NCBI GenBank assembly: GCA_030390025.1 | Contig: CM059432.1 | Coordinates: forward strand, 32,676,001-32,740,000 | Length of the DNA: 64,000 nucleotides | Source of the DNA: Squalus acanthias | Taxonomy: Eukaryota | Reading direction: 5' to 3' | Shown: positions 1-64,000 of the stretch, piece by piece | Numbering within the stretch: the first letter of the stretch is position 1 | How the letters are laid out: each line of letters begins with the position of its first letter | Program-made: the position numbers and the translations under genes | The notes under the pieces: generated by a model | The model's database searches: none | What the model saw: only the letters and a program-made list of their open reading frames with translations | Told to the model about the DNA's origin: nothing

Positions 1-2120
1 ATAATTTCCACATGAGCCAACTGTAACCACATAGAATATTTAACCAAAAGTACAGCATGGGCTCAATAAAAGGGAACTTTCAGAATTGCAATTAACGTAA
101 TGTTCTAATCACCTAACAGGAGGTAGGCAGCAGAAGAAAGGGGCATTTGATGTAAAGTCAAATGTAAATAGGCCATTCAGCCCAATTTATGTTTCAGAAT
201 AATGCAGGCCATTTGCATTTACTTTAACATTGGCATCGAGCCAATAATCACTACATTTCTCAATGAATAAGGAATTACTCCTTTTTCCACCAAGTCTGAA
301 TACAGCACAGCAAGTGGCAGCCTACTGAATAGGCGACTTCACGAATCACTATTCCTCAAATTGTATTGAGAAAAGAATGAAGAAATAAAGAAGGGAGGGA
401 AGAAGGAAAGAAAGCTGTATTTGAATAGTGCCTCATCATGTCTCTAGACATCCCAGAGCTCTTGATGTACATTTAATTAGTTTTTTTTTTAAGTTTACCA
501 ACTATTATTATGTAGGTAAACCTGGCAGCTAAATTATGTACAGCAAAGTCCCACAACAGCAAATTAAATGAATGACAAGGTTGCATTTGATTAACTGCTT
601 CTTTAGCTTACAATTGTGTATTCTAGCCACTCCCTGGTTTCATACTAAAAAGAAACCTTCCAAATCCACTTAAATAATCTCTTAAGATTGAAGAACTTTT
701 TAGCTTAGTTTGATAGATTAGCGGTAAATCTTCAAATATGAGAGGGGTAAAGTACAAAATAGATATATTCTTATAAAATAAAAAGGGTGCACATCAAAGA
801 ATAGATTTCTGTGGATAAATAGATTAAAACTAAAGCAAAACTTACAAAGGAGGCATAAGATAAAATTCAGGCTAACAATACTAAAAATAATCATGAGGAG
901 CAGGGAAAGTGTAGTGAGGAGGTGAAAAGGAGATTATAAGGACTAAAAGGGAATATAAAAAAGGCTAGCAGAAAAGATTTAAAAAAAAGAAAGCTTTTAT
1001 AAGTATATATAAGGAAAAAGAATAGTTAGAGATGGTAGGACTGCTCAGGGATAAAGAGGGAGTCTAACTGTAAAGGATGAAGGTATGGCGGAGACACGAA
1101 GAACATAGGAACAGGAGTAGGTCATTTAGCCCCTCGAGCCTGTTCCGCCATTCAATGAGATCATGGCTGATCTGCGACCGAACTCCATATACTTTGGCTC
1201 ATATCGCTTAATACCTTTGGTTAACAAAAAGCTATAAATCTCAGATTTAAAATGAACAATTGATCTAGCATCAATTGCCGTTTGTGGAAGAGAGTTCCAA
1301 ACTTCTACTACCCTTTGTTTTCTAATTTCACTCCTGAAAGGTCTGGCTCTAATTTTTAGACTATGCCCCCTAGTCCTAGACTCCCCAACCAGCGGAAATA
1401 GTTTCTCTCTATCTGCCCTATCTGTTTCCCTTAATATCTTGAAAACTTCAATCAACTCATCCCTGAACCTTCGAAATTCCAGGGAATACAACCCTAATCT
1501 GTGTAATCTTTCCTTGTACTTTAACCCTCGAGTCCAGATATCAATCTGGCAAACCTACACTGTACTCCCGCCAAGGCCAATATACTGTATCCTTCCTAAG
1601 GTGTGGTGCCCAGAACTGCTCACAGTACTCCAGGTGTGGTCTAATCAGGGTTTTGTATAGGTGCAGCATAACTTCTACCCCCTTATTCTAGTCCTCTAGA
1701 TATAAAGACCAGCATTCCATTAGCCTTTTGGATTACTTTCTTTATCTGTTCATGACATTTTAATGATCTATGTACCTGGACCCCCAAGTCTCTTTGGACC
1801 TCCACTGTTTTTAACTTTTCACCATTTAGAAAGTACCCTGTTCTATCTTTTTTAGGTCCAAAGTGGATGATCTCACATTTGCCTACATTGAAATCCATTT
1901 GCCACAGTTTTGTCCATTCATTTAATCTATCAATATCCCGTTGTAATTTTATGCTTTCATCTACACTGCCGCCTATCTTTGTGTCATTGGCAAATTTGGA
2001 TCTGTGGCTTTCTATCGCATCATCTAAGTCATTAATAAATACAGTGAAAAGTTGAGGCCCCAACACAGATCCCTGTGGGTTGCCACTAGTCACATCCTGC
2101 CAATTAGAGTACCTGCCCAT

Positions 2121-2314
2121 TGTGGTAACACAATACAGCTTCCTGTGACTCGAACTTTATTGCATCACTTCCTGTGATTAGTCCAGGATAAATACTGGAC
2201 TGAGCAGTTGGATCCTGGAGAGGCATAGAGTAAGACCTCTTTTGTATGTAGCACCTTTTTAGTTGATTAAAGCTTACTTTAAGTTCACCACGCGTAAGGC
2301 TCATTCTTACGACA
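2121..2314 (+). repeat. 5' LTR (194 bp)
   Basis: TGTGGTAACA...CTTACGACA; identical by eye to 6368-6561; ATTAAA at 2266-2271. Confidence 0.97.
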
Positions 2315-2315
2315 A

Positions 2316-2326
2316 TTTAATCAACT
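2316..2326 (+). promoter_or_regulatory. Putative self-priming primer-binding site TTTAATCAACT
   Basis: Starts 2 nt after the 5' LTR end, lacks the TGG of tRNA PBSs, and is the exact reverse complement of LTR 2261-2271 (AGTTGATTAAA). Confidence 0.65.
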
Positions 2327-2392
2327 TTGAAAAACTTCGCACTCAAACTTTTTGGACGAACTCGGAACTAAGGATCCAGGGAATCACCCATC

Positions 2393-5300
2393 ATGGAAAA
2401 CATCCTTAAACCATCGTGTCTTGACTTGGACCCAAACACCCCAGCAGCCGGTAAGGTGTGGAAACACTGGTATCGCACGTTTGACAATTTTCTCGAATAT
2501 TGCAAGGCTGATGATGACACAAAGTTGCGGATACTCATCAACTGTGTCACTCCGAATGTATTTCAGTATGTTGAGGAATGGGGCAGTTACGAGGAGGCAA
2601 TTCGGACGCTTAAAAGACTATATACTAAGACACCGAATGAGGTCTATGCCAGACATCTACTAGCTACAGCCCAACAAGGGCCGGAGGAATCCATTGATAA
2701 ATTCCTCCAAGAGCTTCGCAGACTTAGTATGGACTGTAACTTTCAGGCGGCCTCAGCTGAGCTGTACCGTGAAGAAATGATCCGTGATGCTTTCATCTGC
2801 GGGCTTGCCTCCCCATTTATACGCCAGCGTCTACTGGAAAGTAAGACACTTGAGCTTCAGAGAGCTTATGACATGGCTTGCTCTCTAGATCTGGCAAAAA
2901 GAAATGCAGACCTTTATACAGTGCCCAGACCTCGGTCTGCTGCCTTAACTACAGTCAGGCAATTTAAGAGGCCACAGGTGAACTCTATTAGGGAGGACTT
3001 TATCCCTGACGATCAATCTGATGACTTCACTGATGAAGAGGATGATGACCCCACTGTGGCAGCCTCTTGGCAATCTAAGAAATGCTTTTTTTGTGGTGAT
3101 GAGTTTCACCCTCGGAAATTCTGCCCTGCTCGCAATGCGTTTTGCAGTCATTGCAACAAAAAGGGTCATTTTGCAAAGGTTTGCCTATCAAGAGCCTCTA
3201 CGAGGGCTTATCAAGCTAAGTCCTACCGAACTGCCCCGGTAAGGGCCTATCAAGATGTTCCGGCTAAAATCTATCGTGCTTCCTCTCGGGTTTTCTCTCG
3301 AAGAAACACACCTAGAGTTTCAGCCACTCTTTGTGCAACGACACCAATTACAGCTGCTTGTCCTCAGAACCTATTCCATGCAGCTACAAAAGCATCAATT
3401 AATGGACATACTTTAGATGCCTTAATTGACTCAGGTAGCACTGATAGTTTCATTAGGGAACAGATTGTTGCAGAGTTAAAGCTACATGTTTTCCCATCGG
3501 ACCAGGCAATTGCGATGGCTCAGTCATCACTTAATACCAGAATTTCTGGCTTTTGTATGGTTGAAATAACACTTAATGGTCGCAGGTATCCCTCCACCCG
3601 GCTTTCGGTGCTCAAGGACTTATGTAGTGATCTTATCTTAGGGCTGGATTTTCAAAAGCAGCATAAGAAACTCACCATTGAGTTCGGCGGATCCAAACCT
3701 GAACTCACTATTTCTAATATACGACCTCGATTACCGTTCTGTGCATTGTCAGCAGCTTCACTGGATGAACCCTCACTGTTTACCAGTATCCCTCCTCGAT
3801 GCAAACCGATTATAACAAAGTCACGACGTTTCAGTCAGGAAGACCAGTCTTTTATTGCGGCTGAGATTTCTCGGCTTTTAGCAGAGGATATCATCGAGCC
3901 TTGTTCGTCGCCATGGCGCGCCCAGGTCGTTATTGTTAAGAACCCTCTACAACCTCACAAGAAACGGCTGTGCATTGACTATTCACAGACCATCAATCAA
4001 TATACGGACTTGGACGCATACCCATTGCCGCGCATCGATGATATGGTTAATAAACTGGCTGAGTACACGGTGTTCTCAACATATGATCTGAAAAGTGCCT
4101 ATCATCAGGTACCCTTGAAGGTCTCAGACAAGCAGTATACAGCCTTTGAAGCCAATGGACGGCTGTATCAATTTCGTCGCCTCCCCTTTGGGGTCACTAA
4201 TGGAGTGGCTGTCTTCCAGCGAGCAATGGATGACCTGGTCAAACAGGAAGACTTGAAGGATACGTTTCCTTATCTGGACAATATTACTGTCGCAGGTCGC
4301 AATCAGCGGGAACATGACGCCAATCTCCAACGATTTTGGGATGCACTCCAGCACCGTAATTTGACATTAAATGCGGCTAAATCCATTGAGTCACAACCAA
4401 CCATCAACATCCTTGGCTATTGTGTGGGCAATGGCATCATTAAACCTGACCCTGAAAGGCTTCGCCCACTCCAAGAACTCCCGCCACCTAAGAATCCGGC
4501 CTCCTTGCGCCGGGCCCTCGGCCTGTTTGCATACTATGCTCAATGGATTCCTAACTTCTCGGACCGAATCCAACCTCTACTGAAGGCCAGCACATTCCCA
4601 CTAGACACAGCGGCTGTTGCAGCCTTTAACCTCCTGAAAAAACAGTTGGAGAAAGCGGCTCTTCACTCCATCGATGAGAGTCTTCCTTTTGTCGTTGAGT
4701 GTGATGCCTCGGAGGTGGCGATCTCGGCCACTCTGAATCAGGAAGGTCGTCCGGTGGCATTTTTGTCCAGGACTTTTCAAGGGGCTGAGCTACATTATCC
4801 TCCAGTCGAGAAAGAAGCTACAGCCATCATAGAGGCAGTACGGAAGTGGACTCATCTCCTAGCTCGCCAGCACTTTACCTTAATCACGGACCAGCGATCG
4901 GTCACCTTCATGCTCGATAATCGAAAACGGACCAAAATTAAAAATAATAAAATCCAGCTTTGGCGGCTGGAATTGGCCTCTTTTGGTTACACCATCCACT
5001 ATCGACCTGGCAAGGAGAATGTGGCTCCGGATACCCTCACACGAGCATTCTGCTCCGCCATGGCACCCTCTACGCTCGTAGACATCCATGATGGGTTGTG
5101 TCATCCGGGCGTTACTCGCATGCTACACTTCGTGCGGTCCCGAAATCTCCCATTCTCTACCGGGGATGTAAAGAAGATGTGCTCGGACTGCAGAGTCTGT
5201 GCGGAATTGAAACCTCAGTTTTTCCGCCCCTCGGGTGGTATACTCATACATGCGACCCAGCCAATGCAACGGCTTAGCATCGATTTTAAGGGGCCGTTGC

Positions 5301-6349
5301 CCTCTTCAACTCGCAACACTTATCTATTGACCATGGTCGATGAGTATTCCCGTTTTCCGTTTGCCTTTCCCTGCCCCAATATGCTGACGACCACGGTTAT
5401 CAGCTGCCTTGAGCAGGTATTTGCTTTCTGTGGCATGGCATCCTATGTTCATTCGGATCGGGGCCCTTCTTTTATGTCAGGAGAACTCAAGGCCTATCTC
5501 TCGGAACGGGGTATTGCTGCCAGCAGAACGACGCCTTATCATCCGGTCGGGAATGGGCAAGTCGAGCGTTTTAACGCTATCATCTGGAATGCGGTACGTC
5601 TGGCTTTGAGATCTCGGGGCCTACCCAACCAGCAATGGGAAGCAGTACTTCCAGACGCATTACACTCCACACGGTCCCTCCTTTCGACCGCCACAAATAC
5701 GACGCCTCATGAACGGTTCTTCCGATTTCAGCGTCGCTCATCCTATGGGATATCTCTCCCGTCGTGGCTGACTGCACCGGGACCAGTGCTACTCCGAAGA
5801 TATGTCCGGGCGTCTAAGAATGACCCCCTGGTAGATGAGGTTGAGCTCACTGACGTCAACCCTACCTACGCCTATATTCGGTATCCTGACGGTCGGGAAT
5901 CTACCGTGTCATTGCGGGATCTGGCTCCCTGCCCGCCGAAACATAGAGGGACACCAGGGGATGATATTGTACCAGGCACATCTCTGGGCTCGCCAGGTGC
6001 CTCTCATCACGATCTGGATCTGACGCCGGCTGGTACCTCACTCCAGCGTGCCGACCTGGGGCAGACTGACTATGAGCCCGTCGGGGCTCGCACGCGCAGC
6101 CACGATCCACCCCGTACCATACGCTCGGAAACGGATCTGCCACAGCCCTGCCCGACACCCGTTCGGGCACCAGTACACAGTCAGGATCGTCCTGACCCCT
6201 CACAGAGCGGGCTGGATCACTCGGACTCTGGTCCACGGCCCGCGGCGGGTAAACGGGCTAGGGGCCCTCTACCGCTACGAGAACCCAAACGGGTGCGGCT
6301 CTCCCTCGTCCGACGGCTACGAAATGGAGGGAGCATCCCGGCCTCCTAA
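2393..6349 (+). CDS. Gypsy Gag-Pol polyprotein, single intact ORF of 1318 aa
   Basis: Two CCHC knuckles (CFFCGDEFHPRKFC, CSHCNKKGHFAKVC); protease LIDSGS; RT (DLKSAYHQV, LPFG, YLDN); RNase H (ECDAS, EKEA, TDQ); integrase HHCC plus D,D,E (IDFKG, HSDRG, VERFN); Pro-rich tail with no recognisable chromodomain. Confidence 0.97.
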   Translation: MENILKPSCLDLDPNTPAAGKVWKHWYRTFDNFLEYCKADDDTKLRILINCVTPNVFQYVEEWGSYEEAIRTLKRLYTKTPNEVYARHLLATAQQGPEESIDKFLQELRRLSMDCNFQAASAELYREEMIRDAFICGLASPFIRQRLLESKTLELQRAYDMACSLDLAKRNADLYTVPRPRSAALTTVRQFKRPQVNSIREDFIPDDQSDDFTDEEDDDPTVAASWQSKKCFFCGDEFHPRKFCPARNAFCSHCNKKGHFAKVCLSRASTRAYQAKSYRTAPVRAYQDVPAKIYRASSRVFSRRNTPRVSATLCATTPITAACPQNLFHAATKASINGHTLDALIDSGSTDSFIREQIVAELKLHVFPSDQAIAMAQSSLNTRISGFCMVEITLNGRRYPSTRLSVLKDLCSDLILGLDFQKQHKKLTIEFGGSKPELTISNIRPRLPFCALSAASLDEPSLFTSIPPRCKPIITKSRRFSQEDQSFIAAEISRLLAEDIIEPCSSPWRAQVVIVKNPLQPHKKRLCIDYSQTINQYTDLDAYPLPRIDDMVNKLAEYTVFSTYDLKSAYHQVPLKVSDKQYTAFEANGRLYQFRRLPFGVTNGVAVFQRAMDDLVKQEDLKDTFPYLDNITVAGRNQREHDANLQRFWDALQHRNLTLNAAKSIESQPTINILGYCVGNGIIKPDPERLRPLQELPPPKNPASLRRALGLFAYYAQWIPNFSDRIQPLLKASTFPLDTAAVAAFNLLKKQLEKAALHSIDESLPFVVECDASEVAISATLNQEGRPVAFLSRTFQGAELHYPPVEKEATAIIEAVRKWTHLLARQHFTLITDQRSVTFMLDNRKRTKIKNNKIQLWRLELASFGYTIHYRPGKENVAPDTLTRAFCSAMAPSTLVDIHDGLCHPGVTRMLHFVRSRNLPFSTGDVKKMCSDCRVCAELKPQFFRPSGGILIHATQPMQRLSIDFKGPLPSSTRNTYLLTMVDEYSRFPFAFPCPNMLTTTVISCLEQVFAFCGMASYVHSDRGPSFMSGELKAYLSERGIAASRTTPYHPVGNGQVERFNAIIWNAVRLALRSRGLPNQQWEAVLPDALHSTRSLLSTATNTTPHERFFRFQRRSSYGISLPSWLTAPGPVLLRRYVRASKNDPLVDEVELTDVNPTYAYIRYPDGRESTVSLRDLAPCPPKHRGTPGDDIVPGTSLGSPGASHHDLDLTPAGTSLQRADLGQTDYEPVGARTRSHDPPRTIRSETDLPQPCPTPVRAPVHSQDRPDPSQSGLDHSDSGPRPAAGKRARGPLPLREPKRVRLSLVRRLRNGGSIPAS

Positions 6350-6355
6350 TCTTTT

Positions 6356-6367
6356 GGGGGGGGAGAA
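6356..6367 (+). promoter_or_regulatory. Polypurine tract GGGGGGGGAGAA
   Basis: Pure purine run directly abutting the 3' LTR TG. Confidence 0.93.
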
Positions 6368-6561
6368 TGTGGTAACACAATACAGCTTCCTGTGACTCGA
6401 ACTTTATTGCATCACTTCCTGTGATTAGTCCAGGATAAATACTGGACTGAGCAGTTGGATCCTGGAGAGGCATAGAGTAAGACCTCTTTTGTATGTAGCA
6501 CCTTTTTAGTTGATTAAAGCTTACTTTAAGTTCACCACGCGTAAGGCTCATTCTTACGACA
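6368..6561 (+). repeat. 3' LTR (194 bp)
   Basis: Direct repeat of 2121-2314, preceded by the PPT. Confidence 0.97.
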
Positions 6562-6749
6562 CCCATTATCCCTACTCTCTGTCTCCTGCCGCTCAGCTAA
6601 TTTCCTAACCAGGTCAATAATTTTCCCTCAATTCCATGGGCTTCAACCTTAGTTAACAGTCTCTTATGAGGAACTTTATCAAATGCCTTTTGGAAGTCGA
6701 AATAAATTACATCCAGAGATTCCCCTGTCCACTACTATATAAACATTTT

Positions 6750-7960
6750 ACATTGGTTTTGACAAATAATGGTGGAAGTGAGAATGTAGGTGTAGTAAAG
6801 GAAGATATGGAACTAATGTTAAAGTTAACTATAGAAAAGGAATTGATTCTGAAAAAAATTAGCAGAACTCAGAGTGTATATGTCACCGAGCCCTGATGGC
6901 ATGCACTCAAGGCCATTGAAAGAAGTTAACGAGGAGATAGCAGAGGCTCTGGCAATTATTTTTTAATCCTCCATATGCAAATTATGGCTGGAGTGGAGAT
7001 GGACTGGAGAGTAACCAATGTAACAGTCTTGTTCAAGAGAGCGTGAAGAATAAACTAGGTAACAATGACCAATGTTAGTTGTGGGCGATGATAAATTTCT
7101 GCAAACCCTTAATTAGAATACAATGTGCAGTTCTGAATGCACCATTCTAAAAAGGATGTCGAAGTCTCAAGAGAGCATACATTGTAGATTCATCAGAACG
7201 ATGCCAGAGAAAAGAAACAATAGTCATGAGGAAAAACTGCAGGTACTAGGTCTATTTCCACTAGAGCAGAGAAGTCTAAGAGGAGATTTGGGAGGCTTTT
7301 TAAATGAAGAAGAATTTTAATAAGAGTGTAGAGGGAAAGACTATTTCCTCTGGTTGGGGAGGGGTCATCAATTTAAAATCCTCATTGAGGAGAGCAAATA
7401 GAAGGAATTTATTAATGCTTTGCTACAGGAGTGGTTGAGGCAGACTATTGTAGCTTTTAAGGGAATAGCATCATAGAATCTTACAGCACAGGAGGTCATT
7501 TGGCCCATTGTGCCTGTGCCAGCTCTTTGAAAGAACTATCCAATTAGTCCCACTCCTCTGCTCGTTCCCCATAGCTCTGCAATTTTCTCCCTTTTAAGTA
7601 TTTATCCAATCCACTTTTGAAAGTTACTATTGAATCTGCTTCCACTACCCTTTCAGGCAGTGAATTCTAGATCATAATAACTCACTGCGTTAAAAAAAAA
7701 TTCTCCTCATCTCACCTCAGGCTCTTTTGCCAATTACCTTAAATCTGTGTCCTCTGGTTACTGACCCTTCAGCCAGTGGAAACAGCTTCTTCTCTATCAA
7801 AAACCATCATGATTTTGAACACTAATATTTCAAGCAGATGAAGATACAGGGCTATGGGGGAGTGCATGGTGCAGTATAATTATTTTATGGATTGCTCTAG
7901 AAAAAAGCTGAGCACAGACATGGTGGGCAGAACGGCCTCCTTCTGTGCTGTAAAAATGTT
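6750..7960. mobile_element. Old degraded CR1 (+) with a younger CR1 3' end (-, ~7470-7820) inserted
   Basis: Residual LQVLGLFPLEQRSLRGDL; minus-strand CR1 tail starting catcatagaatc. Confidence 0.7.
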
Positions 7961-9138
7961 ATGGTTGTCGTCACAGTTTGTGATGTAACACCTCGTAATA
8001 TCCTTATTGCAGGTCTCGGTTTTTTCCTAAATATGGTGACTAAGACGAGACAAAAGACCACAAGTCTCATCAATGCACTTCAATATTATTATTAACTACT
8101 CAGGCTAATGCAATCTCTATGGATTGATTTATGTTAGTACAATATCAAAACACGAGCAGTAATTAAAGAGCAAGTTACAATTCCAAAAGATAAAAGTGGC
8201 GACAAAACTGATAATAAAACAGCAAAAATAACAAATGAACATTTTCTATAAATACTCATCGAAGGGGTTAACATTAACTTGCTATAAAAGTTCTGTAGGA
8301 TACTCAATGTCCTAGAGGATTTTGAAGTAGTATGGAGAGGTGAGAGAGAGAGAGAGGATTTTTGCATCCAGGTCCTCTCACAGCAAAGGTCAGGCAGTTT
8401 CTGAAGACATTCAATGCAACAGCATCAGAGGCGACTTTCAGACCTAATACTACTACTATCTTCATCACATCTCCGTTGTAATAGTGGACCTGCAGCTGAT
8501 AGTCAGCTATCCACTTGTGCTCCCGCCAGGTTTCACTGGCGTGTTTCACATCAGGCGTGCTTCACGTCGGAAAAGGGTTAAACTAGCTAAAACGTTTCAA
8601 AATGGCATTACAGAGCCAATTTAGGGCTTGTTAAGGGCTTTAATGGCCTCTCCCGCCTCTTGGAGGCGGGACGGAGTCGGGAACACCGCACACGATTTTA
8701 TCAAAATTGCATGGAGGCGGGATCAGGTCCGCCCGCCACTTTTCGCCTCCAACCCATAGTATCTGTTGTCTTCAGCACTCCTTCTACCCTACAAAGGAGC
8801 TTTTGTCTTTCAGTTTTAAGTCCTGAGAAACAGTCTTATAACCAAAATGTTCATTTGTCTTTGCTGTTTACAGACGTTGACTGACCTATTGTGTATTTCC
8901 GGCTTTTCTGCTTTTATTTTGGAGAGGCACAAACAAATCCCTTGTGCCAGATGACATATATCATAGGTTTAATAAAGATGCTTATTAAAGTTTGCAGGGT
9001 CTTGAAAAATCTTTGAGTGAGATGTAGTGCCTTTATGTTAAAAAAGAACAAGAAATCTGACCCAGTCGACCACATACCGAGCCTAACAAATTTGTACAGT
9101 TAATCATATATGTGCATCAAATTCAATCCATTTCTTAC

Positions 9139-9381
9139 CATAATGATTCTCTGTGCAAGTCGTGTCCTAGCCAGAAAATATACTACTCTCAATCTCTTTG
9201 GCAGCCGTAGGTTTCTAAAAGAAGAAGGCTGCAGGGAGATGGTATAAGGAGCCGAAGGCCGCATCGTAGGCTGACGCTCATATCTCTGTTGCCTTGGAAC
9301 GGACTTGGAGCGAGGCAGCCTCAGGTGGTCAGGGATGTCTTGCACAGCCTCTGCAGGAAGGCGCTTATTAAGGTCAGCAAG
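9139..9381 (-). CDS. SCAP: SCAP coding exon (approx. human exon 12), LADL and cytosolic loop 6
   Basis: ctaccag|CTT GCT ... ATT ATG|gtaaga; [81 protein letters not shown]; 243 nt. Confidence 0.97.
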
Positions 9382-9809
9382 CTGGTAGGAAACAGAGAAG
9401 TCAGGAAAACTGCAACAATGAGTTAGAAATTAGCAGATGTAAAGCTTTTTAAAATGTATTTTCTTATGCTGTCTTCTCTCCACATTAGTCAGTCACTTGT
9501 TGCAACAGGCTTACAAGCATAACTTAACATTTAAGTTGTATTTTAAGTAATATCTTACCATTTCTGGTGCAAATCCTTGACTGTTACTGCCATTTTATTT
9601 ACTTATCATTTGTTGTTGTTGTTCATACACCAGCCAAGCTATTCTGGCCAAAATACACAAACTATCTAACTCTCTACTTGCCCTATGTTCATCTGCTCTG
9701 GCTCCTCTTGGGCAATGTACCAAAGCAGCTGAAATCATATTGCCTACTCAAAGACATCTGAAGATGCATCTCTAACACATCTATGTAGAGATAACACAGT
9801 TTTGACCGG

Positions 9810-10415
9810 TACAAGAAAGAATTTAAAAGGGCTAATGGAATGTCGGCCTTTATCTCAATAGGGCTGGAATACAAGTTATGTTACAGCTGTACAGAGTTCT
9901 GGTTAGACCCCATCTGGAGTAATGCATTCAGTTCTGGGCACCGCACTTCAGGAAGAATATATTGGCCTTGGAGGGGGTGCAGCGCAGATTCATCAGAATG
10001 ATACCGGGGCTAAAAGGGTTAAATTGTGACAGGTTGCATTGACTAGGCTTGTATTCCCTTGAAGTATTTAAGATGATTAAGGGATTTGATAGGGTAGATA
10101 GAAACTATTTCCTCTGGTGAGAGAGTCCAGAACAAGGAATTATAACCTTAAAATTAGAGATAGGCTGTTCAAGGGTGGTGTCAGAAAGCACTTCTGCACA
10201 CAAAGAGTAGTGGAAATCTCTCCCCCCAAAAAGCTGGAGGCTAGGTCAATTAAAATTTTCAAAACTGTGATTGATAGATTTTTGTTAGGCAAGGGTATTA
10301 AGGGTTACGGAACCAAGGCAGGTAGATGGAGTTAAGATACAGATCAGCCATGATTTAATTGAATGGCGGAACAGGCTCGAGGGGCTGAATGGCCTATTCT
10401 CGTTTTTATGTTCCT
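9810..10415 (+). mobile_element. CR1 LINE 3' fragment
   Basis: RKHFCTQRVVE, IDRFLLGKGIKGYG; CR1 tail ending ttttatgttcct. Confidence 0.85.
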
Positions 10416-10599
10416 TGTTCAGGAGGGTGGTGAAGGTAGCTTCCACTTGGAAATTCCTCACAGTGATGCAGTTGAGATGAAGAATACATGGAGAGTCAAA
10501 GACCCAAACTTGCATTCAGTCAATCCCCACAATGTGCACTAGTGACCTAACCCGCTGCACCACAGGGAAATGTACATAAAGGAAATTAAGACTACTAAT

Positions 10600-10990
10600 T
10601 GTATAATGCCTTTCAGAAATTACTCCAAATACTTCATATACAATGAATTACTCAGAAGTGCATTGACTTATGTAGGCAGACACGATAACCACTTTGCACG
10701 CAGGGAGAAGCAATGAAAGAATGGCCAGTTCATTTGTTTTTATTGGTGGTGGTTGAGGGAGGAATGTCCAGGACACCAGGACAATTCCCTGCTCTTCATC
10801 GAATAGTGTCATTGGTACTTTAATGCTCAGCTCAACCACAAAGGCACAACCTTGGTTTAACATCTCATCCGAAGGACAACATCTCTGACAATGCATCACT
10901 CCTTTTAGTATGGCACTGGAATGTCAACACTGATTATGTGCTCAAGTCCAGGAGTGGTCTTTAAAGCCACAATCTTCTACCTCAGAGGCA
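10600..10990 (-). mobile_element. tRNA-derived Deu-domain-type SINE, degraded
   Basis: Similar to the SINE copy at 51491-51717 (catctcatccgaagga, tgtgctcaagtccaggagtgg). Confidence 0.6.
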
Positions 10991-11076
10991 ATCTTTCCAG
11001 CAACGGAACTAAACTGACACTCTATAGCACCAGAGTGAAAATAAATTTGAATCCGAGTATGCCAGGGTCATCTTAC

Positions 11077-11175
11077 CTCCATGCGGCGGATATCGATGGA
11101 CAACACCGTTGTGAAGAAAAACATCTGCAGAAAGAAATCGGAAACGAGTCCAACCACAGCAAACAGGCAAAATTC
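11077..11175 (-). CDS. SCAP: SCAP coding exon (approx. human exon 11), TM6 and the ME of MELADL
   Basis: ttaacag|GAA TTT ... ATG GAG|gtaaga; [33 protein letters not shown]; 99 nt. Confidence 0.97.
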
Positions 11176-11593
11176 CTGTTAAGAATTGGGTGGGTGGGAA
11201 AGGGGCAAATGGGGAAGATGCACAGAACAAAACAAGGAGGAAAAGTTTAATATACGGCACAGCTTTTAGAAAATATATAAAATGATAAGACATGAACTAA
11301 GTTGAATTAGGAGAAGGAACGCAAACACATTAAGCAGTAAAATTAAGGCAGGATATATTCTCAATAAGCTACTGTAATTATATTCTAAAGGAACGATTCA
11401 CACCCAAAACCCGTCCTTTGTCTTTACACGTTGACAAACCCACTGTGTATTTCTAGCATTTTCTATTTTTATTTCAGATTTTTATCTATGCAAATACGTA
11501 GTACTAGCTTAATTGGGCTTATTTAAGTTCGTGCTATTTAAAAATATATATTTTCTAAACCCGAGATAGCACCAAACAGCTTGGAAATCAATT

Positions 11594-12113
11594 TTACTGC
11601 ATCAGTACTTTCAAATGGAAAACAAACCAACATCTCACAAAACATTTATGTCACAGCAACAGGACTAAGTTTATTTCCCCTCCCGCAACATGATATAATT
11701 TAGCATCTTCTCATTCTATTTCCAATTATGCATTTCAAAGATCACAGACGTCCTCCTTCAATTTCCAAAACCACTTCATCTGGTTTCCTCTCTCACTTCA
11801 AAAGCATCCTAAAATCTATTGCTTTAAAAGTGCTTTTGGTTCCCTCTTTCCTAATTTGTCATATGTCCTTCTCGGCCTCTTTCCTTTATAAAGCATTCTG
11901 AGACTCTGACAAAAAATTATATTACTGCATCAGTACTTTCAAATGGAAAACAAACCAACATCTCACAAAACATTCATGTCACAGCAACAGTACTAAGTTT
12001 ATTTCCCCTCCCACAACATGATATAATTTAGCATCTTCTCATTCTATTTCCAATTATGCATTTCAAAGATCACAGATGTCCTCCTCAATTTCCAAAACCA
12101 CTTCATCTGGTTT
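11594..12113 (+). repeat. ~192-bp direct duplication (11594-11786 and 11922-12113)
   Basis: Near-identical copies ttactgcatcagtac...catctggttt with a few substitutions. Confidence 0.92.
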
Positions 12114-12405
12114 ATGATCACGCTATTGGGGGTATTCTATAGACCTCCAAATAGTGAGAGGGAGGTAGAGGAGCAAATCTGCAGGGAAATCGCAGAGATA
12201 TAGAGTGGTGATATTGGGGGACTTTAATTACCCAAATATCGATTGGGATAATGCTTGGGTAAAGGGAAAGGAATTTCTGAAATGTGTTCAGGAGTATTTC
12301 CTTGACCAGTATGTTCTAGGCCCAACTAGGAAGGAGGCATTGCTGAATCTGGTGCTGGGAAATGAGGTGGGCCAGGTCGACCAAGTGTCTGTGGGAAAAT
12401 ACTTG

Positions 12406-15400
12406 GGGCTCGATTTTAATAGCCTTGAGGAGGTGGGTCTGTTGGGAAAATCGGGAAAAATGGCTTCAGACACCCAAACAGCCTCGATCCCGCCCCCACC
12501 CGATTTTCGTGAGTGTCTGTTCAGCCACTCCCAAACTGACCCGTCTCCAACCGGTGGGACAGGTAGTTAAGGCAGTTAACAGCCTGTTAACTGCCTTGCT
12601 AATCATATTTTCACAGTGGTTTCCCATTTTCCTGCTTCTGGCTCCTAATTCCCGACTTGTCAGAAACAGGCCAGGTTCAAGGAGACGAGTTGCTGGAGGA
12701 CATGATTTGTATGCATTGGTGGAGTGCTTTAAAAGCGCACCTGAAACATGGCTGACATTCAAATGCAACAACTTTGCTGTTGTGTGTATGGGATAACATT
12801 CTGCACATCTATTGACCTTCTGACTGTTCAAGCTGACACCCATCTGCAGTGTGCCATGAATGGAATAATTTCAGCTCACTTCAACTATGCGCTTGCAAGA
12901 TTGTTGCCTCAAATGAAATCTATAGCAAGGGGATGGGGAACATTTATGGCCTCTCATCCTGGTCCTCATAATCGGGGGAGTAGCAGTCGCGTGGCTCAGC
13001 ACAGATCTTCCTGGGAAGAGGAGGAGGAGGAGGACGAGGGGAGCCTTGCATGCCCTGTTGTGACCAATGCAGCATTCCCTCCAGTTCACTGCTGCCCGTC
13101 AACCAGGGTATGCACACTGCCATGCCACATTACAAATGCAAGTCGCCCTGAGCCCTCAATGCGCTTTTGCCATTTCCCATAACACATAGGCCAGACAATC
13201 AACTGTTTGACATAAATTAACACATGACAAAAGGATAATATACCAGCAAGAGTCAGAAAAAAAAGAAACATCACCCAAGTGAGTCCCCTTGTGACTATAG
13301 GTGCTTAATCTTTCTCTTATGCGTGCTTCTACGTGGTGCTTCCCTTGTGGCTTCAGCAGATATAGAGGCACCTTGCTGACTAGGATGCTGCGCCTGCTTA
13401 GACGCCTTTGGCAGGCGTCCTCTGGGTTTGGGAGCCTGGGAGGGCTTTTCAACAGTCTGCTCTTCCTGCGGCTGTGCAGGGGCTGAAACGGCCATCTCAG
13501 TTGTCGCTGCAAAGTGGGTCTCTGACCGAGGGCTCCGCAGTGGCATGGTCGTGTGAGCGCTTTGAGGGGAGCCCACACTGCCTTCTGTCCTGCCAACAAC
13601 ATCCCTCTCATGAGTCAGCCGCACCTCAGTGCTGGCAAGTGGCAAGAGAGCACCTTGCTGCACTTCAGGGGGACCATGAGGACCCGTATCTGCACTGGCA
13701 GTCCTCCTCAAAAGGACGTCCATGAAGCTCTGGTCTCTCTGCTCAATAGCTGCCCATCGCTCCTCCAGAGATGTCATTCTATTCTGAACAGTCACCATGT
13801 TTTCCTGACTCTGGCAACTTATTACCTCCATGGCCATAGCCATCCTTTTCACTGAGGTAGCCAACCTTTCCACAGAGGTTGCCATCCTATCCATGGCAGT
13901 GCATTCATGCGCCATTGCCTCCACCACGGCAGTGCTGATGTTAGAGATGGACTCCTCCATTATCTCCACACTCGCACTAACCCTGGAGGCAAACCCTTCC
14001 AGAGACACCTGCACTTGTTCCTGTATTTCATGAACCGCTTTTTTTCTGGATGGCCCCAGAGGCACAGCGTCTGCATGCAGCTCAGCAGAGCTAGGAGTCC
14101 TGCGACCTCCGCCGAGGACTCTCCACTGCTGTCGCTGTCTCCACCATCTGCTGATGCTCACTTGTGCGCTGTGATCGACCAGGTGGCAACACTACTCTAA
14201 CTCGCGATGGCCCCACCAAGGTGTGCGTTGCTGCGCTGGTGCTGGGTGCGCTGAGTCCTGGTGACGCTGGTCCCTCAGAGGCTTCAGGTTCCTCTGAGGA
14301 GATATCTTCGTCCTGGATCATGGGGAGGGGGGCGCTCGATGGTCCTGTGGGAGAGTAAAGGCTTGACTTAGACATCTGATATTGATGTAGCAGACACATC
14401 CTTTTGAGCAGATGATACAAAGCGATTCTCTATAAACATCATATTCCATTGCTTTCTGAGAGGGATGAAACTCTATTATGTCACGAGTTTCCTTTAGTGT
14501 GCCCGTCTCTCCATCGCCTACTTCCAGGACCTCACCACCTCCAACAATCTCGTTTGTTGCCTCCTCAACTGGTCAATGTTGCTAGGGTAGGTGTTCCTCC
14601 TCCAGTAATTGCTCTCTCCCTCTTATTGTGGGCTATCTTTTCCTGCAAGGAGGGACACAAGTGATGGAGTGAGTGTGATTAATCCCTACCATAGAAGCTT
14701 TGAGTGAGACAAAGATGGGGTAAGGTGCCAAGAGGAAGGTAGCTCCCTGTGCGTTGTTAGTTGTTGTCACTGCATGACAGTGAGAGCGAGTCTAAAGGGT
14801 GCATAGGCAGGATGCTGAAGTGATTCAGTGCAGAGACAGAGATGGATAGGAAAGGGTGCAAGGGAAGTAAGAGTAAGGTGGCATGTGAAGGAGGAGGCTT
14901 ACAAGGCAGTGTGCTGGTGATGAGAAGAGAAGGGAAGCAGAGTGAAGGCAAGTGAGATGGGATACTCACTTTTGATGTTCTCACAAGATCATTAAACCTT
15001 TTTCGGCACTGGAGCCATGACCGTGCATAAATGGACCTTGCGCTCACCTCCTGATCAATGCGCAGCAAGGCTGCCTTGGTCTGCTGACGAGGGTTCCTCC
15101 GGCTATCAGGAGGGAAGAGAATCTCCCTGCGCCCTCTGACAGCATCCACAAGAACTTGGAGGGACTCATCATTAAAACGGGGAGCTGCCCTGCCTCGGGA
15201 AGAAGTCATAGCGTTTAAATCAAGTGCAGGAAACCACAATAGAAAGGCTCAGGCTGGATGGCAGCTTTAAAAGCAGCTGCTATTAAGACGTCATCAGAGG
15301 CGGCCAGCCGACCCTATCCCACTCATTGGACCGGCCAGCGCGCCTCCTTGAAATGAACAAGCTTGTTTAATAAAAATCGCAACTCTGCAACTGTTCCCGC

Positions 15401-15471
15401 CAGAAGCGACTCCCGAACCCGCCCACCACACAACCCGACTCCAACCCGCCTCGGGAATTAAAATTGAGCCC
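12406..15471 (-). mobile_element. Non-autonomous Harbinger DNA transposon (3066 bp) carrying a decayed Myb/SANT gene
   Basis: TIRs GGGCTCGATTTTAAT / ATTAAAATTGAGCCC (14/15); TSD TTG at 12403-12405 and 15472-15474; no transposase core visible. Confidence 0.88.
13295..15209 (-). pseudogene. Harbinger Myb/SANT-like DNA-binding protein, 3 exons, frameshifted
   Basis: Exon 1 15209-14970 (RAAPRFNDESLQVLVDAV...RSWLQCRKRFNDL) ends |gtgagt; exon 2 from 14642 (EKIAHNKRERAITGGG) has a frameshift and stop; long acidic/coiled-coil exon 3 ends RRSTHKRKIKHL. Confidence 0.82.
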
Positions 15472-15840
15472 TTGGGTTCAAGTGATCATCGTATCATAAG
15501 ATTTAGATTAGCAATGGAGAGGAGCAAGGAACAATCTAGAGTGAAACTTCTAAACTGGATTAGGGCTAACTTCAATGGAGTGCGAAAGGATCGAGTCAGG
15601 GTAAAATAGAACCAAAGACTGACAGGAAAAACTGTAATGGAACAATGGGTGAGCTTTAAGGAACAGATGTTCCAAGTGCAGGTTAGGTACATTCCAACAA
15701 GAGGGAAGGGTAAGGGAACCAAAGCAAGGGCTCCTTGGATGACGAGGGAGATAGAGAAGATGATGAAACAAAAAAAGAGGGTGTATGATGTATGTCAGGT
15801 GAATTCTTCAAGGGAGAACCAGACCAAGTACTTTGCATCA

Positions 15841-16562
15841 TGAAATAAAAAGAGGAAATGCTGGAAATACTCAGCAGGTCAGGCAACATCTGTGGAGAGA
15901 GAAACAGGGTTAATGTTTCAGGTCGATGACCCTTTGTCAGAACTGGAAAAAGTTGGAGATGGAACAGGTTTTTAAGCAAGTGTCGGGGCAGGGAAAGGGG
16001 GGAGGGGAGGAAATAACAAAAGGGAAGGTCTGTGATAGGATGGAAGGCAGGAGAGATTAAGAGACAAAAGGGATGATGGTGCAAGGCAAAAGGAGATGGT
16101 AATGGGACAAGGTAAGAAACAAAAGATGACTCTAGATGAAGTATAAATGGCACTGGCAGAATGATCGACAGCTGCCATGTGAGAGAGAAAAAAATGAAAT
16201 GAAAAAAAAGAGAGGGGCAGAGGTTATGGTCTGAAATTGGTGAACTCGATGTTGAGTCCAGAAGGCTGTAAAGTCCCTAATCGAAATATGAGGTGCTGTT
16301 CCTCGAGCTTACGTTGAGCTTCATTGGAACAGTGTAAGAGGCCGAGGACGGAGAGGTCAGAGTGGGAATGGAGCGGAGAAGTAAAGTGACAGGTGACTGG
16401 AAACTCGGGGTCACCCTTACGGACTGAACGGCGGTGTTGCGCAAAGCGGTCACCCAATCTGCGTTTGGTCTCCCCAATGTCGAGGAGACCGCATCATGAG
16501 CAGCGAATACAGTATACTAAATTGCAAGAAGTACAAGTAAATCGCTGTTTCACCTGGAAGGA
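15841..16562 (-). mobile_element. Penelope-like element 3' part (GIY-YIG endonuclease plus pseudo-LTR)
   Basis: FTCTSCNLVYCIRCS...IGETKRRLGDRFAQH...EEQHLIFRLGTLQPSGLN; degenerate TSD gtactttgcatca / atactttgtatcg. Confidence 0.88.
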
Positions 16563-18254
16563 ATACTTTGTATCGGTGCTTACTAAGGACGTGGATGCTG
16601 ACAAAATATCGGTAGCAGTGGAAAAGGTAGAAGCAATGGAAGGGGTGAAAATTGATAGACAGGATGTACTAGAAAGGGTGGGTATGCTTAGAGTGGATAA
16701 GTTGCCTGGTCCAGATGGCTTGCACCCCAGATTGCTAAGGGAATTGGGGGAGGAGATAGCAGAAGGGCTTGCCATAATTTTCCAATCTTCCCTAGATGCG
16801 GGGGAGGTGCCTGAGGATTGGAAAGTGGCAAATGTGACACCATTGTTCAAGAAAGGGTGTAAGGACAATCCTAGTAACTACAGTTTAACATCAGTGGTGG
16901 GTAAAGTTTTAGAAACAATAATCAAGGAAAAAATGAACGGGCACTTGGAGAGGTTTAAGCTAATTAAGGAGAGCCAACACGGATTTGTAAAAGGCAGATC
17001 ATGTTTGACTAATCTAATTGAATTTTTTGATGAAGTAACACGGAGGATTGATGAAGGGAATGCAATGGATGTTGTCTACATGGATTTTAGGAAGGCGTTT
17101 GACAAAGTACCACATAGAAAACTGGTTAAAAGTGAGGCTCATAGAATAGGTGGGTCAGTGGCAGCTTGGATAAGGAATTGGCTTAAGGACAGAAAACAGC
17201 GACTTGTGGTAAATGGCTGTTTTTCACACTGGAGGATGGTAGACAGTGGTGTTCCCCGAGGGTCAGTGCTGGGACCACTGCTTTTTTTTATATATATATA
17301 ATAAATGACCTGGATATTGGAATACAAAGTAGAATTTCTAAATTTGCTGATGACACCAAACTTGGAGGTGTGGCAAACAGTGAGGATGATACCAATCGAC
17401 TGCAACAGGACATAGAAAGGCTAGCAGAATGGGCAGACAAGTGGCAGATGGAATTTAATAGAGAAGTGTGAGGTGATGCATTTTGGCAGAAGGAACAGGG
17501 AGAGGCAATATACACTTAATGGCACAGTTTTAAAGAGTGTGCAGAGACAGAGGGACCTGGGAGTTAATGTGCATAGGTCCCTGAAGGTGGCAGGACATAT
17601 TGAGACAGTGGTTAGCAAAGCACATGGGTCCTTGGGTTTCATAAATAGAGGTATTGAGTACAAAAGTAGAGAAGTTATGCTGAATCTTTATAAAGCGCTG
17701 GTTAGGCCACAACTGGAGTATTGCGTCCAGTTCTGGTCACCACACTTTAGGAAGGTTGCGAAGGCCCTTGAGAGGGTGCAGAGGAGGTTTACCAGACTGG
17801 TTCCGGGGATGGGGGATCTTAGCTACAAGGACAGGTTGGAGAAGCTGGATTTGTTTTCATTAGAGCAAAGGAGGTTGAGGGGTGATTTGATAGAGGTGTA
17901 CAAGATTATGACGGGTTTGGATAGGCTAGACGGAGAAAGGCTGTTCCCACTAGTGGATGGTACAAGGACTAGGGGACACAGAGTTAAGGTTTTGGGCAAG
18001 AGATACAGGGGGGATGTGAGGAAAAACTTTTTTACGCAGTGAATGGTGAGGACCTGGAACTCGCTGCCGACGGAAGTGGTGGAAGCGGACACACTCATTG
18101 TTTTCAAGGGGAGACTGGATAGGCACTTGAGGGAAATAAATTTGCAGGGCTACGGGGATAGAGTGGGGGAATGGGACTGACTCGATCGCTCTGCAGAGAG
18201 CCGTCACGGACGCGATGGCCCGAATGGCCTCCTTCTGTGCCGTTATGACTTTAT

Positions 18255-19083
18255 GGCCGCGATTTTGTCAGCGCTCAGAGAGGCGGGTTGGAGGTTAAAG
18301 TGCTACTGATTGACGGCGGGTCTCGAACTTGCTGTCATCCCGCCTCCAAACAGCTTTCCCAAGTGTCTGGTCCCCGATTTGCGAATGGACCTGACACCTA
18401 GCGGCAGGAAACGGATTAAAGGCAATTACCTGCCTATTGACAGGTACTTGTCAGTAGTTTTTAGCCGGTTTTTTGGATTTTCCTGCTTCTGGGTCGGGTT
18501 TCCCGACGTCCAGACACCACACCAGGTGTGAGTCTGATGTAATGTTTGTGAAAAGATGACAGCTGCAGAAGTGGTATGAATGCAATGTTGCACATGTTGA
18601 GTTTCAGAGCAAAGAAAATGTTGGCATTTTTTAAACATTTACAGATTTCTTTAGCTTACAAGTTTTTTAATCCAACTATATGTCCAGTGCCACCTCATTG
18701 GGAGAACCTCTCTCACCAGTGACAGATCGCTTCTGCCATCTCACCTGCAGCTGCTATCTATTCCAGCATATGGAGGGAGTCATTATAGAGCCTAGGTGCA
18801 AGAGTTCACCTTTGTGCAGTGATTGTCAGTGTTTTCAGCACCTCAATGCTGTCAAACACTGAGAAATCAACTGTCAAAATAAAATTGTGCATGGTCCCTT
18901 TAAGGAAACCGGACGATGATGTGTCATCAGACCCGCTTCCTGTTAATTGGCCGGTAAGCCTGCAGAGCGGGTTTAACAAGGTCAATCAAGGGAAAATCAC
19001 GTCTGTAGAGCTGGGGGCGGGACTGGAAGCCGGAAACCAGCTGTCCCACACCCATCCCGACACCGCTTACAAAATCGCGGCCC
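18255..19083. mobile_element. Harbinger-type non-autonomous element (MITE)
   Basis: TIR GGCCGCGATTTTGT / ACAAAATCGCGGCC; inserted in the CR1 (atgact)n-like tail; ends uncertain by about 1 nt. Confidence 0.8.
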
Positions 19084-20221
19084 ATGACTCTAGTCTGTAT
19101 TGAATTTTTAACTTGTATTCTTTATTGTTAGAAACAATACCCGAGAGGTTAAGAATCCAGTCACACAAAGTACTTCTCAAACAGCATGAGCTCCGAGACC
19201 AGATAGGCTAGCTGCAGTAGGCCTCACGAGGTGCAATTGTTAGGTAAAACATAATAGGGGGTTTAAGGTGCTAATTGAGTTAAATGGCTCCAGATATCAC
19301 ATTAGATAGCAAGCACAGTATGTCATTGTCAAAGATTGGATATACATTTAATATTGATATAGGAAATTTAGCCATCTGTTTCAGTATATACACTTACACC
19401 GTCCCCGTTTATACTGAACAGCCAATATTGGGAAAATGGCGCTAACCATTTTTGCATTACCACAGGCATCAATTACAAAAGTGCCGCTAAACTGTATTAA
19501 GCGGGCCGGCTATTTCGGGGGCAATTCAAGTAGCTGTTCAGGGTCACCTTCTGTCTGCCCCCATCCAGTCGTTCGCCCTGCAGCACAGTTTTAATATATT
19601 TGAATCACCCCCCTTATTAAACTTTAATTTCAGAAAGATATGCACAAAACATAGTGGCAGCAGTTCAGAAAATTTGAAATTGACAAGGGCAGTCCATAGG
19701 CAGAAACTGCCACAGTCTAACTGTAATTATAAAAGAAGCTGATGATTATATGAACGAAGAAAGATATAAATTTAGCAAACTTCACATTTCACGTTGTTAT
19801 TTAAATCCATAAATTGTCATTTTTATTATTTAAAGTGGTTCCGCTGAGTGGAATTAAAACCATGAAGCTTATGCTTTGTGATTACATTAGCACAAGAAAG
19901 CAGCAGCAACTCAATTATTTTCTGTTTAGGGCTTTTCCCCTCTTAAAAGACATTATTAGGGACTACGGTGGATTTACCATCCACTGTGTATAGCAGGAAA
20001 ATCATGTTAGAACAAATGCATCTGCTACACAGAATCAATGAATCTTACAGCACAGAAGGAGGCCATTCGGCCTGTCGTGCTTGTGCCGGCTCTTTGAAAG
20101 AGCTATCCAATTTAGTCCCACACCCCAGCTTTTTCCCCATAACCCTGCAAATGAGTTATCTTCAGGTATATTACAATTGCCTTTTGAAAGTTCCTATGTA
20201 ATCTGCTTCCACCACTCTTTC

Positions 20222-20420
20222 AAAAATGAGAAGTCGCACAACACCAGGTTATAGTCCAACAGTTTTATTTAAAATTACGAGCTTTCGGTACAAGTACAAG
20301 AAGAAGGAGCAGCGCTCCGAAAGCTCGTAATTTTAAATAAAACTGTTGGACTATAACCTGGTGTTGTGCGACTTCTCATTTTTGTCCACCCTAGTCCAAC
20401 ACCGGCATCTCCGCATCATG
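20222..20420 (+). mobile_element. Short Penelope-like terminal fragment with a perfect 68-bp inverted repeat
   Basis: Arms 20221-20288 and 20317-20384; TSD ACCACTCTTTC at 20211-20221 and 20421-20431; hammerhead-like half GGAGCAGCGCTCCGAAAG. Confidence 0.72.
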
Positions 20421-22609
20421 ACCACTCTTTCAGGTAGTGCATTCCAGATCTTAACAACCCTCTGTGTGAAAAAAATTCTCCTCATTTCCCCTCTACTTCT
20501 TTAGTCAATTATTTTAAATCTATGACCTCTGGTTACAGCCCCCTTGCCAGTGGAAACAGTTTCTCGCTACGTGCTCTATCAAAACCTCTCATAATTTTGA
20601 ATACCTCTATTAGGTCTCTCCTTAACCTCTCTGTTCTAAGGAACACAATCCCAGCTTCTCCAATCTCTCCACATAACTGAAGTCCCTTATCCCTGGTATC
20701 ATCCTGGTACTCTCTCCAAGGCCTTGACATCCTTACTAAAGTGTGGTGCCCGGAATTGTACACAATATTCCAGCTGAGGCCTAACTAGTAATTTGTAAAG
20801 GTTCAGCATGACTTCCTTGTTTTGGTATTTAATGCCCCTATTTACAAAGCCAAGTATCCCATATGCTTTCTTAACTGCCTTAACAACTTGCTCTTCCACC
20901 TTCATAGATTTGTGAATATGCACTCCCAAGTCTCTTTGCTCTTGCACCCCCTCAAAAAAGTACCATTTAGATTGTACTGCCTCTCCATGCTGTTCCTTCC
21001 AAAGTCCATCTCTTCACACTTATCTGCATTAAATTGCATCTGCCATGTGTCTGCCCATTTCGCCAGTCTGTATATGTCCTCCTCAAGTCTGCCACTATCC
21101 TGTTCACTATTTACTACGTTGCCAAGTTTTGTATCATCTGCGAACTTCGAAATTGTACTTACTATACCCAAGTCCAGATCATTTATATATGAAAAGAAAA
21201 GTAATGGTTCCAATACCGAGCCCTGGGGGACCCCACTGCATACTTCTCTCCAGTCAGAAAAACATCCATTCACCACTACTCTAGCTACTATCCCTTAGCC
21301 ATTATATACCCAAGTTACCACCGTCCCTTTAATCCCGTATGCTTCTATTTTCCGAATAAGTCCGTTACGTGGTACTTTATCAAATACCTTTTGAACGTCC
21401 ATATATACAACATCTACTGCACTACTTTCGACTCCCACAGTTACTTCATCAAAGAACTCAATTAGGTTAGTTCATACAGCCTTTCTAGTACCTCCTCTTT
21501 ATCAATTCTTATCTCATCCAGTATCTCCACTACCTCCTCTTTCACTATGACTTTGGCAGCATCTTATTCCTTGAAGTACTCATTTAGTACCTCAGCATGC
21601 CTCTGCCTGCATGCGTAGGCCTCCTTTTTGATCCCTAATCGGCCCCACCCCTTCTCTTACTACCTGTTTATTATTTATATGTCTATAGAAGACTTTTGAA
21701 TTTCCTTTTATGTTGGCTGCCAATCTAACCTCATACTCTCTCTTTGTCCCTCTTATTTTCTTTTTCACTTCCCCTCTGCACTTTCTATATTCAGCCTGAC
21801 TCTCACTTGTATTCTCAATCTGACATCTGTCATACACGCTCTTTTTCTGGTTCATCTAACTCTCTCTCTCTCTCTCTCTCATCCAGGGAGCTCTGGCTTT
21901 AGTTGCCCCACCGTTCCCCCTAGTGGGAATGTACCTCGACTGTACCCGAACTATCTCCTCTTTAAAGGCAGCCCATTGTTCGATTATAGTTTTGCCTGCC
22001 AATCTTTGATTCCAATTTACCCGGGCCAGATCCGTTATTAACCCACTGAAATTTGCCTTCTTCCAATTAAGTATTTTTACTCTAGATTGCTCTGTGTCCT
22101 TTTCCATAGCAAGTCTAAACCTTATGATACTATGATCACTATTCCCTAAATGTTCCTCTACTGACACTTGCTCCACTTGACCCACCTCATTCCGCAGAAG
22201 CAGATCCAGCAATGCCTCCTGCCTCGTTGGGCTGGAAATGTACTGATCGAGAAAGTTCTCCTGAACACACTTCAGAAATTCTTCCCCATCTCTGCCCTTT
22301 ACACTATTACTATCCTAGTCTATATTATGATAATTGAAGTCCCCCATTATTACTATTCTATAGTTCTTGCACCTCTCTGTAATTTCCCTGCAAATTTGAT
22401 CCTCTATATTTTTCCCACTAGTTGGTGGCCTATAGAATACACCCAGTAGTGGAATGGCACCTTTATTATTTTTTAACTCTAACCAAAATAGATTCTGTCC
22501 TTGATCCCTCCAGGACATCCTCTCTCTCTCCAGCACTGTAATATTCTTCTTAACTAATACTGCCACCCCACCTCCTTTCTTTCCTTCCCTATCTTTCCTG
22601 AACACCTTG

Positions 22610-23327
22610 GGGGGAAAATTTGATTGCTTTGCGCCTCCTATTAGCACCCTATTTTAAGAGGGCGCTAACAGGACGCAAAGCAACTCACGCCCGGGCGCGA
22701 CGTCGCCAATGCCTCCCGCGAAATTCAGTGGGAGGTTAGCGGCGGCGCTAACCGTTAGCGCCCCACGGTGCTGTGCCGCTGATGATGACATCATCGCCGT
22801 GCGCAGCTCCCTGCTCGCGATCTTTGGAAGCGCCCCCTGACTTACCGCCGGATGCTATGTCCGACGGGGTCAGGGGGGCCGCGCTATTTAAAGGCGAGGT
22901 GCTGGGTGGCCATTTTTGTTGCTGGCCGCCTACCAGCACCTGCCTCCGCTGCCGTCCCCGGCCTCCTTACCCGCCCCTCCCCGCGGAGTGCCGGCTGCGC
23001 TCCATGAGCCCGGCACTTCTCTTGAGTGTCGGGCTCTTTTGCCGGCACTCCCGATCCCCGGGGGCCCAGCTGGGCCCCGAGTCGCGCTGCGCAAGAAGTG
23101 GAGGAAGACCTGCAATACCGTGGCGTGACGTGAGGCAGTGCGTGGTGCTGCGGCACGTAGCGCCGCGATATTCCCTCGCAGCGCCCCAAGAGGGAGGCGG
23201 GACGCTTCCAGTAGTGCCCCACTTCCTTCTTGGGGCGCTACCAGTCAATTTTGGTCGCGGGGGCGCTAAAAGTAGCACCCTGGCGAAGTTAGCGCCCCAA
23301 AGGGGGCGCAACTCCATTTTTCGCCTC
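22610..23327 (+). mobile_element. GC-rich Harbinger-type MITE (same family as 60073-60756)
   Basis: Extensive identity to 60073-60756; imperfect GGG..AAAATT TIRs; TTG/TTA TSD; CR1 resumes on both sides. Confidence 0.8.
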
Positions 23328-24498
23328 TTATATCTAGGAATATTTAAGCCCAATCCTGCCCTTTTTTGAGCCAAGTCTCTGTTATCACCACAATATCAAA
23401 TTCCCATGTGGCTATTTGCGTCTGCAGCTCACCAACCTTATTTACCATGCTTCGTGCATTTACACACATGCACTATAAACCGGTCTTAGATCTTCTTGTA
23501 TTCTCTCTCAGTCTGACCCCACCTAACACCTCACTATTTCTTACTCTAGTGCTATCTGTTTCTCCCCATCCTTTGTGCACTTTGTTTCTCCTTTCTAATG
23601 CTACATCCTGGTGTCCATTCCCCTGCCAAATTAGTTTAAACCCTCCCCAACATTACTTATTCTTCAACCAACATTACTAAAACAGATTACCTCATTGTTT
23701 GTGGGACTGCGCTGTATGCAAATTGGCTGCTGAGTTTCCCTACATTAAAACAGACTACGCTTCAAAATATTGGCTGTGAAACACTTTGGGACTGAGGTTG
23801 TAAAAGGTGATATATGAATGCCATTTATTTCTTTCTTTTACAGCTTCTTGTTCCTTTGTCTTAACATTTAAAAGATTTAGCAATGACCCACCCATATTTT
23901 CTGCTTTGATATCCTTTTACTTTGGCAAATATTACCAAGAAAGTACATATTTGATTTGGAAATAACTCAACTTTTCCAATCTTCAACTACAAGAAGAGAC
24001 TAAGGAAGCTGAGAATGCTTACAAAGACAAAACAAGGGAAAACTGATCAAAGCTTTCAAGATTTTCAAATAAGCTGAACTCTGATAAATTGTTTGACATA
24101 TCCACAAACCTTGTAACCAGAGGTACATACTCTCTTAGAAGAGAGAAGGTTAGCACACATTTTCAATTTAATGACTTCACACAGAGGCTGGTAAACACAA
24201 AGAACAGACTGCCCAGGGAGCTGAACAGTGTTGGCAAATTCCAGAGGTAACTTACGAAAGAAGCAATTGGATAGTTCGAGTAAAGTGTAATTTTTAAATT
24301 AATTAAATTTAAATATTTTGAACTTTGGGACTGGCCAATTGGATCACAATGGTCGTTTTGGTTCTGTACATTGCTATAAATATGTAGTAGAATCATAGAA
24401 ATTTACGGCACAGAAGGAGGCCATTCAACCCATCGTGTCTGTGCCAGGAATTATCTTCAGAAACTAAATATAATCTATCGATAAAATATAATTTTGCG

Positions 24499-25035
24499 TT
24501 GTTACAATTCTGGGCACCGCACTTTAGGAAGGATGTGAAGGCCTTAGAAAGGGTGCAGACAAGATTTACGAGAATGATTACAGGGATGAGGGACTTCAGT
24601 TACGTGGATAGACTGGAGAAGCTGGGGTTGTTCTCCTTGGAGCAGAGAAGATTGAGAGGAGATTTGATAGAGGTGTTCAAAATTATGAGGGGTCTGGACA
24701 GAGTAGATAGAGAGAAACTGTTCCCATTGGCAGAAGGGTCGAGAACCAGAGGACACAGGTTTAAGGTGATTGGCAAAAGAACCAAAGGCGACATAAGAAA
24801 AATCTTTTTTACGCAGCGAGTGGTTAGGATCCGGAATGCACTCCCTGTCCCTGGTGGAGGCAGACTCAATCACAGCTTTCAAAAGGGAGTTGGGTCAGTA
24901 CCTGAAGGAAAAAAATTTGCAGGGCTACGGGGAAACAGCAGGGGAGTGGGACTAGCTGAAGTGCACTTGCAGAGAGCCGGCCCGGGCTTGATGGGCCGAA
25001 TGGCCTTCTTCGGTGCAGTAACCATTCTATGATTA
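24499..25035 (+). mobile_element. CR1 LINE 3' fragment
   Basis: QFWAPHFRKDVKALERVQ...RTRGHRFKVIGKR; attctatgatt tail. Confidence 0.88.
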
Positions 25036-25436
25036 GATATCTTAAGTACACTTAATAGAGCTGATTTTCCACTGGGGTACAGCAACATGGGTTCAGCAGC
25101 CCCAGCACCTTATGAAGTTGTCTTTTTTCACATATAATTCTGGACCCCTAGCCATGAGTGGTGGCAGGCTCTTTGATCATAGTAGGCATAGGTATCGCTG
25201 CTGCATCTGATCTTGTCTCCACCCGATGTCTACCCATGAAAATTGCAGCAGAGAGAGGGGTCACTGGACAGAAAATAGCAGTCAAATGCCTGACTGATTT
25301 CCCCCCTACTTAGGCTAGGGAGGTTGAGGATAACTACAGTGCAACTGTTAGTTCATTTGAGATCAACTAACTCAGTATAATCAGTTAACGCAGGGAATGA
25401 ACCTATTACAGGTATTTTACCAAAACTACTCATGAT

Positions 25437-25996
25437 GGGGGGAATTTTAACCCCAAAAAACAGGTGCATTGGGGCCAGATGGGAGGTTAAAGTGTTAAAA
25501 ACCTGAATCTGGACCCCAACCCACCCACTTCCGGTTTTAACGGAAGCGGGTTGGCACTTTAAATATTATAATGAGGCTGGAAGCCTCAGATTTAACACAA
25601 TGTGACCAGCTGGGGTTCCCGGGCCTCAGGATTCCCGGCAGCTGCAGCGAGGAGAGGACAGCCTCGGGAAGCAATGCTTGTGGGCTGGGAGGAGCAGGAG
25701 TGCTTCCTCCTGGCGCCTCCAAGCCCTCCCGCCCCAGGGTCGGGGACCGGACTCCGCCCCCCTTCCCCCCTCCCCCCGGGACTTGCACCTACCTGTGGTG
25801 CGGCCTCTTGTCCAGTGTTCACTGCCCAACTGGAAGCCAGTCTGTCAATCAGGTTGACTTCCGGGCGGGGAATATGCCTGTGATGTCACACGCACATTGT
25901 GGAGTTAAGCATGCGGGGAAACCTAGACTACCGGATTTCCCACACTCTACCGGGCACCCCCCACTCCCGGCAGGTGTAAACGTAAACATTGCGGCC
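25437..25996. mobile_element. GC-rich Harbinger-type MITE, diverged
   Basis: GGGGGGAATTTTAAC start and ...AAACATTGCGGCC end; CpG-rich interior in an AT-rich background. Confidence 0.55.
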
Positions 25997-26758
25997 AATA
26001 TTTCCAACTTTGTAACCTCATAATTTCTTTCTATGAAGCACACATATTCTACACTTCAAATGCACAATCATCTGCAATGGTGTATGTGTATCTATCTCCA
26101 GCAACTGTAGCACAATATATGATAGACTTTTCAAAAATATATGACTTTTTAAAATTCCAGGTCGACCAATGTGGTGTGCCAATAACACATGCAAACAAGG
26201 AAGGTCTGAGCCCTGGTCTGTACTGAGTTAGTCTATTAAAGTTGGAGTGCTATAATTGGTCTGTGGTCCTGGAGGGAGAGGAAATTAGCAACGGTCATGT
26301 ACCTGGTTCAACAGTCCACGTGGCATACATACAGAGCACACTACAAGCAGCTACACATCGGTAAATGGATGGTGGCTACTAAGCGGCGGTATATGTGACT
26401 ACGCAATACGAAGTATACATATTTTATAAAAAGGGCTCATCTTCTCTAGCCCCTCCCCATTTTTCACATCTCCTCTCTCCTCTAGGTGGAGTATGGTTTC
26501 AGAGCACCAAGTCCCTGGCACAATATCCAAATGGCTAATCTTCACATCTGAGCTCCAATCACAACCTACAAAATCAACAGAAGAATGGTCCTGATATTCT
26601 TCCTGGTGTATAAGGTTCAGTATGACACTCACTGGGCCACTAAGGAGTCAAGATTAACTATTAAATGAAAATCGCTTTCCAAATCTTACACATTCAAGTA
26701 TTTTTATTCTGTATCAAAACAGTTTCACCTAAACATGATGACAAGTCACAAGAAATAC

Positions 26759-26853
26759 CTGAATAGCCGGAACCAGGGTAAAGTAACCAATCAGTATGAT
26801 AACGAGTTCAGTAGCCATGTTCTTCATAATGGACCAACTTTCATTGCTCAAAC
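26759..26853 (-). CDS. SCAP: SCAP coding exon (approx. human exon 10), sterol-sensing domain TM5
   Basis: gtctag|GT TTG ... ATT CAG|gtattt; (G)[31 protein letters not shown]; 95 nt. Confidence 0.97.
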
Positions 26854-28614
26854 CTAGACAATTATAAATTACAGATTTATTAACAAAATGTTAAGGATAT
26901 AGAAATCCACCTAAAAGTACTTTATATCAGTTGAGTACACCAAACTATTATATCCATAAACTCGTTACTTGATGTTTTTCCCCTGGTACTGAATTTGCAA
27001 CCCAGAGATCATGAGTTCGCAAGCTGTGAAAATGAATTTAATTAATCTGGTAATATGTGGGCTGAGACCAGAAGAAAAAATAAACATGAAAACCGTGGGA
27101 TTGTCAAAAAAAAACAACAGGTCTACTAATGTCCTTCAGAGAAGGTAAACTGCCACGATTGCCTCATCCCGCCTACATGTGACTCTAATCCCACACTACA
27201 TGGTTGGCTCTTAATGTCCTCTGACGTCACTTTGCAAACCACTCAGTTGTAAAAACATCACATCAAGAAGACAGCCCACCACCAACTTTTCAGGGCAACT
27301 AGAGATGGGCAATAAATGCTGTCTTGCCAGTATCATCCACCTCCCAAGAACAAATTAATTAAAAAAAAATCAGTATTCCAACACTTATTTAAAATCACAA
27401 GATATATACCAATGCGGGGAGGGCGGTCTTCAGCCCATTCGATTTAATACTTCCAGAATGCTATCCCAAATATCTTCTCATTACAGCATCTAGCTGTTTA
27501 TTAAATAAGTCGCGTCATGACCTCTACCATGATCACCCAAAACAATCCAATGGGAAAATATCATCAGGTAAAGTTGAATCGCTAATACATTTATTTAAAA
27601 AGGATGATTTGTTTAGTTACAGTAAGTCTAACAAGGGACCTTTAATTAATCAGATGGATCAATTGATTGCTATTTCAGCATTTGTGACAGATAGTGAACC
27701 CACTTATTGTTAATATGAGAAATGCCTTGGAGTGGGTACAAGACAGTAATGGAATGGAATGACTCAGAGATAATAAAATCAGAAAAAACCTCAAGTTTTA
27801 AATACACACCAGTTTGTCACTGAAGCACAGTCACCAAATTAGGTAGGTTGTAAACATCTGAACTTTTTAATTACAGTATTTTAAGATTTTCACAAAAGTT
27901 AGAGTTAGGGCATTATTTAAATGCCATCTCCTTTAGTACTTTCTGCATCTAAATTGCACTGAAATAATTCCACTGACTAAAGCAGCTGAGCTGGAGGTTA
28001 TAATTGATGAGGAAGTGTCAAACCTGAGCGAACAGATTGAGACAAACACTTGAGTTCTCAACAGAAGACTAATAAAAAGACAGCAGCAAAGCAGCTTGCT
28101 CCTAACAATACAACAATTTGCAATCAACACAATGGCACCATTTCAGATCACAATCCGATTTCAGTAAATACTTATAACCCAGTAATGCATGCTTTTCTAG
28201 TTACGAGAAAGCAATGCATTTTATTTTTAGGATAGATGTAAAAGTCCCTGCATCCAACATCATAAGGCTGTAATGCTGCCCTTGCCATCACATGATGCAA
28301 AACCACAAAGCAAAGACACCAGTACAAAATTTCACAAGCCTCCAGCAATGTCAGAGATTAGAATTATGCCTCTGCCACTCCACCAAAGCACAGTACTCAT
28401 GTGGGACAGACTCTCAAATTTGGGATCAATTGATGAAGGGAGTTGGATCTGATAAGAAGGGAGGTTGATGGTTATCGAGATAGTAACAGCACAGTTGATT
28501 TTTTTCAGAAGAAGTAGAGGAAGTAATTTAGTGTTCCTTAAATTAGGAGATCACCAAGTAGGACAAGTACCTTGTAAAATAATCATACAAGGAATCCAAA
28601 TGAAGCAGACTTGG

Positions 28615-29650
28615 ACTTTTTTTAAATATTCATTCACGGGATGTGGGCATCTTATTGCCCATCCCTAATTGCCCTCAAGAAGGTGGTGGTGAGCCGCCTT
28701 CTTGGACTGCTGCAGTCTGTATGGTAAGGTACTCCCAGTGCTGTTAGGTAGGGAGTTCCAGGATTTGAACCCAGTGACAATGAAGGAATGGCGATATATT
28801 TCCAAGTCAGGATAGTGTGCGACTTTGAGGGGATCTCTGAGGTGGTGGTGTTCCCATGTGCCTGCTGCCCTCGTCCTTCTAGGTGGTAGAGGTCGCAGGT
28901 TTGGGAGGTGCTGTCGAAGTAGCCTTGACGAGTTGCTGCAGCGGATCTTGTAGATGGTCCACACTGCAGACACGTTGCGCCGGTGGTGGAGGGAGTGAAT
29001 GTTTAAGGTGATGGATGGAGTGCCAATCAAGGGGGCTGCTTTGTCCTGGATGGTGTCGAGCTTCTTGAGTGTTGTTGGAGCTGCACTCATCCAGGCAAGC
29101 AGAGAGTATTCCATCACACGCCCGACGTGCTTTGTAGATGGTTAAAAAGGCATTGGCGAGTCAGGAGGTGAGTCACTCGCCGCAGAATACCCAGCCTCTG
29201 ACCTCTTCTTGTAGCCACAGTATTTACTGTATGTGGCTGGTCCAGTTAAGTTTCTGGTCAATGGCGACTCCCAGGATGTTGATGGTGGGGATTCGACGAT
29301 GGTAATGCCATTAAATGTCATGGGGAGATGGTTAGACTTTCTCTTGTTGGAGATGGTCATTGTCTGGCACTTGTGTGGCACGAATATTTCTTGCCACTTA
29401 TCAACCCAAGCCTAAATGTTGTCCAGGCCTTGCTGCATGCGGGCACAGACTGCTTCATTATCTGAACACTGTGCAATCATCAGCAAACATCCCCACTTCT
29501 GACCTTATGATGGAGGGAAGGTCATTGATGAAGCAGCTGAAGATGGCTGGGCTTAGGACACTGCCCTGAGGAACTCCTGCAGCAATGTCCTGGGGCTGAG
29601 ATGAATGGCCTCCACCAACCACAACCATCTTCCTTTGTGCTAGGTATGGA
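28615..29650 (-). mobile_element. Non-LTR retrotransposon 3' fragment, RTE-X-like (tentative)
   Basis: MEYSLLAWMSAAPTTLKKLDTIQDKAA...SLHHRR; same family as 40900-41378. Confidence 0.75.
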
Positions 29651-30709
29651 CTGAAAGATCTTTTTTTGCTCTGGGATTTGTTATGTTATCATGTCAAAAC
29701 ATGTTAGAAATACTTCAGGTTAGCAAGTAAACAAAAAATAGTGGAGAGGGGGAATGCTCTTAAACAACTTTATGACTAGCCCCATGAAGACAATAGATCA
29801 GATTTTCAGTGTGTTGTGTTTATCCAACTCAAGCTGCACCAGAATTAGGTGGACCAGGCCATTCATGTGACCCAGTCGTCCTCTGGTTGTGCTTTGCACT
29901 GGGAAATGGGATGGTAAGAGGAGCACAGCTCGGTTATTGCTAGTGCAGACCCAACTCCTGAAATTCGAGGTGGCAACATAAAAAGTGCCTGAGGAAATAC
30001 ACTCATTTTGAAACATCTCTACAAACCTATTGGCCTTATAGTACAGCTGTAATTTTACAGGAGACGACAATTCTATGCTTAAGTATAATATACATACTTA
30101 CCCACAGTATCAACTTTGCCCCAAGATTCTTTTATTTATGTAACTTTAGTTCCCTTTGTAAACTTTGTGTCTATAAATTTGTTTAATCTGACATATCTCA
30201 CCAAAATTCATAATATAGTTCAGCACTATACTTTAATAATAGCTCACCTGCCATTTGTTTCATTTCATCAAGCTCTTTTGCATAATATATCCACACAGAC
30301 TTTCCCAGAATAAGGCTTCACTAGATCTGGCTGCTAGCTGTCTGGGCTGTTTGGGGAAAGAGAATTGCTGAACAAGAAATACTGAAAATGCTGGCACTGC
30401 ACAGCAGCTTAGTCAATAATAAGCTAATGTTTTGGGTGGGATCCTTAAATTAGAACTAACAAAGTATCCCACCCAAAACTTCAACCCATCTCTCCCTTTT
30501 TATCATCAATTACTGCTGTGTTTTTCCAGCTTTCATTTTTTTTAATCTGCACTAACCAAGGAGAGAGGCTAACTGCCAGTAAATAACCACCTTGAAATGT
30601 ATAGGTCCAAAAATGAGAAAAGTTGCTTGGGGCAAGCTGATGGTGGTAGTTGGGGAGGGGTAAAACAAGGCATATATAACTACAAATAATATATATATAT
30701 TTTTTTTAC

Positions 30710-30822
30710 CTTGTGCTATTCGTATTTTGACTTCAAGGTCTACAGGGGTGGAGACAACCGACTTAGTGAGAACAAGCACATTCTCCAGACCAATGACCAC
30801 AACCAGGTATGGAAAGATCTCC
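30710..30822 (-). CDS. SCAP: SCAP coding exon (approx. human exon 9), sterol-sensing domain TM4
   Basis: ttcaaag|G GAG ... CAA G|gtaaaa; [37 protein letters not shown](G); 113 nt. Confidence 0.97.
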
Positions 30823-31029
30823 CTTTGAAAAGCAAAAAACAAACAAGGGAATTAAAAACTACATCATCAGGGACATGACTTAGATGTGTGGCCAATAAGC
30901 AAAAAGCTAAACATGCGACAGCATCTTTTCACAAGTGTTGGTGGTATAATAATAACAACCACAAGCAGGCTCAGCAACCTCAATCTAAATACTGAACGAA
31001 GTGAACTTGTGCAAAAGCTTTCACTGAGC

Positions 31030-31620
31030 AAGAACAGAATGGGGCAGGAAATGCTCATAATGGGAGACCCACCTCCTGCTCCCTTGAACCCCTTCTTACT
31101 AAACTACCGACCACACAACTTCCTTCCTAGCCCTTATGCTAGCTGACATTGTAAATGGTTCCCACTCTTCATTGTCCCCTTCCCTTTCAAAACCACTGTC
31201 ATCACGCTGTCCTCAAAAAAGCACACCTTCGACCGTTCTGTCCTTGCAAAGTACTGCCCATCTCCAACCTCCTTTTTCTCTCAAATCTGTGCCCATCTCT
31301 TCTGCAGCTCCCTGTTTCCGCCCGTACCACAGCTCCGAGACCCTAATCAAAGTCACAAATGACATCTCCTGTGACTGTGGTGCGTTATATCTCCTTGTCT
31401 TTTCTACAGCCTTTCACAGTCGACTAGATCATCCTCCTCCAACGCCTTTCCTCCAATGTCCAGCTTAGTGGGACTACCCTCGCTTGGTTCCACTCTTACC
31501 AATCCAATCGTAGCCAGAGCTTCTCCAGCAATGACTTCTCTTTTGTTCCCACACCATTATTTCCGAAGTCCGCATATTTGCTACAACTTCGTTCCTTCAT
31601 GGCCATTATCTCAGACTGAA
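31030..31620 (+). mobile_element. L2-clade LINE RT fragment, degraded
   Basis: FRPYHSSETLIKVTNDI motif. Confidence 0.65.
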
Positions 31621-31661
31621 CCAGACTGTTCGCAACCTCAGCGGGAAGACCCAAAAACAAG

Positions 31662-32492
31662 GGGCTGGATTTTGATACTGGGGACGTGATGGAGGCGGGA
31701 CTCCCACTTTTTGGGTTGTAGTCCCGCCTCCATCGACTTGTGGCCAACCCACTGCATTTTCACTTGATTGACCTTGTTGAGCCCGCCCAGCGAGCTCAGC
31801 AGGCCAATTAAGGGCCACCCAGCAACAGATGACGTCACAGATTGACATTTCATCTGTCAAGAGCTTTTGACAGATGAAATATCAGCGTTTGACAGCTCTG
31901 TGAAGCTGTCAAACACTGACAATCTGTCTTCTAACTTGAGTCCTTCCTCTCAGGCTGAGTTAGAAATCATTCCAGCACAGAAAACAGAACTGCAGTTTTT
32001 GACAGCTCCATGGCCATTTGTTTTCTGTGCCGGTGAGATTTCTGACTCCCGAGACCTGAAGGGCTGACACCTGCAGGAGGAAGTTAAGGTAAGTAAAACT
32101 TTTTCCCACACTTTACACTTACCTTACACACTTACCTCTGCGCACATGCACTCATCACTCACCTGCCCACCGGACATATCGATCCCTCCAACCCCTGCAG
32201 ACCCACGGTCCACTTCACTAACTTGGCGTGGTTGGGACCTGTCGGGAAGCCCACATTTCACGCATCAAAATAGGGATTAGGCAAAAAACTGCCTGTTAAC
32301 TACCTGTTAACAGGCAGTTTATTGCCACTAATCCCCTTCCCGCCTCGGGGAGGCGGGTCCCAGCACAGGTCGGGTACCCGCCTCCAGCGAAACTGGCATG
32401 GAGGCGGGTTGGGTTCGGGACCCCCGAATCTGTAACTTTAACCCTCCACACGCCTCCAAACCCGTCCCCACGGGTCAATGAAAATCCAGCCC
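31662..32492. mobile_element. Harbinger-type MITE
   Basis: Perfect 12-bp TIR GGGCTGGATTTT / AAAATCCAGCCC; TSD AAG on both sides. Confidence 0.88.
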
Positions 32493-32656
32493 AAGTTCTC
32501 TGCCACTAACCTGAGCGAATCTTGCACGTTTACTTTGATATTGCTGCTGGCTGTGCAATTCCGGCACGTTAGCAGTTGGGAACATTAGCACAATGCTAAA
32601 CCAATATAAAAGGAGTTTATGTTAACACTAGATTAAGACTCTTAATTGACACTTAC

Positions 32657-32783
32657 CCTCCATTCAAAGTAGGTGTAAGGCCAAAAAGTGTGCACAGACC
32701 GACCGACATAAGGAGGGAGCTCAAAACAGTTGCCACTGCTGCAAGTGCAAGACCCCATTTTGATTTCACCATGTCAATCTTCC
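32657..32783 (-). CDS. SCAP: SCAP coding exon (approx. human exon 8), sterol-sensing domain TM3
   Basis: ttacag|GG AAG ... GGA GG|gtaagt; (R)[41 protein letters not shown](G); 127 nt. Confidence 0.97.
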
Positions 32784-33850
32784 CTGTAAAGTTACAACAC
32801 ATCATACAAAAAGATCGAAACAAAAAAAAATGAATTAAACCAAACTTCTATTGAAGAAAAGAATACTGAGGGAGATATTATGCAGATTTTTACAAAAATT
32901 AAGTTATAGATAAATTCTACAATGAACAGAGAACTAGAATGACAACTACAAAACTCACAAATATGAGCATGGTTAGGAAAAACTGCTTCAGGATCAACTG
33001 GTACCTTTAAAGGGAGCTGAACTGATATCTGTTGAGAAGGGAGATTGAGGGCATACAGAAGTACTAAAACTGCTTGACTTGTTTTTCAGGGGAGGTAGGG
33101 GAAATAACTTAGCGCACTTAAAGGAGGGGATCCATAAATGGTGCTGGGAAGGGATCTGTGATAAGATAACATACGGGCACTCTTGAGGGAGTGGGCTTGA
33201 TGAGCCCTAATGAGCCTGGTTTCATTCTGACTTTGTTGTTCTTAGAATAGGAGTTGGAGAAAGATGAGACACACTGAAGCTCCAGTGCACTGCATCGGGG
33301 AATAGTAGGTGTTCACCTACAATTCCCTATACACTATGTTACACCTCAACTAACCTACTTGCTGGAGAAATTGGAGAGAAGGGAAAAATCAGGAGAGTCA
33401 GTCTGAACTACTCTCATGCATTGCCAGGGAACCAGTCATTACAGAGGTTCACAACAAATTTCAAGATACTTTTACCTAGATGTGAGAGTTTTGGGAGCGT
33501 GGTGCTATACTGACATTCCCGTGATACTCTAACTCGTTTACTTCCCCAATGTAATTTTTAAATTTTCCATTAATGGGTTCAAAGTGCCCAATATTCCTGG
33601 GTCCCTGCTCTTCTGGCAGAAGCACAGCTGAGCGAGACCCTCAGCCACCCATGGTCAGCAACGCAGACCCAATCCCCCATTGCAGGGATGGGGTCATTAC
33701 CATAATTGGGGTGGGTGGCTCATGCCCGTAAGGGCTCCATTTGCGCCAGCTACGATGCCATTCAACTCCAATGGAGGAGACTAAGGACTGGGAAGCGCGG
33801 AAGAAAGAGGCTAATTGGATTCTCCCGATAGATTCCAGATCACAACTTAC

Positions 33851-34023
33851 TGGTAGAGAAGTAAATGTATGCAAAAAGAATGATGTACGTAGTAACCAGA
33901 GGAATCAACTCAGCAATGCCGATCTCTTCTTTAAAATGAACGTGGACTATTTGATCTTCTCTCAGTGTGCTGTTCATACTAGGGTGAAGCTGCTTCAACC
34001 TCAATCGGAGACTGTTTAGGAAT
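33851..34023 (-). CDS. SCAP: SCAP coding exon (approx. human exon 7), end of loop 1 and TM2 with YIYF
   Basis: ttcag|A TTC ... ACC A|gtaagt; [57 protein letters not shown]; 173 nt. Confidence 0.97.
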
Positions 34024-35689
34024 CTGAAGAGAGACAAAATACGTAAGTTTGTATTTTAGAATATCTTTCACGGAGTAAAGGACACTTACCATATTGCAGT
34101 GAGCACTGATTATTTTATTCTGCAGCCTGCAGCAGACAGTGACAAACAATACCTTTTAAAGCTCTCAAGTTGTATCAACAATAGAAACATTTTTGGGATG
34201 GAGAGCATGGAAAATGGTTGAGGACCTTTGTGAAGCAGAGATTTAGAATGTTGTCCTTTAATTAGAATCTAACATATTGATAGTTTAAGCCTTCTTGTCC
34301 TAATGAGCACCAGGGTCCCAAGTGAAGTAAATCTGGCACAGTGTAGTTGATGTGGGAAATGGAAATGTCATCCAGAACATAAGGGACTGTTCTTTTGAGG
34401 TATGGGGCATAGGTACATTACCAGGGCAAATATTTAACAGGAAACTAGCCTAAATGAGACCCAACCTTGGATGAAAAGTAGGAAAAGTTCTATTTCACAA
34501 CACTGACAATCCTTATTTTGAGTTGCACAAAATTGATCCTGCAGCCCCCCAAAATATTTTAAAACAAAGACAAAAGCAGTAATGGTAGTTTGGTAACTGG
34601 TAATCAATTCCCAAACTGGAGACCCAAATCTGAATGCCAGTTTTAAATGACATTCACATCTGGCTTTCGCCTTCACACATTCGCCAGTGTCAACCAGGAA
34701 AAAAGAAAAATTATCCTGTTGGGGGGTGGGGTGGAAGGGTAGGAGGAAAGAAGCTTCCTCCTTCATCATGTAGGTGCCACCAGTAGATCAAACAAAGAAT
34801 AGTACTGGCTTTAGAAATGATCATAATCGGAAATGTTCCATCCACCAGATGAGGACAGAAAATTATCAATAAACCATCAAAAATAACAGTTCCTTGATTA
34901 AAATCACATCTAATACTCTGGTAAGATGGTGCTGAAACACCTGAAAATTATACCAAAATTATGCAATTTCACCATGGATACAATTTTTTGGCATTCACAC
35001 TAAGTCATCTCGTCATCCACAGAAAATGGCCAGGTTACCAGGGTCTGTGCTGTTGACAGAAGCGTATTTAAGGAGCAGTACAAGAGTATTCTGAAGTTAT
35101 TTCTTAACCTTTTTTTTCTTGTTTTGTTTGCTTGCACATAGGTGGTCATAAACCTTTGCGTCAATTTTGTGGCACTACCTTTTTCTTTGTTATGTGTACA
35201 ATGGTGACTTAATGGATTTCCCCATGGGAACCCCCGCCCCCTTATTTGTGCTTTCTGAAGGGAGAAGAGTAGGAGCAAGTGACGATGCCAAACAGGTGAG
35301 GCTGCACCACAATGGAGTACTGTACCCACCCACTGTTACCTTCCCATGTGCAAATCAGTGGCACATTTACTTGGATTTGTCCGAGGAACTCTGTCTGTGT
35401 CTAGGTTCCAATTCATCTGCGAGGCAGTGGTGGATTTGTTCTGCATCTTTTAATCTGACCTGCAGCAAAACTCCGCTATTGAGATGGCACCATCAGTGGT
35501 TGCGAAGGTCACTTCAGCCTTTTATGTCCGTTACTCATTCCAAGTATGCTATCCTATGGGGAGAGTACTGTGGCGTGCCAAACAGAGCAACTTCCTTGCA
35601 CCCAACTCGTGCATCGTAATGTCTACTGTGCCAGTCATAAAACAGGGTGTTGGGTACTGAGCTGTGTTACTTCCTTGTGGACGCTGTTT

Positions 35690-36955
35690 TTAGGGACAGA
35701 GTGCCTGAGCATTTGGAAAAATATGAGCTGATCAGAGAGAGCCAGCATGAATTCATAAAGGGTAAGTTATGTCTAACAAACCTAGTTGAAATTTTTGAGG
35801 TGGTAACTAACGTGGCAGATAAGGTAGTGTCTATGGACATTATTTATACGAACTTCCAGAAGGCATTCGATATTGGCTTGGAAAGGGAATTGGTTTGGAG
35901 GTAGGAGACCGAGAGTAGGGATAATGGGTATTTACTCAAATTGAAGGATGTGACTAGTAGTGTCCCCCAGGGATCTATACTGGGGCCTCAGCTTTCCACT
36001 ATATTTATAAATGACTTAGATAAAGGAATAGAGAGCCGTATATCTAAGTTTGCTGATGATACTAAGTTAGGTGGCACATTAAATAGTATAGATAGGAGCA
36101 GAAAGTTGCAAAGGGATATTAATAGATTAAGTGAGTGGCCAAAACTGTGGCAGATGGAGTTCAATGTGGGAAACTGTGAGGCCATCCACTCTGGACCTAA
36201 GAAAGATAGATCCAAGTATTTTCTAAATGATGAGAAGCTAGAAACTGTGGATGAGCAGAGAGATTTCGGGATCCAAGTACAGAAATCACTAAAAGCTAGT
36301 GGACAGGTACAAAAAATAATTTAAAAGGCTAATGGAATATTGGTCTTTATCTCAATAGGGCTGGAATACAAAAGTGTGGAAGTTATGTTACACCTGTACA
36401 GAGCTCTGGTTAGACCCATCTGGAGTACTCCATGCAGTTCTGGGCAATGCACCTCAGAATATACTGGTCTTGGAGGTGGTGCAGTGCAGATTCATTAGAA
36501 TGATACCGGGGCTAAAAAGGGTTAAATAATGAGGACAGGTTGCATAGATTCAGCTTGTATTCCCTTGAATATGGAAGATTAAGGGGGTGATCTAATTGAG
36601 CTGTGCAAGATGATTCGAGGATTTGACAGGGTAGATAGAGAGAAACTATTTCCTCTGGTGGGGGAGTCCAGAACAATGAGAATAACCTTAAAATTAGAGC
36701 TAGGCCATTCAGGGGTGATGTCAAAAAGCACTTCTACACACAAAGGGTAGTGAAAATCTGAAACTCTCTCCCTCACAAAGCTGTCGAGGTTAGGTCAATT
36801 AAAATTTAAAAAACTGGGATTGATAGATTTTTGTTAGGCAAGGGTATTAATGGTTATAGAATCAAGGCGAGTAGATGGAGTTAAGATATAGATCAGCCAT
36901 GATCTAACTGAATGATGGAACAGACTCGAAATGGCCCACTACTGTTCCTATGTTT
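35690..36955 (+). mobile_element. CR1 LINE RT and 3' fragment
   Basis: SQHEFIKGKLCLTNL, PQGSILGP, SKFADDTKLGG; CR1 tail. Confidence 0.88.
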
Positions 36956-37372
36956 GATATCTCCACACTGGGTTTCCTTTTACTTCATTGTTATCTTGCA
37001 CTTACTTCATGCTTTTTCCCTACAGCTTTGGCAAAGATTACCAACTGGTGGAAAAGACTTTTGAGCCTTTCCAAAGGCTCCAAGAATCTCTGTCTCTCTC
37101 CCACCATGTGGCCATTTACCTTTAGTGGCCAGATCCCTTTAAATTTCACCAGATGTATGATTTTTACGGTTCCCCCCTCCCCACAATTAAGCTATCTTCC
37201 TGCAGAAGGCCAAAGCTGCACGGCGAGTTATAAATAATTACGCAAATATTTGACCACCGAAAAGTGCATAAAGACAATTTACCTCACTTCTGCACCTAAT
37301 CATTCTGGATTGAATTTTGCTAGGACCAGAACATCTATGTAAGCCCTCTCAGCCTTTAAATAAAGAACTTAC

Positions 37373-37478
37373 CTCGAGTGGTACTCCTGCAGGATGACAG
37401 TGACTGCATAGGATACCAGCCTTTTGCGATTGTATAAGTTGACTCCACTGTGCTTCCCAGGCACTCCAAACAGCAAGT
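37373..37478 (-). CDS. SCAP: SCAP coding exon (approx. human exon 6), loop 1 including the Y234-equivalent
   Basis: gtatag|AC TTG ... TCG AG|gtaagt; (D)[34 protein letters not shown](R); 106 nt. Confidence 0.96.
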
Positions 37479-37566
37479 CTATACACATTAATTAAAAGTA
37501 TTAATTCTGTATTCTACCATTCAGAAGTGCAACCTATTCTAACAGACTGTGTTATTACATAGTGCA

Positions 37567-37851
37567 ATTGAAGTATTAGCTTCAGGTGAGGATAGAGGGG
37601 AGAAACTAGAGAAGAAAAATAAGAAATACTTGATGAAGGGCGAAGTTGGAAAAGTTAGGACAGAAGATGAGATATTGAAGAAATTATTATTAGATTAGGC
37701 CAGCTTTGGTTTTAAATGCTGCATATTTGGAGTCCTGGGAAATTATGTAGAGTTGAAGTAAATTTCTTCATACCTGGCCCGTCACCAAGTATTTCTTATT
37801 TTTCTCCTCCAGTTTCTCGCCTCTAACCTCACCTGAAGCTAATACTTCAAT
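37567..37851. repeat. ~75-bp imperfect inverted repeat (37567-37641 / 37777-37851)
   Basis: attgaagtattagcttcaggtgagg...gaagggc versus gccc...cctcacctgaagctaatacttcaat. Confidence 0.85.
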
Positions 37852-39055
37852 GGGGTATGTTCCACAGGTGGCAGTTACCCTCAGGTACCTCACCAAAGCG
37901 GTCATTCATGTGTGAAACTCAACAGTGAGAGTCAGAAGGTTATCCAACTGCGCTGGAATCTATCCTCACACAGTGCTCACACATGCGACTTCCAGTATGT
38001 ATGGTTTGCTAAATAGTAATCAGGAACACAGAAACCTGCCTGATTTCCCCCCATCAAACCCAATTGTAGTTTCTATATCAATGTTCTAACTAAGATCAGC
38101 CAATACAGTGTAGACTGGGGATCAAACCTGGGAGCTTCCTGGCCTGTTTGGCTCAGAAATGGAGACTTTACCACCGAGTCATCAAAATGGTCCAAGGCTT
38201 TCTCAGCATTTAACAAGCAGGTTTCACACTCATGGCAGTCATACTGCCACTGATACAAATGGGAAACAATAGCTATCAAATCTTAGAAATAGTCAAATGT
38301 ATAATAATAACTCACACTGCCAGCATTATATTGCACTTTTGGCATAAGAATGTAAGAAATAGGAGCTGGAGTAGGCCATTTGGCCCTTCAAGTCTGCTCC
38401 GCCATTCAACAAGATCATGGCATTGACACACTCTGAAGCTCAACATACCTGACATGAATCTTGTCATTCATGACTTATGACTTAATACTGGGAGGCCTGC
38501 TGGTGGCGCTGTCCAGGGAGAGTATAAATACGCGGCCATGGGCCCAACTTGCTCAGGACATTCTTTAACAGGAACTAGTAAAGGACAACTAGATCTCCAT
38601 GTTGTAAAACAATTGATTAATATTTTGTTTAATGCTTAGACCAAGTGCCTAGTAGTTTTCTTACGTCAATACCATTTTGGCATCAATAGTGCAGTGCAAC
38701 AGTTGCATAAGAGACATTTATTTGCAACTTTAAATAATGGCCTACATTCTTCCCTCAACCAATACTACCAAAAATAAATTAATTGGCAATTTATCTCACT
38801 GTTTTGCATGATCTTGCTGTGCACAAAAATAGCCTCTGTGTTACTGGGGCAGAGGGGCTGGGGTAGAGAATGGGAGTGGTGGACACTGAGCAGGAAGTAG
38901 CAGTGATGTGAAGGGAGGTGACCAGCAGTCCAGAATTTAAAGAGAAGAGGGTACATGCTGCAATTGGAGAAGATTGCAGACATAGGGTGGCAGTGATGTC
39001 ATGCAGGGTTTGAAGCCAAGGAAGAGCAGACTACATATTCAAAAATTCAAGCTAC

Positions 39056-39276
39056 CTTTGAGTGAAGCAGATGTTTGGAGAGTCTTTGGCTCATGTTGGT
39101 GAATAGTGCCAATAATATCCGGATCAGAGTCGAAGTGATCACGGTCATTCTTCCAGAAGTTAGCCGGAGAGATGAGGAGGCAGCCATGTTCGGGAAGTAG
39201 ACTCTGTAACTTCTTTAACCCAGGGAGTAGATCAGTGACCTGGAGACAGACATTTTCTAGGCTTTTGGGGCCAGCA
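39056..39276 (-). CDS. SCAP: SCAP coding exon (approx. human exon 5), loop 1
   Basis: ttaacag|T GCT ... AAA G|gtagc; [73 protein letters not shown]; 221 nt. Confidence 0.97.
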
Positions 39277-39414
39277 CTGTTAATGATGAAAGAATATAAG
39301 TTACTAGCCAGCACCCAAAAGGTTTTTTTTGCTTACGGCAACACCATGCTTTGGTGTTGGGAGCTTTGTCTACATGGTGAGAATCTGTGGCACTTGGGTG
39401 AATGCTTTGTTTTT

Positions 39415-40720
39415 GGATCATAGAATCATAGAATAGTACAGCACAGAAGGAGGTCATTCGGCCCATCGAGTCTGCGCCGGCTCTTTCAAAGAGCAATCCA
39501 GTTAGTCCCACTCCTCTGCTCTTCCCCATATCCCTGCAATTTTGTCTCCTTCAAGTATTTATCCAATTCCTTTTTGAAGGCTACTATTGAATCTGTATCC
39601 ATCACCCTATCAGGCAGTGCATTCCAAATCCTAACCACTCGTTGCATGTCGCCTCTGGTTCTTTTGGTAATCACCTTAAATCTGTGCCCTCTTGTTCTCA
39701 ACCCTTTAGCCATTTGAAGCAGTTTCACTTTATTTACTCTATCTAAATCCTTCATGATTTTAAACACCTCTATCAAATTTCCTCGTAACCTTAATACAAT
39801 AGCAAAATACTGCGGATGCTGGAAATCTGAAATAACAGAAAATGTTGGAAACACTCAGCAGGCCAGGCAGCATCCGTAGAGAGAGAAACAGAGTTAACGT
39901 TTCAGATCTGTGACCCTTCGTCAGAGGGTTTTCTCCTCTTAACCTTCTCTGCTCTAAGGAGAACAACAACAGCTTCTCCAGTCTATTCACGTAACTGTAA
40001 TCCCTCATCCCTGGAACCATTCTAGTAAATCTCTTCTGTACCCTCTCCAAAGCTTTCACGTCCTTCCTAAAGTGTGGTGCCCAGAATTGGACACAATACT
40101 CCAGCTGGGGCTGAACTATAAAGCCCAGAATTCCATATGCTTTATTAACTGCTTTGTTAACCTGTCCTGCCACCTTCAAAGATTTGTGCACAAACACCCA
40201 CAGTCTCTCTCTTTTTGCACCCCTTTAAAAGTGTACCATTTAGCATGTATTGTCTCTCCTCATTCTTCCTACTAAAATGTGTCACCTCACACTTTTCTGT
40301 GTTGAATTTTATCTGCCATATGTCCACCCACTCCACCAGCCTGCCTGTGTCCTTTTGAAGTCTATTACTATCTTCCTCACTGTTTACTACACTTCCAAGT
40401 TTCGTGTCATCTGCAAATTTTGAAATTGTGCCCTATCCCCCCCAAGTCCAAGTGATTAACGAACATCAACAACTGCAATGGTCCGAGTACTGAACCTTGG
40501 GGAACTCCACTGAATATCTCCAGTCCGCAAAACAGCCATTCACAACTCTGTTTTCTATCACTTAGCCAATTTTTTATCCATGCTACTACTGCCCCTTTTA
40601 TCCCATGGGCTTCAATTTTTTAACAAGTCTATATGTGGTACTTTATATAACGCCTTTTGAAAGTTCATATACACAACATCAACTGCACTGCCCTCATCCA
40701 CCTTCTCTGTGAACTCATCA
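39415..40720 (-). mobile_element. CR1 LINE fragment with a Penelope pseudo-LTR piece inserted at ~39793-39931
   Basis: LEYCVQFWAPHFRKDV...; the insert matches 45740-45844 and is flanked by a degenerate cctc.taacctt duplication. Confidence 0.85.
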
Positions 40721-40899
40721 AAACAATGCGTACAATTTCATTAGGAACATTTAAGTCTGCTCTCAATTTCCAATATTTTAACAAATAGTTTCATCAGTAA
40801 TTTAACATAACCCACAAAAATATGTATTGATGATCTATAAATGGCAAATAAATTACATTCATTTTTCTTATGAATGAAAGAGTAGCAACTCAACCTCCA

Positions 40900-41378
40900 T
40901 TCCACAACACCCAAGAAGCTCGACACCATCCAGGACAAAGCAGCCCACTTGATCGGCACCCCATCCACCACCTTAAACATTCACTCCCTCCACCACCGGC
41001 GTACCGTGGCTGCAGTGTGCACCATCTACAAGATGCACTGCAGCAACTCGCCAAGGCTTCTTCGACAGCACCTCCCAAACCTGCGACTTCCACCACCTAG
41101 AAGGACAAGGGCAGCAGGCGCATGGGAACACCATCACCTGCAAGTTCCCCTCCAAGTTACACATCATCCTGACTTGGAAATATATCGCCATTCCTTCATC
41201 GTCGCTTGGTCAAAATCCTGGAACTCCCTACCTAACAGCACTGTGGGAGTAACTTCAGCACATGGACTGCAATGTTTCAAGAAGGCGGCTCACCACCACC
41301 TTCTCAAGGGCAGTTAGGGATGGGCAATAAATGCTGGCCTTGCCAGCGACGCCCACATCACAGGAATGAATTAAAAAA
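40900..41378 (+). mobile_element. Non-LTR retrotransposon 3' end, RTE-X-like (tentative)
   Basis: IGTPSTTLNIHSLHHRRTVAAVCTIYKMHC; AATAAA and A-rich tail; homologous to 28615-29650. Confidence 0.75.
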
Positions 41379-41914
41379 ATACATCAGCAATTGATTATTA
41401 GAATTAAAATCACAAACCAAGGACATGTCCCAATTGCACATTTATAATATTTTTACAAGCACATAAAATACACAAGATATCTGACTCAAAGATGAAAGTG
41501 CTACCACTAAACCATGGCTGACATCTCAGTTGAGCAGCCTGGGAAGATGTTTTAAAAAGTCTACAATGTTGTTCCCCAGATAGTTTATCTAAGGAGTAGC
41601 TGAGTTGAGTCATATAGACCAGGAAGGTCTCAGATTTGATCATAGAATCATAGAAAGTTACAGCACGGAAGGAGGCCATTTCGGCACATCATATCCGCGC
41701 CGGCCAACAAAGAGCTATCCAGCCTAATCCCACTTCCCAGCTCTTGGTCCGTAGCCCTGCAGGTTAGAGCATCCCAAGTGCATCTCAGTTTGTCTTGTGT
41801 TACCTGATCTCAGCTGTGATGGCAGTATGGGTGCTTTAATTGGTCTCAATTTAACTGGGCAAGAGAGGAAATCAGCTAGAGCTCCTGCTCCTGATTGTTA
41901 ATCAACAACTGGAA

Positions 41915-43045
41915 TTGCAGACTGGTCAGAAAAGTAAAGCCCATGGGATCCAAGGGAAAGTGGCAGGTTGGATCCAAAATTGGCTCAGTGGCAGGAAGCA
42001 AAGGGTAATGGTCGAAGGATGTTTTTGTGACTGCAAAGCTGTTTCCAGTGGGGTTCTGCAGAGCTCAGTACTAAGTCCCCTGCTTTTTGTGGTATACTTC
42101 AATGATTGAGACTTCAATGTAGGGGGCATGATAAAGGAGTTTGCAGATGATACAAAAATTGGCCATGTGGTTGATAGTAAGGAAGAAAGCTGTGGACTGC
42201 AGGAATAAATCAATGCACTGGTCAGGTGGGCAGAAAAGTGGCAAATGGAATTCAATCTGGAGAAGTGAGAGGTAATGCATTTGTGGAGGGCTAACAAGGC
42301 AAGGGAATACACTATAAATGGTAGGATACTGAGAAGTGTAGAGGAACAGAGGGACCTTAGAGTGCATGTCCACAGATCCCTGAAGGTAGCAGGACAGGTA
42401 GATAAGGTGGTTAAGAAGGCATACGGGATACTTTACTTTATTAGTTGAAGCACAGAATTTAAGAGCAGGGAGTTTATGCTTGAACTGTATAAAACATGAA
42501 TTAGGCCACAGCTGTGTACATTTCTGGTCACCACATTCCAGGAAAGATGTGATTGCATTAGAGATCGTACAGAGGAGATTTACGAGGGTGTTGCCAGGAG
42601 TGGAGAATTTTAGCTATGAGGAAAGATTGGATAGGCTGGGGTTGTTTTCTTTGGAACAGAGGAGGCTGAGGGGAGGCTTCATTGAGGTGTACAAAATTAT
42701 GAGGGGCATAGATGGAGTGGATAGGAAGGACCTATTTCCCCTAGCAGAGAGGTCAATAACCAGGGGGCATAGATTTAAAGTAATTGGGAGAAGGATTAGA
42801 GGGGAGTTGAGAACTTTTTCACCCAGAGGGTGGTGGGGGTCTGGAATCTGAAAGGGTGGTAGAGGCAGAAACGCTCATCACATTTAAAAAGTACTTGGAT
42901 ATGTACTTGAAGTGCCGTAACCAACAAGGCTATGGACCAAGAGCTGGAAAGTGGGATTAGGCTAGATAGCTCTTTTTTGGCTGGCACAGACATGATGGGT
43001 CGAATGGCCTCCTTCTGTGCCTTAAATTTCTATGATTCTATGATA
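41915..43045 (+). mobile_element. CR1 LINE RT and 3' fragment
   Basis: WIQNWLSGRKQRV, LGLFSLEQRRLRG; (ttctatga) tail. Confidence 0.88.
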
Positions 43046-43308
43046 CATGTTTAAACTGATCGCTCACAACACAGTTTGCTATATTTACTTTTCCTGTTTT
43101 TCTCATTCATTGTGTTATTTCCTTTCCTTCTTGCAGGAATCTAACAGCTTATAAAACTTAATGCAATCGATAGAAAACAAATCTAGTGTGGGACACATCT
43201 GAAGCTAAGATTGCAACTTGGACTTCTCGAATTATATATGCAATGGAAACACCAGCCATGAGCTTTGAAATTAAGACAAACAGTATGAATAATCAAATCC
43301 CTTCCTAC

Positions 43309-43466
43309 CTGTCTTGAAAGACGTGATTTCTTACTTCTTCCACCAGCTGAAAAACTTTTGATAGGGGGGCACGAAATACATCCACAGCAATTAGGTTTTT
43401 GTTCCAAGGGGATACAATAGCTTTTACAAATATCTGCTGGATATACGCAACTGGAGGTCCGACATA
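43309..43466 (-). CDS. SCAP: SCAP coding exon (approx. human exon 4), loop 1
   Basis: ttctag|TAT GTC ... GAC AG|gtagga; [52 protein letters not shown](S); 158 nt. This frame is not in the ORF track and was read manually. Confidence 0.96.
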
Positions 43467-43982
43467 CTAGAAAGAAAAAAGGACAGAAATTCACACTTCA
43501 CTTTAAGGACTAACTGAATCAAGACTAGACTTCAAGTGACACAAACACTGCTTTATATAAAATGACCAGAATGTGCCAATCTGCAACTTTGCTATTCAAC
43601 AATAGGTGCATTTTCATGTACATCTTCTGGGGCTTAAAGCTCAGAATTATGAAGTGATTCATGAAACTGAATTTGTCTTCAAGGAAGAAGTTTGTGAAGC
43701 AGAGTGAGCTGGGTCTTCAAAGTGATCTGAATCTTAAAATAGATGGGAATTAAGTTGGTTAGTGCATACTGTGATCACAGAACTAGAGGAACAGTGTACA
43801 GATTTAACAAGTTTCCAGAGACTGGAGATTATAGAGCCACTGATGCGTGGGTTGGCCCTGTAGCACTACAGTGCCTTAGAACTCTAAAGCCTTAGCCTAC
43901 TAAGTGCCAGTTTCTGTAGGATACAGAACAATGCAGCAAAGAAGTATCTGTGACTCTGTATACTTACTATGCACTCTGTTTG

Positions 43983-45205
43983 GGGATTGGGGGGAATATT
44001 CTGGCATGGATGGAGGATTGGTTATCTAACAGGAAGCAGAGAGTTGGGATAAATGGTTCATTCTCGGACTGGCAACCAGTAGCCAGTGGTGTTCCGCAGG
44101 GGTCGGTGCTGGGTCCCCAACTCTTTACAATCTATATTAACGATTTGGAGGAGGGGACCGAGTTTAACATATCAAAGTTTGCAGATGATACAAAGATGGG
44201 AGGGAAAGTAGAAAGTGAGGAGGACATAAAAAACCTACAAGGGGATATAGACAAGCTGGGTGAGTGGGCAGAGATTTGGCAGATGCAATACAATATTGGA
44301 AAATGTGAGGTTATGCACTTTGGCAAGAAAAATCAGAGAGCAAGTTATTATCTTAATGGCGAGAAACTGGAAAGTACTGCAGTACAAAGGGATCTGGGGG
44401 TCCTAGTGCAAGAAAATCAAAAAGTTAGTATGCAGGTGCAGCAGGTGATCAAGAAGGCCAACGGAATGTTGGCTTTTATTGCTAGGGGGATAGATTATAA
44501 AAACAGGGAGGTATTGCTGCAGTTATATAAGGTGAGACCGCACCTGGAATACTGCATACAGTTTTGGTGTCCATACTTAAGAAAAGACATACTTGCTCTC
44601 GAGGCAGTACAAAGAAGGTTCACTCGGTTAATCCCCGGGATGAGGGGGTGGACATACGAGGAGAGGTTGAGTAGATTGGGACTCTACTCATTGGAGTTCA
44701 GAAGAATGAGAGGCGATCTTATTGAAACATATAAGATTGTGAAGGGGCTTGATCGGGTGGATGCGGTAAGGATGTTCCCAAGGATGGGTGAAACTAGAAC
44801 TAGGGGGCATAATCTTAGAATAAGGGGCTGCTCTTTCAAAACTGAGATGAGGAGAAACTTCTTCACTCAGAGGGTAGTAGGTCTGTGGAATTTGCTGCCC
44901 CAGGAAGCTGTGGAAGCTACATCATTAAATAAATTTAAAACAGAAATAGACAGTTTCCTAGAAGTAAAGGGAATTAGGGGTTATGGGGAGCGGGCAGGAA
45001 ATTGGACATGAGGCTGAGTTCGGATCGGTCGAGGCCCTGTGGGTGGCGTAGCGGGCCCAGGGGCTGAGTGGCCGGGTCCTGCTCCTACTTCTTGTGTTCT
45101 TTAGATTTGAGGTGAGGATCAGATCAGCCATGATCTTATTGAATGGCGGAGCAGGCTCGAAGGGCCGATTGGCCTACTCCCGCTCCTATTTCTTATGTTC
45201 TTATT
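43983..45205 (+). mobile_element. Young 5'-truncated CR1 with ~340 uninterrupted ORF2 codons and a doubled 3' tail
   Basis: ORF 43950-45011: GVPQGSVLGPQLF, SKFADDTK, HLEYCIQFW, RNFFTQRVV; two successive tail modules. Confidence 0.92.
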
Positions 45206-45733
45206 TAGACCAGAGTAGTATGGAAATTAGGGGATTGCCCTGCAATGCACTTAGACTGCCACAGCAGTGCTCCAGACAATCAGTGTCAATGTGAAGTGGG
45301 GGATTTGACAGGAGTGACTTGCTGCCAGTAGTTGCTTGGTTTTGGAGCAATTCCTGTGCTTCTTTGTGTTTACCTGTTAATCTGTTCATCTGCTTTGCAA
45401 GAAATTAATTTACAGATAGCTTCAAAAAGCTGGACCCCATCAGCTTCTGAGCCGCGCTGATAACATTAAAAAAATATTGAGGTAGTTCCCCTTTAAGGGC
45501 AACCATCAGAGTGTCAACTTGGTTCAGTTGCCAGTACTCTGGCCTCTGAATGCAAAGGTTGTGGGTGTAAAACACACTCCTGAACTTCAGCACACAATCT
45601 ATTAAATACTGAGGGAGTGCAGCATTGTTGGAAATGCCAATGAGATAGCAAACTGAGGTTGCTTCTGTCTGTTCAAGTGAAAGGTGTTATATAAATGCAA
45701 GTCTATCTTTCAATCAGCAGCCAAATATGTCAT

Positions 45734-48187
45734 ATAAAACAATAGCAAAATACTGCGGATGTTGGAAATCTGAAATAACAACAGAAAATGCTGGAAACAC
45801 TCAGCAGGCCAGGCAGCATCCGTGGAGAGAGAAACAGAGTTAACGGCCCAGAAATTCCGTTCACAGCCCTCCCGTGGGCGGACGGCTGCGATTTGGAAAA
45901 ATCTCCACCTGGACCGGAGGGCTCCCGGGAGGCGCAGAGTTCCGTTGCTGTGCCTCTTCAAACTGCCGGTGTGCAGGGCACGCGTATCCCAGGGGCGCAG
46001 CTAGTTTGCAGCGTCCCTGAGATCACGTGGGCCATGGGGAGCCAATCAGAGCAGGGAATCTCCATTCATAGATTTGACAGGAAGACCTGTCAAATCTATG
46101 AATAGAGATCACCCCCAAAACATAAGTAAAACTTCAAATAAATTTTTAAAAAAACATCACATTTTTAAAATGACTATAAATTACATAAATTAACTATTTT
46201 AAACAAAAATTTAAATTTTTGAAAAAAAATAATAAAAGTTTTTAACGGGGCTAAAAATAAATTTACCTTTCTTTAAAGTATTTTAAAATGATAAATCAGT
46301 GGAAAAAATTGTTTTTTTTTTTACTTTCTTCAACTCTTAGCCTAGTAAAAGCAGGCGCAAGAATTGTAAGTGTTTTCTGTGGGCGGAGGGTCTCCAAAAA
46401 ATAGAACTCTCCACCCGCAGAGGCCCTGCTCCAGCGCAGCCGGAGGATCTGTCAAGAGCTTTCTTGACAGATCGGAAATGCCGGTTTCCAGCGCATGCGC
46501 AGTGCATGCCTAAAACCGGCATTTCCGTTGGCCCTACGGGTGAGTACAGCGCGTACACACCCGTAGGGACCAGAATTTCTGCCTCAACGTTTCAGGTCTG
46601 TGACCGTTTGGCAGAACTGGAAAAAGTTAGGGATGTAACAGGTTTTAAGCAGGTGCAGAGGCAGGGAAAGGGGGAGGAGGGGAGGAAGGAACAGAAGGGA
46701 CGGTCTGTGCTAGGAGAGATTAAATGTTGCAAATGGGGATGGCAGAATAATCAACAGCTGCCGCCTGAAAAAATGGGGCCAGGGGTTATATTCTGAAATT
46801 GTTGAACTCAATGTTGAGTCCAGAAGGCTGTAAAGTCCCTAATCGAAAGATGAGGTGCTGTTCCTCGAACTTACGTTGAGCTTCATTGGAACAGTGTAAG
46901 AGGCCGAGGACAGAGAGGTCAGAGTGGGAGTGGAGTGGAGAATTAAAGTGACAAACGACCGGAAGCTCAGGGTCACCCTTATGGACTGAATGGAGGTGCT
47001 CCGCAAAGCGGTCACCCAATCTGCGTTTGGTCTCCCAAATGTAGAGGAGACCGCATCGTGAGCAGCAAATACAGTATACTAAATTGCAAGAAGTACAAGT
47101 AAATCGCTGTTTCACCTGGAAGGGGTGTTTGGGGGCCTAGACAGTGGGAAGGGAGGAGGTAAAAGGGCAGGTGTTGCATCTCCTGCGCTTGCACGGGAAG
47201 GTGCCGTGGGGAGGGGAGGGGCTGTTGGGGGTGATTGAAGAGTGGACCAGGGTGTTGCGGAGGGAGCGGTCCCTTCGGAATGCTGAAAGGGGAGGGGAGG
47301 GGAAGATGCGTTTGGTGGTGGGATCACGTTGGAAGTGGCGGAAGATGATTCGTTGAATGTGGAGGCTGGTGGGGTGAAAGGTGAGGACAAGGGGAACCCT
47401 ATCGTGGTTTTGGGAGGAGAAGGGGTGAGAGCAGAAGTACGGGAAATGGAACGGACATGGTCGAGGGCCATGCCAACCACGGTAGAGGGGAATCCTCGGT
47501 TGAGGAAAAAGGAAGACACATCGGAAGCACTGGTATGGAAGGTGGCATCGTCAGAAAAGACCCGGTGGAGACGAAGAAACTGGGAGAATGGAATGGAGTC
47601 CTTACAGGAAGCTGGGGGGGGGGGGGGGGGGAAGGAAGTGTAGTCCAGGTAGCTGTGGGAGTCAGTGGGCTTGTGGTGGATGTTTGTCGATAGCCTATCC
47701 CCAGAAATGGAGACAGAGAAGTCAAGGAAGGGAAGGGAAGAGTCGGAGATGGACCATGTGAAGGTGAGGGAAGGGTGGAAATTGGAAGCAAAGTGAATGA
47801 AATTTTCTAGTTCAGGGCGAGAGCAGAAATGGCAGAAATACACTCATCAATGTACAGGAAAAAGAGGTGAGGCAGAGGGCCTGAGTAGGACTGGAACAAA
47901 GAATGTTCCACATATCCCATGAAAAGGCAAGCATAGCTCGGGCCCATGCGGGTTCCCATAGCAACACCTTTAATTTGGAGGAAGTGAGTGGAGTCAAAGG
48001 AGAAGTTGTTCAATGTGGGGAGCGGACAGGGAAGTGGCTTTGAGCCCAAGATCAGCCATGATCTTATTGAATAGCGGAGCAGGCTCGAGGGGCCAAGTGG
48101 CCTATTCCTGCTCCTATTTCTTATGTAATATGAGAACAAGTTCAGCCAGGCGGAGGAGGGTGGTGGTGGATGGGGACTGGTTGGGCT
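45734..48187 (-). mobile_element. 5'-truncated Penelope-like element (RT plus GIY-YIG) with a nested MITE and a CR1 tail
   Basis: [23 protein letters not shown](E)C, LPFLDFSV, SIPFSQFLRL, NLVYCICCSRCGLLYI.ETKR; TSD AAATATGTCAT at 45723-45733 and 48188-48198; CR1 tail at ~48018-48128. Confidence 0.92.
45845..46585 (+). mobile_element. Harbinger-type MITE (same family as 55333-56092)
   Basis: TIR GGCCCAGAAATTC / GAATTTCTGCCTC; TSD AAC; GC-AT-GC tripartite body. Confidence 0.85.
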
Positions 48188-48299
48188 AAATATGTCATGC
48201 TCTGTCTGCTATGTTAATAATTGGCACAAAGTCAGTTCACTTCAGTGCAAGCACGTCCTACTGCCATTATGCCAGAACTGTATTATCAGCTGCTAAAAG

Positions 48300-48890
48300 A
48301 ATTAATCTTACAACAACACTTGCATTTAAATAGCACCTTTAACATAGAAAAAATATCCCATGGCACTTTACAAAAGTGTAAGGAGAAAAAGGATGCTAAG
48401 CCAAAGAATATATTAGGAGAGGTGACTAAAAGGTGGATTTGAAGAAGAATTTTAAAGGAGATGAAAGAGTTCAGTGAAGGAATTTCAGAGCTGGGGCCTA
48501 GACAACTTAAGGTATGGCTGCTAAAGGGTGTGATGGGAGGGAGAGATGCACAAAAGGACAGAGGAATGGAGGGTTTGGAGATATGTAGAAATGAAGGAGG
48601 TTACAAAGATGGGGAGGAACAATGTCATGAAAGGTTTCAGCAGAAGTATGTGAATTTAAAATCTGAGGCAGTGGAGGATTGGGAGTCAGTGTAGGTCAGC
48701 GAGGACAGGGGTGATGGATGAGCGGGACTTGGTGCAGGATAGGATTCAGGCAGCAGAGTTTTAGATAAACTGAAATTTATGGAGGGTGGAAGATGGAAGT
48801 TGGCTCGGAGAGCACTGAAATAGTCGAGTCTGGAGGTATGGTCGCATGGATGAAGTGAAATGAGTTGAGGTTGGGGTGGAGGTGGGTGGT
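48300..48890 (-). mobile_element. L2-clade LINE 3' fragment, degraded
   Basis: Similar to 62700-63420 (ttgcattta.atagcacctttaac tail; gcagcagagtttt). Confidence 0.65.
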
Positions 48891-49207
48891 TAAAGAGGTA
48901 GAAATAGGTGGGTCTAAAAATCTTGATGCGCGATTAACCCGCGCCCATTCAAAGTAGTGCAGGCAGCATGCAAATTTCATGCTGCCTGCTAATTATAATG
49001 ATAGTGGCGTGCAATCCAGCACTAAACGCGCTGCTGAGCGGCTACACGCTCAACAGGGGACCCAAGTTTGAGCGAGGCTAGCACCAATTAAAGCTTGCCT
49101 GCAGTTCTTAAAGCCTGTTTGCACCTCTTAAAGGGGAGGTGCATTCTGGCTGCAGCAGGTACTGGAAGTTTTTGTAGAGGAGTGTGTGGCCTACAAGAAG
49201 AGTGAAG

Positions 49208-51112
49208 ATGGCACAACGTGGCAGAGAGAGGGCTCCCAGATTTTTGGATGCAGCAATCAAGGCACTGGTGCAGGAGGTGGGCAGGAGAAAAGATCTCCTA
49301 TATCCACAGGGGGCCAGGAGGGCCTCCAGTCAGACGCTGAGAAGGGAATGGGAGCAGACAGCAGTCGCTGTCAATGCAAGCAGTGTAGCCCCAAGGATCT
49401 GGATGCAGTGCAGGAAGAAGTTTAAATGATCTCACACAAGTGGTCAAGGTCAGTGAATGCATCTTCAAATGCCATATCCCACAAACTGCACTACTAACCT
49501 CACACACTGCTCAATTCACCAAACCCCGAGTACTCACCTACCAACAATCTCTATCAATCACGACTCATACCGCACATTCATATGCTCCATCTCACCTTCA
49601 CACACTTACTACTGCTGCAAGCCTCGCAGCCACATTTCACAGCTTGCACACACTGCCAGCTAATCAACCATGACAGCCACATCAGCCAAACACATTGAAC
49701 CATACTCACTGACACACTTCCCTCTCTCTCTTGCAGGACATGACGGCACACAATCGTAGGCAGCGGAAGCTAACCGGAGGGGTACAGGCTCGCCTCCATA
49801 TACTGAGCCCACTCGAGGAGACAGTGCTCGGCATAATTGGAGTGGTTGTGACTGAGGCAGTGGCCAGTGATGGCGCTGAAAGCATTGAAGATGATGGTAT
49901 GCTCATACATAATCTTCCTTCGCACATTCCACTTCCTCCTCATCCCACAATCACTTCTGACTTACAAGCTGCAGATGGTGTGAGCATGCATCTCTTGCTT
50001 TCCCTCCCCCTCACCACAACCCTACCCTTGTGGCTTTCTCATTTCAGAGACCCAAGAAATCCAACCTGGCCAGGGAGTGGTGCAAGAGTAAGAGGAGAGT
50101 AATGAAGGAGGAACAATGTCACTCGATCTGACATTGCAGTAACCAGCTCCGATACTGGCACTGCGCGGACTTTAGAGGGTAGCTTAGAGGCGGGATCTGC
50201 ACGTGGGGAGTCACCGGGCATGAGTGGGCTGCAGCCAGGGCAGGGGGAATGGGTAGCGCAGGTGCTAGCTCCCCGGAGGGCGAAGTCGCACACGAGTTCT
50301 GCTGCGCAGGACTCAGATGAGGACTTCAATGGGGCGGCCTACAGATGAACGCTGATGGGTATGCACAATGAAATGCTTGGTGCATTGGCAGGCCTGCCAG
50401 AAAGCCTTAATGCAATGTCAAGGAACATGAAGGAGTCCAGCACCAACCTTGCACAGGACTTTGCGCATAGTGTGGAGCCCATCCTTTCCAGCGGGGAAGG
50501 GGTAGTCAGATCCATTAGCGCACTTGTGGACCCAACCATCATGCAGCGTCCGATAGTCGATGTCTCAGCTCCCATTGCAGCACAAGCAGAAGCCACCCAA
50601 TGGCTAAGTGCTGCAATGGAAGCTCAGACTGAAGTCATGCAAGCTCAGCTTGCAGCTTCGCAAGCACAGACTGCTGCTATCATGGCTGGGTTTACCAGTG
50701 TTGAAAGGGGCTTGCAGGGTGTCACAGTAGTCCAGCAATCTCCAGCAGATTACTAGGATTGCTGATGCGCCGTCCTGGGGAAGTGGCAGTGGCTCCGTGG
50801 AGGACGAACCTGTTGTCCTCTCTCAGGATGACAGCATTCGTCCTCCCACCACTGCCACTCTGTCAGTGGCCTTGCTGTTGCCTGTCAACCAGCCAGCCCA
50901 GACTGCTTCCGTTCATGCTGAGGTGGTGCAGTCTGACGCTGGGCCTACCAGGCCCAGAGCTGCTCAAGGTCATCCTGCAAGGTCATCTGCAGTCTCCCCG
51001 ACTGAAAGTCAGCAGCCATGCTGCAGCCACTGGGGTAGCACGGAATAGGAGCACTGGGACAGGCAAAGGCAAACTGAAGACAGGCACTAAGGGAATGCAC
51101 AAGGGTGATTAG
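49208..51112 (+). pseudogene. Harbinger Myb/SANT-like protein, 3 exons, frameshifted
   Basis: MAQRGRERAPRFLDAAIKALVQEV...WMQCRKKF (+1 frameshift) NDL, |gtcagt at 49449; exon 2 49737-49896 (AHNRRQRKLTGG); exon 3 from 50048 with stops. Confidence 0.82.
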
Positions 51113-51282
51113 TTGACTTTTGAATGAAATATTGTAATTGTTTAATTCATAAAATTGGTTTGGAATGTTTGTTTTGTGGTGGCTTTTATTTTAGCATTGT
51201 GGCCGAGAGAACGCTGTGATGATCAGTAACAGAGGGAAGTTAAGGTGTAGGACTATTGTTGAATGAGGAATTGGGGTTGCGT

Positions 51283-52140
51283 TCACTGGTACCGCAGTCG
51301 GATAATTCAATCACGGACAGCCCGAGCAGAAAGGAGTTGCCTCCTCCATTCCGCTTCCTCCTCCTCTTCCTCTGTTACATTACAACAGTGACTCCACTTC
51401 AAAAGTACTTCATTGGCTGTAAAGCGCTTTGAGATGTCTGGTGGTCGTGAAAAGCGCTATATAAATGCAAGTCTTTCTTTTTCTTTCTTTGCTCTTCTTC
51501 GAAATATTGCCATGGGATCTTTTATGTCCGCCTGAGAGAGCAGACAGGGCCTCGGTTTAATGTCTGATCCGAAAGAAGACACCTCCGACAGTGCAGCATT
51601 CCCTCAGTACGGCACTGGAATGTCAGCCTAGATTTTTGTGCTCAAGTTTCTGGAGTGGGACTTGAACCCACAACCTTCTGACTCAGATGCGAAAGTGCTA
51701 CCAACTGATCCACAGCGACATGTGTGCAGTTAATTGCACCATGGGGATACCTGCTATCCTGGTGAAGCTGCATGCTCACTCTGCCTGCTTCCCTTTCTTT
51801 CCTTGCATTTAGAGCCTCACTCACCTCCCTTAAACAGGAGTGGACGGCGAACTGGGAGATGTTACAGATGTTGCTGCTCCAGCCTGGAAGGAGCCCGACG
51901 CGAAGAAGTTCAAGTCTACGGTCACCTTTACAACCACTGGCAATGTCGTCCTCGCCCTGGACTGAGGCTGCAGGTCTACTTGCAGCAGGTGGCAGATTTC
52001 AGTGAGCACCTCCTTAGTAAAACGGAGACGCCGCAGACACTGTTCCTTGCTGAGGTTGAGGTAGAATTGCTCCCTGAAGACCCTGGTGGATATGGCCTCC
52101 TACTGAGAGCTCTTCTCCCCCTCCTCCTCCTGTTTCTTCC
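51283..52140 (-). pseudogene. Harbinger (HARBI1-like) DDE transposase remnant
   Basis: Manual translation: RRPYP-RVFREQFYLNLSKEQCLRRLRFTKE...LNFFASGSFQ...ISQFAVHSCLREVSEAL...GAINCTHVA; likely C-terminus RAVRD*IIRLRYQ near 51283-51325; the middle is replaced by SINE sequence. Confidence 0.85.
51373..51717. mobile_element. tRNA/Deu-type SINE pieces: 3' tail (+, 51373-51490) and head (-, 51491-51717)
   Basis: B-box-like ggttcaagtccc and A-box-like cagttggtagc on the minus strand; tail gcgctatataaatgcaagtctttc on the plus strand. Confidence 0.75.
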
Positions 52141-52141
52141 A

Positions 52142-52497
52142 CAGGAAACTCTCGTTTAAACGGCACCTAAATATCTGGAATTCTCTAATAACCGGCAGAA
52201 TTCATACTCCGAAAACTACGGTATACAGTCGTTTATAAGTTTTGTTTTACTGTTAAGTAATTAAAGAGTTATGGATTACCCTCAACTGGCATTACTGTAC
52301 TTAATCAAGCATCTTCCACCATCCATTTAACACAACATTCTGTCGGGGAGTACCCAATTATACTGCACATTTCTTGATTTTTTAAATTTTTGTTTGTTAA
52401 AAATAGCCTCGGTAGATATACCTCTCCGTTATCCGGAATTTTTAATCAACCGGCACCATCCCGGTCCCGTCGGTGCCGGATGCGAAAGAGTTTCCTG
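52142..52497. mobile_element. Tc1/mariner (pogo/Tigger-type) MITE
   Basis: CAGGAAACTCT...AGAGTTTCCTG TIRs; TA on the right; termini shared with 61311-61643. Confidence 0.8.
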
Positions 52498-53329
52498 TAG
52501 TAGCTTGTCCTGCTATGTGTCACCTCTGCGGTGGTAGGGAGTTAGAGATGGAAGTTGTCAGCGTACAATGTGGAAGCTGGAGATTATCTTTGCTCTCCAG
52601 AATGATCCTGGAATAGAAGGAAGTTTTGGAAGTGGGGCGTGAGACCTGCTTAATGAAGTCTAGCCAGATCTGGTGATGGATGGCAAAAGCAGCTGCGCAC
52701 CAGATATGCTCAAGTCTGTGCCCTTTGAGGGATTGAAGATGGGGGCCATACCAGGAGGAATGATTAGGATGGGAGAGAGTAAAGTTTTCACTGGTGACAA
52801 GGGAATCAAAGGTGGAGGTGAGGGGGTGGTTAAGTAAATCGACAGCTGCAGAAGTACTGTGTCAAAGGCTGCAGAAGAGGACGAAGACTGATAATTCACT
52901 ATGGTCATTAGCACAAGGATATCATTTGTGACTGTGGTGAGGGCTAATGCTAAAAACATATGTCTATGCCATGTAATTAATGGAGACAGAAAGCAGCCAC
53001 AGTTATTTTATCTCTGAAAATTACAATGCATCCTGCTTAATTTTTTTAAATGTGTTTTGCCTTGTTTTTCCTGCATCAACTGTGACTATTTCCTGGACAA
53101 GAGGGTGGGCAACAAAAACTAGCATCCATATAGGGCTTTTGATGCAGCAAAATGTACTGAGGCACCACATTTTAGCAGGAAACAACCTCAAACCTGAACA
53201 GGCGTAAGAAAGTGGAAAAGATCGGCATGAAAGAGGATTATTGAAGGTGAGGAGAGGTGCAGCATGATGCAATTAGGAAGAGAGGAAGAAAGAAAGAGGG
53301 AGAGATAGAAAGAGACCTGCATACCTTAG

Positions 53330-53332
<3 letters not shown>

Positions 53333-53393
<61 letters not shown>

Positions 53394-53405
53394 GGGGCGG
53401 GGGGG
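53333..53405. repeat. (GT)n microsatellite followed by poly-G
   Basis: Seen directly. Confidence 0.95.
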
Positions 53406-53704
53406 AAAGAGAGAGAAATCAAATCAACTAGGATTCCCAATCCTAATGACAATCCATTGACTGCTGGAAAGTTCACGTATAGAGGGCAAGCAGTAATCAG
53501 GTTTGTCCGTGATGCCTCTTGTGGTCGAATACACTATTGGTACTCCAAGATCACACAAAAAGGATGGGCACTTGGATGAAGTACTGAAGGGCTGTTGACA
53601 CCCATAGAACTGTACTCACAGCAATGCCTTCAGGAGAGATGGGGGAGAAATTCAGAAAGAACAATCTGAAGACTGACGATTTGGCCTTCAGTTTGGCCCT
53701 TCTT

Positions 53705-56700
53705 CTCTACAACAACAGCTTGCATTTATATAGCACCTTTAATGTAGCAAAACATCCCAAGGCGCTTAACAAGAGTAGTTTCAATAAAGATTTTTGACAC
53801 CAAGCCTCAGAAGGAGATATCAGGTCTAAGGACCAAAAGCTTGGTCAAAGAGGTAGGTTTTAAGGACCATCTTAAAGGAGGAGAGAGGTAGAGAGGCAAA
53901 GAGGTTTAGGGAGGAAATCCAGAGCTTAGGAACAGGAGTAGGCCATTTAGTCCCTCGTGTCTATTCCGTCATTCGATGAGAACATGGCTGATCTACGACC
54001 TAACTCCATATACCCGCCTTTGGTTAACAAAAATGTATTAATCTCAGATTTAAAATTAACAACCGATCTAGCATCAATTGCTGTGTGCGGAAGAGAGTTC
54101 CAAACTTCTACCACCCTTTGTGTGTAGAAGTGTTTCCTAATTTCACTCCTGAAAGGTCTGGCTCTAATTTTTAGACTATGCCCCCTAGTCCTAGACTCAC
54201 TAACCAGCGGAAATAGTTTCTCTCTATCTACCCTATCTGTTCCCCTTAATATCTTGAAAACTTCAATCAAATCACCCCTTAACCATCTAAAATCCAGGTT
54301 ATACAACCCTAATTTGTGTAATCTATCCTCGTAATTTAACCCCTGGAGTCTGGGTATCATTTTGATAAACCTACACTGCACCCTCTCCAAGGCCAATACA
54401 TCCTTCCTAAGGTGTGGTGCCCAGAACTGCTTACAGTACTCCAGGTATGGTCTAACCAGGACTTTGTATAGCTGTAGCATAACTTCTACCCCCTTGTATT
54501 CTAGTCCTCTAAATATAAAGGCCAGAATTCCAGTAGCCTTTTTGATTATTTTCTGTACCTTTTCATGACAATTTAATGATCTATGTACCTGGACCCACCC
54601 CCCACCCCACAAGTCTCTTTGGACCTCCACTGTTTTTAGCTTTTCACCATTTAGAAAGTACCCTGTTCTATCTTTTTTAGGTCCAAAGTGGATTACCTCA
54701 CATTTGCCTACACTGAAATCCAATTAGAGTACCTGTCCATTATCCCTATTCTCTGTCTCCTGCCGCTCAGCCAATTTCCTAACCAGGTCAATAATTTGCC
54801 TTCAATTCCTTGGGCTTCAACCTTAGTTAACAGTCTCTTATGAGGGATTCTTATCAAATGCCTTCTGAAAGTCCATATAAATAACATCTATAGACATTCC
54901 CCTGTCCACTACTTTGGTCACCTCTTCAAAAAATTCAATCAAATTCGTCAGGCATTACCTACAAATCCATGCTGGCTCTCTTTGATCAGCTGAAAATTTT
55001 CAAGGTGTTCAGTCACCCTAGCCTTAATTATAGACTCCCGACAACAGATGTTAGGCTAACTGGTCTATAATTCCCTGGTTTCCCTTCCTCACCATTGTTA
55101 AATAACTGAGTGGTATGTGCAATTTTTCCAATCTAAAGGAATGGTTCCTCAATTGAGAGAACTCTGGAAGATTATAGGTAGGACATCGGCAATGTGCTCA
55201 CCTACTTCTGTTAAAACCCTGGGATGGAAACCATCTGGTCCTGGGTATTTGTCACTCTTTAGTGCCATTATTTTCTTCATCACTGTTATCTTGGTTATGT
55301 TAATTTTGTTGAGTCCCTGTCTCTGATTCAATGGCCCTGAAATTCGCCTCTCCGGCTTGCCGCAGGGGTAAGGATCGCGCGCGCACTTACCTACCGCGCC
55401 TGCCGTTGTGTTTTGGGCCCACGGGAACTTCAGCTCCTGGGCCTGCTCCAAGTGCCGGCGCGCAGTGCTTGCGTGTCCCAGGGACGCAGTTAGTGCGATG
55501 CGTCCCCTGGGATCACGTGGGCCATGGAGAGCCAATGGCAGCAGACCATCTTTCATTCACAGATTTGACAGACCTGTCAAATGTATGAATTGAAATCGGC
55601 CCCAAAAGAACAGCTAAACTTAAAATAAATTTTTTTAAAAACCATCACATTTATAAAATAACTATAGTTAAATAAATTAACCACTTTAAACAAAAATTTA
55701 AATTTTTGAAAAAATTAAAATACTTTTTAACAGTGCTAAAAATAAACTTACCTTTCTTTAAAGTATCTGAAAAAGATAAACCTGTTGAAATTTTTTTTAA
55801 ATTATACTTAATTAACCACTTACCTTGTTGAAAACGGCTCCTGCGCCTCCTTTTTAAATGTGCAGGTTCTTCAATACTTACCCTCCCGTAGAAACCTGAA
55901 AAAACCCTAAGTTTGCTGCGTGCGCGCAGCCTCTACCGCGCACGCGGTTCACCTAGGAACCGCCCCCTTCACCAGACCGGAAGTTCCGGTTTCCATCGCA
56001 TGCGCAGTGCATGCAGGAAACCGGCACTTCGGGACGCCTTACGGGTGAGTACGCACTGTGTACTCACCCGGGAAGGGGCGAATTTTTGGCCCAATATTAG
56101 TTTCCTTGGGATTTCCAGCATGCTATCCTCTTCCTCTACTGTAAATATTGATGCAAAGTAATTATTCAACATGTCCGGCATTTCCTTATCATCTGTCGTT
56201 TTACCCATTAACAAATTTGCCCAGTTTATAGTGGACAGTCTCATCACATTGAAGTCAGCCTTACCTAAATCTAGAATCTTATGAGCTGTTTTGCGTTTCT
56301 CCTTTTGAAACACTGCGTTGAACTCGTTCATGTTATGATAGCTATTAGATAAATGTTCATGCACCGTTAGGCTGTTAACTAAATCTGGCTGATTACTCAT
56401 TACTAAATCTAATATGGCATGCCCCCTTGCTGGTTCCAAAACTCTGCTGCCCTTATCTTAACTCGCACCAACTCGGGGAAAGGCAGTTGAAAGCACGACC
56501 GCCAATTGTGGAGCGATTAAAATTGGGGATATACAAGATGCCAGAACTGGAGGAGTGCAGAGATCCCGAACGCTTGTAGGGCTGGAAGAAGTTGAAGAGA
56601 TAGAGATAGGCAAGGCTGGCCAGAAGAGCATTGGAATAGTCAAGTCTAGAGGTAACAAAGGCTTTCAGCAGATGAGCTGAGGCAGGGTCGGAGTCGGGCG

Positions 56701-56750
56701 ATGTTACAGAGGTGGAGGTAGACAGTCTTGGTGATGGAGCGGATATGTTA
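53705..56750 (-). mobile_element. L2 fragment (53705-53928 and ~56480-56750) split by a CR1 (53929-56437)
   Basis: L2: AFVTSRLDYSNALLA, STIGGRAF, matching 62900-62960 across the gap. CR1: ORF 53947-54723, PGPDGFHPRVL, LNNYFASIFT. Confidence 0.85.
55333..56092 (+). mobile_element. Harbinger-type MITE inside CR1
   Basis: TIR GGCCCTGAAATTCGCC / GGCGAATTTTTGGCCC; TSD AAT; homologous to 45845-46585. Confidence 0.88.
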
Positions 56751-59039
56751 TTAACATTTAAACTAATCACTGGAGCACACAAGGCTGCAATATGTATAAG
56801 TTCAAACTCAGAATTGGTTGCTCAGCAGGGAGAATAATCTTACTGGCTGAATTTCTTCAGCCTTATTGGCCTTGGGCATTAAACTTTCTTTTACACAATA
56901 CTTCATAGCAGCAACAAAGTACTCCAGAGCTACTGAACTGGCACTCTAAAGAAAGCAAGACTTGTGAGCATGAGATAAGTCACTAAGTTATAAAATAATG
57001 AATAAATTATCTTAAAACATCTCAGACTCAGCAATGTCTAAAATAAAATATACTCTTAAAAAAAATCCATCTTTGTAAGTTTTAAATTAATTATAGGAGT
57101 ATGTGGGAGCATTGTCGGTTGTAATTGAAGATAAATAGTAAGGCCTTTCAGCAAACCTCTGTTTTCAATTGCAGTTCATGATATAATCACAAGTTCATTA
57201 TTATGATGGACTTTTTTGGGGGGGGGGGGGGAGGGGGGAGGGTGGAGGAGAGAGAAGAATTGTTTAAAAAGCTACAACATGTGCCTAATGGCTGATTAGG
57301 TAGATGTACTGCATATCGTGGCAATGAGATATGCAAAGCAGGAAGATTCCAGGTTTGACTTCTGGCCTGTGTAGTTTGTTTTCCTGGATTGGTTCAGCAA
57401 GTGGAAATTGTGCAACTGACCTTAGCATCCCTGGGATAAGGACCGAGATGGGAAGTACTGATGACTACCTGGTGACCTGTTGTGTGTGAATGCCAGATTA
57501 GCACTCAGCTGTAGGCTCCGCCACACCCCCCCGCCAAAAAAATCGAAGTAGTCACCCAGGTTCACACATGAAAAACAGCCACGTAACCAAGGAAGCCAAG
57601 GGTTGCTGTTCCCATATATTCAGAACCCAGCCCATTATTGCCTTCAGGTCAGGAAGGGAGGAAGAAAAATTGGAGAAGGAAGCACATTTTAAAGTCTTTG
57701 ATGTCTGAGAACTTCAGTAGGATCAGAGGCAGCTGAGAGAGCAACTTTAATGGAGTTCTATATGTTTTTAATTAAAAACGCATGTTTTCTTCTCTGCCTA
57801 ACTGAAAAGTATTGGTGGTAGCACCAATGAACTTTCATCTCACATCGCAGTCTCTGACCGCACAGAGAGGTAATCACAACAGAGGAAGAATGTCAATTTG
57901 CCACTTATGTTGAACAATTAAAAATAGAGGACATTTGTGAAACCCGAAGCCCCCTCTTCTTCTGCCAATTTTCTTTCCAACATCCTGAAAGCTCTCAACT
58001 CCTTTACTGGGTATGGATTTAATTGCTGGCAGCCATCCTTCACTTAAGTGGATCATTATTTAGTTGTGAGCCGAGATAGCAGGTGTCAGGAGGGGAATCA
58101 ACCACAGAGAGGATCACAGCCCTGCCCAATTCTGTCCTCACCTAACATCTAAACAATAGAAACATAGAAAAATAGGAGCAGGAGTAGGCCATTCAGCCCT
58201 TCAAGCCTGCTCCGCCATTCAATATGATCATGGCTGATCCTCTATCTCAATACCATATTCCCACTCTCTCCCCATACCCCTTGATGCCACATCTAAAAAT
58301 GTCGACCAGATAAAAAGAGGCAGATATTGAGTTTGTGCAATTGGCGGCTGAGGAGATCGGCATGAGTTTGAGGAGAAAAACAAGGAAAGGGCATTCCAGT
58401 TAGAAATGTTGATATTGGAGGCATCAGAAGAAGGAGCAAGAGCAACGCAGGCAGGAAGAAGATAGAGAGCCAGATGAACAGTGAATTGCAGGAGGAAATG
58501 GACGGATGCTATTCAAGGCTGAAGGAGAAACTGCACCACCGTGTTCTCAAACTGGTAGAGACGCACGCATCAGCAGCAAGTTGAGTAAGTGGGGTCGCAG
58601 AACTTGAGGCCGACCATTTTATTCAATCAAATCTTATTCCAAATTTTAAACAAGGAAATAATACTGATAGTTTAATCTGGGCATTCAAATTGTTGGCCAG
58701 TTACAAGTGGGACAAAAATGAATTACATGCAAATATCTTTATCACAAATCTGTAATACTCTGATGCAAGATTTTTTTTCCATACCGCTCAGGACCACCCT
58801 GTGGTTTCCACACTCTTGTAGTTAAGTCTCTTTCTTTCTCTGGCCACAGGCTTTAGTATTTCTTTTGCCACTGAAATGCCCAGAATGCATCGAGAATCCC
58901 ATGTGGACATAAAATAATACTTACTTCTGTTACGGACTTGACCACATAACCGTTCTTTTGATACTCCCATTTCTGGGTTGAATGATCCACAAGAGAGTCA
59001 CAGCACAAAATAAAGTTTTCCTGGCTTTATTCGCAAGAT

Positions 59040-60040
59040 AATTACAGATGAAGGGGGGCATTTGGCTTATTTTAATTCATCCATCCATCCAGAATCTAAT
59101 GTCCTCCCACTGTAAGCATCCAATTGTTTCTTAAATGATTCTAGGGTTCTTGCCTCCACTGCTCTATCTGGAAGTTTATTCAACACGTTTATCATTCTTT
59201 GTGTGAAGAAGAATTTCTTGATATCAATCCTAAAATTACCTTTCACTATTTTTAACCAGAGTCTTGCAGTTTAATTTAAAGTACTAATCTGTGTTAGCTT
59301 TTTCCTATACCCTTAATAATCTTGTACATCTCTATAAGGTCACCTCTCAGATGCCTCCTTTCCAGGATGAAAAGTCCAAGTCGCTCCAGCATTTCCTTAA
59401 AACTCAGACTCCTGACACTGGGAATGAGCTTCGTGGCTCTTCGCTACCCTGTCTCCAGAGCTTGAATGTCTGCCATATTTCATGGTGACCAGAACTGGAC
59501 AGTGTTCAAGGTGCAGTTTGATCAATACCTCCGCTGATTTGTATTCTATTATTTTGGCTATGTAGTTCAACAGTCTATTGGCTTTGTTAATTGCTAATTT
59601 GCATTATTTGGACATGTTTAGTGTCGTCTTCTAAGACTCTAAGGTCTCTTTCAGCTTCACTCTTGGCTATTTCAACACCGTTCACGGAATATGCCCATCA
59701 CTTTTCCTTCCTATGGGTAGCACTTTACACTGTCAGCATTCAATTTAATCTTCCATTGCTCTGCCCACTTACATGTCCAACTCATTCTGTAATTTCTGAG
59801 CTGGCTCTTCCGATTTCACTCCCTTCTTTGTTTGCTATCATTTACAAATTTTTACTACTTTGCATCAAGCTTCTGAATTCAGGTCATTTGTGTAAATTAG
59901 AAACAGCAGTGTTTCCAGTACCAAGCCTTGAGGTAAGCCCACTCAGTACTTCCCCTCACTCCAACTTAAGTCCTATAATGAGTACTCATTATGTCCTACC
60001 CTTCAAGCAGTTTCTTATGCATTCCCAAGGTTTATCTTAA
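59040..60040 (-). mobile_element. Old, heavily degraded CR1 fragment
   Basis: Residual ccagaactggaca, catttacaaattt and tgtgtgaagaag motifs in CR1 order. Confidence 0.6.
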
Positions 60041-60072
60041 CACATTAGTACTGCATAGAGGTTAAAGACAAA

Positions 60073-60756
60073 GGGGGAAAAATTTGGCTGCTTTGCGTTT
60101 CCTGTTGGGGCATAAAGCAACTTGCGCCCCGGCGCGGCACCGCCAACGCCTCCCGCGAAATTCAGCGGGAGGTTAGTGGCGGCGCTAACCGTTAGCGCCC
60201 CGAAGCGCTGTGCCGCCGGCGATGATGTCATCGCCGTGTGCAGCACCCCGTTCTCGCCCCGGCCGCGATCTTTGGTAGCGCCCCCTGACTTACCGCCGGA
60301 TGCAATGTCCGACGGGGTCAGGGGGGCCTACCTGCGGCCGGGGCGGCGCTATTTAAAGGCGAGGTACCAGGCGGCCATTTTTGTTGCTGGCCACCTGCCG
60401 GCACCTGCCTCCACTCCCGTCCTCCTTACCTGCCCCCCGCGGAGTGCTGGCTGCGCTCCAAGAGCCTGGCACTTCTCGAGTGCCGGGCTCTTTTGCCGGC
60501 ACTCCCGATCCCCGGGGGCCCAGCTGGGCCCCGGGTCGCGCTGCGCAAGGCCCCTCCCCTTTAAGAAAGGGAGGAAGGCCTGCAATACTGCAGCGCGACA
60601 TTCCCTCGCAGCGCCCCAAAAGGGAAGCGGGGCGCTTCCAGTAGCACCCCGCTTCTCTCTGGGGTGCTACCGCTCAATTTCGGTCGTGGGGGGCGCTAAT
60701 TTTTCCGGGGCGCTAAAAGTAACGCCCCAAAGGGGGCGCAACTCAATTTTTCACCC
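60073..60756 (+). mobile_element. GC-rich Harbinger-type MITE (same family as 22610-23327)
   Basis: TIR GGGGGAAAAATT / AATTTTTCACCC; TSD AAA. Confidence 0.83.
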
Positions 60757-61083
60757 AAAATGCATCTCTCAAAAGCCAAACATATCTTAGACCTTTCCTA
60801 ACCTTAATTTTTACATTTATACAACACATAGTGTATAATTTATATTTATGCCTCTATATTGTGACAATATCATGGAATTTGTCCAACATGTCTTAATGTG
60901 ATACACTTCTTATGTGACATCTCAGATTACTTCCACCATTATTGACAGACTTGCAACCATTAGTACTTCACTCCAAGGTCAAAATTATTTTTCTGGATGC
61001 CACCATTACATGCTTTACTGAAATGTTAACAACTTCCCTACAGGAGATGTAATAGTCAAATAACTGAACACTGTAGCACTTAC

Positions 61084-61213
61084 CCAATCTGGTCTATCAC
61101 TCTGATCAGCGTGTTCTGGATTTGGATCAAGTGGGGGCACAGAGTAATCCTTTACAGGCGTTGTAAACTCCACAGGCCCTGTTCCTGGCAGAGGTAGCTT
61201 TAATAAGGGATAA
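61084..61213 (-). CDS. SCAP: SCAP coding exon (approx. human exon 3), start of luminal loop 1
   Basis: catag|T TAT CCC ... GAT TGG|gtaagt; YPLLKLPLPGTGPVEFTTPVKDYSVPPLDPNPEHADQSDRPDW; 130 nt. Confidence 0.96.
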
Positions 61214-61310
61214 CTATGATAAATCGAAACAAAAAACAATAAGTACAAACATCCCAGAAATGTAGTGTAAAATGCTTTTCAATTTTTTTCCCCCATCATC
61301 TTTATAACTA

Positions 61311-61643
61311 CAGGAAACTTTCGTTTATCCGGCACCCTAATATCCGGAATTCTCGCTTAACCGGCAAAAATCAGGTAAGTTTTATTATACAGACAAGACC
61401 CCGATTCTGACCTTTCGCCCCCACGAAAGGGGGGGTCAACGTTCTTCCGACTCCGACCTGTCGCCGCCACGGAGGAAAAAGCCGGAGTCTCGTTTACCTT
61501 CCCTCTCCGGGTCCCAATTGTTCAGCCTGTGGCCGTGTACGGGGCTCTCGTACCTTGGTAAGTATACCTCTCTGTAATCCGGCACTTTCGATCAACCGGC
61601 ACCACGCCGGTCCCGTCGGTGCCGGATAAACGAAAGTTTCCTG
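61311..61643. mobile_element. Tc1/mariner (pogo/Tigger-type) MITE, 333 bp
   Basis: Perfect 26-bp TIR CAGGAAACTTTCGTTTATCCGGCACC; TA TSD on both sides. Confidence 0.92.
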
Positions 61644-62451
61644 TATTAGCAAAAAATTAACTGACCTAGTACAGGGGAACCCTAATTAACACATGTTTCT
61701 CAGGAAATGCTACGGTAGAAAAAGTATTTCTATTAATTTGCTGGGAAGCCTTAAGTATCACGAAGGCAAGACATCCACAGGATTGTCAACATAATACTTG
61801 ACATTTTCCAAGGCCTGACTCCTATGGCACAATCTCAAGACTCCCACTTGTACATTGCATGAGAATCGTAAATGTTGGCAACCCTGCATATCACTTCAAT
61901 TTTCTTAGACTGATTAGTGATGTTGAGATGCAGTTACAAAAGCTCTTGCATTTCTGACGTAACAACAGTGGTCCACCTTAAATACTAGCCATTCTTGTGA
62001 AGTTACGCGTGACACAGTGAATTATTTTTCAAGTGCAGCGACCTGTTACGTCTAAGGGCATTGTAAAATGCAAGGAATTTTCCCCCCTCTCAGATTCAGA
62101 CAAACAATAGTATTTTTTCACTTTAGTCAAAACTACATTGCTGAGGTTTCTCTTCATCCACTTTTGCACACAGTATCCACTCCAAAGTCACAACTGTATT
62201 ATCTACCAAAGATACATTCATTTGGGTACAGATGTGAATCATACTAATAGCAAGCTTGCAAACTACTTAACGTTTAAATAAAATTAAAGATATATCCTGT
62301 ACTGAAGAACAAGAACAACATATTACTTCTAATTCATGTGTAACAACTTCCTAGTGTGATTCATCACCTCAAATCTTTCCACCACCCTCCATGACAGACA
62401 AGCAAACAACTGTCCTTCACCCAAATGTCATACAGCTCAAAATGCTCTCTA

Positions 62452-62566
62452 GAGAGACAACCCAAATCAGAAGGTCAAATCTACGGATCTCAATCCGACA
62501 TAACCAGGAGAGACAACCCAAATCAGAAGGTCAAATCTATGGATCTCAATCCGACATAACCAGGAG
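62452..62566 (+). repeat. Tandem duplication with a 56-bp period
   Basis: gagagacaacccaaatcagaaggtc... twice, one C/T mismatch. Confidence 0.92.
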
Positions 62567-62699
62567 TATTGTATGTAGTCTGCAAGGCAACTGAAGCAGA
62601 GTGAAGGATCTGTTGAGAACATGAAAGTGAGAAGATAAATTTAAAACACATTACCCCACAAAAAAAGTTTCTCCTCCTCCCCAATAAAATAACTACTGG

Positions 62700-63420
62700 A
62701 CAACAACAACATGCATTTATATAGCACTTTAACATAGTAAAACAACCCAAGGCGCTTCACAGGAGATTCATCAAACAAAATTTGACACCGAGCCACATAA
62801 AGAGATATTAGGGCAGATAACCAAAATGCTTGGTCAAAGAGGTAGGTTTTAAAGAGCGTCTTAAAAGGAGGAGAGAGAGGTATAGAGACGGAGAGTTTTA
62901 GGGAGGGAATTCCAGAGCTTAGGTAGCTGAAGGCACGACCGCCAATTGTGGAACGGTTAAAATCAGGGTTGCGCAAGTAGCCAGAATTGGAGGAACGCTG
63001 AGATCTTGGAGGGTTTTAGGGCTGCAGGAAGTTACAGAGATAGAGAGGGACGAGGCCATGGAGGGATTTGAAAACAAGAATGAGGATTTTAAAATTGAGG
63101 CATTGTCGGACCGTGAGCCAGCGTAGGTCAGTGAGCACAGGGGTGATGGATGAACGGGACTCGGTGCGAGTCAGGACGGGTAGCAGAGTTTTGGATGAGC
63201 TCAAGTTTATGCAGGGTGGAAGCTGGGAGAGCGGCCAGGAGAATGTTGGAATCGTCAAGTCTAGAGGTAACAAAAGACATGGATGATGGTTTCAGCAGCA
63301 GATGAGCTGAGGTAGGGGTGGAGTCAGGCGATGTTACAGAGGTGGAAGTAGGCAGTCTTGGTGATGGAGTGGATATGTGGTGGGAAACTCACCTTGGGGT
63401 CAAATACAACACCAAGGATG
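62700..63420 (-). mobile_element. L2-clade LINE 3' fragment
   Basis: LGVVFDP...KTAYFHLCNIA, ITPVLTDLRWL, FKILILVFKSLHGL, STIGGRAFSY, FKTLFKTYLF. Confidence 0.88.
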
Positions 63421-63599
63421 CAAACTGTCATCCTGGCAGGGAGTTGAAAAGTAACACAGAGGTAGGAAACATAGCACAATTTGAGCAAGAAAAAATTGAA
63501 CAGAAGAGAGGACAACAGAAGGCAGGGAAACTGAGAAAGGGAAAACATATGCAGTAATTGTGCAAAGGAAAAATGATAAACATGTTAGGAAAATCAATG

Positions 63600-64000
63600 G
63601 GAACAGTGTTTGCCCCAAAGTTCCATACAGAATTGCCAGGAGCTTGAGGAATAAATAAGGGACCTATATATCTATGATAAAGAAGGAAACTGATTTTTTT
63701 AGGAATCAGAGACTTAGTTTATGGATGTGGACTGGGTGGTAAATGTATGATTATGGATTGTTCCAAAGGGATAGAAGGATAAAAACCTAATAGTAACCGA
63801 GATGGACAGCCTGGGTTCACGTATAGAAGCTCGAGAAACTTTGTGGATCAGATTGAATGAGAAAAATGGAAAAGATATAGGTCACCAAGTCAGGCAGAGG
63901 ATATAATTAGAGCAGTTTATGCTCAGTTCAGGGGAAGATCTAAGGAAGATAAATTGCAATGGAAGATTTAAATTTGCCTCAGATCAATTGGGAAAATTAT
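63600..64000 (+). mobile_element. Old CR1 endonuclease-region fragment
   Basis: Residual atataggtcacca and atggaagatttaaatttgcc (YRxP and GDFNxP-like). Confidence 0.5.

Follow-up and report, generated by a model that had tools for sequence, protein, structure and literature searches.

Covarying complementarity between the LTR and the putative primer-binding site points to self-priming in a chromodomain-less Gypsy lineage of animals

We analyzed a 64,000-nucleotide stretch of the Squalus acanthias genome (the window) and found that the intact Gypsy retrotransposon within it carries, just behind its 5′ LTR, a presumed primer-binding site (PBS) that is the exact reverse complement of a segment of its own LTR. 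An LTR-pairing primer site of this kind was found in about twenty related families in all, and the two paired segments covary among the families that were aligned. While tRNA priming is the rule for most LTR elements, our best reading of these sequences, to which we assign a probability of about 0.7, is that minus-strand synthesis would be primed by the element's own RNA in a Tf1-like manner rather than by a tRNA. Tf1-like self-priming without a tRNA was also the core of the original prediction, which had been made from the letters of the window; its architectural part stood, with the arrangement present in 26 of 31 loci and covarying, and the act of priming is what we infer from that architecture.

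The element at 2121–6561 is a complete and intact Ty3/Gypsy LTR retrotransposon of 4,441 bp (Table 1), and its LTRs have the termini TGTGGTAA...TACGACA. In the single ORF, Gag is followed by protease, reverse transcriptase (RT), RNase H and integrase, which Pfam matches placed in the Gypsy order, and from residue 1181 by a low-complexity C-terminal tail rich in Pro, Arg, Gly and Ser. A Gag with two CCHC zinc knuckles and the absence of a chromodomain had both been predicted and were both borne out, the former by regular-expression matching and the latter by a search for PF00385 at E-values of up to 0.01, which matched neither the window protein nor any of the 17 family members of an alignment termed A1 (0/17). 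The element had inserted into a minus-strand reading frame for a LINE-like RT (window 1683–2120, with a 145-aa ORF including ...FANDTKIGG...), which picks up again past the right target duplication (after 6567). Elsewhere in the window, we observed a direct repeat of 179 nt with 94% identity at 11591–11769 and 11919–12097, at a spacing of 328 bases, which was unrelated to the Gypsy element.

Table 1. Annotated features of the Gypsy element, in window coordinates
Feature	Position	Strand	Detail or basis
Target-site duplication, left copy, CCCAT	2116–2120	+	5 bp, repeated at 6562–6566
5′ LTR, TG...CA, 194 nt	2121–2314	+	100% identical direct repeat with 6368–6561
TATA-like box GATAAATA, core ATAAATACT	2187–2194	+	Sequence reading; function inferred
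5′ arm, proposed self-primer, AGTTGATTAAA	2261–2271	+	Exact reverse complement of 2316–2326
ATTAAA poly(A) hexamer, final six bases of the 5′ arm	2266–2271	+	
Small hairpin right behind the hexamer, 2272–2276 with 2280–2284	2272–2284	+	Minimum free energy folds
Second hairpin, putative U5, CGTAAG(G)/(T)CTTACG, 2293–2298 with 2306–2311	2293–2311	+	RNA folds
Single spacer base (A) separating the LTR from the PBS	2315	+	
3′ arm, putative PBS, TTTAATCAACT	2316–2326	+	Sole copy in the 64-kb window
Single intact Gag-Pol ORF, 1318 aa	2393–6349	+	
Two CCHC zinc knuckles, residues 231–244 and 251–264	3083–3184	+	Regular-expression match on the translation
Aspartic protease, residues 333–420	3389–3652	+	PF13975/PF13650
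Reverse transcriptase, residues 523–676	3959–4420	+	PF00078
RNase H, residues 742–864	4616–4984	+	PF17917/PF17919
Integrase zinc-binding domain and catalytic core	5072–5545	+	PF17921, PF00665
Polypurine tract GGGGGGGGAGAA, adjoining the 3′ LTR	6356–6367	+	
3′ LTR, 194 nt	6368–6561	+	Second 5′-arm copy at 6508–6518; PBS partner absent downstream
Target-site duplication, right copy, CCCAT	6562–6566	+	

Around the 5′ LTR, the predicted 11-nt exact reverse complement between the LTR and the bases behind it was confirmed (2261–2271, AGTTGATTAAA, against 2316–2326, TTTAATCAACT). The window element indeed lacks a tRNA-type TGG after the 5′ LTR, the CGTAAG/CTTACG hairpin expected in the intervening loop is present (2293–2298 with 2306–2311) and folds with an extra G-U pair, and the TATA-like box anticipated near 2187 was found as GATAAATA at 2187–2194. 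When the RNA of 2261–2326 was folded, the two arms formed the closing stem at −15.3 kcal/mol with a z-score of −3.64. Rfam and ARAGORN searches of the window returned no tRNA and no relevant Rfam match. No exact reverse-complement match longer than these 11 nt joined the post-LTR bases to the LTR of the same element, and this length was reached by 2 of 2000 dinucleotide shuffles of the LTR when eight offsets were allowed; judged from the window alone, the match is modestly unlikely to have arisen by chance.

Relatives of the element were abundant both within and beyond the host genome. In the 3.7-Gb host genome, a first look with a 300-base probe spanning the LTR–leader border gave at least 873 candidate copies, and all 40 of the copies that were scored were ~100% identical; the family of the window element is very young and abundant. 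A search with a 76%-identical relative (P0002) revealed a second family in the same genome. In both of its sampled copies the LTR contains CAGTTGATTAAA, and TTTAATCAACTG follows one base past the ...TGTCA end of the LTR, giving a 12-nt pairing. Among 7995 proteins scored, 1493 were related to the window Pol at an E-value of 0.001 or less, and identity ranged from 54 to 89% for the best 120 of them, nearly all lying at 57–76%. The named hosts included mussels (Mytilus), shrimp (Palaemon), a copepod (Caligus), a tunicate (Clavelina), an anemone (Actinostola), a jellyfish (Sanderia), a nematode (Trichuris) and a catshark (Scyliorhinus). For hosts as distant as molluscs, crustaceans, cnidarians, a tunicate and a nematode, an identity of 57–76% is high, and it brings to mind the horizontal transfer that has been reported for Steamer-like elements (PMC8905726).

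A scan of metagenome contigs with alignment A1 yielded 80 loci, 31 of which were judgeable in that at least 80 bases were present upstream of the Gag start. At 26 of these 31, the bases right behind the LTR end were complementary to an LTR segment located 31–66 nt upstream and, as in the second host family, the paired LTR segment usually terminated in a poly(A) hexamer. The count of 26 includes several weak cases, namely L055 (9 nt), L091 and L092 (15 nt, one mismatch), L093 (17 nt, two mismatches), and L107 and L108 (11 nt, one G-U pair); at L061 the matching arm was found only in a 3′ LTR remnant at the contig end. Five loci (L032, L052, L062, L065 and L081) were not judged, their LTR being missing or their contig rearranged. 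LTR lengths among the relatives were 85–231 nt, mostly with ...ACA ends, and the 26 paired loci fell into 18 groups with differing arm sequences. An 11-nt inverted repeat arising by chance in AT-rich sequence, as the two successful shuffles of the window LTR would allow, is a reading to which we give negligible weight, since the same arrangement stands at the same landmarks in these 18 further groups and in the second host family.

Several other features of the copies were observed. Three copies found with the LTR–leader probe on genome contig C1 (566419, 570666 and 574913) are exactly 4247 bases apart, which is the LTR-to-LTR spacing, and look like a tandem array of elements with common LTRs. 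Among the 40 scored genome copies, 38 were one step below the window's own copy (537 versus 542 bits), and the G at window position 2204, where every contig of four sequencing runs has T, looks like a private substitution in a copy that is otherwise identical. Runs X1–X14, filed under five organism codes (A–E), contained near-identical copies as measured by 50–88% of the 31-mers sampled from window 2121–3400, and these organisms may be close relatives or may point to recent horizontal spread. A second LTR subfamily (window 2163–2316; two contig records) shows 13 differences and one A inserted behind 2260, with 0 differences within the 11-nt arm at 2261–2271. At L063 (138–190 and downstream), two PBS-like arms are located at −82 and −26 from the ATG behind one LTR arm, representing either a short leader duplication or an assembly artefact.

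For the analysis of covariation, one representative each of 16 families was aligned with the arms in register (alignment A2). In the 13-bp helix that joins the LTR arm to its post-LTR counterpart, 95.7% of the 208 cells formed standard pairs, compared with 71.8% in shuffles, and 0 of 500 shuffles reached the observed value. Both sides had changed in 11 of the 13 helix pairs, with 43 doubly changed cells observed against 9.7 expected, and pairing amounted to 25–47% when the partners were slid by one to three columns. RNAalifold, unprompted, gave the same helix with 16 pairs, 14 of them with compensatory change, and the arms formed the closing stem in the RNA folds of all 16 families. Two checks had been proposed with the original prediction, and both turned out in its favor: complementarity was present in the related families (26 of the 31 judgeable loci and the second host family), and the LTR and PBS covaried across them.

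The register of A2 was the best inverted repeat of each sequence itself, which favors the structure, a bias that is mitigated by the slid controls and by a landmark-only retest that we ran for this reason. In this retest of 12 families, the alignment of the LTR pair supplied the position of the LTR end, and 10 of the 12 matched their own LTR over 11–19 nt, a length reached by at most 2 of 2000 shuffles. The two exceptions were old copies with 94–95% identical LTRs, for which 49 (L091) and 599 (L093) of the 2000 shuffles reached the match. In a cross-family matrix, each PBS matched its own LTR best except for those of the window element, L050 and L109, which have common arms, and those of the old copies L091 and L093. 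Sister families were separated by single coupled changes (L046 versus L050 and L038 versus L039).

As a point against self-priming, L034 and L089, the LTRs of which are 99.5–100% identical, carry an uncompensated PBS change at arm position 14, suggesting that only ~13 nt may be renewed by copy-back. The small hairpin after the hexamer (2272–2284) recurs in most relatives, but its pairing of 69.8% was close to the 68.3% of shuffles and was reached by 188 of 500 shuffles, and we dropped it as a conserved structure because its covariation was no higher than that of the shuffles. The second hairpin (2293–2311) was seen in the folds of some relatives only and was not alignable.

Because the arms differ among families and covary, we placed the primer site in the 3′ arm, and because the PBS changes along with each family's own LTR, we excluded a constant host tRNA as its partner. 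Priming at 2316–2333 by a host tRNA, a tRNA fragment or some other constant host RNA would follow the rule for most LTR elements and would agree with the tRNA-type PBSs assigned to published relatives. Nevertheless, we regard it as very improbable: TGG is absent behind the LTR, the PBS differs by family and tracks the LTR of the same element in a way that a constant host RNA cannot explain, and the window itself held neither a tRNA nor an Rfam match. The direct comparison covered two host tRNA species only, as ARAGORN called just tRNA-Lys(UUU) and tRNA-Cys(GCA) at those loci that were scanned among the best 63 genome tRNA matches, and these match the PBS complement over 5 nt at most. In the course of this comparison, we also observed tandem arrays of tRNA gene matches with a period of ~1.77–1.79 kb (C2208:413928–426494, C29:13254729–13265435 and C1484:21788–27198), the sampled genes of which were tRNA-Lys(UUU) according to ARAGORN.

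The position of the LTR end constrains the primer further. In any LTR element, it is the 3′ end of the minus-strand primer that fixes where U5 gives way to the PBS. Exactly one base separates the LTR from the 3′ arm in each of the 16 aligned families (the spacer being A in 14 families, T in L084 and G in L107), so the primer must end in the complement of the first bases of this arm. In 15 of the 16, the final bases of the 5′ arm are A(A/T)TAAA. As read from these alignments, the required primer 3′ end must be the poly(A) hexamer with family-specific bases upstream of it, which only the element's own RNA would fit. In addition, the 3′ arm makes up the entire leader from the LTR to the ATG in L035, L045, L050 and L107 (distance of −3 to +3), where a further PBS would not fit.

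Self-priming by the element's own RNA would be expected to proceed as follows. Transcription from the 5′ LTR would give an RNA that contains 2261–2271, with A2261 as one candidate start. This segment, the 3′ half of which is the ATTAAA hexamer, would fold back onto 2316–2326, a step for which both the pairing potential and the covariation were obtained above. By analogy with Tf1, the element's RNase H would cut after A2271, and the new 3′-OH would be extended across A2315 and U5 back to 2272 to form the strong-stop DNA; this extension is backed by the LTR end lying one base before the 3′ arm throughout the aligned families. The strong-stop DNA would then transfer to the 3′ R, plus-strand synthesis would be primed from the polypurine tract at 6356–6367, and the PBS would be regenerated as the RNA primer is copied. 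Such regeneration by copy-back would explain both the perfect arms in young copies and the single coupled changes between sister families.

The placement of the arm relative to the RNA 5′ end depends on the transcription start. A start at A2261 itself is a possibility that we hold tentatively, at somewhat below even odds. The TATA core ATAAATACT is common to the two host families, the LTRs of which are otherwise diverged, and is located 73 and 87 nt upstream of their arms. This conserved box predicts a start near 2218, ~40–55 nt upstream of the arm, in which case the primer would be internal to the RNA and would not be its first bases as in Tf1. Across the invertebrate families, we saw no TATA box whose distance from the arm was conserved. 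Contigs from the Logan assemblies of four runs break at the LTR borders as DNA does.

Self-priming with such an internal RNA primer, a variant of our best reading, would involve an R of ~70 nt and an arm 40–55 nt from the cap, with the primer carrying a 5′ flap or being freed by a second cut, and would thus differ from Tf1 in the position of the primer. Conservation of the TATA core between otherwise diverged LTRs argues for this arrangement, as does the window sequence, where no TATA-like box precedes the start of the arm at a distance of 25–35 nt. We nonetheless consider it unlikely, since the pairing halts sharply at 11–12 nt in both host families and since a long flap copied into the plus-strand strong-stop DNA should, by the retroviral scheme, block the second jump. 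L107 does have a box, TATTTAAG, 24 nt before its arm start, and in the window A2261 is surrounded by TTAGTT (2259–2264), which we take to be an initiator-like motif; both count against the internal primer.

Apart from priming, the duplex may have a second role. As the partner of the arm exists only at the RNA 5′ end, pairing may hide the 5′ poly(A) hexamer with the partnerless 3′ copy staying free. The start codon could likewise be masked in six aligned families (L035, L045, L046, L050, L082 and L107), where the end of the 3′ arm overlaps the Gag ATG or comes to within 3 nt of it. In these six, the primer–PBS duplex would sequester the AUG, and this could serve to switch between translating the RNA and reverse-transcribing it. 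A precedent is known from HIV-1, in which the 5′ poly(A) signal is occluded by a hairpin.

The duplex could be supposed to be a regulatory RNA structure only, one that conceals the poly(A) hexamer at the 5′ end, conceals a start codon that the arm overlaps, or serves packaging, with something else as the primer. The A(A/T)TAAA ends of the 5′ arms with a partner solely at the RNA 5′ end, the closeness of the 3′ arm to the ATG in the six families and the HIV-1 precedent would all suit this explanation. We consider it improbable, as the U5/PBS border is set by the primer 3′ end and in 16 of 16 families a single base lies between the LTR and the 3′ arm, and as several leaders are too short for another PBS. 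Furthermore, L084 has kept a 12-nt pairing without a poly(A) hexamer, so that masking cannot be the sole function, and regulation can coexist with priming by the element's own RNA, which remains our preferred reading.

The features of the element pointed to the Mag C-clade. According to published descriptions, this clade is metazoan-wide, with LTRs of ~174–187 nt and TGT...ACA ends, a single ORF with two zinc knuckles, and a total length of ~4.4–4.8 kb (PMC3601003, PMC8905726, PMC11046912, PMC8220671). Like SURL and Steamer of this clade, the window element has a short LTR (194 nt) ending in ...ACA and, as described for MchSLE1 (PMC11046912), one ORF that spans gag and pol, has two zinc knuckles and encodes the enzymes in the order protease, RT, RNase H, integrase. 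On these shared features, the window lineage is probably a member of the Mag C-clade (SURL/Steamer group). The PBS sets it apart: that of Steamer is TGGTGTCAGAAG, assigned to tRNA-Leu (PMC8905726), and that of MchSLE1 is assigned to tRNA-Asn (PMC11046912), whereas in the window element TGG is lacking and the PBS pairs with its own LTR. The Steamer PBS motif was found at 0 of the 160 loci searched. Eleven matches to it in viral contigs, all without pol, were rejected as chance.

The original prediction had also suggested a separate self-priming lineage in a vertebrate. The chromodomain-less Gypsy part of this suggestion held, while the vertebrate part gave way, as the lineage is, by its 57–76% Pol identity to proteins of many metazoan hosts, metazoan-wide and not vertebrate-specific. 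A full-text search, as far as the texts it covered extend, showed no assignment of self-priming to Mag, C-clade, SURL or Steamer-type elements, and an earlier mention is possible. The more far-reaching proposal is that a metazoan-wide, chromodomain-less Gypsy lineage, probably a branch of the Mag C-clade, replaced tRNA priming independently of Tf1/sushi, is active now in a vertebrate genome and uses the poly(A) hexamer as the primer 3′ end; we advance it as a proposal that falls just short of an even chance. If it is true, one duplex of 11–19 nt would set the U5/PBS border, be renewed in each cycle by copy-back from the primer, and mask the poly(A) signal at the 5′ end as well as, in certain families, the start codon. 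The choice of the 3′ end, translation and the start of reverse transcription would then be coupled.

To our knowledge, fission-yeast chromoviruses are the only elements in which self-priming has been demonstrated, and a small number of other lineages are predicted to use it. Its conserved and covarying signature in a very successful animal Gypsy lineage would mean that the choice of primer appears to have switched more than once in the evolution of LTR elements. Annotation tools that seek tRNA matches for the PBS will mislabel such elements or report spurious tRNAs, and host defenses directed against tRNA-type PBSs, such as 3′-tRNA fragments, would miss the window lineage. As the family is very young and abundant, with at least 873 candidate copies, it offers natural animal material in which the 5′ end of the RNA, the position of the cut and the strong-stop DNA could be mapped.

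The primer of Tf1 is 11 nt long, and the window arm has the same length. Self-priming has been shown for Tf1 and Tf2 of Schizosaccharomyces pombe and proposed for Tj1 of S. japonicus, the R segment pairing with the PBS and being cut off by the element's RNase H (PMC4600332, PMC5341516). The window element resembles these three in having no tRNA-type PBS, a 5′-LTR R segment complementary to the post-LTR site and a structured loop between the two. It differs from them in the absence of a chromodomain (17 of 17 members), in its animal hosts, in the LTR length of its lineage (85–231 nt) and in a primer 3′ end that would be the poly(A) hexamer itself. Among other groups, self-priming is described or predicted for the Tf1/sushi group of vertebrates, for the Tcn1 clade of plants and for TAR copia elements (PMC6317226, PMC6934838, PMC5006619), where predictions rest on a PBS that is complementary to the LTR and matches no tRNA (PMC6317226). 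The same two lines of evidence underlie our reading of the window lineage. Unlike Tf1/sushi and Tcn1, which are chromoviruses, and TAR, which belongs to Copia, this lineage is Gypsy without a chromodomain, and the chromodomain at the integrase C-terminus that marks Tf1/sushi is absent from the window element. As in the 5′ poly(A) hairpin of HIV-1, the hexamer in the 5′ R is base-paired and would be maskable at the 5′ end only. The HIV-1 hairpin is local, lies within R and has no role as a primer, whereas here the partner of the hexamer is the putative PBS.
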